Below, piece after piece: positions 1-64,000 of a stretch of 64,000 nt of DNA. The number at the start of each line of letters is the position of its first letter. Position 1 is the first letter of the stretch. The DNA comes from Nitrospirota bacterium (GTDB taxonomy: Bacteria > Nitrospirota > UBA9217). A program made the position numbers and the translations under genes. The notes under the pieces were generated by a model, which saw only the letters and a list, made by a program, of their open reading frames with translations, was not told the DNA's origin and ran no database searches. Location of the stretch: NCBI GenBank assembly GCA_963796285.1, contig CAWCKW010000012.1, positions 544,001-608,000 of the forward strand, in the 5' to 3' direction.

Positions 1-634
1 GCAGCCTGTACGTCGATAGGAATTCAGGCAGATACGTGAACTGATAATTCCCGGCCAGCCTGATCCACAGGTCATAATCCATGACAAAATGGAGGCTCGT
101 ATCGAGGCCTCCCACACCGTTCAAAGCGCTTTTTCTGAAAAAGGTGGAGGGTTGGCATATGAAGTTGAACTGTGCCAGCCGCTGGTAGTTAAAGGGTGCC
201 GTCGGATATTTGCCGATGATCACGCCGGCTGCATCCGTAAAGCGGGCCTTGCCGTAGACGACAGCCGCTCTCGGCTCTTCGGCAAAGGTAGTCGCGGCTT
301 TCCTCAGTGCACCGGGAAAGTAGGTATCGTCGGAATTGAGCCAGGCCACGATTTCCCCTTCGGCCATACGAAAACCCTTCATGAGGGCATCGGTCTGGCC
401 ACGGTCCTTTTCGCTCAGCCAGCGGTAGCGGATTCCGCGGCATTTGACCGGCCAGGTGCCTTCGTTCATCAGCCGTTCGTAGTGTCTGATGAATTCGACC
501 GACTCGTCCTTTGAGCCGCCATCGATGATGATATAGTCGAGGGAGAAATCGCCCTCCTGGTTGAGGACGCTTTCGATTGTCTCCCGGAGATAGATTCCCT
601 GGTTGTATGAAGGCGTGACGATGGAAATCAGCAT
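1..634 (-). CDS. GT2-family glycosyltransferase (truncated at window start)
   Basis: Manual translation from ATG at 634 gives MLISIVTPSYNQG...YIIIDGGSKDES, a GT2 N-terminal signature. The start overlaps the stop of the upstream gene. Not in the ORF track because it runs off the window. Confidence 0.9.
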   Translation of the reverse strand, partial: MLISIVTPSYNQGIYLRETIESVLNQEGDFSLDYIIIDGGSKDESVEFIRHYERLMNEGTWPVKCRGIRYRWLSEKDRGQTDALMKGFRMAEGEIVAWLNSDDTYFPGALRKAATTFAEEPRAAVVYGKARFTDAAGVIIGKYPTAPFNYQRLAQFNFICQPSTFFRKSALNGVGGLDTSLHFVMDYDLWIRLAGNYQFTYLPEFLSTYRL

Positions 635-1572
635 CAGTAGCTTCGGTGCCCTTCCCGGCTCAACATCATTTGCCAGATTCTTGTACGCAGCATTACTGAT
701 TCTTTCAAATACGGAACCGGTATGCCCGCTTTTTTCAATAGTGCGAAGCTTTTTTGAAGCGCGGCAAAATAGAGGTCATAGAGACGCAAGCCCTGTTTGC
801 CGATCTTGTAGAATCGGTAGAGCTGCACCCTGTCCGGGCCCGTAATTCTGATCCCGTGAAAATGGTAAAACACGGGCGAAAGCCCGACCTGCAGTTTATT
901 CTCCATGTAGTTCACGTTCCACGGTGCAAGTGTTTTTTCCGTCTGCTGAACGATTGCCACTTCGTTCCCGAACAACTCCGGCCAGGAGTCGAGGTACTTC
1001 TGGTCGCCGTATTTCCCGTCTTCATTCCGGTCGAAACACCACTCGATGCAGCGCTCCTGCCACCAGCGCATGACCGTGCTCGCCTGCTCCGTGCGCCTCA
1101 TGGTCAAGAACTGGACGCAGAACCGTCCATTGACCAGTGAAGCACGACTATATTCGGGGGCATAGGCGTGCTCGGTGATCAAGACATGCTTGCCTGAGGC
1201 GTCGAGTTCGTTCAGGAGGATACGCGGGCTGTCAAAAAAATAAAGATCCGCGTCCAGGTAGGTGACCCGCTGGATGTCCTGGTCCCGATCGAGCACCATC
1301 TGAAACGTGAATGGCGTTAATGTCCAGCAATATTCCGCCCTGTTTCTTCCGGGCTTGACAACGAGCAAGTCCCGCGTTTCGACTTCGGCCAGAGGCATCA
1401 ATGTCACGTGCGGCAACGAAATACGTTTCAGCTGTTCCTCCACGCGCACGTCCATGCACAGGATCCACAGGTGGAACGGTTGCGCCTGGGTCATCAGCGA
1501 GTCATGGAGCGCCAGACCCATCGGGAAGAAAATTGCTGTCGAACAGCGTAACAAAATGCTCGACGTGATCAC
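634..1572 (-). CDS. Putative glycosyltransferase (GT8-like, DxD motif)
   Basis: Motifs YCWTLTPF, YLDAD and GDQKYLD. The true N-terminus EHFVTLFDSNFLP lies in an adjacent frame (indel near 1522). Confidence 0.75.
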   Translation of the reverse strand: MITSSILLRCSTAIFFPMGLALHDSLMTQAQPFHLWILCMDVRVEEQLKRISLPHVTLMPLAEVETRDLLVVKPGRNRAEYCWTLTPFTFQMVLDRDQDIQRVTYLDADLYFFDSPRILLNELDASGKHVLITEHAYAPEYSRASLVNGRFCVQFLTMRRTEQASTVMRWWQERCIEWCFDRNEDGKYGDQKYLDSWPELFGNEVAIVQQTEKTLAPWNVNYMENKLQVGLSPVFYHFHGIRITGPDRVQLYRFYKIGKQGLRLYDLYFAALQKSFALLKKAGIPVPYLKESVMLRTRIWQMMLSREGHRSY

Positions 1573-2670
1573 TTGGAAGTCATTGAGTGCCTCAATGACC
1601 GATGCTCACGTCATTATCGCTCATCTGCGGATGACAGGGGATGGAGAGACATCGAGTTGCTGCATGGTGTTCGGCGTGTATCAGTCCAATCGGTCCGATT
1701 TTCACATTGGGCAGGGCGTTGATGGTTGACGGGGATCGGGTAATGGATGAGGCTTGCCACTCCCCGTTCCTGCAGATGCGTCGCAAGCCGGTCCCGTTCA
1801 TCGCAGAGGACCACATACAGGTGATACACATGGCTGTCCCGTTCGAGGGGAGACGCCATTATCCGGATACGCGGGTTGCGTATTCCGAGGGAATATGAAG
1901 TCGGCGATCTCTTTGCGGCGTTGGATGTACAGATTCAGCCATCCGAGCCGGGCGGACAGGATGGCCGCCTGCAATTCATCCAGCCGGCTGTTCAACCCCA
2001 GTTCAGGATGATGGTACCGCTGCGCCTGGCCGTAATTCCGCAGTATCCTGGCTTTGTCGGCGATCTCTTCCGCGTTGGTGATATCGCGCCGCCGTCGCCC
2101 ACAGCCCCCAGATTTTTTGTCGGATAAAAGCTGTAGGCCCCAAAGGAGCCGAACGTCCCGGCTACTTTGCCTTGCCATGCCGCGGCATGGGATTGCGCGC
2201 AATCCTCCAGAAGATGAATTCCGGACCGCTCGCAGAGCGCGTCCATCTCTCCATGTTGCGCACCTGACCGTACAGATGCACGAGCAGAACAGCCCTCGTG
2301 CGCGGGGAGATGCAGCGCTCAGCACTGATCGGGATCCAACAGTGCTGTTGCCGGGTCGATATCGGCAAGCACCGGGGTAGCACCGGCCCTGATGATCGCC
2401 AGTACTGTTGCAAACGCGGTCATGGGCGTGGTAATGACCTCATCGCCCTTACCGATCCCGAGCGCGCGCAAGCCGATCTCGATGGCGTCCATGCCGTTGC
2501 CGACGCCGATCGCGTGCTTGTGCTCCACAGCGGGCCGCCCAGCTCGACTCGAACTCTTTCACTTCATTGCCGAGGATATACCAGCCGGAGCGCACCACGC
2601 GCTCAACAGCAGCTAGTTCCTTCTGGATAAGTTCTTCAGGCTCGGCCTTGAAATCGTTCATCAGGATCAT
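1569..2670 (-). CDS. DegT/DnrJ/EryC1/StrS nucleotide-sugar aminotransferase (several frameshifts)
   Basis: Consecutive fragments: SGWYILG, GNGMDAIEIGLRALGIGKGDEVIT, VHLYGQ, EDCAQSH, SFYPTKNLGAVGDGG, NSRLDELQAA, HVYHLYVV. Confidence 0.9.
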
Positions 2671-3674
2671 TAATTCAACTCCCAGTAGTTCTTACCGTTT
2701 AAAACATAATACTCCAGGGATTTTTTAAGGCCTTCGCGGAGGGAGACACGCGGCGTCCATCCAAGGGCTGTCTTGATCTTCGTGAAATCGCTGTAGTAAT
2801 CGCCGATATCTATTGCCTTGCGATCGGCTGGAAAGGGGACTAGTTGATGCGATCCTTTTCCGAATAGCTCCACCATCATGGCGGCCAGGTCTTTGAGGTT
2901 GACATATTCGGAACTCCCCAGGTTGTATACTTCGCCGTCGGCCTTTGGATTGAGGGCGGCGGCGAGAAACGCGTCAACCACATCATCCACGTAGTTGAAG
3001 TCGCGCATCTGGAGCCCGTCGCCGAACACGAGGATCGGTTTCCCCTCGATCAGGTTCCGGATCCATATGCCGAGAAAGGTCTGGCGTGCGTCCTTAACCC
3101 GCATTCCCGGGCCATAGGTATTGGTCAGGCGCAGGGCGCAGGCCCGGATGGAATACACATTATTGTACAGAAGATGATACCATTCTCCCGCAAGTTTGTT
3201 GATGCCGTTAACATCGACGGGTTTAATAGGGTGCTTTTCATCAACCGGCAGATACTCCGGCTTGCCGTAAAGCTGGCGGGTGCTGGCAAATACGATCTTT
3301 ATTTTCGGGTTGTGTTTGCGGCACGCTTCAAGGATTGACAACTGCGCAGAGGCGTTGATATCAAGGTCTGTCTGGGGGTCGGTCATGGAATCAAGATGGC
3401 TGGTCTGGCCGGCCAGGTTGAATAGATAATCCTGACCCTGAATGAGATGAGCCATAGCGTGCGGGTCGCGCACATCGGTTATATTGACCATCACCCGGTC
3501 CTTAAAATCGTGAATATTGAAAAGATTGCCACCGTACTGCGGGATCAGACTGTCCACCAGGGTGACGTTGGCATCCAATTTTACCGTAAGCCGCCGTGCC
3601 AGCGATGACCCGATGAATCCCAAGCCGCCCGTGATCAGTATGTTCTTGCCGGCAAATGCTTGAAAATTATTCAT
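2670..3674 (-). CDS. NAD-dependent nucleotide-sugar epimerase/dehydratase
   Basis: Extended SDR motifs TGGLGFIGS, RLTNTYGP and RDFNYVDD. Confidence 0.9.
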   Translation of the reverse strand: MNNFQAFAGKNILITGGLGFIGSSLARRLTVKLDANVTLVDSLIPQYGGNLFNIHDFKDRVMVNITDVRDPHAMAHLIQGQDYLFNLAGQTSHLDSMTDPQTDLDINASAQLSILEACRKHNPKIKIVFASTRQLYGKPEYLPVDEKHPIKPVDVNGINKLAGEWYHLLYNNVYSIRACALRLTNTYGPGMRVKDARQTFLGIWIRNLIEGKPILVFGDGLQMRDFNYVDDVVDAFLAAALNPKADGEVYNLGSSEYVNLKDLAAMMVELFGKGSHQLVPFPADRKAIDIGDYYSDFTKIKTALGWTPRVSLREGLKKSLEYYVLNGKNYWELN

Positions 3675-4399
3675 AGGAGCCTCATTTTCTGAGCCAAAAT
3701 TATATTATCGAGGTAGAGATCATTATTACGGGGGAGAATTTTGGAAAGCAGTTCTCCCAGCAGGTTAAAGGGCGCCATGAGAAAAAAAGCTGTCAGGATA
3801 TTCAAGTACCCGTTGGAAGTAACGGTTTTTTTATAAAGGTATCCATTCAACAACTGAAAGATAACCCGGATGTCGTTCATGCTCTTTCTGCTCTCAATGA
3901 CCTTAAAGCCGTGCTTTTCCACTATCGCTATGAGCCCGAACGAGGAATAACGGGCATAGTCATGCGGCTGCTCATGCTCGTCCCAGCAGAAGGGAACGGT
4001 CATGAGCATTTTGCCCTCGGGCTTCAGTACCCGGTTCAGCTCGTTGAGAAAGTCGTCGGGATTGAAAACGTGCTCGAAGACCTCATTGATAACGAGGCTG
4101 TCGAATTCGTGGTCCTGAAAGGGGAAGGTGAGGCCGTCGTAATAGTAATCGGCCTTTTTATTTTGCCTGTTTTCAGGGGAATCTATTTCCAGGCCGATAT
4201 ACTGCGAGGATCTGAACAACCCTTCATACGGTTTTTGCCCGCAGCCGACGTCAAGAATTTTACCCGATATCGTGCCCGCAAGGCTGGAAATGTTTTTATA
4301 CAGTCCCTTTCGGGCAAAATAGAAAGGGTTGATGAACAGACCAGGTACGCCGGGCCGGTACTGTTGTTTATCGTAGTATTTTATTAACGCATCAATCAT
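3671..4399 (-). CDS. Class I SAM-dependent methyltransferase
   Basis: Motifs ILDVGCG, EVFEHV and HEQPHDYARY. Confidence 0.9.
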   Translation of the reverse strand: MIDALIKYYDKQQYRPGVPGLFINPFYFARKGLYKNISSLAGTISGKILDVGCGQKPYEGLFRSSQYIGLEIDSPENRQNKKADYYYDGLTFPFQDHEFDSLVINEVFEHVFNPDDFLNELNRVLKPEGKMLMTVPFCWDEHEQPHDYARYSSFGLIAIVEKHGFKVIESRKSMNDIRVIFQLLNGYLYKKTVTSNGYLNILTAFFLMAPFNLLGELLSKILPRNNDLYLDNIILAQKMRLL

Positions 4400-5208
4400 G
4401 AGTTTTTTAATGCAAAAGTAAACCCTTTAAAGACGGAGGGTATGGTCGCATGGTCGTCGGATTCAAAGTCGGCGATTAAATCGTAGTCGACTGATAAAAA
4501 TTTCAAGAATTTATCCAGATTGAAAAACCAGCTTGGATAACTTGCCGGATAGATATCAGCCGGAACTTTCTGGACGGTAATCCTATCATTGCCTGTGTCC
4601 AGAAACGGCGTTCTGTCGAACACCAGGTACTTGATCCTTTTATCAATGATTGTCTGTAATAAGTCGTAGGGCTTCTCAAGGTATTGGATGACGCTTGAAA
4701 GAAGGATGATGTCCGCATGCTGTTCTTTCAGGCAGTCTTCGATGCCGTAATAGAATCTGAGATGTTCATCTTCAAAGTACTGCTTTCCGCATTCCACGAA
4801 GTTCCTTTGCTCAATGATATTCCAGGTCAATTCACGCAGGTGTGACAGCATTTTTCTGTTCTGAAAATAACTGCTCCCGAGGGATCCGCCGAAATCAATC
4901 AGGTTGAGCCTGTTGTCTTCCCGTGAAGCAATCCACAAGAGAGACGCCAGCAGGGGCCACGAATACCGTACCTTTTCGAAAAGAACGGAATCGCGCTCAT
5001 GGGCCGCCGTGCCGTGTTTCACTTTCAGCAAGGCATCCTTGACCTTGTTCAGAATCACGTCGGAATCATAGCCGCCGGAGGCCTTGCGCGCTTCATCCCA
5101 CGTGCTGTAATTCCCGGAAAAAACCGCCGTGCCCATCAGGTTCTGATAAACTTTAAGCACGATCGGAGGGGAGATTTCTTTCGCAATATTTATTAATTGC
5201 CGTTTCAT
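4396..5208 (-). CDS. Methyltransferase, TIGR04325-like
   Basis: Motifs ERDSVLF, DFGGSLGSSYFQ, SSVIQY and FDRTPF, typical of this polysaccharide-cluster family. Confidence 0.85.
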   Translation of the reverse strand: MKRQLINIAKEISPPIVLKVYQNLMGTAVFSGNYSTWDEARKASGGYDSDVILNKVKDALLKVKHGTAAHERDSVLFEKVRYSWPLLASLLWIASREDNRLNLIDFGGSLGSSYFQNRKMLSHLRELTWNIIEQRNFVECGKQYFEDEHLRFYYGIEDCLKEQHADIILLSSVIQYLEKPYDLLQTIIDKRIKYLVFDRTPFLDTGNDRITVQKVPADIYPASYPSWFFNLDKFLKFLSVDYDLIADFESDDHATIPSVFKGFTFALKNS

Positions 5209-5289
5209 ATGCCTCGGGTTGATCTCCTGCGATTGATGTAATGGTCAAACATGTTTTCCGTGTAACATTCTAAGTGATGCGGCCTTGGC

Positions 5290-6036
5290 TTACTTCCTGA
5301 TCGTGACGGATTGTTTCTCCGCCGGGAAGGAGAGGCAGTGGTAAATGCGTTCCTTATCGTTGTCCGGATCGACCTTCCTGCCCTGCATATCATATAAGTC
5401 ATATCTGGCCGCATAAAGTTCTTTGCGGCCTGACCAGCCTTCCTCATGATGAAACTCAATGAAGAGGATCGGCCGCGCAGTCTGCAACATCTTCGTCATG
5501 CCGCGCAGCGCCAGTGCTTCAGCGCCTTCGATGTCAATCTTAATAAAATGAACGGGAGCGCCGGAGGGGAAATAACGATCCAGGGAGATCGCCGGAATTC
5601 GATAGGCGGCCTCTTGTTTATTCCCGTCCAGATCTTGTCCGACGATGTTCCATTCCTCACTCGCAGATCCGCGGCCAGGGTAAAGGCAAATCTCCGATTC
5701 CGTCCCGTCAGAAATCGCCATGTTTTCGACAATAATGCGCGAAGCCAAACCAGCCAGTTTATTTGCCCGTGAAAATATTCGTGCATTATCGGAAGAAGCC
5801 TCAAAGGCGACGACGCGGCCGCCAGGTCCCACGATCCTGGCCAAACGGCGCGCAATGATCCCCACATTCGCGCCGACGTCAACGCAGGTCCATCCGGGCT
5901 GAATGATTTTACTGATTAGTGTACTTGATTCGCGCTCGTACTCGCCGGAAAACCAGACAATCCAGATCAGCTTGAGCCAGTTCTGAATGGCCGTTGGTGT
6001 CCAGTTCATGATCCGTGATCTCACGTTTGTTTTCAT
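5290..6036 (-). CDS. FkbM-family methyltransferase
   Basis: Motifs VDVGANVG, VAFEA and IKIDIEGAE. The ATG at 6036 overlaps the upstream stop. Confidence 0.9.
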   Translation of the reverse strand: MKTNVRSRIMNWTPTAIQNWLKLIWIVWFSGEYERESSTLISKIIQPGWTCVDVGANVGIIARRLARIVGPGGRVVAFEASSDNARIFSRANKLAGLASRIIVENMAISDGTESEICLYPGRGSASEEWNIVGQDLDGNKQEAAYRIPAISLDRYFPSGAPVHFIKIDIEGAEALALRGMTKMLQTARPILFIEFHHEEGWSGRKELYAARYDLYDMQGRKVDPDNDKERIYHCLSFPAEKQSVTIRK

Positions 6037-7083
6037 TCCACGCTCGCAGACTGCGTCTTGTCCCGCTCCAAACATCGCCAGAGGTTGCCGTAAAAGCCAA
6101 CCGGACTGATCCACGTTTCATAGAGGCTTCTGATCGATCGCTGGAGCTCTTCGAACTCCTTGTCGGACATGCTCTTGTGAAACTCCACGATCGCATCGGC
6201 AATCGAGTCGATGTCGTCCGCGTCGATCCAGACACAATACTTTTTCCAATCGATCAAGTGATCAAAGGGCAGAACGCAGTCGGTATCGATGAAAACCGGA
6301 ATCCTCCCGCAGCTCAGCACCTCATATAAACGGTAGGAGAAATTGCCGGCCCCTCTGGTCACCAGCGCGTAATCCGCTTCCACCATGTTTCCGCACATAT
6401 TCGAGGCGGTCACGTTCTCCGCCGCCTCCCTTGAATCCGGTCCGGCCTACGAAGTTCAGGAGAATTCGTTTGTCATGCCGCAGCATCCGGACAGCCCGAC
6501 CGCGGAGCGAGGCCCCGATATTGAGCGGCCTCCCTGACAGGACCCTGAGGCCATAGAACAGGAGGCTCTTCGGACTTCGGTAATCATAGTCAACATAGCC
6601 GCAATAGGCGACCACCGGGGAAGGCCCTTTCTTCCTGACAGAGAGCTTGCCACCAAGGTAGCGGGGGACAAAATCAACTGACCAGCCCGGGAAGGCGAAC
6701 TCGAAAGGTCCCCGGGTAGACCGATAGAATGAAGTCCTGAAGATAATGGCATTGTCGAGGGGAATGGCTTCGTCCGAGTCGCTGTTAAAAAAAACCACAA
6801 CCCTTTTGCCGTTTTTTTCCGCCTCATCCGCCAACCGCGTGGCAAGGTGACTATACGCTTTGTTGCCGGGCCTCCACTCAAAGGGCACTATCGCAACGTC
6901 GGCTTCGGCCAGCGAGGGGACGAGCTCGAAAAATTTTTTGCCGCGTCTGGCGTATTCATCGAATCTCCCCGCGTCCTTGTCTCCGGCTGGTTCTGGAATG
7001 AGTCCCCAGAAAGGGAAGAGGAGCATCACATGCCGCTCTTCTGGCGGAAGATACGCTTTATCCGCATATATTTTCAGTTTCAC
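6033..7083 (-). CDS. Exostosin (GT47-like) family protein, one frameshift near 6390
   Basis: The C-terminal part ALVTRGAGNFSYRLYEVLSCGRIPVFIDTDCVLPF matches the exostosin signature. The N-terminal part is ORF 6322-7161, with a likely GTG start at 7083. Confidence 0.8.
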
Positions 7084-7181
7084 GCCGCCCTTCCTGTAAC
7101 GTTCATCAAGACCGTATGTTAACCAGCGGTCGTTCCTGCCTGTACGGGTACGTGCTTTCACCAGCTCAAGGCCAAAGCGTA

Positions 7182-8408
7182 TTAATGTATTTTCGTCACA
7201 AAGGTAAAGGCATTCAGAAAACCTTTTATCACCGTATGAATATTTATTTCATTCCTGATGATTTCTGTTGAATGAAGACCCATTTGTTTACGCAGCTGAG
7301 GATGAGCGAACAGATAGGTGATTTTCTCGACCAGATCATCCTCATCATTTTCCTTAAATAACTTTCCGCTGAATTCGTCCCGTACAAGCTTCTTTTCCGT
7401 GCCATCGCATACCGAACAGATGACCGGAAGGCCGAAACTCATGGCATCGTTGATAGAGAGTCCTCCCATTCCGGCCAGGACATAGATGGACGATGCCATG
7501 AGGTACTGCCCCAGGACTTTCGGGTCGTATACCCCTCCCACGAATCTGACGTCGGAAGCGACATGCAGTTGATCCGCAAGTTTCTTCAGTTCATTTTCCA
7601 TGGGGCCGTATCCGACGATAAGCAATTCCGCGTCACGATACTCCTTCTTCACCCTGGCGAACGCGCGAATGAGGAGATCGACTCTCTTCCACTCGACAAG
7701 CCGGCCGACGTGGATCAACCGATGCTCACTTCCGGGCAGGATGGGGTCAACGGAAGCCAGCGACTCCCTGATCTCGAAAAGTTTGTCCGTATCGGGAGAA
7801 TTATACGTAATGAAGATTTTATCCTTGCGAACACCATAGCTCCCGTATATCTCATACGCGTCCTCAACATAGTTAACGTGAGCGTCCGGCACATTGTAGG
7901 CGAACTTCATAAAATAAACATGCGTGAGACGAAGGAGACTTTCAACTCCGATCCAGTGCAATGCCGTGCCAAGCCGGCAGGGAAGTTTTTGCAGGGTGGC
8001 GGTCCTGTCATGAATGTGCGCCCGCGCCTCATCGAATCTCGGCAGCCGGAAAGGGATTGACTGCAGAATAAGTTTAATGCCCTGTCTTTTCATGGCAAGG
8101 ACAACGGGAATATTAAACAAAAATGTCATAAAATGGGCGTCGGAGACCATGACGATGTCCGGTTTTTCATCCGACAGGACTTTCCTGAGCCCCCGGAAGG
8201 AAGAGTAGATGACGAATCGCGTATATTCTTCCAGTTCATAAACCTTGAACGTTACACCCTGCTTCGTTTGATGAACGGCGTCGCCTACATGAACGCTGCT
8301 CGCCCTGGGCACCACGACAATGATTTCAACGCCGGGCGCATCGTTTAATCTGCTTAAGACGAGGTTATAATAATGCGTCAATGCATTCGTTATGTATAAA
8401 ACCTTCAA
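7182..8408 (-). CDS. GT4-family glycosyltransferase
   Basis: Motifs VGRLVEWKRVD and GGLSINDAMSFGLPVI. Likely TTG start at 8408, downstream of an AGGAG RBS. Confidence 0.9.
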   Translation of the reverse strand: MKVLYITNALTHYYNLVLSRLNDAPGVEIIVVVPRASSVHVGDAVHQTKQGVTFKVYELEEYTRFVIYSSFRGLRKVLSDEKPDIVMVSDAHFMTFLFNIPVVLAMKRQGIKLILQSIPFRLPRFDEARAHIHDRTATLQKLPCRLGTALHWIGVESLLRLTHVYFMKFAYNVPDAHVNYVEDAYEIYGSYGVRKDKIFITYNSPDTDKLFEIRESLASVDPILPGSEHRLIHVGRLVEWKRVDLLIRAFARVKKEYRDAELLIVGYGPMENELKKLADQLHVASDVRFVGGVYDPKVLGQYLMASSIYVLAGMGGLSINDAMSFGLPVICSVCDGTEKKLVRDEFSGKLFKENDEDDLVEKITYLFAHPQLRKQMGLHSTEIIRNEINIHTVIKGFLNAFTFVTKIH

Positions 8409-8482
8409 CTTGTTTCTCCTCGTGCGCAAGCGCATGACTCCGGCCGGACAGACCGGAAAATAACCAGGGAACGTATCGTTCT

Positions 8483-9199
8483 TTATTGGCCCTTCTGAAG
8501 CAAGATGCAACTGATCTGATGAGGCTCGTCTTTATTCACATGCAGGGGAGGACAAATCATCTCGCCGACCGTCCAGTATTCACCCGTGAAAAACCGCCAA
8601 TATTCCTGTTCCAGAATTTTTGCCCGATTTTCGTTCGTCCACAGGTCAAGTTCCTTCCGTGAGTACACCTGGGTGGTAAAGGGAGCATCTCCCTTCACGC
8701 TCGATCCGGCCACTTTATAAACATTTTCAACATAGTTCTTCTCGTTGTACGGAAAAGTCAGAATCAGGTGGCCTCCGGGGTTCAGGAGCGAGAGCATTGA
8801 TCTGACCGCCGCGCGGTGGTCCTTGATGTGCTCGAGGACGCTGATACAGGCAATGAAGTCGAATTTTTTATTCAACCGGGTCTTCGTGATGTCGTCATTG
8901 ATGACGTAGAAATGGCGGTTGACAATTCCCCTCGGCCAATAATCCTTGATATTGTCGATGGACGTGACGACAAAGCCGCAGTTCCTCATGATGTGCGGCA
9001 GGGCAGTAAGCCCTGAACCGACGTCCAATACCGTTTTGGGGCACGTTTTCGTCAATTGTCTGAAAAGAAATTCCAGCTCAACCGGTCTTTCATTGGTGCC
9101 GACAAATTCCTGAGAAAGGTATTCCCTTTTGCAGATCATTTGCGTATACAGCAAACCGATCTTGTTTACAAACATTTTTAAATGATGAGCCACATTCAT
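8483..9199 (-). CDS. Class I SAM-dependent methyltransferase
   Basis: Motifs VLDVGSG, CISVLEHI and LNPGGHLILTFP. Confidence 0.85.
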   Translation of the reverse strand: MNVAHHLKMFVNKIGLLYTQMICKREYLSQEFVGTNERPVELEFLFRQLTKTCPKTVLDVGSGLTALPHIMRNCGFVVTSIDNIKDYWPRGIVNRHFYVINDDITKTRLNKKFDFIACISVLEHIKDHRAAVRSMLSLLNPGGHLILTFPYNEKNYVENVYKVAGSSVKGDAPFTTQVYSRKELDLWTNENRAKILEQEYWRFFTGEYWTVGEMICPPLHVNKDEPHQISCILLQKGQ

Positions 9200-9280
9200 G
9201 AACTGGATCCTTCGGGATTGATCTGTCTACCCATTACAATCGATTGTAAATACTAACCTTGCCATTATGATACTTGTATG

Positions 9281-10009
9281 CTAGTTCACTTTTTGCCAGA
9301 TGCATGTTTCTGAAAAATGATACAGATAGGGGAATAAACCGAAATAGTCGTGTTTCTTCCATTTATTGTTCCCTGCTGTATCATGGATAAACGAATAGTA
9401 TGGTGTTTCGGCATTATCCAGGATTAAGTAGCCGCCTTGCTTGATCTTGCTCTCCGCATGTTTAAAACAGGAAGGTCTGGCTCTCCCGTCGATGAATACG
9501 ATGTCAAAATATCCGTCGGGATAGCTGTTGATGCTTGAAGCATATTCCCGGAAAGACATACCGCGGTACTGTTCATCGCCGGAACTATATGAATCCGGAT
9601 CAGATGCGTTCTGGACGGCTGCCGGTGCCGGCACGGGCTCGAAGAGGCGAAGGTTGCAGTTCGACAATCCCTTCTTGATGATTTCCTCACTGACTTTCAG
9701 GTACCAGTCCTTATTATGCTCGGTCGATATCACTTCCTGTACTCTTGCTGCAAAAAAGAGGGTGGACCCGCCTGAACCATATTCATAAACCCGCATATCT
9801 TTCCTGAGTATACTTTCCAAAAACCGTATTGCTACAAATGCTATCCATGGTTGTTCGTCAAGAATTGGCGATCTATTATTATCCAAGCTTGACCACCAAG
9901 CAGGGAAATATCTCGCCAAATCAACTACGTTAACCTGTTTCGGGTTCATCAAAAGCAGCTTAAGGGTTTCCGTTGAAAACGAATATACTTTTGAAAATAA
10001 TTTAGCCAT
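9281..10009 (-). CDS. Class I SAM-dependent methyltransferase
   Basis: Motifs VYEYGSGGST, FDIVFIDGRAR and GGYLILDNA. Confidence 0.85.
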   Translation of the reverse strand: MAKLFSKVYSFSTETLKLLLMNPKQVNVVDLARYFPAWWSSLDNNRSPILDEQPWIAFVAIRFLESILRKDMRVYEYGSGGSTLFFAARVQEVISTEHNKDWYLKVSEEIIKKGLSNCNLRLFEPVPAPAAVQNASDPDSYSSGDEQYRGMSFREYASSINSYPDGYFDIVFIDGRARPSCFKHAESKIKQGGYLILDNAETPYYSFIHDTAGNNKWKKHDYFGLFPYLYHFSETCIWQKVN

Positions 10010-10016
10010 ATTTTGT

Positions 10017-11351
10017 TTACCAGAATTTTGGGTAAGCCAAGGCTCTCGTTAGCATAAAACCTGTTTTGCGAAGAGGCTTCAAGAAAAAGCACGACCCGTG
10101 CGCAGCCAGCCAATATGCAATGAAGGATGCAATTGCCGCTCCCATACCTCCGTAATGCGGGATCAAGATATAATTCAAAATAACATTGACGACGCAGCCC
10201 ATAAACACAGTTAGCAAATGGATTTTGGTCAAATTCATGGCCATGAGAAAAGAACTTCTCGCGACTCCGATGATTACGAACATCCCTGCCCATATTAAGA
10301 GCGCAAGCATGGATCCGGAACGACTGTAAGCTGCACCGAATAAGAGGTTGACCAGCAAGCTCGACATGAATGTCAGAGGCAGGGCGATGGCATATCCAAC
10401 GAAAGCCATCAAATTGTATAGCTTCTGCAAACGGTCGTAAAAAAGCTCATCACCTAGAGCCCGGGCTTCAATAATGCTTGGGTAAACAGAGGAACAAATG
10501 ACCAGCGGTATGAAATACCATGCTTCAGCAATACGGACCGCTGCTGAATATATTCCGACCTCTTTTGCATTTACCATCTCACCCAGCATAACTTGATCGA
10601 TTCGGAGGTAAATCGTACCGACAATGCCGGAAAAAATCAGCGGCCAACTGTCGCGAAGCAGTTCTTTTGCCACTGCCAGACTTGCGCGCCAGGCCCTTAG
10701 ATGATGTTTGTTGATCCTATAGGCGACGATCAGGCCCAGGGAGCCAAGAGCAATCTCGGCAAGTCCCGTCCATGCAAAGGCTATAAGCGGCGCATGCAAG
10801 CTGATCAAGACGATCTTACAGATGCTGATGAGAAGAAACGCAGTATTTTTACTTACCACCGTATACTTTGACTTAACTTGCGATTGAAACCAGTAATCAA
10901 TAGTGTCAAATGCCTGGAAAATCATGCCGGCAGCGGTAATGCCCACAAGCCACTGGGTCAGACTATCGGCCGGACGGAGGAGAATGATTGCTGCCATTGT
11001 TGCCGCGAATGCCGTTGCACCGCCGATAAGTTTCAGCACGAACACCGTGCCGAGAATTTTATCCTTTAATGAAGAATCACGGACAATGTTTCGTACAGCG
11101 ATGCTGTCCATACCCAGATTCGCTAACGAAGAGAAGAGGAGAACAAAAGCAAGGGCGAAGCTTAACTGTCCGAATTGATCCGGGCCGAGATAGCGGGCGA
11201 TCCAGACACCGACAAAAAGCCCGACACCCATCCTCAGAACATTATCAAAGAACAACCAACTGGTATTGCTGATTACATTCTGCAGGTAATGGCGTCCTTC
11301 AACCTTAACTCTGATAAAATCCGGTAGGAATCTGATCCAACTTTGTTTCAT
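10017..11351 (-). CDS. wzx: Oligosaccharide flippase (Wzx)
   Basis: Multi-pass membrane protein with ARYLGPDQFG, RIDQVMLG, GIYSAAVR and LIPHYGGMGAAIA. Confidence 0.9.
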   Translation of the reverse strand: MKQSWIRFLPDFIRVKVEGRHYLQNVISNTSWLFFDNVLRMGVGLFVGVWIARYLGPDQFGQLSFALAFVLLFSSLANLGMDSIAVRNIVRDSSLKDKILGTVFVLKLIGGATAFAATMAAIILLRPADSLTQWLVGITAAGMIFQAFDTIDYWFQSQVKSKYTVVSKNTAFLLISICKIVLISLHAPLIAFAWTGLAEIALGSLGLIVAYRINKHHLRAWRASLAVAKELLRDSWPLIFSGIVGTIYLRIDQVMLGEMVNAKEVGIYSAAVRIAEAWYFIPLVICSSVYPSIIEARALGDELFYDRLQKLYNLMAFVGYAIALPLTFMSSLLVNLLFGAAYSRSGSMLALLIWAGMFVIIGVARSSFLMAMNLTKIHLLTVFMGCVVNVILNYILIPHYGGMGAAIASFIAYWLAAHGSCFFLKPLRKTGFMLTRALAYPKFW

Positions 11352-11592
11352 TGTGCCCTTAAGATAAAAAATCAAAATGACCGTCTGAATTCACTCGTGA
11401 TCCGTCCGGGGTAACGTACCAATGACGTCCTGAAACATCACATTCACTGTTTACAGCATCCCGGACAATCAGTGGTCCAGGGCCGGGCAGAAGGGCTGCT
11501 GAATATCGACGTTCTCCCTTTCCGTTCTCGACGATACGGTTGTCCTATTTTATCAGAATCCTCATTCCTCTTGCTTAGCGTGTTTGTAAAGA

Positions 11593-11925
11593 CTATTTCA
11601 TCTTCCTGAAGGTGTCATTTTGAAGGACAAGGGCATCACTTCCTTCAAGCCTTCCCTCCGCTGTCGCCGGAGCAGGGGCTCCCGGCACAGTCACCTCAAC
11701 CCTGAACTGCTTATTGCCAAGCATCGTCCACTTGAAAGGAAGGTCGGCGGGAATATTGATCTGCGTTCTTTGATGAATGATCCCGGTCTTGTCGCTGTTA
11801 AATTCCATGCTGCTCGATGTTTTTTCATTGATCCAGGTGCCGACTAATTTGGCTTCCGGTTTGCTGCAAGCAAAAACAGACAGCAGGCAAAGCAGTATTG
11901 CGAGGCTGGTAATGGCTGATCTCAT
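11593..11925 (-). CDS. Hypothetical lipoprotein
   Basis: Signal peptide with lipobox VFAC, an LVGTW motif, and an upstream GAGAGG RBS. Confidence 0.7.
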   Translation of the reverse strand: MRSAITSLAILLCLLSVFACSKPEAKLVGTWINEKTSSSMEFNSDKTGIIHQRTQINIPADLPFKWTMLGNKQFRVEVTVPGAPAPATAEGRLEGSDALVLQNDTFRKMK

Positions 11926-12018
11926 GGTCTTCCTCTCTCAAGATAAAAATTATGTAAGCAACCATGCGGCCGCGAACAAGGACTGATATTTTCTTCTGCA
12001 AGTTACCGGAAGCGCCGC

Positions 12019-13053
12019 TTATCTTCTCCCCGTTATCTTCTGCTCCCACCGCCAGGCATCGGCCACGATCGTCCTGAGATCGTCATAGCGTGGCGTCCAT
12101 CCCAGCACGTGCCTGATGCGGTCCGCTTTTGCGATCAGGGTGGGCGGGTCCCCGGGCCGCTTGGCTTTCTCTTGGACGGGAAACTTCACCCCGGTCACGC
12201 TGCGGGTGATCTCGATGACTTCCTTCACGCTGAACCCTCTGCCGTACCCGACGTTCAGGGTCGTCGATGAGCCTTTTGCCTCGAGATAGGTGAGCGCGTC
12301 GAGATGGGCTGCGGCAAGATCCTCCACATGGATGTAGTCGCGTATGCACGTGCCGTCGGGTGTGGGGTAATCAGTGCCGTACACCGTAATGCTCTCGCGT
12401 TCCCCTTTGGCCGCCTTCAAAATCAGCGGTATCAAATGAGTCTCGGGTGAGTGCCGTTCGCCGATTCTTCCCTGCGGATCGGCGCCCGCCACGTTAAAAT
12501 ACCGGAGAGCCACATACCGCAAGCCATGAGCGTGCGCGATGTCCCTCAGGACCTGCTCGATCATCAGCTTCGAGGAGCCGTAGGGGTTGATCGGAAGCGT
12601 CGGGGAATCCTCGCCTGCGATCCCGTTCTGCGGGATGCCGTAGACCGCCGCGGTGCTCGAGAAAATAAACCGCTCCACTCCGGTCCGGATGCAGGCGTCG
12701 AGCAGGTTCACGGTGTTCGCCGTGTTGTTCTTGTAGTATTTGAGCGGAACGGTAACGGATTCGGGGGCCACGATGGACGCGGCAAAGTGCAAGACCGTCT
12801 TTATCCCGAAACGTGCGACGGCCGTTTCGATCGCCGCCTGGTCCGCCAGATCGGCCCTGATCAATTCCTCGTTGTGGATGAGCGCGTCGGCGAATCCCGT
12901 GGAAAGATTGTCAAAGACCACTACCCGGCAGCCCGCTTCGCTCAATTGCCGGACCACGTGGCTGCCGATGTAGCCTGCGCCGCCGGTCACCAGTACCGCA
13001 TCGTGCTTTTTGGTATCAGTGGGTGACATCGTGCGGGTTACTCCATTGCTCAC
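12019..13053 (-). CDS. galE: UDP-glucose 4-epimerase
   Basis: Motifs TGGAGYIGSH, YGSSK, LRYFNVAGA and DGTCIRDYIHV. Confidence 0.95.
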   Translation of the reverse strand: MSNGVTRTMSPTDTKKHDAVLVTGGAGYIGSHVVRQLSEAGCRVVVFDNLSTGFADALIHNEELIRADLADQAAIETAVARFGIKTVLHFAASIVAPESVTVPLKYYKNNTANTVNLLDACIRTGVERFIFSSTAAVYGIPQNGIAGEDSPTLPINPYGSSKLMIEQVLRDIAHAHGLRYVALRYFNVAGADPQGRIGERHSPETHLIPLILKAAKGERESITVYGTDYPTPDGTCIRDYIHVEDLAAAHLDALTYLEAKGSSTTLNVGYGRGFSVKEVIEITRSVTGVKFPVQEKAKRPGDPPTLIAKADRIRHVLGWTPRYDDLRTIVADAWRWEQKITGRR

Positions 13054-13658
13054 GTCAAGACCGACCGGATCGACCCCTTGTCGACGCCGGCATCCGTGAG
13101 CTGTTTGAACAGTTGTTTGCGTTTCAAATAGGATGTGATGACAACAACGTCATAGCGCATGTCCAGAATGGCCGGGACCGGCCGTACCGGCCTGCCGAAG
13201 AAGTCATTTCCCGCCAGGTCCCCGTCGACGACATCGACGAGCTCGATGTGGGTCTCCTGCAAGGTGATGTAGGCGATCTCTGCGGTCTCATCGGCGCCGG
13301 CGAAGATGACGGTTTTCATGCCTCTGGCTTCTAACTCGTGGAAGAGCTGCTTGAAGTTTCTGCGTGCCTCGCGGTAAACCCGGGTGTAGTCATGGAGAAG
13401 GTCGTAGGTGAGCCGCGTCTTTTCCGAGAAGCCCTTTGGAGTCAGGTAATAGGCATAGCGTTTCGTTGGAATCGTTTTTATCGTTATGAATCCTTTTTTT
13501 ATGAGGTTCTTGATGTAGGAGTTTACGAGTCCGAGGGCGATGCCGAGACGGCTGCTGAGGTCCCGCTGGGTGAGGGAATCGTTATTGGAAAGCTCGTCCA
13601 ATATCTGGAGAGAACGGTACGGTTCAGTCCCGAATGGGGATGGTCTTTCGGCGTTCAT
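13050..13658 (-). CDS. Winged-helix (MarR-like, EPS-associated) regulator with a C-terminal Rossmann-like domain
   Basis: Motifs TQRDLSSRLGIALGLVN and YAYYLTPKGFSEK. Confidence 0.85.
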   Translation of the reverse strand: MNAERPSPFGTEPYRSLQILDELSNNDSLTQRDLSSRLGIALGLVNSYIKNLIKKGFITIKTIPTKRYAYYLTPKGFSEKTRLTYDLLHDYTRVYREARRNFKQLFHELEARGMKTVIFAGADETAEIAYITLQETHIELVDVVDGDLAGNDFFGRPVRPVPAILDMRYDVVVITSYLKRKQLFKQLTDAGVDKGSIRSVLT

Positions 13659-13664
13659 AATGTG

Positions 13665-13693
13665 AACATACCATGAACCCCTTGTTTAGTCAA
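13665..13693 (-). promoter_or_regulatory. sigma70 promoter, leaderless-type
   Basis: TTGACT-17 nt-TATGTT, 6 nt before the ATG at 13658. Confidence 0.7.
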
Positions 13694-13796
13694 TACATAA
13701 TTTAAAAATAATCTTTACTCTCCTCCGGTATGATGCTATCATTGCTCACTGGATATCAGCGATACCGATGCTGTTTTGCGTGGGAGCGTTCGATCT

Positions 13797-14840
<1,044 letters not shown>

Positions 14841-14886
14841 ATCCGAATTTATCCGTGGCTAATTTCATTTTTGCTATACTATCATC

Positions 14887-15597
14887 ATGCCCACTCCCCT
14901 TGTGATCGCCCACCGCGGTGATTCTTCCAACGCCCTTGAAAATTCCCTTGAAGCCATACACCGCGCATTATCCCTGCCGGTGGACATGATCGAGATCGAC
15001 ATCCGCAAGAGCCGTGACAATGACCTCTATGTGATGCACGATAAATTGACCGGCAGGACAGCTGAAAAAGAATATCAATATAGAACGGGCTACCTCCGAT
15101 GAAGATCGCCGGCTGCAGGCTTAACAACAAGGAACCGGTTCCGACCCTTACCCACGTCATCAAGGCTGGTGGCGGCAGTTCGCGGGCTGAACCTCGAGAT
15201 CAAAAGCGACGGCGCGGGGGCTGTTGACAGCGCAGTACTCTTGCCTCGTCCGGCTACGACGGATATGTCTTGCTGTCGTCTTTCAAGGAAGAAGAGGTCC
15301 TTGCTGTTCGCCGGGCGATGCCGTCGATGCCGACGTCGCTGATCTTTGACGTCTTTTCGGCACGGGATGTCCCTTCGTATAAAGAACAGGGATATCGGAT
15401 CATCAGCCTGCGGAAAAAGACCGTGAGCGAAAAACTTGTTGATGCCTGCCATGAGCAGGGGATCGATGATGTATGTCTGGACCCTTGATGATGAGGACGA
15501 GATGCGGAAGTTCATTTCCTGGGGCGTGGACGGGATCTATTCCAACAAACCCGCGGTCCTGAAAAATCTCTTGCAGAGTGTAGAGTATCGTAACTAA
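14887..15597 (+). CDS. Glycerophosphodiester phosphodiesterase (frameshifted)
   Basis: Fragments IAHRG..ENSLEA..EIDI..MHD, LNLEIK, SSF, VWT and GVDGIYSNKP. Confidence 0.85.
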
Positions 15598-15876
15598 AGA
15601 ATTAAAATCTTCTAAAAATGGATAGCAATAGTAAGACGAAAATGAAAACCATTATCTCGCGCAAAGTCGACCCTGCTGTTGCCAAGGCGCGGGCACGGAA
15701 AGGCCGCAAAGAACGGCAAAAAGGGATCATAGTTTTAAATCAGGACGTACAAGTTATCCTTTGCGAGCTTTGCGGCTCAGTGTGGCCCTGTTCTTGGCCA
15801 TTGCGCGAAAATGATTTGCCTGATTTCCGGCTTGTCCGGGTTAGGAATTATTCAATCAGAACATTAGGAGAACCGT

Positions 15877-17488
15877 TTGCCGGAGAGCGCTCCATTACAG
15901 CATGACCAGGTCTTCGACCTAATCGTCATCGGCGGCGGCATCACCGGCGCAGGCGTGGCGCGGGACGCGGCGCTGCGGGGGCTGTCGTGCCTGTTGCTCG
16001 AAAAGGGAGACTTCGCGTCAGGGGTGACCTCCAAGTCCACCCGCCTGATCCACGGCGGGCTCCGGTATCTTGCCAACTTCGAGATGGACCTGGTGGCCGA
16101 GTCCCTTCGCGAGCGCGCTATCCTTCGCAAACAGGCCCCCTACCTTATACACCCCATGCCGATCCTCATTCCCATCTACCAGGGAGATCCGCACGGAAGG
16201 GCGGTGCATGTCCCTCGGCATTCATCTCTACGATCTGCTGTCCCATGAAAAGGACATCCCGCACTATTTCACCTCCAACAGGGAAACGACCCTGGGCTTT
16301 GAACCGCGTTTGAACCAGGAAGGGCTCATCGGCAGCGCATTGTTCTACGACCACCAGATCATCATGCCCGAGCGGCTGGTGATCGAGAACATCATCTCCG
16401 CGCGTGCGGCAGGGGCCCGGCTCTTGAACTATGTCCGGGCTGAAAAGATCGAGGAGACGACAATGGCATTGTCGTTACTGCGAAGGACACACTCACGGGA
16501 ACGTCCTCCACGTACCGGTCCAAGGTCCTGATCAATGCCGCGGGCCCCTGGATCGACACGGTGAGGCAGGCAGGGGATATTGACCACGCAAAGATCATCT
16601 TTCCGACAAAAGGGATCCATCTCGTGCTGCCGAAGCTCTCGGACCAGGCGCTGTTCGTCACGTCGCGCGATGGAAGGATGTTCTTCATTATTCCGTTCGG
16701 CGCCTAGCTCGCTGATCGGGACCACCGATACGAAATACTCCGGCGACCTTGACGAAGTGCATGCTGACCAGGATGACGTGGATTACCTGCTCACCGAGAG
16801 CAGACGCATCCTGCCGAAGATGAACCTGACGAAAGAGGCCATCCTTTATACCTACGCGGGCATTCGGCCGCTCGCGTTCTCAGGCAAGGACGAAACCAAA
16901 ATATCGCGCAAGCACCGGGTCATTCAAGAGGGACGGCACCACAGGATCATCACGATCGCGGGCGGCAAGCTTACCACCTATCGCAACATGGCAAAGGACG
17001 TAGTCGATGCGGCGTGCAGGGTGCTGGGGAACAGGACGCAGTGCGTTACGGACAAAAACCCCCTTCCCGGCGGCCTGCCTATGGACTATGACACCTATGT
17101 AAAAGAGGAATTGCCGGTAGTATCGGCTCATTATCATGTATCGCATGAGCTTGTTCGCCATTTGATCGGCTTTTACGGGTCCAGGACCGGCGGCGTACTG
17201 GAACTTATTTTAGAAGATCCGGCGCTGGCGGAAACCATATCACCGGAGAGCAGGGATATCTGTGCCCAGGTTGCCTACAGCATCAGGGAAGAAGGGGCGA
17301 GGACGCTTTCGGACATCATCCTCCGAAGAATACATGTTGGTATGACCGGTTCGCGCGGTATCCATCAGGCCCCCAAAATAGCCGAGATTGCGGCAAAAGA
17401 GCTTCAGTGGAACGAAGATGAGAAACAGCATCAGATCGAAGAATTCAAAAAAGCGTTGAACAAGGAGCTTGCGTGTTTAATAGGATGA
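15877..17488 (+). CDS. glpD: FAD-dependent glycerol-3-phosphate dehydrogenase (frameshifted)
   Basis: Motifs IGGGITGAG, TSKSTRLIHGGLRYL, NAAGPW, IGTTD, YAGIRPL and GGKLTTYR. Confidence 0.9.
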
Positions 17489-17852
17489 TAAAAGTATTTT
17501 GAAAAACCGGAGAGGCAAGTATGAAACCACACCCTGCTCTTGCGAAACGCGGGTGCAGGCAGAGGTCACCGAGGGATTTAGGGTGAAAACCTGGACGTGG
17601 TGAGATCAATAGTTCGGTAAGATGATCTATGAACTCCTGGTTAAGGGGTCAAGAACAAGATTAGAAACATTGGTTAATAAGAGGGACACAGAGGGGAGGA
17701 AGGTCGAATATGTCTTTACCCCCGGCATTCAAGCTGTTCTCTGTGGACTCTGTGGTTAGATTTTGACAATAGTATTGAAAACCGGAAAGGAACGTTTTCT
17801 CTGCGTACTCTGTGGTTAATTTTGGCTTGACACATAACGAGGAGGTATCTCC

Positions 17853-18323
17853 ATGGCTATCAATTGGGCGCACGTGCATATCATGATCAACCATATCCCG
17901 GTCATAGGTTTAATGGGAATTCTTCTGCTTCTCCTGTATGCCGTGTTCAGAAGGAGCGAAGAAGTGAAGATGGTAAGCTTTGGAGCGCTTGTTCTGATCG
18001 CATTGATGACAATTGCCGTGTTCTTTACCGGACAGGCTGCCGAGGACATTGCAAAAAAGATCCCCGGAGTAACAGAAAATGATATCGGCAGACATGAAGA
18101 GGCTGCCGACCTGTCACTGACAGGTATTGAAGCGTCTGGAACGCTTGCGCTTGTCGGTCTTATTCTCCTGCGCCGCAGGGGTTCCATTCCGAAGTGGAAC
18201 GTCATTGCCGTACTTGTTTTATCGATCATCTCGACGATTATCGTACTCTATACAGCTAATCTCGGCGGAGAGATCAGGCATACGGAGATTCGCGGTCCTG
18301 GTTCAATCTTCCTGGCTCATTAG
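17853..18323 (+). CDS. Four-TM membrane protein with conserved-looking His residues (DUF2231-like)
   Basis: Segments HVHIMINHIP, HEEAA and GGEIRHTEIR, with a strong GGAGG RBS. Confidence 0.7.
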   Translation: MAINWAHVHIMINHIPVIGLMGILLLLLYAVFRRSEEVKMVSFGALVLIALMTIAVFFTGQAAEDIAKKIPGVTENDIGRHEEAADLSLTGIEASGTLALVGLILLRRRGSIPKWNVIAVLVLSIISTIIVLYTANLGGEIRHTEIRGPGSIFLAH

Positions 18324-18386
18324 CAATGGGTGAACCCAGTATGACGTGCAAATGGCAATGATCATTCAATATCCGGAGGTCGTACT

Positions 18387-19286
18387 ATGGCGCAGTTGAT
18401 GAAGGGCGGGGAACTTTCTTCGAACATCATAGCAGCGGTCAAAGCCGAGACCAGCAGGCTCGCGAAGCACGGGATACGCGCCGGCCTGGCGCTTGTGCTC
18501 GTGGGCGATGACAAGTCCTCGTTCATGTACTATCAGGCGATCCAGAGCTCGGCGGTCCGCGCGGGGATCGATATTTTCAACCACACCCTTCCTGCCGACG
18601 CGTCCCTGAATGAAATACTGAACCTCATCAAGACGCTGAACAACGATGAGCGGGCAAATGGCATTCTGGTCTTCATGCCGCTGCCGCGCCATATCGATAC
18701 CCGGAAGGTCGTAAATGCCATCGTGCCGGAGAAAGACGTGGACGGTCAGGGCGCTATTTCCGTCGGCAGGCTTTCGGCGGATGAATCAACGTCACAGCTG
18801 TTCGAGCCGAAATTCACCCTCTCGGTCAGGTCCACGTTCCTGCCCTGTACGCCCTACGGCGTGATGCGGATGCTGGAGCACTACGGTATCGAGCCGAAGG
18901 GCAAGAAGGTCGTGATCGTGGGCAAAAGCCTTGCGGTAGGCAAGCCGCTTGCCATGATGATGCTGGTCAAGGAGGCGACGATCACGGTCTGCCACCGCGA
19001 GACACGCGACCTCGGTGTCGAGACCCGGCAGGCCGATATCCTCTGCACGGCCACGGGGAGGCCGGGCCTGATCAAGGCTGAGATGGTGAAGGAGGGCGCG
19101 ATCGTCGTGGACATCGGGATCAACGTCATGCCTGACGGCGCGACAGTTGGAGATGTTGATTTTGACGCTGTTTCAAGAAAGGCATCTTTAATTACGCCGG
19201 TCCCCGGCGGCGTGGGACCGGTGACCATCGCTATTCTGCTCAAGAATACCGTGATCTCGGCAAAGAGAATGGTGGGGGTGGGGTGA
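18387..19286 (+). CDS. folD: Methylenetetrahydrofolate dehydrogenase (FolD family, atypical)
   Basis: Motifs PEKDVDG, LPCTP, VDIGIN, GDVDF and ITPVPGGVGP. Confidence 0.9.
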   Translation: MAQLMKGGELSSNIIAAVKAETSRLAKHGIRAGLALVLVGDDKSSFMYYQAIQSSAVRAGIDIFNHTLPADASLNEILNLIKTLNNDERANGILVFMPLPRHIDTRKVVNAIVPEKDVDGQGAISVGRLSADESTSQLFEPKFTLSVRSTFLPCTPYGVMRMLEHYGIEPKGKKVVIVGKSLAVGKPLAMMMLVKEATITVCHRETRDLGVETRQADILCTATGRPGLIKAEMVKEGAIVVDIGINVMPDGATVGDVDFDAVSRKASLITPVPGGVGPVTIAILLKNTVISAKRMVGVG

Positions 19287-19298
19287 GGTGAGAAGCGA

Positions 19299-19387
19299 AG
19301 GAGTCAGTAGTCAGAAGCCAGAAGTCAGATGAACAGCAAGAATCGTTTGTCGCCTTCCGCATGCTGTCTCCTGACTCCTGACTCCTG
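19299..19387. repeat. Inverted heptamer arrays (AGGAGTC-like / CTGACTC) between convergent genes; probable terminator hairpin
   Basis: Left arm 19299-19329, complementary right arm 19364-19387. Confidence 0.75.
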
Positions 19388-19396
19388 TTGTATCGG

Positions 19397-20576
19397 CTAT
19401 TTCGGCGTGACCTTCAACTCCAGCGATTGGCCGTCGAGCCCACAACTTCCACGGAGAAGGCGCCGAAGTTCCTGAGGAGGATCTCATCCGAGAGCGTCTG
19501 CGCGCTGTTCTTCGAGTCCACCGAAATCTTTGCCGTTGTCCCGTTGAAGCTCCTTTCATGCAGGTCTTTGATGCCGCGAACCTGGTTCAGGAGCACGTCC
19601 TTGAATTTTGCGAACTGGGTCCTTGTTCAGGCCAATGATGGTGATATTAACGGACCGGGTGCCCCCGGTTTCCTTTGCATAGACCGCAAGGATCTTTTCG
19701 ATCATTTCATCAGCGGCCTGGTTCGAGGCTTTCCTGAGGGCGTCGGTCCCGGCAGCGACCTCCGAGATATGCACCGCAGCGGCATGGGTCGTGGCTGTGG
19801 CAATGACCTGGCCGGTATCAATGCGCACGGCCCTGGCGGAAAGGTCCGCCTGTACCGATCTCATTCCGCCTCCGATCTCACCATAGAGCTTGGCAGCAGC
19901 CTTACCGATGATCACGACCTCGGCGTCCGCCTGGGCGGCAAGCGTCCTGGCCTGGGCAACGGAAAGGTCCTGTACCCGGCAGGCCCCGGTCACCTTGATC
20001 TCCTTTAGCCGCGATCTCGTGGTCGATGAACTCAAATCCCTTTTCCGTGAATTTATCCATGAAGGTGTTCTCGACCACGCTGATATCGGTCTGCTCGCCA
20101 TGCGCCCCCAGCCACCAGGCAGCGACCCCGTGCCCGATGTTCTGCTCCGCCACCATGACCATGGTCCGGGGTTTGTGCATTCGGCCGAGGAGGATCCCGA
20201 TGCCCGAGAGGTCGTGCGTCAGCTGGCCGAGGGCGACTTCCGCGTTGATGCGGACGCGCAGCAAACCGCTGTCAACCGTCTCACTGGTGACATCGTAACG
20301 TTTGATGTAACCCCTGGTCTGTGACAGGATCTTGTCGCTGATGAGCTGGTAGTTCTCGACCTGGGTCTGTGAGTCGATCAGGATGCCTATCGCCTGTTCC
20401 ACGGCCCGCTTCTGGGCATCCTCAAGCGCGGCGTCTCGGGCCATGTCGCGGGCGTTGCCCTGGATCGCGGCCACGCCTTCAGACGTAACGGTCCTCGATT
20501 CCTGTGCGACCGCCGGGAGTGCCGGTGCCGTAGCGACGAGAACCACCATGCACAACGATTTCACGAGACGGATCAT
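19397..20576 (-). CDS. Secreted FlgT N-terminal-domain-like protein (frameshifted)
   Basis: Signal peptide, then ARDAALEDAQKRAVEQAIG..SQTQVEN..GYIKRY. It continues in ORFs 19556-20101 and 19414-19596. Confidence 0.7.
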
Positions 20577-20761
20577 TCTGTCCACCTCCCGGGATCTTTT
20601 CGATAGAGCAAATATACCAGAGGCGCTGAACAGGGTCAAGGCTCTACTCCATCGCTTTCGCGTGCTGGCAACGGTCCCGTTGCAAACAAATTTTCTGGAT
20701 ATTTGAATAGAGAGATGATAGAATCAAATCACAAGGGATCTCATTCAGGAGGTAGTGCTGC

Positions 20762-21479
20762 GTGCCCAGACTGTCCGTAAACATAGACCACATTGCCACG
20801 ATCCGTCAGGCAAGAAGAGGAAGCGAACCGGATCCGGTTGCAGCGGCCGTGCTTGCGGAACTGGCGGGAGCGGAAGGCATCATCGCGCACTTGCGCGAGG
20901 ACCGGCGGCATGTTCAGGACCGGGACCTGCGGCTGCTGCGCGAGACCGTGCAGACGAAACTGAACCTCGAGATGGCGGCGACCGAGGAGATGCAGCGCAT
21001 TGCGCTCGAGGTCAAACCGGAAATTACCACATTGGTGCCGGAGAAGAGGGAAGAGCTCACGACCGAAGGCGGTCTTGAGGTGGCCTTACGGACCGATTTT
21101 ATGAGATCGTATATAAGCCGGCTCCAGCAGGGCGGCATTGTGGTCAGTCTCTTTATCGATCCCGATGATAAACAGATCGCGGCGGCAAAGAAGTCCGGCG
21201 CGGACTGGGTGGAGATCCACACGGGCGCGTATGCGAACGCGAAGACCGAAAAAGACCGCGAGCGTGAGTTCGACAAGATCACCGAGGCGGCGAAGCTCGC
21301 CGGGAGCCTGGGGCTCCGCGTGGGCGCGGGACACGGTCTGAACTACGTGAACGTGCAGGAAGATAGCCCGCATCCCCGAGGTGGAAGAACTGAACATCGG
21401 CCACAGCATCATCTCACGGGCCGCGCTCGTCGGGATGGAACGGGCGGTGCGGGAAATGAAGGCATTGATTGAAAATTGA
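20762..21479 (+). CDS. pdxJ: Pyridoxine 5'-phosphate synthase (frameshift near 21360)
   Basis: Motifs [38 protein letters not shown] and ELNIGH. Confidence 0.95.
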
Positions 21480-21544
21480 AATGCAGTGAAAATTGGAAAT
21501 TCATGGCCGGTTATGTCCAAAGTTATTTGAAAAAGAAAAAGCTA

Positions 21545-21763
21545 TTTCACCGCAGAGGACGCAGAGAAATTCAAATTCTTGAATAACAGCAAAACAAGAA
21601 TCAGGCTATAAATGTTATTAAAATCATGACATGATCTTAATAAGGAATTTAAACCGAAACAATTAATTATCCGAGGTGTCGCAGAAGGGGAGAGGCAGAG
21701 AAGAAATTTAGTGTCTTGTGATTCAAGAATTTCTCTGAGTCCTCCGCGTCCTCTGCGGTGAAA
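21545..21763. repeat. MITE-like element with perfect 18-bp terminal inverted repeats
   Basis: TTTCACCGCAGAGGACGC at 21545-21562 and its exact complement at 21746-21763, around an AT-rich interior. Confidence 0.8.
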
Positions 21764-21800
21764 GATTTCGACATTACGTTGTGGCAGTACTGGGGGAAAC

Positions 21801-22205
21801 ATGATCGTCGGCATCGGAATTGACCTGGTGAAGATCGACCGCATCGACAAGGCAGGGAAGAACCATCCCGGTTTTCTCGAGCGGGTATTTACGGAACGTG
21901 AGCGGGAATACTGCACGCGCCAGAAATATCCTGCCCAGCACTACGCAGGCAGGTTCGCTGCCAAGGAAGCGGTACTCAAGGCCATCGGCACCGGATGGAG
22001 CGCGGGCGTAAAGTGGACGGACATAGAGGTGCTTCACGGTGAAGGCGGCGGCCCGATCGTGAACCTCTCCGGCAGGGTGAAAGACCTCATGGACCTGAGG
22101 GGAGTGAAACAGGTGTTCCTCAGCTACTCGCACGATGAAGGATACGCAGTAGCGCAGGTGGTGCTTGAGGGTACGGCGTTCTCTGGTTCCGGTGAAAACG
22201 GCTGA
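21801..22205 (+). CDS. acpS: Holo-ACP synthase
   Basis: Motifs GIGIDLV, AGRFAAKEAVLKA and SYSHD. Confidence 0.95.
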   Translation: MIVGIGIDLVKIDRIDKAGKNHPGFLERVFTEREREYCTRQKYPAQHYAGRFAAKEAVLKAIGTGWSAGVKWTDIEVLHGEGGGPIVNLSGRVKDLMDLRGVKQVFLSYSHDEGYAVAQVVLEGTAFSGSGENG

Positions 22206-22414
22206 TTTATTATTATTCCAACCCGACAAGTGGGAACCTAAACTTTTTACACGAATTGCACGAATGATCCGAATGTCACGAAGAAAAAAACAATCTCCTG
22301 GTTTTATTAGTATAATTCGTCCGTTTCGTGTCATTCGTGATAACTCTTTGTGATTTTCTTGCCATTTTGAGTAGAGTTTGGTTCCTTAGTTACGAAGGCG
22401 GGTAGAAACTGTCT

Positions 22415-23963
22415 ATGAAAATAGTCACCGCACAACAAATAAAGAACATCGACCGCAGGGCGATCAGGGACTTCGGCATTCCCGGCACGGTCCTGATGGA
22501 GAATGCGGCAGCAGCGGTCATGACCGCCATGGAGAAGTTCTTCGAAGGCCTTGCGGGATTGAGGGTCGGCATTCTCTGCGGCAAGGGGAATAACGGCGGT
22601 GATGGCCTGGCGCTCGCGCGGCGGCTCAGGATCAGCGGCGTACCGGTGCGGGTCGCGCTGCTCGCATCCTTTGGCGCGGTCAAAGGTGAAGCAAAGGTCA
22701 ATCTCTCCATTCTTCGCAAGATGGATGTCGAGATCGTGCAGAATGCGTCTCCCCGTTCTCTTGCCGATGTTATTGCCTGGTCGGATGTCCTTGTCGATGC
22801 CCTGCTGGGCGTCGGGTTGTCATCTCCCCTGAAAGGCGCGTATGCGCGGGCCGTGGAGATGATCAATACTTCAGGCTGTCCTGTTGTCGCCATCGACATT
22901 CCCACGGGAATCGATGCGGATACCGGCGCGGTCATGGGCGCGGCGGTCAGGGCCGATCTTACGGTGACCATGGCGTTCCTGAAGCGCGGACTCGTGCTCT
23001 ATCCCGGCGCAGGGTATGCCGGTACGGTGCGGGTCGCGGACATCGGCATTCCATCGGAGGTCGCGGAAAAAGAACATATATCAGTGAGCCTCTTGGACAA
23101 GGATTCGGTCTGGGGCGTCATCAGCGGCAGATTGCCCGATGCGCACAAAGGGGATTTCGGCCATCTCATGGTCGTCGCCGGATCGCCGGGCAAGGCCGGG
23201 GCGGCAATCATGGCTGCCAGGGGAGCGCTCAGAACAGGCGCGGGACTCGTGAGCGTGGCCACACCGAACAATCTTGTCCCGATCATCCAGGCACAGGTCG
23301 CAGAGGCCATGTGCGTCCCGTCAGCGGAAAGCATCGAAGGGACGCTGGGGATCGGGTCGGAAGAAGAACTGCTCAAGGCCATGGGAACCAAGAGCGCCTG
23401 CGTGATCGGTCCGGGGCTTTCAACCCACTACGAAACGGTCCAGGCCGTGCGGAGCCTCATTCAACGACTGACGATCCCCGCGGTGATCGACGCGGACGGG
23501 TTGAATGCGCTTGTCCGGCTTTACGGACATCCTCAAGAAGGTAAAGGCGCCTGTTGTCCTGACCCCGCACCCCGGTGAAATGGGGAGGCTGGTTGGAATA
23601 TCATCCGATGACATACAGAAGGACAGGATCGCCGTGGCTTCAGCCTTTGCCAGGAAGTATAGCGTTACGGTCGTACTCAAGGGCGCGGCCACGGTGGTCG
23701 CGACCCCTCATGGATGGGTGTTCATCAATTCCACGGGAAATCCCGGCATGGCTTCAGGCGGCACCGGCGATGTGCTCAGCGGCATGATCGGCAGCCTCCT
23801 TGCCCAGGGATACAGCGCAAGTCAGGCCGCGTGCCTCGGCGTGTATTTGCACGGAATGGCAGGGGACCTTGCGGCTCAGGAGAAGGGAGAGATTGCAATG
23901 ATCGCCGGGGACCTGATAGAAAAGATCCCGCAAGCGTTGAAAGAAACGACTGAGCAGCGGTGA
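22415..23963 (+). CDS. nnr: Bifunctional NAD(P)H-hydrate epimerase/dehydratase (frameshift near 23515)
   Basis: Motifs GKGNNGGDG, DIPTG, HKGDFG, IDADGLN, TPHPGE and GGTGDVLSG. Confidence 0.92.
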
Positions 23964-24118
23964 GTGAGACCGGCAGCCTGTTCAGGCAACATGATTGACA
24001 TGAAGTTAAACGAAAAAAACAAGATCGGTTTCATTTTATCTTCATCCGTGTCCAAAAGATTTACTTTTCTCTGTGTTATCTGTGAACTCCGTGTCAAATC
24101 ACTCTTAAGGGGGATCTT

Positions 24119-24577
24119 ATGCTGACCGCGAAAGACATCATGACCAAAGACGTAATATCCGTCAAGCCCGATACCTCGATCGAGGCGCTTTCTTCGCTCC
24201 TCGTGAAGTACGAGATCAGCGGCGTGCCGGTGGTTGACGACTCGGGTGCGCTCTACGGCATCGTGACCGATAACGACCTTATCAGCCGGAACAAACGGCT
24301 CCACATTCCGACCGTGGTGAGTTTTCTGGACGCCGCGATCTATCTGGAAAGCTCGAAAAAGTTCGAGCAGGAAGTGAAACGTTTGACAGCCACGCGGGTG
24401 GGGGACATCTGCGTCCGCAAGGTGGTCACGATCGGGGAAGACACCACGGTCGTGGACATCGCCACGATCATGACGGAAAAAAAGGTGCATCTGCTGCCGG
24501 TGGTAAAGGCGGGCAAGCTCGCAGGCATCGTGGGCAAACGTGATATGGTAAAGGCCGTCGCGCGGCAGGATGAGTAA
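24119..24577 (+). CDS. CBS-domain pair protein
   Basis: Two CBS repeats (ISGVPVVD, LLPVVKAGKLAGIV). Confidence 0.88.
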   Translation: MLTAKDIMTKDVISVKPDTSIEALSSLLVKYEISGVPVVDDSGALYGIVTDNDLISRNKRLHIPTVVSFLDAAIYLESSKKFEQEVKRLTATRVGDICVRKVVTIGEDTTVVDIATIMTEKKVHLLPVVKAGKLAGIVGKRDMVKAVARQDE

Positions 24578-25065
24578 TGTTCAACGTGATCACTGCCAGC
24601 CCGGAGCAGACCTGGCAGGTCGGACAGCTGCTTGGGGAACTGCTCGACGCAGGCGATACGGTCTGTCTGTACGGGGACCTCGGCGCCGGGAAGACGAATT
24701 TCACCTATGGCATTGCCCAGGGGCTGGACGTGCAGGAGCAGTACATCACGAGCCCGACCTTCACCTTCGTGAACGAGTACCAGGGGCGCGTGCCGCTCTA
24801 TCATATCGACCTCTATCGGCTCAAAGATCCCGATGACCTGGAGAATATCGGGTTCGAGGAATACATTGAATCCGATGGGGTGACGGTGATAGAATGGGCG
24901 GAACGGGCCGAGGATGAATTGCCCGCGGAGGGTTTGAGCGTCTACTTTTCCTACGTTGATGAACAGTGCCGCGAGATCGGGTTCATCGGGGAAGGGGAAC
25001 GGTACGAGAAGCTGGTGGAGGAATTAAAGCAGGAGCTGGATCGATCAAAACCGGCCGCAGGATGA
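24577..25065 (+). CDS. tsaE: tRNA threonylcarbamoyladenosine biosynthesis ATPase
   Basis: Motifs GDLGAGKT, SPTF, HIDLYRL and IEWA. Confidence 0.95.
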   Translation: MFNVITASPEQTWQVGQLLGELLDAGDTVCLYGDLGAGKTNFTYGIAQGLDVQEQYITSPTFTFVNEYQGRVPLYHIDLYRLKDPDDLENIGFEEYIESDGVTVIEWAERAEDELPAEGLSVYFSYVDEQCREIGFIGEGERYEKLVEELKQELDRSKPAAG

Positions 25066-25265
25066 AACCACAGAGGGCACTGAGAAAAATGTCTGGTGGA
25101 AACCCAAACGCTTTATGTTCTTGATCAACAAGATGCTCTGTGTTCTCGCAGTTTAATGATAAGAAAAAAACGGTGCCAGTAATAAAAGTGCGCAGAGGGG
25201 GAGGGAGGCCGCAGAGGCGCTTTCTCCATAATATTTAATTTCTTCTCCGCGTGCTCTGTGGTAAA
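25066..25265. repeat. Inverted ACCACAGAG / CTCTGTGGT-type repeat element
   Basis: AAACCACAGAGGGCAC at the left end and GTGCTCTGTGGTAAAT at the right end. Confidence 0.7.
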
Positions 25266-25300
25266 TATTAGCAATACGGTTGCCCGGGACAGGGGATTGT

Positions 25301-26152
25301 ATGAAGAAGATCGGTATTATAGCAAAGGATATTCCAGCGGCGCAGAAGGCGGCAAAGAAGCTCGCCTCGTGGCTTGAGGCGCGGGGCAAGAAGGTCTTCA
25401 TCGACGCCAACACGGCCATGGCCATCAAAATGGAGGGCTACGAACCGTCTGAAATACCGGCGCTCGTCGAGATGATCATCGTGCTCGGAGGCGATGGGAC
25501 CCTTCTGTCCGCGGCCCGCTTTGTCGCCGATGCGCACACGGATGTGCCTATCTTCGGCGTGAACCTCGGCAGCCTCGGCTTCATGGCGGAACTTTCCTTT
25601 GATGAGTTGTACGACAACCTCGAAAAAGCGATAGCCGGCAAGCTTGAGACCGAGGACCGGATGATGCTGGCAGTGAGCGTGGTCCGCGAGGGAAGGAATA
25701 TTGCCCGGTACCGGGTGCTGAACGATGCGGTGATCAACAAGGGCGCGCTCGCGCGCATGATGGAGCTCAAGGTGTCGGTGAACGACGGCCACCTGACCAC
25801 CCTCAGGGCGGATGGACTGATCGTGGCAACACCCACGGGTTCCACCGCTTACTCGCTCTCCGCGGGCGGACCGATCATCCATCCGACGATCCACTGCTTC
25901 GTGATCACGCCCATTTGCCCGCATACGCTCTCGAACAGGCCGATCGCCCTGCCCGATACGGTCGTGGTGGCTGTTTGCCTGATGTCGCAGAGCGAGGACG
26001 TATCGCTCACCCTCGACGGCCAGATCGGATTTCCACTCGCGTGGAACGATGTAGTCGAGATCAAAAAATCGCGGTACAGGATGAAGCTCATCAAACACCC
26101 CTCAAAGAGCTATTACGAGATCCTCAGGACTAAATTGAAATGGGGGAATTAA
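25301..26152 (+). CDS. nadK: NAD(+) kinase
   Basis: Motifs GGDGT, GVNLGSLGF, LND and ATPTGSTAYSLSAGGP. Confidence 0.95.
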   Translation: MKKIGIIAKDIPAAQKAAKKLASWLEARGKKVFIDANTAMAIKMEGYEPSEIPALVEMIIVLGGDGTLLSAARFVADAHTDVPIFGVNLGSLGFMAELSFDELYDNLEKAIAGKLETEDRMMLAVSVVREGRNIARYRVLNDAVINKGALARMMELKVSVNDGHLTTLRADGLIVATPTGSTAYSLSAGGPIIHPTIHCFVITPICPHTLSNRPIALPDTVVVAVCLMSQSEDVSLTLDGQIGFPLAWNDVVEIKKSRYRMKLIKHPSKSYYEILRTKLKWGN

Positions 26153-26219
26153 TAATCAAGTTCAGAGTTCGGAGTTCAACGGTCAACGTTCACGGTAACA
26201 ATACTAAGGACTGTCTTTC

Positions 26220-26952
26220 ATGGATGAAGTTCAACGGGAATTTCTGGACATAGTGACGCAAGTCAGGGCGCACCTTGAGTATCAAAAGGCGCTGGGCTTG
26301 AGTTTCATTGAAACGACTTCAGTGGGAAGTCCGCGATCAGCAGTTCACCCTGTTACTCCAACGAGTGAACCGTCTTCGGTACAACAAAGCAGTGAACTTG
26401 CATGCTGTCCGCGAAGAACTTGGAGATTGTATCCGCTGTAAACTGCACAAAGGCCGGCAGAACATCGTTTTCGGAGAGGGCAACCCGAACGCAGCGCTCG
26501 TATTTGTCGGAGAGGGGCCGGGGCAGGAAGAGGACGAGCAGGGAAGACCCTTTGTCGGCGCTGCGGGACAGCTGCTGACGGACATCATCGTCAAGGGGAT
26601 GCAGGCTCAACCGCGAGGATGTCTACATCTGCAATATCGTGAAATGCAGGCCGCCGAACAACCGGAACCCCGAACCGGACGAGATCAGGCCTGCGAACCG
26701 TTCCTCATCAAACAGCTTCAGGCGATCAAGCCGAAGATCATCATCGGGCTGGGCAACGTCGCTGTCAAGACGCTGCTCAAGACAAAAGAGGGGATCACTT
26801 CGCTTCGCGGCACATGGAAGACCTATCAGGGCATTCCGCTCATGCCCACGTTCCACCCGGCATACTTGCTGAGAACTCCGGCTGACAAAAGACTTGTCTG
26901 GGATGATATTAAAAAAGTTATTGCTGAGTTGGAGAAACTGCGGAAAGAATAA
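26220..26952 (+). CDS. Family-4 uracil-DNA glycosylase (frameshifted)
   Basis: Motifs CIRCKL (Fe-S ligands), [19 protein letters not shown] and FHPAYLLR. Confidence 0.9.
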
Positions 26953-26956
26953 TAAA

Positions 26957-27089
26957 ACGAGGGACGAGGGACGAAGGACGAGGATGCGGGATGAGGAAGA
27001 AGGACGAAGGAAATAAGACGAAGGATGTGAGATGCAATTGATTTTTCGTCCATCGTCCTAGTGAACGCAGTGAACGGTCGTCCCTCGAT
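26957..27089. repeat. Inverted heptamer arrays (GACGAGG/GACGAAG versus TCGTCC)
   Basis: Read directly from the spacer between the UDG and HIT genes. Confidence 0.7.
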
Positions 27090-27103
27090 TTCTCTCAAAA
27101 AAT

Positions 27104-27595
27104 ATGGACAGACTCTGGGCACCATGGCGAATGAAGTATATCCTGGGTTCTAAAAAACCGGTGGGGTGCATTCTCTGCGAAGAAGTGAAGAAGAATGACG
27201 ACCGCAAGAACTATATCCTGTATCGCGGGAAGCATTCCTTCGTGATCATGAACCTCTATCCCTACAACAACGGCCACCTGCTTATCGTCCCTTACACCCA
27301 CGAGTCCGAGGTCGACCGGCTGCCCGAGGCGGAACTTGCCGACCTGATGAGAACGACACAGGCATCGGTGACGATCCTGAAGCAGGCCTTGCGTCCCGAA
27401 GGCTTCAACATCGGCATCAATATCGGAAAGTCCGCCGGAGCGGGGATCCCCGAACATCTCCATGTGCAGATCGTTCCGCGCTGGTCCGGCGATTCCAGCT
27501 ATATCACGGTGTTTGACGATACCCGCGTGATGCCTGAACTGCTTGACGGGACGTATGACAGGCTGAGGCCGTATTTTGAGAAACTCAAAGACTGA
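27104..27595 (+). CDS. HIT-family nucleotide hydrolase/phosphorylase
   Basis: Motifs LWAPWR, NLYPYNNGHL, GFNIGIN and HLHVQIVPRW. Confidence 0.9.
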   Translation: MDRLWAPWRMKYILGSKKPVGCILCEEVKKNDDRKNYILYRGKHSFVIMNLYPYNNGHLLIVPYTHESEVDRLPEAELADLMRTTQASVTILKQALRPEGFNIGINIGKSAGAGIPEHLHVQIVPRWSGDSSYITVFDDTRVMPELLDGTYDRLRPYFEKLKD

Positions 27596-27749
27596 ACATT
27601 TACCACGGAGGTCACAGATCGTAAACGAAAACATGAGAAGCTGAGAAGTGGCAGAATCTACAATGTAAGTCTTTTCTCATATGCCTCTGCACCTCAACGT
27701 GTTCTCCGTATCTTAGTGACTCTGGTCAATCTTTGTTCCCTGGAAATCC

Positions 27750-30422
27750 ATGACCGACTTAACCCCCCTCATGAAACAATACCGCGAGATCAAGCGCCAG
27801 CACCTCGACGCGATCCTGCTTTTCCGCATGGGCGATTTCTATGAGATGTTCGACCAGGACGCGGTGACCGCCTCGAAGGTCCTCGAGATCACGCTGACGG
27901 CGAGGAACAAATCCAAGGGCATCGAGACGCCGCTCTGCGGGTTCCCCTACCACGCCGTGGAGGGCTATATCGCCAAGCTCATCCGGCGCGGCTTCAAGGT
28001 CGCGGTCTGCGAACAGGTGGAAGACCCGAAACTCGCGAAGGGCATTGTAAAGCGCGAAGTGATCCGGGTGGTGACGCCGGGAACAGTGCTCGATTCCAAT
28101 CTGCTGGATGCCAAGGACAACAACTACCTCGCTTCCCTGTATCCGGCGAAGGACGGTTTCGGACTATCCTTTCTCGATATCTCAACAGGCGATTTCTTCA
28201 TGGCCGAGATCGCGGGCGCGGATAATCTCGCCGAGCTCGATACGCTCCTTGCGCGGTTCACGCCCCGCGAGATCGTGCTGCCCAGGGACCATGCGCCCGG
28301 TCCCGGTCTTTCTTCGCTGCTTCGTCAGTACACGCAGGCGATCAATACCTGCGACGACTGGACGTTCGACATCACGACCGCCCTGCGAACGCTGCTCGAC
28401 CACTTCAAGGTCGCCTCGCTCGAGGGCTTCGGCTGCAGCGGCATGAAGTCACGGCATTTCCGCCGCGGGCGCGGCGCTCCGTTATATCGAAGAGACGCAG
28501 AAGACCGGCCTTGCGAACATACGCCGCATCAAGCCTTTTCTCGTCCGGGAACACATGGTCCTGGACGCCTCATGCCAGCGCAATCTTGAACTCGTCAAGA
28601 ACATCTACGACGGTTCTATCGAAAGGAACGCTTCTGTCCGTGCTCGATTTCACGGTCACGGCAATGGGCGGCAGAAAACTGCGCGAATGGCTCCTGAACC
28701 CGCTGATGAGCGCGGCTGGATATCGAGCATCGGCTCGATGCAGTGGCGGAATTCAAGAACGACCACCAGCTTCGCTCCAGCCTTATGACAGCGCTCGGCG
28801 CGGTCTATGACCTCGAGCGGCTTATCAGCCGCGTTTCTCTCGGCGCGGCAAATGCCCGCGACCTGCTCGCGCTCAAACAGTCGTTTACCGCGCTGCCCCG
28901 GCTCCATGAACTGCTGGCCCGGTGCAATGCCCGATTGATCTATGATATGGCTCAGGAATGGGACGACCTCGCGGAGGTCCACCAGCTTATCGAGAGTGCT
29001 GTCAGCGATGATCCCCCGTATACGCTGCGCGAGGGAAAACTGATCAAAAAAGGGTACAACGCCGAACTCGACGAGCTTCGCTCCATCAGTTCGGAAGGCA
29101 AGGGCTGGATCGCGGGCATCGAGCTGCGCGAGCGCGAGCGCACCGGCATCAACTCGCTCAAGGTAAGCTACAACAGGGTCTTCGGGTATTATATCGAAGT
29201 AACGAAGACCAATCTCGCGAACGTGCCGCAGGATTTTATCCGCAAACAGACGCTCGCGAACGCTGAACGCTTCATCACGCCCGAGCTCAAGGAATATGAG
29301 GACAAGGTCCTCGGTGCAGAGGAAAAGATCCTCGACCTGGAGTACCGGCTGTTCCAGCAGGTGCGCGAATCGGTTGCCGCCTCGACCGTCAGGATCCAGG
29401 ACATGGCGAGACGGCTCGCGGTCCTCGATTGCCTTGTCTCGCTCGCGGAGGCCGCGGCAAAGAATAATTAAGCCGGCCGGTGATCCTTGACGGCGATACG
29501 CTCAGGATCATCGAAGGCAGACATCCGGTCGTCGAACAGCTCGCGCTCGAAGAGCGGTTCATTCCGAACGACACGCTTCTGGACTGCGAAGAGAACCAGC
29601 TCGTGATCCTGACCGGGCCGAACATGGCGGGCAAGTCCACCTACATGCGGCAGGTGGCGGTCATCACGATCATGGCCCAGATGGGCAGCTTTGTTCCGGC
29701 GCGCGAGGCGCAGGTCGGCATCGTGGACCGGGTCTTTACGCGCATCGGGGCATCGGATTTCATCACGCGCGGCCAGAGCACCTTCATGGTCGAGATGAAC
29801 GAGACGGCTAATATCCTGAACAACGCCACGGACCGGAGCCTCATCATCCTCGACGAGATCGGCAGGGGCACCAGCACGTTCGACGGCATCAGCATTGCCT
29901 GGGCAGTGGCCGAGTACATCCATACCAAGATCAGGGCGAGGACCCTGTTCGCCACGCACTACCACGAGCTTACGGAGCTCGCGCTTACCATGGACCGGGT
30001 GAAGAACTATACCGTGGCGATCAAGGAATGGAACGACCAGATCATCTTTCTCCGGCGCGTGGTGGAAGGCGGGGCGGACAAGTCCTACGGCATTCAGGTG
30101 GCGCGGCTCGCCGGACTCCCGCAAGCAGTGATCCAGCGGGCCAGGGAAGTGCTCGCAAACCTTGAAAAGGCCGAGTTCAACGACCAGGGTGAGCCGGTGG
30201 CAGCGACGCATATGGGCGGGAGTAAGAACGGCAAACGGAAAGACAGGCGTCACCGGCAGACAGAGGGAAGAAGCGGGAACTTCTGCACCGCAGCTCGGGT
30301 TGTTCGCCAGCGAGGCCGGCCTTTTATTTAAAGAGATTCAGGACCTGGACCTCGACACCATGACTCCGCTCGATGCAATGAATACGCTGCATGAGCTCAA
30401 GAAGAAAGTGGCCAGGAGCTGA
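27750..30422 (+). CDS. mutS: DNA mismatch repair protein MutS (several frameshifts)
   Basis: Motifs [48 protein letters not shown] and SYGIQVA. Confidence 0.95.
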
Positions 30423-30703
30423 CGCATCCGGAGCACCGTCCGCGCTTACGACATCCTTGGCCGTTACGGGGGGAGGAATTTCTCATCATCATGCCGGACA
30501 CCAGCCTGGACGATGCCGGGGAACTTGCCGAGAGGATCCGTACCCATGTCAGGGAAGAACAAATCAGTAATGTCATTGTTACCATGAGCCTTGGGGTCGT
30601 GTGTGTCCAGGAGCACGACCGGTCGGTAGACGATATCATCAGAAGGGCGGATGAAAATTTATATAAGGCAAAAAAGCTCGGCAAAGACCGGGTCGTCTCA
30701 TAA
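30423..30703 (+). pseudogene. C-terminal half of a GGDEF diguanylate cyclase domain
   Basis: RAYDILGRYGG(E)EF...TMSLGV...RADENLYKAKKLGKDRV. There is no start codon and no N-terminal half. Confidence 0.75.
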
Positions 30704-30823
30704 GGCATCTTAACAAAGCGGCTGCGCAGCAGGAGGATCTTCCCGAGCAATTCCCTGTTGACACCTTGCCCCGGTTTCTGGTAGTATCTTGGCACCTAAC
30801 GTTTGAAAGGAGTAGTATCAGCA

Positions 30824-31270
30824 ATGCAGGTAATTTTACGGGAAGATATAGACAAATTGGGGAACATAGGCGACCTCGTCAAGGTCGCGGACGGCTATGC
30901 CAGAAATTATCCTGGTGCCAAACAAGAAGGCCATTGAGGCAACGCCTGATAACTTAAATGCCATGAATCATGCGAAAAAGATGGTCTCGGACCGCATCCG
31001 CAAGATAAAAAAAGTTGCCACGGCAGAAGCCGACCGGCTCAGAGGACTTGCCGTCATTATCAAGGCCAAGACCGGCGAAGAGGGCAAGCTCTTCGGTTCC
31101 GTGACTTCCATGGACATCGCTGATGCCGTGAAGGCGCAGGGCGTGGAGATCGACAAACGAAAGATCGTCCTCGACGAGCCGATCAAGCGTCTCGGCGACT
31201 ATACTGTCTCCGTGAAGATGCATGCCGACATTCTTGCGGAATCAAGGTCTCGGTGATCGCGGAAGAGTAG
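30824..31270 (+). CDS. rplI: 50S ribosomal protein L9 (frameshifted)
   Basis: Segments [31 protein letters not shown] and PIKRLG. It has its own TTGACA-17-TAGTAT promoter and an AAGGAG RBS. Confidence 0.93.
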
Positions 31271-31378
31271 TCCAACAACCAACAGAATTCAGGAGCCAGG
31301 AGACAGAAGTCAGGAGATACATTCCGGTTTCTGACTTCTGGCTTCTTTTTTTCTATATGCCGGTCGCGAGGTTTTATC

Positions 31379-32768
31379 ATGTCCGTTCAGACCGAAGTTT
31401 CTCTTCAAAAACTTCCCCCGCAAAATATCGAAGCCGAACAGATGGTGCTCGGCGCGATCCTGATCGAGAACGACTCCATCAACAAGGTCATCGAAACTCC
31501 TCTCGCCTGACGATTTCTACAAGGACACTCATCGCAGGATATTCAAGGTCATGCTCGACATGTTCGAGACCGGGGACGCGATCGACCTCGTGACGCTGTC
31601 CGATGCTCTCCGCGGCAAAACCGGGCTTGAGGCCGTCGGGGGGGCGTCCTATCTCGCAACACTCGTGAGCCTCGTCCCAACGGCGGCGAACATCAAGTAC
31701 CACGCGCGGATCGTGCGCGAGAAGGCCGTGCTCCGCAAACTTATCCACTCAGCCACCGATATCATCACCCAGAGCTATGAAGACTCGCGTACCGTGGTCA
31801 ACATCGACGAACTCCTGGACCGTGCCGAGAAATCGATCTTCGAGATCGCCCAGGGCAAGATCAAGGATTCCTTCGTTTCCATGAAGAATATCGTCGGGCA
31901 CAGCTTCGCGATCGTTGAACGGCTCTATGAGAAAAAAGAGATGGTCACCGGCCTTGCGACCGGTTTTCTGGACCTGGACGAGAGGACGTCGGGATTTCAG
32001 CAAAGCGACCTGATCATCATTGCGGGCAGGCCGTCCATGGGCAAGACGGCGTTCTGTCTGAACATCGCGGCGCACGCCGCCATTGAAAAAGGAAAGTCGG
32101 TGGCGATCTTCAGCCTCGAAATGTCCAAGGAGCAGCTGGTGCTTCGTATGCTGGGTTCCGAGTCGCGGGTGGACGCGCACAAACTGCGTACCGGCCACTT
32201 GTCGGATCGTGACTGGACGCCGCTCTCCACCGCTGCAGGCAGACTCGCGGAAGCGCCGATCTTTATCGATGATACCGCCGCGATCTCGGTGCTCGAGACG
32301 CGGGCCAAGGCCCGCAGGCTGAAGGCGGACCAGGGCCTTGACCTTATCATTGTCGACTATCTGCAGCTCATGCGCGGCCGGGGTGATGAAGGCAGCCGCG
32401 AGCAGGAAATCTCGAACATCTCGCGTTCGCTCAAGGCGCTTGCCAAAGAGCTCCAGGTCCCGGTCATAGCGCTCTCGCAGCTGAACCGGGCGGTGGAGAC
32501 GCGGCCCGGCAAGGAAAAAAGACCGATGCTTGCCGACCTTCGCGAATCCGGCGCCATTGAACAGGACGCGGATGTGATATTATTCATTTATCGTGATGAG
32601 GTCTATAACAAGTGTGAATGCCCGTACGACGGCGAATGCCTGTGCGGCCAGAGGGGAAAGGCCGAGGTGATCATCGGGAAACAGAGAAACGGTCCGATCG
32701 GCAAAGTAGACCTGACGTTCGTCAACCGGTACACGAGGTTCGAAAACGCGGAGAAAAGGGCTTTTTAA
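31379..32768 (+). CDS. dnaB: Replicative DNA helicase (frameshift near 31497)
   Basis: Motifs PPQNIEAEQMVLG, GRPSMGKT, VDYLQLM, SQLNR, DLRESGAIEQDAD and KQRNGP. Confidence 0.96.
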
Positions 32769-32829
32769 TACCCTGCGGTGTTGCGAATACAAACAACGCT
32801 ATTGGATCAAATCTAAAAACCCCAGATAG

Positions 32830-32904
32830 ACCACGGAGGAAGCCAAGGTGATAAAACCGCTGGTCCCAAAATTCTGTTCTCCGTGTTACCATTGTCTCCG
32901 TGGT
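32830..32904. repeat. Inverted ACCACGGAG / CTCCGTGGT element
   Basis: Perfect 9-bp inverted ends at 32830-32838 and 32896-32904. Confidence 0.65.
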
Positions 32905-32977
32905 GGATTTTTATCTTTTCCAGCGACCGCCACTCATTCTTCTATAAAATCCATAATCTCCAGCAGGGAGGTTTCCT

Positions 32978-33761
32978 GTGGCTTCAGATAAAGCAACGAT
33001 CAGCGAAAACATACAAAAGTTCCTCGGAAAATCCGACTGGAAATCAGCTATCGCGGAGATGGAAAGTCTTTTCGCTGTTGACCCCGATCCTATGGTCCGC
33101 GTGAGGATCGGCAACGCCCGCCAAAAACTCGGCCACAAATCTGAGGCTGCCAAAGAGTACATCCATGCTGCGGACCTGTACGCGGACGGCGGGTTTGTGG
33201 TTAAGGCCCTTGCCCAATACAAACTGGCGCTCAGGCTTGATCCAACGAGCAGGGACGCCCTGAACAAAATAGAAATGCTTCATTCCAACAAATCGATCAC
33301 CGATTTAAAGCTCGAGCCGATCGAGGACAGGGCACGGGAGTCGACCAGGAGCGTTATCCCGCTCTTCTCCGATTTTACCCAGGAAGAGTTCAACGAGTTC
33401 ACCAAGCGCATGATCATTCATACCCTGACTCCCGGAAAGGCCATCATCAAAGAAGGGGACAGAGGAAGATCGGTCTTTATCCTTACCCGCGGTTCTGTAA
33501 AGGTCTATTCCACAATCAGGGGTAAAAAGGTGGAACTTGCCGCTCTCCAGGCGAGTGATTTCTTCGGCGAGATCGCTTTCCTCACGGGCAAGCCAAGGAC
33601 CGCGACCGTTGAGACGATAGAGGAATCGGATGTGCTGGAGGTGTCTGAAGAAGATCTCAATGCAAATGATCAGCAAGAGCCCCCGTATCAGAGAGGTCCT
33701 GCATAATTATCATGAACAGCGCGCCAATAGCACCCTCGAAATAGTGAAAAGTTCTCTTTAA
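32978..33761 (+). CDS. TPR plus cyclic-nucleotide-binding domain protein (C-terminal frameshift)
   Basis: Helical TPR-like N-terminus, then cNMP motifs IIKEGD and FFGEIAFLTGKPRTATV. Confidence 0.85.
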
Positions 33762-34000
33762 CAGCGTGATGCCGGTATGCCTGGTACCATACGCTGCATT
33801 TGAACAATAGTCCTCGCGGATAGTGGAAAGCCTATTAGACCTCGAACGTGATTCGTGTTAATCACAAGTCAGCATGGTTGCGCAGTGTCAATAGTTTTGA
33901 ATTTGCTCCGTGTGTTCGTGGTTGCCGGTTTTATTGAATCGAGCATGTAATATGTAATATACGGCAGCAGTCATGGACACTGCAGCAGACAGAGGTGCCT

Positions 34001-34861
34001 ATGCTTCGTCATCCGGCTGTAGCAGGACAGTTCTACAAAGGATCTACCGAATCGCTCAGGAAGCAGGTTGGGGAATTCATCGTACCCGGTGCTGTAAAAA
34101 CAAAAGCCCTCGGCATCGTATCTCCCCATGCGGGTCTGATCTATTCCGGATCAGTGGCCGGGGCAGTGTACTCCCGGATCGAACTGCCGGACACCTTTGT
34201 GCTCATCGGGCCGAACCACACCGGCCTTGGCGCACCGGTTTCGCTCATGTCCAGGGGCCAATGGGAGACACCACTCGGCCTCGTTGAGATCGACGAAGCC
34301 CTGGCCGCTTCGATCCTTTCAAAGTCCCCGCGCATCCAGGAAGATTCACTTGCCCACCTCCGCGAACACTCCCTTGAGGTACAGCTCCCCTTTATCCAGT
34401 ATTTTAAGAAGAAGTTCAGGATCGTCCCGATCCAGATGCTCGATACGAGGCTCGAGACGTGCAAAGAGGTTGGAAGGGCGGTGGCGGAGGCGATAAAGGA
34501 ACACGGAGAGCACAGGGCAGAGGGCAGAGGGAAAATACACACCAACTCCGAACTCCGAACTTCAAGGGACGTGCTCATCATTGCGAGTTCCGATATGAGC
34601 CACTATGAGCAGGCTGCAGCGGCAAAAGAAAAGGATTTTAAAGCGATTCACCAGTTGCTGAATCTCGATCCAGAGGGGCTGTATCGCGTGGTCAGGGAGT
34701 ACGGCATCACCATGTGCGGGTTCGGCCCGGCAGTGGCCATGCTCGTTGCCTGCAAACTCCTGGGGGCGACCAGTGCGGAACTCATCAAGTATGCGAACTC
34801 TGGAGAGGTGAGTGGGGACTACGATCAGGTGGTCGGGTATGCGGGGCTAGTTGTTGTGTAA
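34001..34861 (+). CDS. amrB: AmmeMemoRadiSam system protein B (MEMO1 family)
   Basis: Motifs PAVAGQFY, PHAGLIYSG, GPNH, EHSLEVQLPF, ASSDMSHY and VVGYA. Confidence 0.92.
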   Translation: MLRHPAVAGQFYKGSTESLRKQVGEFIVPGAVKTKALGIVSPHAGLIYSGSVAGAVYSRIELPDTFVLIGPNHTGLGAPVSLMSRGQWETPLGLVEIDEALAASILSKSPRIQEDSLAHLREHSLEVQLPFIQYFKKKFRIVPIQMLDTRLETCKEVGRAVAEAIKEHGEHRAEGRGKIHTNSELRTSRDVLIIASSDMSHYEQAAAAKEKDFKAIHQLLNLDPEGLYRVVREYGITMCGFGPAVAMLVACKLLGATSAELIKYANSGEVSGDYDQVVGYAGLVVV

Positions 34862-34942
34862 TTAATTACCTATCTTGGAATTTCAGAATCTAGTACCCTA
34901 AGATATTGTCCATTAACTAATTGAAAATACAATATATTAATG

Positions 34943-34958
34943 TGGTACAAGTATTGCA
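34943..34958 (+). promoter_or_regulatory. sigma54 (-24/-12) promoter
   Basis: TGGTAC-AAGTA-TTGCA, with exactly 10 nt between GG and GC, upstream of the minor pilin operon. Confidence 0.75.
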
Positions 34959-35217
34959 TACTTGATAAATTGAATCAAGCGAACGGACTTAAAAGGAAAT
35001 GCAACGATAAAGACGAATTGCACCATGTTATGCCTGGTATGTTCATCAGTAATCGAAAATCCTTATCCTGAGGCCATTATATTGGAACGCTATCCAGTGA
35101 ACCCATCATCAGGAATGGGAGGTCGGAGATCTGATGACGGCAGAAGCGGCGCACTCGAGGCAATATCATGATAAACAGGATCAGCAGATCGTGCACGCCA
35201 ATTAGGAGAATCGAACG

Positions 35218-35676
35218 ATGAGGCGCACTATTAAAAAACAGAAAGGTTTTACTCTTCTCGAACTGCTTATTGCCATGATGCTGTTGGCCATTGGCCTCTT
35301 GGCCACGGCCAGTATGCAGGGAACTGCTATACATGCAAATTCTTTGTCAAACAGGCTTTCCGTGGCAACCACCCTGGCCCAGCAGGTAGCGGAAGAGATC
35401 ACATCTCTCAGCAAGACCGATGTCCTGTTAAGAACAGCCTCGGGGCCGGATGTTCTCTATCCGACGCTGGACCCGGTTACCCCGTCAAGCGACCTTTTTG
35501 TGCCGGGTGCCGGCACATTCAGAGCGCGATACCAGATAATACCGAACGCTACAACTTTCAGTGGCGTATCCATTAAGGATACAACGCAGATACATGTAGA
35601 CGTTTATTTTGTTTCTCCGGATGGTGTAAATGTTCCAAAGATCGTGGCATTCACTACGTATAAAGAGGTCCAATAA
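35218..35676 (+). CDS. pilV: Type IV minor pilin, PilV-like
   Basis: Class III signal G|FTLLE, followed by IAMMLLAIGLLA. Confidence 0.8.
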   Translation: MRRTIKKQKGFTLLELLIAMMLLAIGLLATASMQGTAIHANSLSNRLSVATTLAQQVAEEITSLSKTDVLLRTASGPDVLYPTLDPVTPSSDLFVPGAGTFRARYQIIPNATTFSGVSIKDTTQIHVDVYFVSPDGVNVPKIVAFTTYKEVQ

Positions 35677-36636
35677 ATGAAAAGGACGATTCTCATAAAA
35701 ATACAGCAAGGATTTACATTGATAGAATTGCTAATCGTTATGTTTATGCTCGGTTTGGTGACAATGGCCCTCTATTCTTTGTACACAACGCACCAGCGTT
35801 CCGCCTATGTTCAGGACGAAGTGGTGGAAGTCCAGCAAAACCTGAGGATCGCCATGGACAAAATAACCAATGACGTAAGGATGGCCGGATTATTTATTCC
35901 CTCGCCTGCCACAGCCACATTCAATGCTTTTCCGGTCCAAGCCACGGGTGATGGTGCCGGCGTAGCCAATTCCGATACGTTAACATTAAATTCTGAATCA
36001 TCATTTCATATTTTTGCTGCAATAACGCAGTCGGCGACACCAGTATTTAACGTTGCCTATACCGATTCCGTTGATGCTTTTAACACCGGAGATACAGTCA
36101 GGATCATAAGAGCAAATAGCAAAACGCAGCCTGGAGGGAATTGTACCTACTTGGTTGCGGGCACGCAAAGGATTCCCCCTCAAATCACACTGGGTCCTGA
36201 TACGACCAGCTGCAACAGTACACCCGCGGGGACCTTTCTGGCGAACGATGTTATCGTCAGGGTTGAGAGTAATGGGGTTTACCCGGTGACGATCACTTAT
36301 TGCCTGGGATCACAGACCGGTGTGGCTGGATGCGGCGGCGCAATAGCGACCTGCCCCTCAGGAGATTTATGCCTGATGAGGATTTTGAACATCGGGACGG
36401 CAAACGAGGTAAGCCAGTTGATCGCTCAAAATATGTCAGGGCTCCAGATCAGTTATCTTATGAACCTTCCTTTTAGCGTTGCGGAAGCCAGCTCACTGGT
36501 TAACCCAGTGGACGTGCTCAAAATGCGCGCGGTGAGGGTTACGCTCGTCGGAAGAACCGTGAAGACCACGGGCCTTTCGGACAACACGACAAAACAGAGG
36601 CAGTTGGAATCAGTCATCGGTTTCAAAGAGTTGTAG
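35677..36636 (+). CDS. pilW: Type IV minor pilin, PilW-like
   Basis: G|FTLIE, QQNLRIAMDKITNDVRMAG and MRAVRVTLVGRT. Confidence 0.8.
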   Translation: MKRTILIKIQQGFTLIELLIVMFMLGLVTMALYSLYTTHQRSAYVQDEVVEVQQNLRIAMDKITNDVRMAGLFIPSPATATFNAFPVQATGDGAGVANSDTLTLNSESSFHIFAAITQSATPVFNVAYTDSVDAFNTGDTVRIIRANSKTQPGGNCTYLVAGTQRIPPQITLGPDTTSCNSTPAGTFLANDVIVRVESNGVYPVTITYCLGSQTGVAGCGGAIATCPSGDLCLMRILNIGTANEVSQLIAQNMSGLQISYLMNLPFSVAEASSLVNPVDVLKMRAVRVTLVGRTVKTTGLSDNTTKQRQLESVIGFKEL

Positions 36637-36644
36637 GAGGCCAT

Positions 36645-37139
36645 ATGACACGAGCAGAACAGCCGAAGATGAGCAAAAAGGGAATTTATACACTAGCAGG
36701 GCATGCTGGAAACGAACGCGGCATGGCCTTGGTCATTGCCCTGGTAATGCTGGTTCTCCTTACCATGCTTGGCGTATGGGCGCTGGACACTTCCAGCACT
36801 GACCTCCGCATATCGGGAAATAGCAAGACCACCCAGGTCGCATACTACGCCGCAGAAGCCGGTGTCGGCTATGCTTCGAACAGGGCAGTACTTGAGAATT
36901 CGTATGTCGCGACCGGGGCCAGCGTAACGATTCCTGATCAATCGCTCGATAACAGCACCATTAAGATGAATTCGCGTTTTTTGATCAAAGCGCCTCTTCC
37001 GGCGGGTACTATGTATGAATCCAATTTGCAGGATATTGGACAAGAGAAGTTACCCGTCTATTTTACCTTGAATTCACAAGGTACGGCAGTGAATAATTCC
37101 ATAGTGAACATTGAAGCTTGCGTTGTGCTTATCCCCTGA
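36645..37139 (+). CDS. pilX: Type IV minor pilin, PilX-like
   Basis: G|MALVIAL (lacks Glu+5, typical of PilX) and AYYAAEAG. Confidence 0.8.
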   Translation: MTRAEQPKMSKKGIYTLAGHAGNERGMALVIALVMLVLLTMLGVWALDTSSTDLRISGNSKTTQVAYYAAEAGVGYASNRAVLENSYVATGASVTIPDQSLDNSTIKMNSRFLIKAPLPAGTMYESNLQDIGQEKLPVYFTLNSQGTAVNNSIVNIEACVVLIP

Positions 37140-37202
37140 TTAACAAAGGCGCGGGGGTCTGTGCGGGAATAGTCAGTTGGTCTTTTTATGAAGGAGGATA
37201 TT

Positions 37203-37580
37203 ATGAAAAAAATATTGTTTACTTTTTCGACGGCTTTAGCGATATGCTTATTCATGGTTGTCGGGACCGGCATTGCACGGCAGGGAGGACCACGGGCGGG
37301 TTCTGCGTACGATCCCGCGGTTAAATATTCCGGTGATTACGATCCCGACCTGCTGTTTTTCAGAAACAGCTCTAAAGACGCGAACTGGCGTCGCATTCCA
37401 CCGCTCGATCTTCTTATAAAAGTGACCTGCTCTGACGCGCTGGAGTCGTTGAAGCGGGAGGGCATGTGGAAAGGGCATTTGAAAATCGACGGTTCTTGCG
37501 GTTCGACTGCCGAGCCTGCCGAATGGGCATTGGGCAACAGGCTGAACTATGATGAAGAACAGGGACAGGGTGCGCGTTAA
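37203..37580 (+). CDS. Small secreted protein resembling the PilY1 N-terminal inserted domain
   Basis: AGGAGG RBS, Sec-type signal peptide and two Cys in the mature part. Motif similarity to PilY1 residues encoded at about 37793-38072. Confidence 0.75.
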   Translation: MKKILFTFSTALAICLFMVVGTGIARQGGPRAGSAYDPAVKYSGDYDPDLLFFRNSSKDANWRRIPPLDLLIKVTCSDALESLKREGMWKGHLKIDGSCGSTAEPAEWALGNRLNYDEEQGQGAR

Positions 37581-37609
37581 AGAATGGTGGTACATTAAAA
37601 GGAGGCTGT

Positions 37610-40600
37610 ATGCGAAAGTCACTCTTTATCATATTCATCGCAATATTGGCGGCAGTTGCCGGTCCTGGTGTCGCAACGGCCGGTCCGGATCGCTTCGCGG
37701 GTGATACGGTCATATATGGGGGGTCTGCTTCGGTCCTCGAGCCAAATGTCCTTATCATTATAGACGATTCCGGAAGCATGGGTGATTCAGTCCCCGGAGG
37801 CAGCTACGATTCCAGCGTGACATATACCGTAACCAACAATTGCTCGGGAAATTGCAGTACGAACGCGGTGTATAAAACGACTGACGGCGGAGCGACCGGC
37901 ACATTACTTAATGCGAGTGTTAATAATATAACCACATCGTGTCCTAGTGGTACTAACCCACGTTCAATCTTACAGACTTATGGAATTTACAGCGGCCGGA
38001 AATTGAGTTCCAGCGGTGCGTGTTCATCAGGAAACGCGGTCTATGTTTTGGGCAATTATATCAACTGGTATCACAGCACGACCGGATTTAAGTCGAAAAT
38101 ATCAATCGCGCGGGATGTGGTCAAGAACCTCGTGAATACCACGAACGGTGTAAAATTCGGGCTCATGACGTATCACTATGTCGGCGGCACCGGGCAGGGC
38201 GCGCAATTCCTGAATGTCTCGGTATCGGGCAGTAACTATATAACTACCGTGAAGGACATGGATTCTATGCATACCGGCTCGGTTACCAACAGGCAGGCCC
38301 TGATATCGTCAGTTGACACGCTTACTGATTTGAACGATACTCCGCTGGGGGAATCGCTTGTCGAGGCATTACGCTACTACCAGGGCAGTACAAGCGCTTT
38401 CGGAAATACCATCGGCCTGAGCGGAAGCCCGGCAACATACACCTCCCCGATCGATTTCGGTTGCCAGAAAAACTATATTGTTTTCGTGACCGATGGCATG
38501 TCGACGGCGGATAATAGCGCGAATCTGGATTTTGTAAACACATTATACGGCAGATATGACGGCGGCAACTGCAGTTATACTACGTGCGCCAACGATAGGA
38601 GCCACTCACTTGCCGGCGTCGCGCGCTATCTCTATGAAACCGATTTGAGGACCGATATTACCGGCACTCAGAACGTCGTCACCTACATGATCGGGTTCGG
38701 ACTCGGGGCGGACCAGGAAGCGATCGATCTCCTGACACTGACCGCGGACAGTAAGCATGGCCGCGGCGGTGATTTCGAAGCCGGGAACGAAGCGGAGTTA
38801 AGCCAGTCGCTCACGAAGATCATAGCGAGTATTTTTATCACAGACTCGTCGTTTGTCGCGCCGGTTGTGCCGGTGAGCCCCGAAAACAGGACGTTCAGCG
38901 GAAGCAGATTATATATGGGGTTCTTTAGACCGGAGGCAGGGGCGGTTTGGAGCGGCAACCTGAAGAAATACGGCCTCCAGGACCAACTTGCCTCGGGGAA
39001 TTTATGCGGCAATAATCAGGATGAGGTCCTTGACGTGACAGGACATTGTGCCACCTATGATGACGGCGCAGGCGACGTCAATATCAGTCAGGCCAGGCCT
39101 GATGCCCGGGACGGTGTAACGATTCCGGCAAATGTGGCGAGCGGAACTTTCCGGCCCGGTTCACAATCCTACTGGAGTACGGTCCCGGACGCTGGCGAAG
39201 TCAAGGAAGGCGGCGCGGGAACGCTGTTGTTGAACAGGACCATGGCCATCAGCTGTGCAACCTGCGACATATCGGGCGCTGTTTCGGACACGGGAAAACG
39301 CAAGATCTACACTTATCTGGGAATCAATACAGACCTGACTAACGCGAGTAATGCTTTCAGCACCTTGAATGTGGGACTTACTCCCGGGTTATTTGGCCTG
39401 CCCGGGCCGATCATACCAACGGGAACAACCACGGATGTAAAATTGCTCATCAATTTCATTCATGGATTTGACACATACGGCATTAACTCGGCAGGCACCA
39501 CTACGACTGATAGAGACTGGATCTTGGGCGATGTCCTGCATTCCAAACCCCTGTTCGTCAGCTACGCAACCTTCACTTTTACCACCACAAATGAAGCGGA
39601 CTGTACAAAGAACAAGAGCATCATCTTCTTCGGTTCCAACGACGGCATGCTGCATGCCTTCAAGGACTGCGACGGCAACGAGGCTTGGGCGTTTATTCCC
39701 CCGGAGGTGCTTCCTACGCTCCAGTATTTGCAAGGTCCGACCCACGCGTACTTCGCGGACAGCTCTGTTAAAGCCTATATATTTGATAGGAATAATGACG
39801 GCACGATCGATCCGTCCGATGGTGACACCGTGATTCTTATCTTTGGTCTCCGAAGGGGCAGTGGCAAAGACAGTCAGCCTACGCAAGGCCTCTATTACGC
39901 CCTTGATGTGTCAAACCCCACTCAGCCGAAGTTCATCTGGAGCATCGGAAACAATAAAACTCTGATCGGAACAACGAATACGATAACTGCGTTGTTCGGG
40001 GACATGGGCGAGAGCTGGAGCGAACCGAAGATAGGGAAAATAAAGCTGGGGACCACTGATAAGATCGTCGCCTTATTCGGCGGTGGATATGACAATTGCA
40101 ATGAAGACTCACGTTACGGTTCGACACAGACTTTCAGCTTAGGCGTCTGTGGCGCCGTGGCATCGAGCGACGGCGGACTGGACGTGAACGGTCAACCGAT
40201 CACGAGTGCCGGAGCAACACTGGTCACGAGTCTTAATAGCGCCCAATATAAGGGGAGGGCCTTCTACGTTGTTGAGATCGCTTCAAAAGTGAGTACGACG
40301 ACAGCATTCGATTACAGCAATAAAGGCAGCCTGATATGGAGCTATAATCAGGCCGGTAGTCCGCCGCTGGAGTTTTCAATGCTGAGTGAGCCGGCCGTAA
40401 TCGACAAGAACTACGACGGATATGCGGACACTGTTTATATGGGTGATACGGGCGGGAATATATGGAGGTTCGACATCTCGTCAACCAACAAGACCGATTG
40501 GAATGTGAAAAAGATATTCTCATCAAATCCGGGATTTACGGGATATCCACCCCCCGGCGTTGCCGACGGCACGAATGGGAGAAAAATACTTTACAATCCC

Positions 40601-41329
40601 TCCGTTGTAATCGATAAGAATTTCGTCCGGATATACTTCGGCACTGGAGACCGGGAACATCCTTTAAACAGGGCTGTTGTGGACAGGTTCTACGAAGTGA
40701 TTGACAAGGGGAATATTACGAGCGCCTTGACTGAGGTCAAATTGGTTGATGTTTCAACAGACTTGATACAACTGGGTACTGCTGCCCAGGTCGCTGATTT
40801 TGAAGGCAAGATTAGACAGGTGGAGGACAAGGATAATACAACCTATTATGGCTGGTATATTCGCATGGAAGGTTTTGAGCATTTAGGTTCGGATCAGGTT
40901 TTTTCCGCCGGAACACTGACCGTGACGCCCTTTCAAGGGGAAAAAGTTATCAGTAATCCCCGGGTCTTTAACGGCATAGTTTATTTCACGACCTTTATGC
41001 CGAATACCAATGTGGCTGTCGATCCCTGCAACCAGGGGAATACCGGTCAAAGTTTTCTTTGGGCGGTGAATCCTCAAAATGGGGGTTCTACCCTAAATTT
41101 AAATACTACCAATGATTCCACCGCTAATTTCAATGCACTGAAATGGAATGCATATGCATCAATGGGAAAATCTGGAAATGCGGTTTATCTAAGGACTGAC
41201 CGGGCTGGACATCTTGGCACTGGAATGGCGTCACCTCCGGGAGAGATCATGGGATGCAGTGGAAGCTTGTGTCCCTCAAGACCTGATCTGAGTGGACATA
41301 TATTGCAGATATACTGGCGACAGAAATGA
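37610..41329 (+). CDS. pilY1: Type IV pilus tip adhesin PilY1/PilC (vWA plus beta-propeller)
   Basis: Signal peptide; MIDAS motifs DDSGS, TPLGESL and VTDG; GSNDGMLHAF; Ca-loop DKNYDGYAD; YFGTGD. Confidence 0.9.
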   Translation: MRKSLFIIFIAILAAVAGPGVATAGPDRFAGDTVIYGGSASVLEPNVLIIIDDSGSMGDSVPGGSYDSSVTYTVTNNCSGNCSTNAVYKTTDGGATGTLLNASVNNITTSCPSGTNPRSILQTYGIYSGRKLSSSGACSSGNAVYVLGNYINWYHSTTGFKSKISIARDVVKNLVNTTNGVKFGLMTYHYVGGTGQGAQFLNVSVSGSNYITTVKDMDSMHTGSVTNRQALISSVDTLTDLNDTPLGESLVEALRYYQGSTSAFGNTIGLSGSPATYTSPIDFGCQKNYIVFVTDGMSTADNSANLDFVNTLYGRYDGGNCSYTTCANDRSHSLAGVARYLYETDLRTDITGTQNVVTYMIGFGLGADQEAIDLLTLTADSKHGRGGDFEAGNEAELSQSLTKIIASIFITDSSFVAPVVPVSPENRTFSGSRLYMGFFRPEAGAVWSGNLKKYGLQDQLASGNLCGNNQDEVLDVTGHCATYDDGAGDVNISQARPDARDGVTIPANVASGTFRPGSQSYWSTVPDAGEVKEGGAGTLLLNRTMAISCATCDISGAVSDTGKRKIYTYLGINTDLTNASNAFSTLNVGLTPGLFGLPGPIIPTGTTTDVKLLINFIHGFDTYGINSAGTTTTDRDWILGDVLHSKPLFVSYATFTFTTTNEADCTKNKSIIFFGSNDGMLHAFKDCDGNEAWAFIPPEVLPTLQYLQGPTHAYFADSSVKAYIFDRNNDGTIDPSDGDTVILIFGLRRGSGKDSQPTQGLYYALDVSNPTQPKFIWSIGNNKTLIGTTNTITALFGDMGESWSEPKIGKIKLGTTDKIVALFGGGYDNCNEDSRYGSTQTFSLGVCGAVASSDGGLDVNGQPITSAGATLVTSLNSAQYKGRAFYVVEIASKVSTTTAFDYSNKGSLIWSYNQAGSPPLEFSMLSEPAVIDKNYDGYADTVYMGDTGGNIWRFDISSTNKTDWNVKKIFSSNPGFTGYPPPGVADGTNGRKILYNPSVVIDKNFVRIYFGTGDREHPLNRAVVDRFYEVIDKGNITSALTEVKLVDVSTDLIQLGTAAQVADFEGKIRQVEDKDNTTYYGWYIRMEGFEHLGSDQVFSAGTLTVTPFQGEKVISNPRVFNGIVYFTTFMPNTNVAVDPCNQGNTGQSFLWAVNPQNGGSTLNLNTTNDSTANFNALKWNAYASMGKSGNAVYLRTDRAGHLGTGMASPPGEIMGCSGSLCPSRPDLSGHILQIYWRQK

Positions 41330-41386
41330 AGAGGCACTAAAAAGCGTCGCAAGGGGAACTAGGTAATACGAGGGGCCAGATAAACA

Positions 41387-42328
41387 ATGACAAAAAAAAT
41401 AGAAGTGTTCTGTCTCATGATCTTGATGATTAGTTTCTTTGCCTGCACGAAAGAGGGGAAAGCGCCTGGTCCCGGCACTTCCCCTCAACAGGGGGGAAAC
41501 GCAACGCATGCATCCAGCGAGATCGGCCGGCAATCGCGAGGGAGTACGATGGTTGGAATCATGCCGGAAAATCCGACAGTGATGACGGATATCCAGGCGG
41601 TTTATTCCGGAGTCGGTCCGGCAGCATATCAATGGAAGAAAAATTCTCTGGTAATTCCCGGACAAACAACCTACAAACTCCTGAAAAAATATTTCTTGAG
41701 GGGCGATACGATTACGGTCATTGTGACTTCAGGCGGTATCGAAGAATCGGCATCCGTCGTCATCGGCAACAGCGTGCCGAATGTTGTATCAGTCCCCTTT
41801 AGTCCGCAATACATACATGCGGGAGTCGATATCACGGTTAAGCCCGTCGGGTTTGATCCGGATGGTGATGAGGTCGGGTTCCGTTATGTATGGTCGATAA
41901 ACGGCAAGGAACTCTTAGGAGACTCACCGGTTCTGAGCGGCAACGACTTCAAGAAAGGCGATACCGTAATGCTCAAGGTAATCCCCTATGATAGAGAAGG
42001 CGATGGGGCGCCTTTTTTAACTATGGGAATGATTATTCCCAATGCTTCACCCCGTATTATATCGGTTCCCATTGAGGAGTTTCTGGGACGTGAATACACA
42101 TATCGCGTTGTAGCTGAGGACCCCGATGGCGACCCTCTTTCCTATTCTTTTGCTTCCGCGCCACAGGGAATGACTATCGACGCCAAAACGGGCGTCATTA
42201 ACTGGCGGATCGACGATAAGCCGGAGGGCGCTTATGCCGTTGAAATCGTTGCGCAGGACCCTGACGGCATCAAGGCCACACAGAAATATACTCTCTCTGT
42301 AACGCACACGGAAGGAGGCGGGAAATGA
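41387..42328 (+). CDS. Lipoprotein with Ig-like (He_PIG-type) domains
   Basis: Lipobox FFAC, repeated DPDGD motifs and PQGMTIDAKTGVINW. Confidence 0.75.
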   Translation: MTKKIEVFCLMILMISFFACTKEGKAPGPGTSPQQGGNATHASSEIGRQSRGSTMVGIMPENPTVMTDIQAVYSGVGPAAYQWKKNSLVIPGQTTYKLLKKYFLRGDTITVIVTSGGIEESASVVIGNSVPNVVSVPFSPQYIHAGVDITVKPVGFDPDGDEVGFRYVWSINGKELLGDSPVLSGNDFKKGDTVMLKVIPYDREGDGAPFLTMGMIIPNASPRIISVPIEEFLGREYTYRVVAEDPDGDPLSYSFASAPQGMTIDAKTGVINWRIDDKPEGAYAVEIVAQDPDGIKATQKYTLSVTHTEGGGK

Positions 42329-42810
42329 TGCTCCGTGGCTCGACACTACGCACTATAAAGGGTTTTACCGCGATTGAGATGATAATTGTACTTGCTATTA
42401 TCAGCGTTTTATCCGCCATGGCTTTGCCGTCTTACCTTCAGTGGCGCAGAAGTATCGAAGCCAGAGAAACGGCAAGAGATTTCGTGAACATACTCAGGAA
42501 GGCGAAAAGCGAGGCACTGAGATCGAACCTGGAGCAGGAAGTGGGGTTTAACTCAGCCTTGCGACAATACGGCGGCAAAAGGCAGGGAAATCAGGCATAC
42601 AATTCCACAGCCTGGTCAGCGGCAGCGAACTGGACGAACATCAAGCCCGAAGTGACTTCTACCCCGACCATTAGTATTCGATTTCATCCCAATGGAACAT
42701 CCACAAATAGCTCAGTATTCTCCAGTGCCACCTTAACAGTAAAGGACACTGCTGGAACACGACAATTCGTGGTCTCCGTGTCTAATACGGGCATAATCTC
42801 TACAAGGTGA
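42325..42810 (+). CDS. FimT/FimU (GspH-like) minor pilin
   Basis: G|FTAIE, ALPSY, AKSEA, FHPNGT and VSNTG. Confidence 0.8.
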   Translation: MMLRGSTLRTIKGFTAIEMIIVLAIISVLSAMALPSYLQWRRSIEARETARDFVNILRKAKSEALRSNLEQEVGFNSALRQYGGKRQGNQAYNSTAWSAAANWTNIKPEVTSTPTISIRFHPNGTSTNSSVFSSATLTVKDTAGTRQFVVSVSNTGIISTR

Positions 42811-43118
42811 TCCGGCAGCAGCGTTCCCGTCAGTTATCATTCTCCTTTTTGCGGAATATCCCTGGTATTTGATCAGTTGATCAGCTTTCATCGTGTCGAC
42901 GTAAGTACGACTCTTCCGAGCCGAATGTCTCATAAGTCATTTAATGTACAATCTCAAGTGCATCTTTCCCATCTACCTTCACAGTAAGTACGGCCATCAA
43001 AGTTTCCTGGTTTTATATGAAAAACAAATTATAGCTGGAAATCGCAATAACGTATTAATCCTCCTGCGGTATAGAGAGAGCATCGAGAATCTCGAAATCC
43101 GACAATCAGGAGGCTTCA

Positions 43119-43610
43119 ATGGATCACAAGGATCAGCTGTCGACGTGCCCTGTTCGGGCTGAAAGAGGTTTTACGCTCACAGAATTAATCGTTGTGTTGG
43201 CCTTGCTCACCGTCCTCTCCGCTATTTCTATACCGCCCTTTGTTCAATGGATAAGCAACGCCAAATACCGCACATCTGCTCGAAATATTCTGTCCATATT
43301 GCGGGAAACAAAAAGTAAGGCCATAACCTCCAACCTGGAGCATCGGGTCGAGTTTGAATCTGAAAACCGGAGATATCGGGTTAAACGCGGAAATAGATCG
43401 AGTAACAGCAACGACTGGAGCACGGTGATATATGACTGGACCATCTTTCCTACGGGTGTAAATATGAATGCAAATGTTGCAACTATACATCTCAACCCGA
43501 ACGGCACAACCAGCGGCGGTACGATTGCGATCCAGAGTGCAATTAGTAAGACAATATTCGAAGTTCGAATCGCCAGCACTGGCAGGATTCGAATCTCGAA
43601 GGTATTATAA
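43119..43610 (+). CDS. Second FimT/FimU (GspH-like) minor pilin
   Basis: G|FTLTE, KSKAI, LNPNGT and STGRIRI. Confidence 0.8.
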   Translation: MDHKDQLSTCPVRAERGFTLTELIVVLALLTVLSAISIPPFVQWISNAKYRTSARNILSILRETKSKAITSNLEHRVEFESENRRYRVKRGNRSSNSNDWSTVIYDWTIFPTGVNMNANVATIHLNPNGTTSGGTIAIQSAISKTIFEVRIASTGRIRISKVL

Positions 43611-43637
43611 TATGGAATCGGCATAACCATGAAGATG

Positions 43638-44577
43638 CGCCAGTTCTATAGCGAAGTGCAACACTTGGGGTAGCTATGCTACTCTAAGTTTCTATGCCAA
43701 AATCATATAAGCATCTGAGCCAAGAAGAACGAGAGCTCATTGCCGCCCAGCTCTCAGAAGGTTCCAGTGTCGGCGACATTGCAAAAGCCGTAGGCCGGAA
43801 CAAAAGCATGGTCTCACGCGAACTCAAGAGGAACTCTCCGCCGGAGTCCCTTCCGGGCACATGCTCGGGCTTGTGAACGAAAAACGAATGCCAATAAGCA
43901 CGAGCGATTAAAAAACGACCTCGTCAGGCACTATGTGAAGGACGGCCTGGCTCAGGGATGGTCCCCTGAACAAATCTCTGGACGGATCCGAGTAGACCAT
44001 CCAGGGCAAACCATCAATCACGAGGCTATCTATCAGTACATCTACCATCCCCAGAATCCAGATCGGGTGGAGATGGCCGAAGTCCGTTGAGAGTCGCCGT
44101 TACTATGGTCACTGGGAGGGCGACAGTCTCGTCTTCCGAAAGAGCAAGTCGGCGTTAAATAGCCTTGTCGAGCGCAAGAGCCGTTTTGTTCTAATCACCA
44201 AGCTACAGCGAACGAGCGCTGCCGAGACAAACAGGGCTGTCATTGACCGACACAAGAAGCTCCCAGCCAAGGGACGCCAAACACTCACGGTTGGACAACG
44301 GGACCGAGAATGCCAAGCACGAAACGCTCTCGGCCAAGCTTGGGATCAAATGCTACTGTGCCCATCCCTATGCATCCTGGGAGCGGGGCACTAACGAGAA
44401 CATCAACGGGCTCATCCGGTGGTACTTGCCAAAGGGTACCGACTTTAGTAAGATTGCTTCCGAGCAGATAGCTTGGATTGAATATCTTCTTAACAGCCGA
44501 CCGAGGAAGTGCCTCGGTTACAGAACACCATTGGAGGTCGCGGCCTCAAGCCGTAGCACTTCGAGATAGAATCCGCG
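43638..44577 (+). mobile_element. Decayed IS30-family insertion sequence
   Basis: Transposase fragments YKHLSQEER..SRELKRN, WSPEQI, GHWEGD, DNGTE and HPYASWERGTNENINGLIR..PKGTDF..LNSRPRKCLGY. Imperfect terminal IRs (19/25 match) are flanked by GATG on both sides. Confidence 0.88.
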
Positions 44578-44586
44578 GATGTCGTA

Positions 44587-44889
44587 AAAAGTCATGATCA
44601 CCGACTACGCCGGTGATCATGACTTGGAACACCATGTGGTGTATGCAGCAACCAAAAAACAGTATCATATGACACAGGGAACCCCTTAAACAGCATCACG
44701 TCATGGGCAAGTATTCTCAATCTGTTCCGAACTTCCTGCCGGTGTTCAAATAAATCGAACGTCAATACCTTACAGATGAATTAAATCGCCACCATGAACA
44801 GTGACACCATAGGCATTCAAAATGACGCTTTGAAAACGGTCTATGAGATGGACGGATCCGCTTACCACCATATTATTAACGGTGTATGA
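44587..44889 (+). pseudogene. Degenerate third FimT-like pilin remnant
   Basis: Broken-frame pieces LEHHVVY..KKQYHMTQG, LPAGVQI and TIGIQNDALKTVYEM align by eye with LEHRVEF..NRRYRVKRG, FPTGVNM and TIAIQSAISKTIFEV of the 43119 pilin. Confidence 0.6.
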
Positions 44890-44895
44890 TTACAT

Positions 44896-44979
44896 CGTTA
44901 TAGTGAGCGACCACCGGGCGCTTGGCAATCTGGCTGTAAAATTTAGGATTGCTTCGTCGCAACGTTCCTCGCAATGACG
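44896..44979. repeat. Palindromic element resembling Rickettsia RPE-type repeats
   Basis: CGTTATAGTGAGCGA...GGCAATC on the left and GATTGCTTCGTCGC...CTCGCAATGACG on the right. Confidence 0.6.
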
Positions 44980-45045
44980 CGTTGTTGAGTGTGTTTGCAT
45001 TAGTACATCTTGACACTCTTAACTATACGGTTTATCCTGAGGAAC

Positions 45046-45621
45046 ATGAAAACGCCCATCATTCTCGCGTCAAACTCGCCTCGCCGCAAAGAGCTGCTGC
45101 GTCAGCTCGGTCTGGATTTCAGCATCGATCCGGCCGATGTGGACGAGCGCGTTCTGCCTAATGAAGTGCCGGAAGGATATGCTGTGCGGGTAGCGCTCGA
45201 CAAGGCGCGTCTCGCGGCCGCGCGGGCAGTCTCCGGCATTGTTATTGCCGCAGATACTATTGTTGTCGTTGATGACGAAATACTCGGTAAGCCGGCAGAT
45301 GCGAGTGATGCCGAACGAATGCTCAAAATGCTCTCCGGAAAAGCACATCGCGTGATCACCGGCCTTGCGGTCATGGATGTTGCTACGGGAAAGACCGTTA
45401 CCCGAACCTCGATCACCCGTGTCTGGTTCCGTCGCCTTGCGCAGCAGGAGATAGTTTCCTATATTGCCACCGGCGAACCACTCGACAAGGCCGGCGCTTA
45501 CGGCATCCAGGAACGAGGTGCTTTGCTGGTTGACAAGATAGATGGGTGCTATTTCAACGTCGTCGGACTACCGCTCTCACTACTCGGGAAACTGCTCCTT
45601 GATTTTGGCATTAATATGTAG
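45046..45621 (+). CDS. maf: Maf-family nucleoside triphosphate pyrophosphatase
   Basis: Motifs ILASNSPRRKELL, IAADT, LGKP, DKAGAYGIQ and NVVGLPL. Confidence 0.95.
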   Translation: MKTPIILASNSPRRKELLRQLGLDFSIDPADVDERVLPNEVPEGYAVRVALDKARLAAARAVSGIVIAADTIVVVDDEILGKPADASDAERMLKMLSGKAHRVITGLAVMDVATGKTVTRTSITRVWFRRLAQQEIVSYIATGEPLDKAGAYGIQERGALLVDKIDGCYFNVVGLPLSLLGKLLLDFGINM

Positions 45622-45692
45622 GCGTCGCGATATAACAGCACCGACCAGTTGCATTAAAATGCACTTCATCCTTTTTTATTACACGTCAGGCC

Positions 45693-45721
45693 TTGACAGC
45701 CGATCAATATCATACTAAAAT
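45693..45721 (+). promoter_or_regulatory. sigma70 promoter of the LuxR-family gene
   Basis: TTGACA-17 nt-TAAAAT. Confidence 0.75.
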
Positions 45722-45758
45722 ACTAACATATCCAACCGATACGGAAACGGGGGTTGTT

Positions 45759-46403
45759 ATGTCTATAATTCGTATAATGATCGTTGCAAACGACCCAAAT
45801 CAGATGCAAGCGCTTAACGCTGCACTTGACCAGCAGGATACAATGGGTATTATTTCAATTGTATCCTCGAGTGAAACCGCTATTAAGCAGCTGACAGCCT
45901 CTCCCGATATCATGCTCTTAAATCCCGAGGTGCTGAAAAAACATACTCTCTCGCGATTTATACACGCGATCCATACAAAGTCGTCCCGGACAAGGATCAT
46001 TCATCTTCTGCAGCGAACTCCTCCCGATGAAGATCTTATATATGACATCAAGGCGGGTGTCAGGGGATACATCAAGACGACCGATTCGCCTGCGATCATG
46101 ATAAAAGCAATTCAAGCTGTATTCAATGGAGAAATTTGGGCTGAACGCAGGATCCTGGAAAAGGCGATTTCAAATCCCGTGTTGTTGCCCGAGATACTTA
46201 ACGTGAACGTCCCGGGGCTTGCACCGCTTACGAGCCGGGAGAAGGAAATGCTCACCCTGGTCATGAAGGGTGAATCGAATAAGGAGATCGCGGCCAGGAG
46301 CAGTATCAGCGAGCGAACAGTAAAGACCCATCTGTATCGTGTATATCGGAAACTGAATGTTAAGAGCAGGACCAAAGCAATTGCATTATTCTCGCATTCG
46401 TAA
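45759..46403 (+). CDS. NarL/LuxR-family regulator with an atypical receiver domain
   Basis: C-terminal HTH LTSREKEML..GESNKEIA..ISERTVKTHL. The receiver lacks the phospho-Asp (DIMLLNP). Confidence 0.9.
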   Translation: MSIIRIMIVANDPNQMQALNAALDQQDTMGIISIVSSSETAIKQLTASPDIMLLNPEVLKKHTLSRFIHAIHTKSSRTRIIHLLQRTPPDEDLIYDIKAGVRGYIKTTDSPAIMIKAIQAVFNGEIWAERRILEKAISNPVLLPEILNVNVPGLAPLTSREKEMLTLVMKGESNKEIAARSSISERTVKTHLYRVYRKLNVKSRTKAIALFSHS

Positions 46404-46423
46404 CATTATTGGTTTCATCATTA

Positions 46424-46469
46424 AATACGACTTTAGGTCTATTGACATACAATCTTAAACTGCTATCCT
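46424..46469 (+). promoter_or_regulatory. sigma70 promoter with an abutting imperfect palindrome (candidate LuxR box)
   Basis: AATACGAC-TTTA-GGTCTATT overlaps TTGACA (46442-46447). An extended -10 TGcTATCCT follows at 46461-46469. Confidence 0.6.
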
Positions 46470-46475
46470 TTAACC

Positions 46476-46704
46476 AAATACTGCGCTGTGCCATTGCTCT
46501 CAGGTGAACAGAAGCTGGTACATTGGCGAGAAACTTCTATCCCCCCATGAATAAAGTTTAAGCCGACCAGAATCTATCACCAGGACGCAATAGTAAACAA
46601 CCAGTTAAAATAATTAGGTTTTGCAGCGCAGTAATGAAGGCGTCTTGATGACAAGTTGAGAGGAGAGATCCTTTCACAAAAAACATCGGGGCGCCTTGTT
46701 TTTT
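46476..46704 (+). ncRNA. Candidate novel structured non-coding RNA (about 230 nt)
   Basis: Nested helices found by eye, with G-U pairs only on the + strand, a GAGA tetraloop and a terminal U-run. It has its own promoter and no plausible ORF. Confidence 0.6.
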
Positions 46705-46814
46705 CCCCCTTTCAACAGAGCTGCACCAGCACTCCGATTCAATCTTCAACCAATCTAGTTGCGATTCCCACTCAAGCCTTGACGAGGCTGCAGAATGACT
46801 GTATCATGCGACCC

Positions 46815-48059
46815 ATGTCTGCCGTGCTTTTCACTGCCTATCTTTTCATCCTGGGGACCGGCTATTGGCTCAAGTACCTGAACCTTGCGTATTTAAAAGT
46901 TCATGGTAAAACCGTGCCTCCTGAATTTAAGGGTGTGGTCGGTCCGGCGCAACTGGAAAAAATATCCGATTATACATTGGAGAACAGCCGTGTCGGTTAT
47001 TTTGAATCAATCCTCGGTAACATCCTCACCATCCTCTTCCTTTTTGCCGGACTGCTCGGCGTCTACGATCGTTGGATACTTTCGCTAACCGGCTCGCTGC
47101 TCTGGGGAGGTTTGCTTTTTTCCCTCATCATGCTGTATGCTGAAACGCTGATCGATATTCCCTTCAGCCTCTACAGAAACTTCAAGATCGAAAATCGCTA
47201 TGGATTCAATACCATGACCATGCGTCTCTGGTTTATTGATCTGATAAAGTCAATCACGATCTCAACGGTCATTGGTTCTGTAGTCGTTCTCTCGGCGCTC
47301 GCGATCATCCAGGCCAGCCCCTCCTGGTGGTGGCTCTGGGTATGGATGTTTCTCTTGGTCTTCGGTATTTTCGTCATGTATATTTCGCCTTATGTCATTG
47401 AACCGCTCTTTTTTAAATTTGAACCGGTGAAAGCGGAGGGATTGGAAGAGAAGGTGCGCGTACTGATGGAACGCGCCGGTCTTAAGGTCGGCCGCGTGTT
47501 CCAGGTGGATGCGTCCCGCAGAAGCCGCCATTCGAATGCATACTTCACCGGCATCGGCAGGGTAAAGCGGATCGTATTGTTTGATACCCTGTTAGATCAA
47601 ATGACACACGAGGAGATCCTCGCGGTCCTTGCGCACGAGGTAGGCCATTGGAAGATGCGGCATGTGCTGAAGCGGATCGTCCTGACGGAGGCAATGGCGT
47701 TTTGCGGGTTGTTCCTGGCATTTCATCTTCTCTCGTGGGACGGGCTGCCGGGCATGATCGGACTCGCCAATGCATCGTTCTTCGCAAGGGTCGTTATCCT
47801 GGGATTTCTAAGCTCATTGGCCATGTTCCCGCTTACCCCGCTCTTTTCCTCTCTCTCGCGGAGAGACGAGCGCGAGGCGGACCAGTATGCTTCGGATCTT
47901 ACCGGTCGTCCTGATGCCATGGCGTCCGCCCTGGTGAAGCTTTCGCGGGAGAATCTTGCCAATCTGCACCCTCATCCGCTCTATGCGAAGTTCCACTACT
48001 CTCATCCGCCGGTTGTGGAGAGGATACGGAAGTTGAAGGCAGGAGCTACTAGCCAGTAG
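46815..48059 (+). CDS. M48 (Ste24-like) zinc metallopeptidase
   Basis: Motifs NAYFTG, RIVLFDTL, HEVGH, EREAD and YSHPP. Preceded by TTGACG-17-TATCAT, 7 nt before the ATG. Confidence 0.92.
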   Translation: MSAVLFTAYLFILGTGYWLKYLNLAYLKVHGKTVPPEFKGVVGPAQLEKISDYTLENSRVGYFESILGNILTILFLFAGLLGVYDRWILSLTGSLLWGGLLFSLIMLYAETLIDIPFSLYRNFKIENRYGFNTMTMRLWFIDLIKSITISTVIGSVVVLSALAIIQASPSWWWLWVWMFLLVFGIFVMYISPYVIEPLFFKFEPVKAEGLEEKVRVLMERAGLKVGRVFQVDASRRSRHSNAYFTGIGRVKRIVLFDTLLDQMTHEEILAVLAHEVGHWKMRHVLKRIVLTEAMAFCGLFLAFHLLSWDGLPGMIGLANASFFARVVILGFLSSLAMFPLTPLFSSLSRRDEREADQYASDLTGRPDAMASALVKLSRENLANLHPHPLYAKFHYSHPPVVERIRKLKAGATSQ

Positions 48060-48188
48060 TCAGGAGTCAGGGAAAATCCATTTTTGCCGCCTATCCGTTC
48101 GTCTTGCTGCCTTCTGTTTCTATCTCCCGGTCCTTGTCCCTACACTTTCCCATTGACCACCATCGTCATGTTGTGCTATTTTTGGACC

Positions 48189-48472
48189 ATGAAGAATCCC
48201 GCCTCTACTGCCCGCCTTGAACAGAAAGTGAAGCGTCTCTCAACGCTTATCGAAGTGAATGCTCTTAGCAGCTCGACTCTCAATCTTGACCAGAACCTTG
48301 AGAACATGATGGCAATCTCCAAGCAGGCGATAGATGCGGAAAGAAGAATATTGATGAAGTGGTGGTGCATGTCAGGGACGCGGGGAAGAACGTGAAAGAC
48401 GCTTCCGAAGAGATAAAGAAAGCCCGTGGAAGCTGCTTAGGAAGCCTTGATGTAGTAGTGAAGAGAACGTGA
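48189..48472 (+). pseudogene. Remnant of a GAF-domain signalling gene
   Basis: RLSTLIEVNALSSSTLNLDQNLENMM..IDAE resembles a GAF N-terminal helix and then degenerates. Its promoter TTGACC-18-TATTTT is retained. Confidence 0.5.
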
Positions 48473-48569
48473 ATAGATATTACAAAAATAGAGACTGGAT
48501 ATCGGGACAGTGATTGAACCTCAATCACTTAATCTCTTTTTTCTATTATGTCATTCTAAAGGAGTCTGA

Positions 48570-49827
48570 ATGTCGATCCAGGCAATTAAAGGTGTGAAGG
48601 ATGTGCTGCCGTCGGACATGCCGGTATGGCAATACCTCGAGGCGACGGCGCGCAGGCTGTTTGAGGACTTTGGGTTTGCCGAGATACGGGTCCCGGTTTT
48701 CGAATATACGGAACTGTTTGCCCGGAGCATCGGTACGTCAACGGACATTGTTGAGAAGGAAATGTATACCTTTGAGGACCGCGACGGGAGAAAGATCACG
48801 CTCAGGCCGGAGGGGACCGCGGGCGTGGTGCGCGCGTTCGTCGAGCACAAACTGTATGCCGATTCCCAGCTGACGAAACTGTATTATCTGGGCCCCATGT
48901 TCCGGCATGAGCGGCCGCAGAAAGGGCCGTTATCGCCAGTTCTACCAGATCGGCGTTGAAGCGATCGGACTCGACCATCCTCATGTCGATATCGAGGTCC
49001 TGGCGATGCTGCACGCTCTTTTCGCCAGACTCGGCATTACGGGCCTGAGCCTTCAGATCAATTCCCTCGGCGACAACGAGTGCCGGGGAGCATACCGGGA
49101 CGCGCTCAAACAGTATTTATCGACAAAACTTCCGACCTTGTGCGCGGACTGCCGGCGGAGGTACGAGACCAACCCGCTCCGCGTCCTGGACTGCAAGGTG
49201 GATGCGGACAAGTTCATGGACTCGCCGGTCATGCTCGATTATCTCTGCGATCCCTGCAAGTCGCATTTCGAGACCGTAGAACAGGGGCTGCGCAAGCTCG
49301 GGATCCCTTTTGAGGTCAACAAGCGCCTGGTGCGCGGACTGGACTATTATACCCGCACGACATTCGAGCTGGTCATGGGGCATATGGGCGCGCAGAATAC
49401 CGTGGCCGCGGGCGGCAGGTATGACGGTCTGGTCAAGGAGATCGGCGGTCCGGCAACTCCTGGGATCGGTTTTGCGCTCGGCGTCGAGCGGGCGATATCG
49501 CTCATGGATACCAGCAACGTGGTGTTTCCCCGGCCCGCGCTCTTCATTGCCGCGCTTGGTCCGGATGCCGTGGCGCTGGTGCTTCCGATCGTCCATCATC
49601 TCAAATCGTCAGGGATCCCGGTTGAGACGGATTATACGGGAGCAAGCCTCAAGAGCCAGATGAAGAAGGCGGACAAATCAGGCGCCGGCCACACGCTGAT
49701 CATCGGGGAACAGGAAATGAAGAACGGGATAGCGATCCTCCGCAATATGCAGAACAAGGAACAGGCCGAGATCGCTCTCGTGAACATAGAAGAGGAACTG
49801 AAAAACAGAATGGCACGCCGAGCATGA
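48570..49827 (+). CDS. hisS: Histidine--tRNA ligase (frameshift near 48925)
   Basis: Motifs [37 protein letters not shown] and GFALGVER. Confidence 0.96.
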
Positions 49828-50303
49828 GAGTTGGCGTGCTTTCAGACACTCATGTGCCGGCCGCTGCGCGGTCGCTTCCTCCGGTCGTCTTCGAACTTTT
49901 TAAGAACGTTGACCTCATTCTCCATGCCGGTGATATCGTTGATCTGTCCGTGCTCGACGAACTCAGGACTATCGCGCCCGTCGAGGCAGTCGCAGGCAAC
50001 ATGGACGGTTCCGAGGCCCATCTGACACTTCCCACTAAGAAGATCATCCTTCTCGGCGCCTTCAAGACCGGACTGATACATGGTAAATATAAAATAGATA
50101 TTCAGCGCGAGATGATCAGGAAAGAGTTCGATGATATTGATCTGATCGTCTACGGACATTCGCATACGCCCTTCTGGGGAAAGATCCACGGCGTATATTT
50201 CCTAAATCCGGGAAGCCCGACCGATAAACGGCATGCGCCGTACAATTCAGTCGCATTACTTGAGGTTGGGGACGAGTTGAAGGCGGAGATCATAAGAATA
50301 TGA
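49824..50303 (+). CDS. YfcE/MJ0936-type metallophosphoesterase
   Basis: Motifs SDTH, HAGD, GNMD, GHSH and NPGS. Confidence 0.9.
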   Translation: MRVGVLSDTHVPAAARSLPPVVFELFKNVDLILHAGDIVDLSVLDELRTIAPVEAVAGNMDGSEAHLTLPTKKIILLGAFKTGLIHGKYKIDIQREMIRKEFDDIDLIVYGHSHTPFWGKIHGVYFLNPGSPTDKRHAPYNSVALLEVGDELKAEIIRI

Positions 50304-50563
50304 TGACGAACGGGGCGTTGATCGATCATTTCCCTTGCGTTCATTACCGAATAAGACTATCGGATATCTGCGGTTGGAACAGTTGCAGGCAAGAAATCAA
50401 TGATCAGGCAGTCGTGTAAGCAACTGGACATGATCCTTAATCTGTCCGCATCAGATACTTTCATCGGCAAGGACGATAACGATACGGTTGATCGCAGGGA
50501 ATATGCGGACAACATCGTTTTAAGTTGCAAAGGACTCTGCTTTGTGATAAATTTCGACCATCT

Positions 50564-51995
50564 ATGGCGATTGAAAAAATAAAATTCGGGACCTCGGGCT
50601 GGCGCGGCGTGATAGCGGATGATTTTACCTTCAGCAGAGTGCGCGCGGTCACTCAGGCGATCGCCGACCATCTTGCCGCTCAGGGGTTGAAGGACAAGGG
50701 AGTGGTCGTAGGATATGATACGCGTTTTTTGTCTGAGCGATTTGCCGCGGAGTCCGTCAAGGTATTTGCGGCAAACGGGATACGCTCGTTTCTCTCGAAC
50801 AGGGATGTCCCCACCCCGGCGGTCGCCTTCGACATCATACGAAGAAAGGCCGCGGGAGGTATCAACTTCACCGCCAGTCACAACCCTCCGGAATATAACG
50901 GCCTGAAATTTTCCTCGGCCTGGGGCGGTCCGGCCTTGCCGGAAGCCACGAAAGATATAGAAGTGCGGGCCAACGCTCTCATTGATAAAAATTCCATCAT
51001 GACCATGTCGCTGGTTGAAGCAAGGCAAAAAGGGATGGTGGAAGATGAAGACCTCCGCAAAGCCTATCTCGATGATCTGAGAAAAAAGATAGATTTTGAA
51101 CCAATCAAAAAAGCTAAATTGAAGATCGCTGTCGATCTGCTCTATGGTACGGGCAGGGACTATCTGGACAGTGCTCTCAGGGATTCCGGATGCGCGGTCA
51201 CGCTTGTGCATGGCCATCGCGATCCGCTGTTCGGCGGCCGTTCTCCTGAACCGTCCGAGGAAAATCTCGCCGAACTTGCTGAGACGATGAAAAAAGGACG
51301 CTTTGACATCGGTCTGGCGGTGGATGGAGACGCTGATCGTTTCGGGGTCATGGACCCCGACGGGACCTACATTAATCCGAATCAGGTCCTTGCCCTGGTC
51401 CTTGATTATCTTTGCCGTACCCGGGGCTGGAAAGGCGGCGCTGCGCGCTCCATTGCCACTTCTCATCTCATCGACGCGGTTGCGAAGAAGCATTCGGATC
51501 GAGGTGTATGAGACGGGCGTTGGGTTCAAATTTATCGGAGAATTGCTGGTGCAGGGGAAGATCATCTTTGGCGGCGAAGAAAGCGCTGGAATGACGATCA
51601 AGGACCATGTACCGGAAAAGGACGGCATCCTTGCCTGCCTTCTGGTCGCTGAAATGGTTTCAAGCGAACGAAAATCGATCAAAGAACTGCTGAAGAGGCT
51701 TTATAAAGAAGTGGGGGCCATTTTCAACGACCGGGTCAATATACGGCTTACGGAATCCAATCGAGCGCAGGTCTACACACGGCTCGGTCAGCCCCTGAAC
51801 GAGTTCGGCGGACTTCGCATCAAAGGCAAGAAGACCACTGCGGACGGGACCAAGTACATGCTTGAGGACGACAGCTGGGTCCTGATGCGCGCGTCGGGCA
51901 CTGAACCGGTGGTCCGAGTGTATGTCGAGTCATCGTCCGAAGAGAATTTAAAAGCATTAATAGAAGCAGGGAGGAAGTTCATTCTCGGGCAGTGA
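50564..51995 (+). CDS. Phosphoglucomutase/phosphomannomutase (frameshift near 51495)
   Basis: Motifs FGTSGWRG, TASHNP, DGDADR, GGEESAG and RASGTEP. Confidence 0.93.
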
Positions 51996-51999
51996 GCCC

Positions 52000-52058
52000 A
52001 TTGCGGATTATGGAATGCGGATTTTAAATCCGAAATCTACAATCCGAAATCCGAAATT
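52000..52058. repeat. Inverted heptamer arrays (TGCGGAT / AATCCGA)
   Basis: Read directly from the spacer before eno. Confidence 0.8.
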
Positions 52059-52063
52059 GATAG

Positions 52064-53356
<1,293 letters not shown>

Positions 53357-53484
53357 AAGACAGAATAACAGAATGGCAGAACCAGATGCTGCAGAGATCA
53401 GAGGCGCACAGACTTGATCCAGACGCATAACTTTAATTCAGTCTGTGCTTTCGATGTTTTCCGTCATCTGACGATCTGAATCCC

Positions 53485-53877
53485 ATGGATCGACCTGCCT
53501 TCGAAATACTTGTTCAGAATTCCCTCCGAAAACTTCCCCGCAGGTTCAAACAGAAACTCGCCAACATCTCCGTTGAGATAGAAGACCGCCCTTCCCAGCA
53601 GCTCTTGAATGACATGGGAATACGGTCCGGTACGTTATTCGGTCTGTACCAGGGAGTACCGCTCACGAAGCGGGAATGGAATTACGGGAACATGCTTCCC
53701 GACAGGATCGTCATCTACCAGCACCCGATTGAGAGCGTTGCCGCATCGCCTGAAGAGATCGAAAAGATTGTTCAGGATACGGTGATCCACGAGATCGGCC
53801 ACTATTTCGGGTTTTCCGATAAGGAGTTGCGCGAAATAGAAGCTGTGAAAAGAAAGGATATGCAGAACAAGCGGTAA
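53485..53877 (+). CDS. Minimal zincin metallopeptidase (Zincin_1/DUF1025)
   Basis: Motifs LFGLYQGVPL, PDRIVIY and HEIGHYFG. Confidence 0.88.
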   Translation: MDRPAFEILVQNSLRKLPRRFKQKLANISVEIEDRPSQQLLNDMGIRSGTLFGLYQGVPLTKREWNYGNMLPDRIVIYQHPIESVAASPEEIEKIVQDTVIHEIGHYFGFSDKELREIEAVKRKDMQNKR

Positions 53878-53894
53878 GTTGATAATTTCTCTAA

Positions 53895-54374
53895 TTATCG
53901 GTACAGCTTTACGATCTTCTCAATGATCCCCGTTGTTGATGCGCCTTCAATATATCCAACGCTGATCACCTTCCCGCCCCTGGCTTCAACAATATCCCGG
54001 CCGACGATCTTCTCGATCGGCCAATCGCCGCCCTTGACCAGCACGTCGGGTTGGAGCTCAGCAATGATCCGGTGCGGATCGGGTTCAGGGAACAGGACGA
54101 CGTAATCAACGGACTCGAGTGCCGCGAGCGTTTCCATGCGGTCCGCAGCGGCGTTGATCGGCCTCTTTTCCCCTTTGATCCCGCGTACGGAGGCATCGCT
54201 GTTCACGGCCACGATCAGGAGGTCGCCAAAGGATTTTGCTTTCGAGAGATAACGCGTGTGGCCGGTGTGGATCAGATCAAAACAACCGTTCGTAAAGACT
54301 ATTTTTTTGCCCGCTGCGCGGAGGATGCCGAGGAGAGGCTGCAATTCCTGGACGGTCTTTATTTTAGTCTGCAT
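53895..54374 (-). CDS. rfaE2: D-glycero-beta-D-manno-heptose 1-phosphate adenylyltransferase
   Basis: Motifs FTNGCFDLIHTGH, VNSDASV, PDVLVKGGD and STT. Confidence 0.93.
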   Translation of the reverse strand: MQTKIKTVQELQPLLGILRAAGKKIVFTNGCFDLIHTGHTRYLSKAKSFGDLLIVAVNSDASVRGIKGEKRPINAAADRMETLAALESVDYVVLFPEPDPHRIIAELQPDVLVKGGDWPIEKIVGRDIVEARGGKVISVGYIEGASTTGIIEKIVKLYR

Positions 54375-54528
54375 GCGGAACTATAATATAAAAGCGAAAA
54401 GATTGCAAGGGGAGAGGAATCACAGGGGAGAGGAAGAGCAGGGGGAAATCGTGATCGAGGGAGCAGTTTCAGCCTGATATTGTTAATGCACCGGGTTCTT
54501 TCCGGATGATATCTTGTTCGCTGTGTAA

Positions 54529-55602
54529 TTAATCCTGGTGAAGAGAATATATCTCATCAAACAATGGGGCAATATCACGAAAGGCCTTCAATACCTCAGG
54601 GTCGAAGTGCTCCGGCATGGTTCTCCCGTCGCCTTGAGTAATGATCTTACAGGTCGTTTCATGGTCAAAGCCGGCCTTATACGGTCTCTTGCTGCGCAGG
54701 GCATCATACTGATCAACCAGCATGACTATTCTTCCCTCCATCGGGATCTGTTCTCCCTTAAGTCCTCTTGGATATCCTTTGCCGTCCCATCGCTCGTGGT
54801 GAGTAAGCGCTATGGATGCCGCAATCTGAATGCCGGGATAGGTCGATCCAGCCAGCATCTTTGCACCGATGGCAGAGTGTGTTTTCATGATCACAAATTC
54901 CTCGGAAGTGAGGGCCGCAGGTTTCAGAAGAATGCTGTCAGCGATGCCGATCTTGCCGAGGTCGTGCATAGGGCTAGCAAACGATATGGTCTCGACAAAG
55001 GATGACGGCATATCCATTGCCTCAGCGACCTTGTTTGAGTAGAGGCCGATCCTCGCGATGTGGAGGCCGGTGTCCGTGTCGCGGTACTCGGCAACGGCCG
55101 TCAATCGCTGGATGACCTCGTTGCTCATTTTTCTGACCATCGTCAGAGCGTCCGCCAGCTCCTGCGTCCGTATCCGTACCGTGTCTTCCAGCAGGCGCTT
55201 GTAATTCTTCTCCATTTTGAGGAAGCTGGTGTATTTGACCGCCTTTTCCACCGAGTGCACGAGATAGCTGGGATTATACGGCTTCGTGATAAAATCAAAT
55301 GCCCCGAGTTTGATCGCGTCTACGGCTATATCCAGTTCCGCGAACGCGGTCATCAGGATCACAGGGAGCTGTTGATCATAGGCGTGAATTTTTTGGAGGA
55401 GCTCGATACCGGTGATCTGAGGCATCTTGATGTCGGTCAAGACCACGTCGAAGGCGATCTTCTCGATCATGGCCATGGCATCAATCGAATGTTGACACGC
55501 GTACACTGTATAGCTGTACTCTTTTAACAAAGTTGAAATGGATTCAAGCACATAAGCGTCGTCATCGACAATGAGCAGCGTGTTATTTACCTTGTCGTCC
55601 AT
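54529..55602 (-). CDS. Response regulator with HD-GYP cyclic-dinucleotide phosphodiesterase domain
   Basis: Receiver motifs VDDD..TDIKMP..KP, then [16 protein letters not shown] and RPYK. Confidence 0.92.
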
Positions 55603-55805
55603 CTATTTATGACCTTCCTGGAGAAGTGCGCGGCCGCCTCTCCAAATTCCAATCTTGGAATAGTATAGCGGAAATATTCAACAAATGCCAATTCTTCTCA
55701 TTATAGCAAATATTCTCTTCCCTATGGCGGTAAATATTTGGTATAATCTGCGCAACTACGGTTTCATGAATCCCTCTATTAAATGAACCGGACAAGGAGC
55801 ATACC

Positions 55806-57568
55806 ATGGCGGTTGGGGATGTAAAAAAAAGGATCGGTGAGATGCTTGTTGCCGGAGGGCTGATCAAGGAAGAGCAGCTTATGCGGGCGCTTGAAGAACA
55901 GAAAAAGGGGGGGGGAAGGTAGGCGAAATTCTCGTGGACCTGGGATTCATCAACGAGCATATGATGGCAACATTCCTCGCCCGGCAGCTTCATCTCCCGT
56001 ACATAGAAATCGATAAACAGCTGGTAGACACCGACAGTGTAAGGATGATTCCAGCTGAAATGGCGAGACGCATCACGGCAATTCCGTTGTACAGAGACAA
56101 GGAAGCGCTGGTCGTGGCCATGGCGGATCCGCTGAATATCTTCGGCCTTGACGACATGCAGAAGGCAGCAGGCAAAGAGATCCGGAAGGTCGTTGCCACA
56201 CGGAGCGACATCCAAAAAGCTATTTCCAGCTATTATGGCATGGGGCATACCATCGATGCGGCGACCATGGATTTTGCCGGCGAGACGGGCACCGCTTTAG
56301 CAGAAGCTGTGGAGATGACCGGCGTCACGTCAGAGGACGCGCCGGTGGTCAAGCTGGTGAGTATGCTGATTGCGCAGGCCATCATCGACCGTGCCAGCGA
56401 CATCCACATCGACCCGGAAGGGAAATCCATCAAGGTGCGTTACCGGATCGACGGTGTGCTGATCGAGGTAAGGACCCTGCCGCGGGAGTTGCATGCACCA
56501 ATCGTCTCCCGCATAAAGATCATGGCAAATATGGACATCTCGGAAAGGCGCGTACCGCAGGACGGACGTTTCCAGGCACGGATCACGCATACCGAAACCG
56601 GCCCGGTCGTGACCGCCGTGTTTCGCGAGCGGAGCGTCCTGCGTATTGTTGATGAAGGCTCGACGGTGGACATCCGTGTTTCGACCCTGCCGGTCATTCA
56701 GGGAGAAACGGTTGTAATGCGCATCCTCGACCGCTCACGTATTATCCTGACCCTCGAGGGACTGAATTTCTCCGCGGATATGCTCGATAGGTACCGCAGA
56801 CTCATCACAAAGCCTTATGGCATGATCCTGGTCACGGGACCGACGGGAAGCGGGAAAACCACGACGCTCTATGCAAGTCTCAACACCATCGACCGGAAGG
56901 CGAACAATCTGGTTACGATCGAGGACCCTGTCGAGTATCAGATCATGGGGGTGAACCAGGTCCAGGTCAATGCCAAGGCGGGTGTGACTTTCGCCAGCGG
57001 CCTGCGTTCCATTCTGCGGCAGGACCCTGATATCATCATGGTGGGTGAGATCCGCGACCGGGAGACGGCCGAGATCGCCATCCATGCGGCGCTTACCGGG
57101 CATCTGGTCTTCGCGACGCTCCATACAAATGACGCGGCCGGCGCCGCTACCCGGCTCATTGATATGGGCATTGAACCGTTCCTTATTGCTTCTTCAACGC
57201 TCGCGATTCTCGGGCAGCGTCTTGCGCGGAAGATCTGCGACCGTTGTAAGAAACCCTATCCCGCGACCCCTGATCTGCTCAAGAGCCTCGGCATTGCGAC
57301 CGGCAATGTGACCTTTTACCGGGGTGAAGGGTGTCCTGCGTGTAAGAAAACAGGGTACCAGGGCAGGGTCGGTCTCTATGAGTTGATGGATATGACTGAA
57401 GCGGTCAGGGAACTGATCATTTCCAAGGCATCAAGCTCTGCCATAAAGACCACGGCCTCGCAGTCAGGATTCAAGACCCTGCGCCAGGAAGGCCTGGTCA
57501 AAGCCGCAGCCGGATTGACCACGGTGGAAGAGGTGCTCAGGGTTACGCAAGAGGCGGAAGGGATCTAG
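55806..57568 (+). CDS. PilB/GspE-family ATPase with N-terminal MshEN domain (frameshift in a G9 run)
   Basis: RIGEMLVAGGLIKEEQLMRALEEQ, ASDIH, PQDGR, GPTGSGKTT, TIEDPVE, LRQDPD and a tetra-Cys motif. Confidence 0.92.
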
Positions 57569-57569
57569 C

Positions 57570-57680
57570 AATTGCGGATTTCGGATTGCGGAATGCGGAT
57601 TGTGGAGCGCGGAGCGCGGTAAAAAACAACCGGTTTTTATTGTTTTTAAATCCGCAATCCGAAATCTGCAATCCAAAATT
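57570..57680. repeat. Inverted heptamer arrays between convergent genes; probable bidirectional terminator
   Basis: (TGCGGAT-like)n on the left and (AATCCGC-like)n on the right. Confidence 0.8.
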
Positions 57681-59401
57681 TATCTGATATACGCTTCCGT
57701 CACATATCTTCGCATCATGCGGTGGCTGTTGAAGTAGTAGGCGTTCTTGCTCACGGCATTCTTCATCATCGTGCTCCACTTGCTCTTGTCGGAGTCGTAG
57801 TATTTTGGAATGATCAGATTTTCCAGCTTATGGTAGAGGTCTGCTGCATCCTCGGCATCCGACGTGCCGGGCTGTGATTTCTCGGTCGGCATCGCGCCGA
57901 TGGACCAGCCGGTGAACCCTTCGATGTGGCCTTCGATCCACCACCCGTCCAGCACGCTGAAATTCACCACACCGTTATGTGCCGCTTTCATGCCGCTGGT
58001 ACCCGAGGCCTCAAGCGGCCTGAGCGGTGTGTTCAGCCACACGTCCACACCCGAGACAAGCTTCAGCGCGATGTCCATGTCATAGCCAGGGAGGAAGGCG
58101 ATGGCGATCTTTCCCTTGAGCTTGTCCCGATATGCGTAGATGCCCTGGATCAGCCGCTTGCCGTTGTCATCCTGGGGATGCGCCTTCCCCGCGTAGATGA
58201 TCTGGAGCTTGCCCCTATCATTGATTTTCAATAAGCGATCGATATCGGAGAACAGGAGGTGTGGCCGTTTATACGCTGTGGCTCGTCGTGCAAAGCCGAG
58301 GGTAAGGGTGTTCGGGTCCATGACCACTCCTGTGGCCTCGCCGACGTAGGTGAGCAGTTTTTTCTTTGCTTCGCGGTGCGCGTCCCACATCTCCAACTCA
58401 GGGATGTTGCCTGAACGGACGAACAATTCCGGCTCATTGGCCCATCCGGGGATGTATTTATTGAAGAGGTTCGCCATCTCTTCGCAGGTCCAGGTGAAGG
58501 TGTGTACCCCGTTCGTAATGGCGTGAATATGATAACCAGGGAACATTTGCTGCGAGACCTCGCCGTGCTTCTTCGCCACCCCGTTGATGTACTTGCTCAG
58601 GTTGAGCGCAAGCATTGTCATGTTCAGGTTGTCCTTGCCGGCGAGGTCCCTGAGCACGTCGAACGGAATGATCTCGCCGAGCACCTGCTTGACGAGGGGA
58701 TAGGGGAACTTGTCGTGGCCCGCCTCCACGGGGGTGTGGGTGGTAAAGACGCAGAGGTCCCGCACCCTGCCAACGTCCCAGACGGACCGCTCGTCCCATA
58801 CGCTCTCGATGTCGCGTTTGAACCGGAGCAGCAGCTCGAGCGCCAGAAAACTGGCGTGCCCCTCGTTCATGTGGAATTTTTTTATGTGAAAATCAAGGGC
58901 CTGGAGCATGCGCACACCGCCCATGCCGAGCACGACCTCCTGCTTGATGCGGTAGGTGCTGTCCCCACCGTAGAGGTGATCGGTCAGGCGCCGGTCCTCC
59001 GTTGCGTTCTCAGGCAGGTCCGTGTCCAGGAAGAGAATAGGTACTTTGCCTCCGGTGGGGCTGATGACGAGATACATCCAGGATTGAATATAGACGTCCC
59101 TTCCCTCGATATGCACCTTGACCTTAGCGGGCAGAAGCGTCATATATTTTGCCGGGTCCCATACAACGGGTTTTTCCTTCTGCCAACCGTTCGCGTCGAT
59201 GTCCTGATTGAAGTAGCCCTTGTGCGTGATCAGCGTCACGGCTACGAGAGGCAAATCGAGGTCTGCGGCGGATTTGATGGTGTCGCCGGCCAGGATCCCG
59301 AGGCCGCCGCTGTAGGTTGGGATATCATTCTTCACGCCGATCTCCATGGAAAAATAGGCGATCATGGGTTCGGCAATAAAATCGTTCAGTCCGTTGTTCA
59401 T
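57680..59401 (-). CDS. glgP: Alpha-glucan phosphorylase
   Basis: Motifs YSGGLGILAGD, HMNEGH, FTTHTP, ITNGVH, FARRATAYKR and EASGTSGMK. Confidence 0.95.
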   Translation of the reverse strand: MNNGLNDFIAEPMIAYFSMEIGVKNDIPTYSGGLGILAGDTIKSAADLDLPLVAVTLITHKGYFNQDIDANGWQKEKPVVWDPAKYMTLLPAKVKVHIEGRDVYIQSWMYLVISPTGGKVPILFLDTDLPENATEDRRLTDHLYGGDSTYRIKQEVVLGMGGVRMLQALDFHIKKFHMNEGHASFLALELLLRFKRDIESVWDERSVWDVGRVRDLCVFTTHTPVEAGHDKFPYPLVKQVLGEIIPFDVLRDLAGKDNLNMTMLALNLSKYINGVAKKHGEVSQQMFPGYHIHAITNGVHTFTWTCEEMANLFNKYIPGWANEPELFVRSGNIPELEMWDAHREAKKKLLTYVGEATGVVMDPNTLTLGFARRATAYKRPHLLFSDIDRLLKINDRGKLQIIYAGKAHPQDDNGKRLIQGIYAYRDKLKGKIAIAFLPGYDMDIALKLVSGVDVWLNTPLRPLEASGTSGMKAAHNGVVNFSVLDGWWIEGHIEGFTGWSIGAMPTEKSQPGTSDAEDAADLYHKLENLIIPKYYDSDKSKWSTMMKNAVSKNAYYFNSHRMMRRYVTEAYIR

Positions 59402-59606
59402 ACGTCTCCTTTAATAATAAAAATTCGAAACTATTCAGGCTGATCACACAATGCCAAGAATACGCCACAATGGCCGCGAAGAGGCACACTGAGCTTCGCG
59501 GAAAAAGCTGACAATATTTCTGGCTTTAAGCCAATAGACTTCATTGTTATCGATTAACAATGTATGCCTGTGCCTGCTTCAGCGGTGTTTGTCCGGGTTG
59601 TCGGGC

Positions 59607-60392
59607 TTAATCGAGCCGGATCCTGTTCGGCCAGGTGTAGATGTTCATCCGCTCTCCGCGGGCAAATCCCACGAGGGTTATCCCCATGTCCTCGGCATAA
59701 CTGATGGCCATGCACGAGGGTGCGGCCCTGCTGATCAGGATGGGAAATCGGTTCCTGCCAGCTTTTGTCACGATCTCCGATGTTACCCTGCCGCTGGTGA
59801 GCAGGATCTTGTTCTCCACCGGGACCGACTGGAGAAACGCCTTCCCGATAAGTTTGTCCACGGCATTGTGTCTGCCGATATCCTCGGAAAAGAACAGGAT
59901 GTCTTTCCCGTCCGAGAGCGCCGCACTGTGCACACCGCCGGTCTCAAGATAGAGGGATGAGATATTCCTGAAAGTTTTAAGCAGATTTTTGATGTCATCC
60001 AGGGCTACCATCACTCCGGTAACATCTATTCTTTGGTCCGCGTACATCCGGTAGCTGGTGAAGGTGATGCCTTTGCCGCAGCCCGAAGAGATGGTTCGTT
60101 TCTCGAACATCTTTTCCCAGCCCGTTGGAAGGTCCGATAGATCGATCCGTATGGCGGCGTCCTTCTCAATAACCTCCAGCTTCTTGATCGCTGATTTGTC
60201 CTGCAGCAGGCCTTCGGACAGAAGGAACCCCACCGCGAGTTCCTCGAGTTCGGACGGTGTGCAGAGAAGCGTCACGAGCTGCTCATTGTTCAGAATGAGC
60301 CTGATGGGGAGTTCAGACGCTACTTCATCGATAGTTCCTTCGACGGATGTGCCCGAAACCTTCAGTATGAGCGCCTCCCGCTTCGTTTCCAC
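59607..60392 (-). CDS. fdhD: Formate dehydrogenase accessory sulfurtransferase
   Basis: Motifs SSGCGKG, TGGVHSAA, EDIGRHNAVDK and SGR. GTG start at 60392, 6 nt after TTGCCC-17-TATAGT. Confidence 0.92.
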   Translation of the reverse strand: METKREALILKVSGTSVEGTIDEVASELPIRLILNNEQLVTLLCTPSELEELAVGFLLSEGLLQDKSAIKKLEVIEKDAAIRIDLSDLPTGWEKMFEKRTISSGCGKGITFTSYRMYADQRIDVTGVMVALDDIKNLLKTFRNISSLYLETGGVHSAALSDGKDILFFSEDIGRHNAVDKLIGKAFLQSVPVENKILLTSGRVTSEIVTKAGRNRFPILISRAAPSCMAISYAEDMGITLVGFARGERMNIYTWPNRIRLD

Positions 60393-60677
60393 GAAAGGAC
60401 TATAACATAAACAGGCCCATGGGGCAAGAGTTGAGAGTGAATGGGTTGAAGCGAATGAGTTCGTTGTCCGGCGATCGAAGGTGGGAGACAGATCCTCTGG
60501 ATTTGTCACGCTTACTGTCTCATGACCAATCATTTCGGGATGGTCCGGCTACCTTGCGACGGATGGTAAGACTTGCCCCTTAAGACTCCATGGGAATTGA
60601 GCAAAGGACATTTCAATTGACCTCACCTGCTCATGCGTGTATAGTATCCCGGAATATTTGCGCGAAAGAAAAACTGC

Positions 60678-61652
60678 ATGAAAAACATTCTGTCTTTGCC
60701 GGTACTCCTCATTCTCTTCACAACGACTTCATTCGCCGGTCCTTTCGAGGGGCCTCTCATCATCAAAAACGGGCATCCTCTCTATGTTGCTATTGGAAGC
60801 CCGTCTCTGATGTCGGCCGAATCTGAAAACAATCTTGATATCAACTTCTCTTATTCAAGTACCTATCGCGTAAAGAGATCGAATGACTGGTATTTCGGTA
60901 TTGATCTTGAAACAGCTATTACGGATATTCAACTTAAACGGTTGGTGGGAAAAGAGACTGAGATCGGGCTCGATATCCCGATTATCAGGTACGGTCCTGG
61001 TTTCATGGACGGCGCCATTGGTACCTACCACGATTCAATAGGGCTACGCAACGGTTATAATAGAAACGACCGGCCACGAGATCAATTCCTTCTTCAAATA
61101 ACACATAACGGTGAAATAGTGATCCAAGGTGAGCCAGGGAAAACGGCCTTGGGCGATATCATGGTCGAGGTTAAACAAGCACTATACGATAATCGCGCAT
61201 CAACCATCATCAGCCTGCAAGCGTTTCTGAATGTTCCGACAGGTGATGCTGATTCGGCATTTGGCAGCGGGAAAGCAAACGGGGGAATGGCCGTGCTCAT
61301 CAACGAGAAGTTGAGGAGCGACGTTATGCTGTATTTAAATGCCGGTATCGGTCTCATTGATAAGCTGGAGGCAATACAAGAAGTCAAGCTGAGGAACTAT
61401 TATTACGGCGGAGTGGGTTTGGAATGGCTGTATTCAAAATCGATATCTCTCAATGCGCAGATATTTATCCAGAGTTCTCCCTTTCCCAAAAGCGGAGTAT
61501 ATTTTATTGACTATCCCTCAATGTTAGGCAGCTTCGGCGGTAGATACAAGGTCGATGCTCTGTCATCAATTGGTATCGCCGTGACTGAGGACCCGGATAC
61601 CGCCGGTGCTCCGGACATCATGATAGGCGCTGATTATCGTTATCAATTTTGA
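60678..61652 (+). CDS. Outer-membrane beta-barrel (DUF3187-like)
   Basis: Signal peptide, GPGFMDGAI..YH, PTGD..GSG and a C-terminal YQF. Confidence 0.7.
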   Translation: MKNILSLPVLLILFTTTSFAGPFEGPLIIKNGHPLYVAIGSPSLMSAESENNLDINFSYSSTYRVKRSNDWYFGIDLETAITDIQLKRLVGKETEIGLDIPIIRYGPGFMDGAIGTYHDSIGLRNGYNRNDRPRDQFLLQITHNGEIVIQGEPGKTALGDIMVEVKQALYDNRASTIISLQAFLNVPTGDADSAFGSGKANGGMAVLINEKLRSDVMLYLNAGIGLIDKLEAIQEVKLRNYYYGGVGLEWLYSKSISLNAQIFIQSSPFPKSGVYFIDYPSMLGSFGGRYKVDALSSIGIAVTEDPDTAGAPDIMIGADYRYQF

Positions 61653-61668
61653 AGACCGGCTCCAACTC

Positions 61669-62057
61669 ATGAAAATGGGAAGGGCTTTCTCGAAAACATC
61701 ATCGCCCTCTACATACAGGATGCTACGGTCTACCGGTTTATCCCCGACATGCTGGGAGACGAGAATATGCGCGTGCGGCTCGGGGCCGCGGCGCTCGTGG
61801 AGGAGTTGGTTGATGAACACTGGAATGGGCTTCAGATAACGGTCTCGGGGCTCATAATACTCCTGTGGCATGAGAGCCTGACTATGCGGGGAGATGCCGC
61901 CTCGGCGCACGGTATTATCAAAGACCCGTCGGTTGTTGACGTGCTGCAAGCGTGCCTGCGTGATACACTCCGGGCGTTTGTGAGGCCGTTAGAGATGCAT
62001 TGTCGGAATGAAGCATCTCAGGGGACGGCCTGCGGCCAATGCAAACCAAAGCATTGA
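61669..62057 (+). pseudogene. Degenerate HEAT-repeat protein fragment
   Basis: Broken frames carrying MLGDENMRVRLGAAALVEEL and MRGDAA. Confidence 0.45.
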
Positions 62058-62175
62058 ACTAATCGTCTACGCGGTTCCGAGCCAACTAAGCAGTCAAGGG
62101 GAAATAAAACTCTTGCAAGAATTTATCCATAAGCCTTGATGCTGCAGGGTCAGAAGACAGTACCTCGTTAGAAGC

Positions 62176-62205
62176 AAAAAACCCCCGGTACGATACCGGG
62201 GGTTT
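62176..62205 (-). terminator. Rho-independent terminator
   Basis: Hairpin AAACCCCCGGTA-CGA-TACCGGGGGTTT with an A-run on the left, which is a U-run on the minus strand. Confidence 0.85.
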
Positions 62206-62235
62206 CAGAAACGAGAGGAAACAGGATGCCGTGAT

Positions 62236-63030
62236 TTAGAAGCTGACTCCCACTTCGATGAAGGGGCCGCCGAACTTGATATCAGCATTCACATCGGATA
62301 CCTGATTAGATGCGATCTTAATTTGCTCCGCACGGTAACCGGCGCTGATGTAGAGAGGCCCGATCGGCATGATTTTCAACATACCCATATAATCGTAGAA
62401 GTGACTGTCGCCGATGGCGATGCCTCGTACTTCGGCTTCAATGCTTAACATCGAGATCGGCTTCACCCGGACTCCCACGTAGATCATCGGGATCGCAAGC
62501 GTTTTGCTGATGGACGCGGTTTTCCTGATCCCGGCTGCATTGCCCGTTATTTCTCCATCAAAACTGATGATCTTTGCGTTCAGGCCCAGCTCAACGTTGA
62601 GCACGCCTGCTGTCGCGGTCTTCAACACAGGGATCGGATAAAATAATGCCACATCATAGTGGTCCAGCTTGATCTTGGATTCGAGCGACGTGTTGGCATC
62701 GAAATGTACGTCACCGTATGTGAAACTTTGGGTCTTTTTTCCTGTCCCGTCAAACGACATGGGAGTGTACATGGCATAGATATTCGGCAGGATCAACGGA
62801 AGTTCGGCCTTTATGCGGACAAAAGGCCGGTTTTTGCTGTCTAAGTTCAGGTCGTCTTTGAGGTCAAGCGTGTCACTCGCCGCAGTTCCCTTATATGCCA
62901 ATGTTCCTGACGGTGTCTGCCTCCAGTAACCCACACCGGCGTCCAGGCCGATGAATGCAAAGGCACGGTAAGGGACAACGAGCATCGCAAGGACGAACAA
63001 ACAGACTACATAGCTACGAATGCTTTTCAT
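62236..63030 (-). CDS. Outer-membrane beta-barrel (TIGR04219-like)
   Basis: Signal peptide, GVGYWRQTPSG, PLILPNI, IPMIY and a C-terminal GPFIEVGVSF. Confidence 0.8.
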   Translation of the reverse strand: MKSIRSYVVCLFVLAMLVVPYRAFAFIGLDAGVGYWRQTPSGTLAYKGTAASDTLDLKDDLNLDSKNRPFVRIKAELPLILPNIYAMYTPMSFDGTGKKTQSFTYGDVHFDANTSLESKIKLDHYDVALFYPIPVLKTATAGVLNVELGLNAKIISFDGEITGNAAGIRKTASISKTLAIPMIYVGVRVKPISMLSIEAEVRGIAIGDSHFYDYMGMLKIMPIGPLYISAGYRAEQIKIASNQVSDVNADIKFGGPFIEVGVSF

Positions 63031-63138
63031 TTTATCTTTCTCCTCTTGAAGTAGATTCTCTGGATCAGTTTAAACTTTTATAAACGTATCAAACAGCACC
63101 TGTTTTGTCAAGATTATTATAAAATCCTAATTTTACGC

Positions 63139-63184
63139 TTGACAGAACATGCAAAATGTATTACAAAATTAAAAATCGTAACAC
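63139..63184 (+). promoter_or_regulatory. nikR promoter with overlapping NikR operator
   Basis: TTGACA at 63139-63144. Palindrome GTATTAC-N13-GTAACAC at 63158-63184 resembles the deltaproteobacterial GTGTTA-N15-TAACAC consensus. Confidence 0.8.
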
Positions 63185-63193
63185 GGAGGTGCC

Positions 63194-63613
63194 ATGTCCG
63201 GATTGACGCGCTTCGGCGTTTCCATTGACAGCCAGCTTATCAAGAAATTCGACGCGCTTGTAGGACGCAAAGGCTATACCACACGGTCCGAGGCCATCCG
63301 CGATATGATCCGCGACAGCCTGGTGGAGCAGGAGTGGGAGACCGAAGACCGGGAAACCGTGGGCACGATCACCATCGTCTACAACCACCATACCCGCGAA
63401 CTCGAACATGCGCTCACGGACATGCAGCATAAGTCCTTTCATCAGATCGTTTCCACACTCCACGTCCATCTTGACGCTCACAACTGCCTGGAAGTCCTGG
63501 TCGTGAAGGGAATGAGCCGGGAGATCAGAAAGATCGCTGACCGGCTGATCGGCACGCGGGGAGTGAAACACGGGAAGCTGACGACCACGACGACGGGAAA
63601 AGAACTGGTATGA
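63194..63613 (+). CDS. nikR: Nickel-responsive transcriptional regulator
   Basis: RHH domain [17 protein letters not shown] and Ni ligands [17 protein letters not shown]. Confidence 0.97.
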
Positions 63614-63685
63614 AGTACAGGGGTCAGGTGACCGGACCGGCAGAATGAATAAAATGGCTTAGAGAAAGCGATATGAGGAGAGAAC

Positions 63686-64000
63686 ATGTACAACACTATC
63701 AGGGCAGGTATTTTACTCATCTGTGTACTAATGCTGGCGCCGACAACAGCATGGGCCACGCATCCATTTGGGGTGGATGACACGAGCACGGAAGGCGCGG
63801 GGAATTTTCTTCTCGAACTGACGGGCGAATATGCGAAGGACAATTCGCTCAGGGCTACGACGGAGAATGCCATCATCACGGCGGGAGCCAGCGAGCATAT
63901 AGATTTTTCCCTCGAAACGCCCTATCTTCTGCTGAACCCGAGCCCGGTCACCGGTGAGTTCGCGAGCGGGAAGGGCGATGTCCGTATCCAGATGAAGCAG
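63686..64000 (+). CDS. Putative outer-membrane transporter (truncated at window end)
   Basis: GAGGAG RBS, signal peptide, then ATHPFGVDDTSTEGAGNFLLE. The frame stays open to the window end. Confidence 0.65.
   Translation, partial: MYNTIRAGILLICVLMLAPTTAWATHPFGVDDTSTEGAGNFLLELTGEYAKDNSLRATTENAIITAGASEHIDFSLETPYLLLNPSPVTGEFASGKGDVRIQMKQ

Follow-up and report, generated by a model that had tools for sequence, protein, structure and literature searches.

A conserved structured RNA gene behind an atypical LuxR-family regulator gene in Nitrospirota

The window, a stretch of 64,000 nucleotides of Nitrospirota DNA, very probably contains a genuine structured, non-coding RNA gene of about 229 nt at positions 46476-46704 of the + strand. 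A preliminary description of the DNA had proposed a structured RNA that stands alone, with a promoter and a terminator to itself. Fold, conservation and covariation support this, and the locus reads as a predicted transcription unit that would start and end by itself. The RNA is a new family of small RNA (sRNA) of a type already known, and had not been catalogued before. The features of the locus are collected in Table 1.

Table 1. Features of the RNA locus and its neighbours (positions in the window)
Feature	Position	Strand	Basis or remark
Atypical NarL/LuxR-family response-regulator-like gene, 214 aa	45759..46403	+	Directly upstream of the RNA
Conserved upstream element AAATACGACTTTAGG	46424..46438	+	Consensus AAATac.AcTtt.G; spans about -52 to -38 relative to the predicted start
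-35 hexamer TTGACA	46442..46447	+	Promoter scan
Extended -10 TGcTATCCT	46461..46469	+	Promoter scan
Predicted RNA	46476..46704	+	5' end inferred from the -10, 3' end from the U run; about 229 nt
P1 closing stem, 5' arm	46479..46491	+	RNAfold, covariation
P2 rod with internal loops	46493..46591	+	RNAfold (window)
Conserved apical stem closing the large apical loop	46523..46566	+	Family GCGGC/GCCGC; window UUGGC/GCCGA
Apical loop region with conserved C/U-rich motif	46530..46556	+	Family ACUUCUUCCCCCCC; window C6 at 46541-46546
Conserved motif CACCAGGACGC	46578..46588	+	Family CA.CA.GAUGC
P3 side hairpin, 3' side	46599..46620	+	RNAfold; sequence and length variable in relatives
P1 closing stem, 3' arm	46621..46633	+	RNAfold, covariation
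3' (terminator) hairpin	46637..46697	+	Conserved stem GGCGUCYCGAU / AUCGRGRCGCC; variable inner insert, GAGA-capped hairpin in the window
U6 tract, intrinsic terminator	46699..46704	+	Sequence read (six T)
Promoter-like site of the next gene, TTGACG-17-TATCAT	46780..46808	+	Promoter scan; kept in relatives without the RNA (L007, L012)
M48/Ste24-type peptidase gene	46816..48059	+	Pfam Peptidase_M48_N and Peptidase_M48; usual downstream neighbour

Fold of the RNA

RNAfold yielded -84.1 kcal/mol for 46476-46706 (+) compared with a mean of -51.8 (sd 4.4) for shuffled sequences, and none of the 200 shuffles was as stable. The z-score of -7.32 is not near zero, which settles a check named in the preliminary description. 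The minus strand of the locus folded more weakly with -74.0 kcal/mol and a z of -3.92. All 32 homologues folded were more stable than their own shuffles with a median z of -4.5 and a range of -9.3 to -1.8; by minimum free energy (MFE) alone the sense strand was not favoured in many of them.

RNAfold reproduced the fold drawn up earlier, and every pairing listed there is present. Read from the sequence, TACTGCGCTG at 46479-88 pairs with CAGCGCAGTA at 46624-33, ATTGC/GGTGA at 46493-507 pairs with TCACC/GCAAT at 46577-91, and the loop CCCCCCATGA lies at 46541-50. Downstream of this domain AAGGCGTCTTGATG at 46637-50 pairs with CATCGGGGCGCCTT at 46684-97 and encloses the GAGA-capped hairpin; three G-U pairs can be read in this stem. 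A short A/U-rich linker precedes the terminator hairpin. P2 is a near-continuous rod in the window, while it is interrupted in most relatives, where CA.CA.GAUGC is largely unpaired. The register of the window rod differs from that of the family consensus, and the window has standard pairs at 30 of the 40 consensus pair positions.

The 3' end has the make-up of an intrinsic terminator, a 14-bp outer stem and then U6. A simple terminator scan with a loop rule of 3-8 nt did not list it because the rule cannot take a stem with an inner hairpin. The stem formed at least 10 pairs in all 32 homologue folds and the gap between its arms varied from 4 to about 40 nt. The T-rich tail was clear in 26 of the 32 homologues and weak or interrupted in the other six (L031, L035, L038, L040, L041, L042).

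Promoter and neighbouring regulator

The promoter scan found TTGACA-16-TATCCT with an upstream TG at 46442-46469, matching at 10 of 12 positions, in agreement with the TTGACA / extended -10 promoter seen before. It looks like a sigma-70-type promoter with an extended -10 and is located wholly behind the stop codon of the regulator gene; the promoter region begins about 20 nt past that codon, and the hexamers at 46442-46469 lie 39 nt behind it. ATTGAC is present in 32/32 homologues by construction, because it was used as the extraction anchor. On the other hand, TG.TA...T at 15-18 nt after the -35 was found in 32/32 homologues as well, and this is not by construction. Promoter and terminator of the RNA point in the same direction. 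The terminator is the only one that follows the regulator gene, and by sequence the layout therefore resembles that of a 3'-UTR-embedded sRNA with an internal promoter and a shared terminator.

In the 32-sequence alignment the upstream element read AAAT[AG]C[AG]AC in 20 and ACT[TA]T in 26 sequences. The preliminary description had seen a palindrome abutting the -35 as a LuxR box. This part did not hold, as only the left half (AAATRCRACTTT) is conserved across the 32 homologues; the right half, which lies between ACTTT and ATTGAC, differs among them, and the Lux-box-like palindrome was rejected. The 12-mer AAATRCRACTTT occurs three times in the genome and is adjacent to a promoter only here. 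No other promoter of the genome carries it, and there is no regulon for the upstream element in this sense. It is possible, if rather doubtful, that transcription of the RNA depends on the neighbouring regulator via the AAATRCRACTTT element beside the -35.

The regulator has a Pfam GerE helix-turn-helix at residues 156-210 (E = 6.5e-22), and Pfam Response_reg gave no match at E<=0.001. A profile of five orthologues aligned over its full length to VraR, DesR and NarL, consistent with a C-terminal GerE helix-turn-helix joined to an N-terminal receiver fold. In receivers an Asp serves as the phospho-acceptor, and an acidic pair belongs to receiver function. In the column of the Asp in the LILLD of NarL, the window protein and two of the four other aligned orthologues have Asn and the other two have Asp. 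The acidic pair DD is replaced by A-N in the window regulator, which lacks the phospho-acceptor residue.

The RNA was located directly behind the regulator gene in 37 of 39 loci, i.e. in 29 of 30 from the family (the 30th is cut by the contig end) and in 8 of 9 from metagenomes; the Maf-LuxR-RNA-M48 block is syntenic as a whole. The RNA also shares the terminator of the LuxR gene, and this alone would explain why the two are adjacent.

Conservation and covariation

About 40 homologues of the RNA were found. They occur in 31 of 64 genomes of one uncultivated Nitrospirota family, whereas none of 123 genomes from other families of the phylum had one. The RNA is single-copy in the genome of the window and in all others but one. 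About half of the family has lost it, among them five of nine genomes of the genus of the window (its own genome counted), and it is therefore dispensable. A loose pattern scan of metagenomes produced true matches in 9 of 80 fetched loci. The covariance models R1 and R2 comprise only the domain before the terminator. R2 scored 84.5 bits in the window over 46475-46633. Its sense-strand scores were 29-164 bits, and those of the antisense strand did not exceed 26 bits. Four divergent homologues (L035, L038, L040, L041) did not match R2 and were accepted by eye on their promoter, P1 and terminator motifs.

Covariation was judged by counts of pairs in comparison with shuffles and slid controls, with kinship ignored. 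In a structure-blind MAFFT alignment of 32 sequences 91.5% of the cells in P1, apical stem and terminator were paired, compared with 32-52% in slid controls, and 17 of the 28 pairs had changed on both sides, which was matched by 0/500 shuffles. An alignment of 41 sequences (39 distinct) to the model had 87.1% of cells paired (slid controls 31-44%), and double-sided changes, 276 cells in all, affected 34 of the 40 consensus pairs; here the pair counts of the middle helices lean towards the structure because the model alignments were fitted to it. P1 was present in 32/32 unconstrained homologue folds, and both sides had changed in 9 of 11 pairs of the MAFFT alignment and 11 of 14 of the model alignment. 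For helices 2-5 of the family, 70-87% of cells were paired and every pair had changed on both sides in the alignment fitted to the model; one compensatory change turns CTGGT/ACCAG of P2 in the window into CTGGG/CCCAG in L006. The apical stem, helix 6, had 90% of cells paired in the model alignment. In the terminator stem 93.5% of the cells of 13 pairs were paired and six of these pairs had double-sided changes; two positions switch between U-G, C-G and U-A. G-U alternates with G-C and A-U in the terminator, and is tolerated on one strand only. Taken together, homologues with conserved pairing exist next to LuxR orthologues and display compensatory changes, the outcome that the preliminary description had named as a check.

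Conserved sequence lies in the internal-loop motifs CA.CA.GAUGC, GAG and AAAACA and in two nearly invariant segments of the terminator stem, G166-U176 and U213-C222 (numbering of the first sequence); helix sequences otherwise drift freely. Within CA.CA.GAUGC the columns C105, A106, C108 and G111 of alignment A3 are nearly invariant. The longest open reading frames of the homologues had 20-61 codons on either strand, and a conserved frame was absent. In read mapping and assembly at 45700-47300 the peat and wetland runs contributed contigs of DNA only, and the single run labelled metatranscriptomic (X21) gave 0 contigs; a search of sequencing runs placed the locus in no RNA run among those listed.

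Comparison with catalogued RNAs

Rfam 15 had no match in the window at the gathering score, and no match, riboswitches included, in 46300-46900 at E<=10. Rfam models run over 20 homologue-bearing loci gave 0 matches. These searches uphold the earlier view that the RNA is not 6S, SRP, tmRNA, RNase P or any Rfam family; in covariance-model tests it differed from 6S, SRP, tmRNA, RNase P, riboswitches, RsaE, 6C and sX13. 6S RNA (RF00013) was rejected because it had no match in the window and a canonical 6S RNA is encoded elsewhere (G000:C12:1524125-1524304, 103.5 bits). 6S RNA is characterized by a large central bubble between long helices. MFE and centroid structures of the RNA have only small internal loops, and a 6S fold was rejected on these grounds.

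The genome, which is 96% complete, encodes Hfq (109 bits, C12:1356180-1356365), and neither CsrA (PF02599) nor ProQ was found in it. Sequestering of the Csr/Rsm type was rejected, since GGA is not conserved in CA.CA.GAUGC, the only candidate motif, and CsrA was not found.

Proposed mechanism and its alternatives

A run of at least five C is present in 30 of the 32 homologues and is unpaired in all 30 save for at most 2 nt; it is missing in L031 and L045. Its length is 5 to 12, usually seven. The motif of the apical loop is CUUCUUCCCCCCC in most relatives and CUUCUAUCCCCCC in the window, and contigs of run X3 have one extra C after 46540. The RNA thus displays at least four C in a conserved hairpin loop like the sRNAs of the C-rich-loop class, which is defined by function and not by homology, and the conservation of this loop fits the RNAIII-like action suggested in the preliminary description.

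By analogy with that class, the most likely mechanism is that the RNA would act in trans as an sRNA, possibly assisted by Hfq, with its C-rich loop pairing with G-rich ribosome-binding sites; our confidence in this proposal falls somewhat short of even. The loop would pair with G-rich Shine-Dalgarno regions of several mRNAs and block their translation, and Hfq may hold the A/U linker, the terminator and the U tail. G-rich ribosome-binding sites are present in unrelated genes, some of them in repeat elements. The G-run sites near starts make up a short and heterogeneous list with genes, named from their translations, of an NFACT-like, a NifX-like (behind a repeat element) and a thioredoxin-reductase-like protein, a ferredoxin and a BTAD/SARP-type regulator. 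Across the genome the loop has 158 exact 10-mer complements, and chance alone would give about 157 (23 seeds x 7.16 Mb / 4^10). RNAduplex had no target outlier among 3707 start regions, which are rough as they were derived from a home-made rule for open reading frames and Shine-Dalgarno sequences; the ribosome-binding region of the regulator itself ranked 1156 of 3707 and the M48 start ranked 3551.

Somewhat unlikely, in our estimate, is that the RNA binds protein as a decoy, a scaffold or a component of a ribonucleoprotein. Protein would then recognize the conserved internal-loop motifs (CA.CA.GAUGC, GAG, AAAACA) and the invariant sequence of the 3' stem, and the C-rich loop would serve as one protein contact among several and not as a seed. 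The failure of any mRNA target to stand out in the duplex and 10-mer searches is in line with this, as are the size of about 230 nt with seven covarying helices and the sequence conservation of unpaired and internal-loop nucleotides and of the terminator stem. A simple seed-presenting sRNA would need neither this size nor such sequence conservation of internal loops and terminator stem, which favours a protein partner. Yet, there are no repeated motifs as in sequestering RNAs, GGA is not conserved in CA.CA.GAUGC, and there is no match to 6S or another protein-binding Rfam family. Moreover, CsrA and ProQ were not found, and Hfq and the neighbouring regulator were the only candidate partners identified.

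We consider a further reading unlikely: the atypical regulator and the RNA would form a dedicated pair, in which the RNA with its seven covarying helices would be a protein- or ligand-binding machine, and not a simple seed carrier, and the sole direct output of the regulator, because the upstream element is at no other promoter of the genome. The regulator, devoid of the phospho-acceptor residue in the window, would then probably sense something other than a kinase. If true, the module would correspond in Nitrospirota to GacA-Rsm or LuxO-Qrr, with other components.

It is quite improbable that the RNA works mainly in cis, either as the structured 3' UTR and terminator of the regulator mRNA, with an effect on the stability or termination of this mRNA, or as an attenuator of the M48 gene. 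No + strand terminator-like site was listed by the terminator scan between the regulator stop at 46403 and the RNA at 46476, so transcripts of the regulator gene must run into the RNA, which lies on the same strand and adjacent in the 29/30 and 8/9 loci given above and is mostly followed by M48. Against action in cis, a complete promoter of conserved spacing lies between stop codon and P1 in 32/32 homologues, and 9 of 40 loci have a regulator gene without the RNA. At L087 only the last codons of the regulator gene remain, next to a fragment of an integrase, yet promoter and RNA are intact. A leader or attenuator would have a constant downstream gene devoid of its own promoter. This option was rejected, as the downstream gene differs in L004/L075, L067, L078 and L079, and M48 keeps its promoter where the RNA is deleted; this supports the earlier statement that the RNA does not serve the next gene as a leader.

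Very improbable is a ligand-sensing, riboswitch-like RNA made as a stand-alone transcript, with the junction closed by P1 as pocket and the terminator as platform. The multi-helix domain closed by P1 is directly followed by the terminator, the conserved nucleotides are concentrated in junctions and internal loops, and P1 and the terminator arms have GC-rich words in common that might permit an alternative pairing. Still, no Rfam riboswitch matched at E<=10, there is no consistent downstream gene to be controlled, no conserved antiterminator pairing was demonstrated, and the largest conserved unpaired element is a C homopolymer in an apical loop, which is atypical of ligand pockets.

Hardly credible is a small protein gene or an element acting as DNA (protein-binding inverted repeats, a REP-like or mobile-element remnant): inverted repeats in DNA likewise lower the folding energy of both strands, but the locus is single-copy, compensatory changes maintain the pairs although the bases themselves drift, only one strand tolerates G-U pairs, no open reading frame is conserved, and a gap of 4 to about 40 nt between the terminator arms is unlike a dimeric DNA site.

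Comparison with known systems

To our knowledge, RNA regulators of Nitrospirota are hardly documented, and the texts available to a full-text literature search included no paper describing an sRNA of this phylum. The RNA can be entered in RNA family databases and used in annotating metagenome-assembled genomes from peat, wetland and sediment. Though the organisms are uncultivated, defined pairs such as the regulator with the RNA promoter or the RNA with Hfq are testable in a heterologous host.

With respect to the regulator, GacA acting on RsmY/Z and LuxO acting on Qrr are examples of sRNAs adjacent to or under a dedicated regulator. Rsm RNAs have many GGA loops and need CsrA/RsmA, and the search of this genome gave no CsrA; Qrr is transcribed from sigma-54 dependent promoters, while the RNA promoter looks sigma-70 dependent. 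AbmR and Mcr11 likewise represent an sRNA beside or under the control of a transcription factor (PMC7064933). The RNA is similar to GacA-Rsm, LuxO-Qrr and AbmR-Mcr11 in being near a regulator and in having a conserved upstream sequence that is unique to its promoter.

DapZ and MicL are 3'-UTR-embedded sRNAs with an internal promoter. Like them the RNA has a promoter at or behind a gene end and a terminator common to the gene; its promoter is wholly behind the stop codon, however, and it is much longer and more structured. 6S RNA is also rod-like with about 200 nt and a closing stem, but the RNA has no large central bubble and no match to the model.

With respect to the loop, RNAIII, RsaE/RoxS (Firmicutes) and RepG (HPnc5490, Helicobacter) pair via UCCC or C-rich loops with G-rich Shine-Dalgarno or G-repeat regions. 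These RNAs have several C-rich loops or carry the loop in a short hairpin, and the RNA of the window has no Rfam homology. RNAIII and HPnc5490 are mentioned in a paper on sX13 of Xanthomonas, which describes C runs in apical loops of sX13 and repression of mRNAs with G-rich motifs near the start codon (PMC3771888). Both sX13 and the RNA stand alone and display C runs in apical loops. Yet, sX13 as described there is small, has three short hairpins with 4C or 5C loops and acts without Hfq, while the RNA has about 230 nt with one C run in a large loop on a long rod; there is no sequence or model homology, and the phylum is another one. In 6C of Actinobacteria, C-rich loops bind the G-rich ribosome-binding sites of several mRNAs, as stated in PMC6486639. 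6C resembles the RNA as a lineage-wide family with a C-rich loop, but according to the same text is compact with two C-rich loops and no chaperone, in contrast to an RNA of other size and neighbourhood without a match in Rfam. If the mechanism proposed for the C-rich loop is true, this logic of targeting would extend to another deep-branching phylum.

Fold of the RNA and search for known families

The RNA behind the regulator gene had been described from the sequence as a rod-like nested fold, and every pairing of this description was found in place. RNAfold on 46476-46706 (+) reproduced the fold with -84.1 kcal/mol, compared to -51.8 +/- 4.4 kcal/mol for 200 dinucleotide shuffles, none of which matched the stability of the RNA (z = -7.32). 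The minus strand of the region yielded -74.0 kcal/mol with z = -3.92. The 3' hairpin was missed by a simple terminator scan because its loop rule cannot accept a stem holding an inner hairpin. The window RNA and its nearest relative are about 15 nt below the length of most homologues and have a more continuous rod; in the window RNA only 30 of the 40 consensus pairings are made by standard pairs. The rod predicted for the window itself gains support from one clear compensatory change, in which CUGGU/ACCAG is replaced by CUGGG/CCCAG in the nearest relative.

As anticipated, no known family was detected. Rfam 15 had zero matches at gathering scores in the whole window, no match at E ≤ 10 over 46300-46900 and none over 20 homologue-bearing loci. 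An identity with 6S RNA was rejected, the canonical 6S RNA of the same genome being located elsewhere (contig C12, 1524125-1524304; 103.5 bits). A full-text literature search, which covered its sources in part, returned no description of an sRNA of Nitrospirota. The RNA is absent from Rfam and, as far as this search shows, from print. Among bacterial small RNAs, which are a known kind, it is best regarded as a new family and stands out by its unusually rich structure and its tight link to an atypical regulator.

Coordinates of the RNA locus and of other features of the window
Feature	Position	Remark
Three consecutive ORFs	43694-44569 (+)	43694-43876, 43935-44090, 44243-44569
Maf	45049-45618	first in local gene order
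Perfect 14-bp palindrome TGCATTAAAATGCA	45650-45663	about 30 nt upstream of -35 of the regulator promoter
Regulator promoter	45693-45721	TTGACA-17-TAAAAT
Regulator (GerE/LuxR-type protein, 214 aa)	45759-46403	between Maf and RNA
RNA promoter	46442-46469	TTGACA-16-TATCCT with TG extension
RNA	46476-46704 (+)	
C run of the RNA	46541-46546	
3' hairpin of the RNA	46637-46697	followed by six T
M48 promoter-like sequence	about 46779-46808	TTGACG-17-TATCAT
-10 TATCAT of M48	46803-46808	ends 7 nt short of the ATG at 46816
M48/Ste24-type peptidase	46816-48059	downstream of RNA
Histidyl-tRNA synthetase	48570-49827	overlapping ORFs 48570-48959 and 48907-49827
PilB/GspE-type secretion ATPase	55806-57568	T2SSE and MshEN domains
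Nine-G run	about 55906-55914	breaks the ATPase gene

Covariation of the helices

Three sequence-anchored helices, the closing stem P1, the apical stem and the 3' stem (28 pairs), were tested in a plain MAFFT alignment of 32 sequences. They were paired in 91.5% of cells, compared to 32-52% in slid controls, and 17 of the 28 pairs showed changes in both partners (50 cells), a value that none of 500 shuffles reached. At two positions of the 3' stem C-G, U-G and U-A alternate. The U-G alternation makes sense only on the plus strand, which agrees with the plus-strand selection that had been read from the G-U pairs.

For the middle of the RNA the structure was taken from one 7-sequence subgroup (A4) and turned into the covariance model R1. 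Alignment of 20 matches to R1 (A6) led to model R2, to which 41 matches (39 distinct) were aligned (A7). Cells were paired in 88.3% (A6) and 87.1% (A7), with slid controls at 30-44% and 31-44%, respectively. Changes on both sides affected 30/40 pairs (122 cells) in A6 and 34/40 pairs (276 cells) in A7 with 0/500 shuffles reaching the observed value in either case; both alignments were fitted to a model, which biases the numbers obtained for helices 2-5 and 7 in favour of the structure. Independent of any alignment, all 32 full-length homologues folded below their shuffles (60 per sequence) with a median z of -4.5 and a range of -9.3 to -1.8. Unconstrained MFE folds contained P1 and the 3' hairpin in 32/32; a run of at least five C was present in 30/32 homologues and unpaired but for at most 2 nt in all 30. 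A conserved ORF was not found in the homologues, where the longest ORFs had 20-61 codons on either strand.

Distribution of the RNA

When 41 related genomes were searched by BLAST with the region, the own genome showed a single copy and four others had matches, each of them immediately following a regulator orthologue. A profile scan with the alignment of five regulator orthologues against one-genome-per-species contigs yielded 44 loci, 40 from Nitrospirota and 4 from Acidobacteriota (about 30% identity). When the DNA downstream of the regulator stop codon was read, 31 of the 40 Nitrospirota loci carried the RNA, every one with the promoter, the P1 words GACUGCGCUGUU/AACAGCGCAGUC, the apical GCGGC...CUUCUUCCCCCCC...GCCGC, the motif CA.CA.GAUGC and the 3' stem GGCGUCYCGAU/AUCGRGRCGCC with a T-rich tail. 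The remaining nine (L007, L008, L010, L012, L023, L033, L034, L037 and L039) lacked it behind the regulator. In L008 and L010 the RNA body is gone, promoter remnants (…TTTATTGACAT…) are kept and the M48 promoter follows directly; the remnants therefore point to loss by independent deletions.

With R2, 31 of the 64 family genomes (own included) and 12 of 19 genera proved to contain the RNA, in one copy per genome except for one MAG with two. Among 151 sampled genomes of the phylum 13 matched, all of this one family, and the 123 genomes from 21 other families had no match. Within the genus of the window 4 of 9 genomes (own included) contain the RNA; judged from these sequences it is therefore often lost there. 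The regulator was immediately upstream on the same strand in 29 of 30 fetched R2 loci, the thirtieth being cut by a contig end. When metagenome contigs were scanned with a loose pattern, 9 of the resulting 80 loci matched R2, and 8 of these have the regulator upstream. The only locus with RNA lacking an adjacent regulator, L087 (metagenome contig, 3262-3621), has a phage-integrase fragment in place of the regulator save its last codons, and an intact promoter and RNA. The window sequence itself is carried in DNA metagenomes from peat, wetland, soil and sediment.

The MAG with two regulator-RNA units (L015 and L044) could have a real duplication or be two strains binned together; in L044 the regulator matched only from residue 51 on, the RNA is divergent and its 3' hairpin short. 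A further record, L045, is labelled 'uncultured archaeon' and bears the Nitrospirota Maf-regulator-RNA-M48 block with 58% protein identity; the label of the bin is probably wrong. The RNA of L045 has mostly lost the C run (CUUCUUCGCCGG).

Promoters and neighbouring genes

The promoter assigned to the RNA in the preliminary description was confirmed. TG.TA...T occurs 15-18 nt past -35 in 32/32 homologues, while ATTGAC was the anchor for their extraction and its 32/32 is by construction. Upstream of the promoter AAATac.AcTtt.G is kept. The bases from there to -35 vary, and therefore a 20-bp palindrome proposed to abut -35 did not hold up as a conserved feature. The 12-mer AAATRCRACTTT has three copies in the genome, of which only the one at the RNA adjoins a promoter. 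It thus qualifies as a dedicated element and would be compatible with a local regulator or with an UP-like element. The regulator's own promoter is highly conserved. Palindromes resembling TGCATTAAAATGCA were found in same-genus relatives, and TGCATTAAAATGCA has AAAATGCA in common with the RNA upstream element of other genera, which we regard as a lead, not as evidence.

The regulator could be aligned along its entire length to VraR, DesR and NarL, and the Pfam receiver model had no match at E ≤ 0.001. In the window, Asn stands in the column of the Asp of NarL LILLD and A-N replaces the DD pair; we take these NarL residues to be the phospho-acceptor and the acidic pocket. Because there is also no kinase gene adjoining it, 'orphan, atypical response regulator' seems a fair description. 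Downstream, the M48 gene indeed has a separate promoter-like sequence; its -10 lies similarly close to the start in relatives, and the gene appears to have no leader or almost none.

Other genes of the window appear disrupted. In the motif region ...CAGAAAGGGCCGTTATCGCC... of the histidyl-tRNA synthetase one extra base moves the frame off the expected QKGRYRQF; the split probably stems from an indel in the assembly; otherwise the gene would be a pseudogene. One added G in the nine-G run would restore ...EEQKKGGGKVGEILVDLGF... of the PilB/GspE-type ATPase, the run being either an assembly homopolymer miscall or a slippery tract. Homopolymer length may be miscalled in the C run of the RNA, too, where contigs of the sequencing run X3 carry one extra C. 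From their translations the ORFs of 43694-44569 look like pieces of one frameshift-broken IS30-type transposase.

Possible modes of action

Taken together, the finding is real: the RNA is a structured, single-copy, non-coding gene of known strand in a fixed position behind the regulator, and it keeps an exposed C/U-rich loop, internal-loop motifs and a terminator. Its use is as an addition to databases and annotation and as a testable module; a surprising mechanism is not in evidence so far. Its layout would match a 3'-UTR-embedded sRNA transcribed from a promoter of its own, and no terminator for regulator transcripts other than that of the RNA was detected. We tentatively favor a trans-acting sRNA that would base-pair via its C loop. 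Hfq is encoded in the genome, in which CsrA and ProQ were not found, and the A/U-rich linker together with the 3' hairpin and the U tail looks like a module for Hfq binding. Searches for targets of this loop in the own genome produced none that stood out, and neither neighbouring gene looks like one. Outside the window, at about 1807190-1807270 of contig C12, an extremely G-rich leader lies ahead of a 427-aa gene, by translation presumably a BTAD/SARP-type regulator. The leader contains runs of 8-15 G and then GGGGGAAGAGGAGGAAUG; it could be a target of the C-rich RNA or an assembly artefact.

A protein-binding RNA is a less likely reading, for which the large size and the sequence-conserved internal loops and 3' stem give real room. 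A role mainly as a cis 3'-UTR element or attenuator is improbable. We give a ligand-sensing RNA very little credence, and it is hardly credible that the element is not an RNA. The remaining probability falls to some other reading.

Base pairing by a trans-acting sRNA is suggested by the C run of the apical loop. C-rich loops of sX13 (PMC3771888) and 6C (PMC6486639) are reported to base-pair with ribosome-binding sites that carry G-rich motifs, and it is to these loops that we liken the apical C run.
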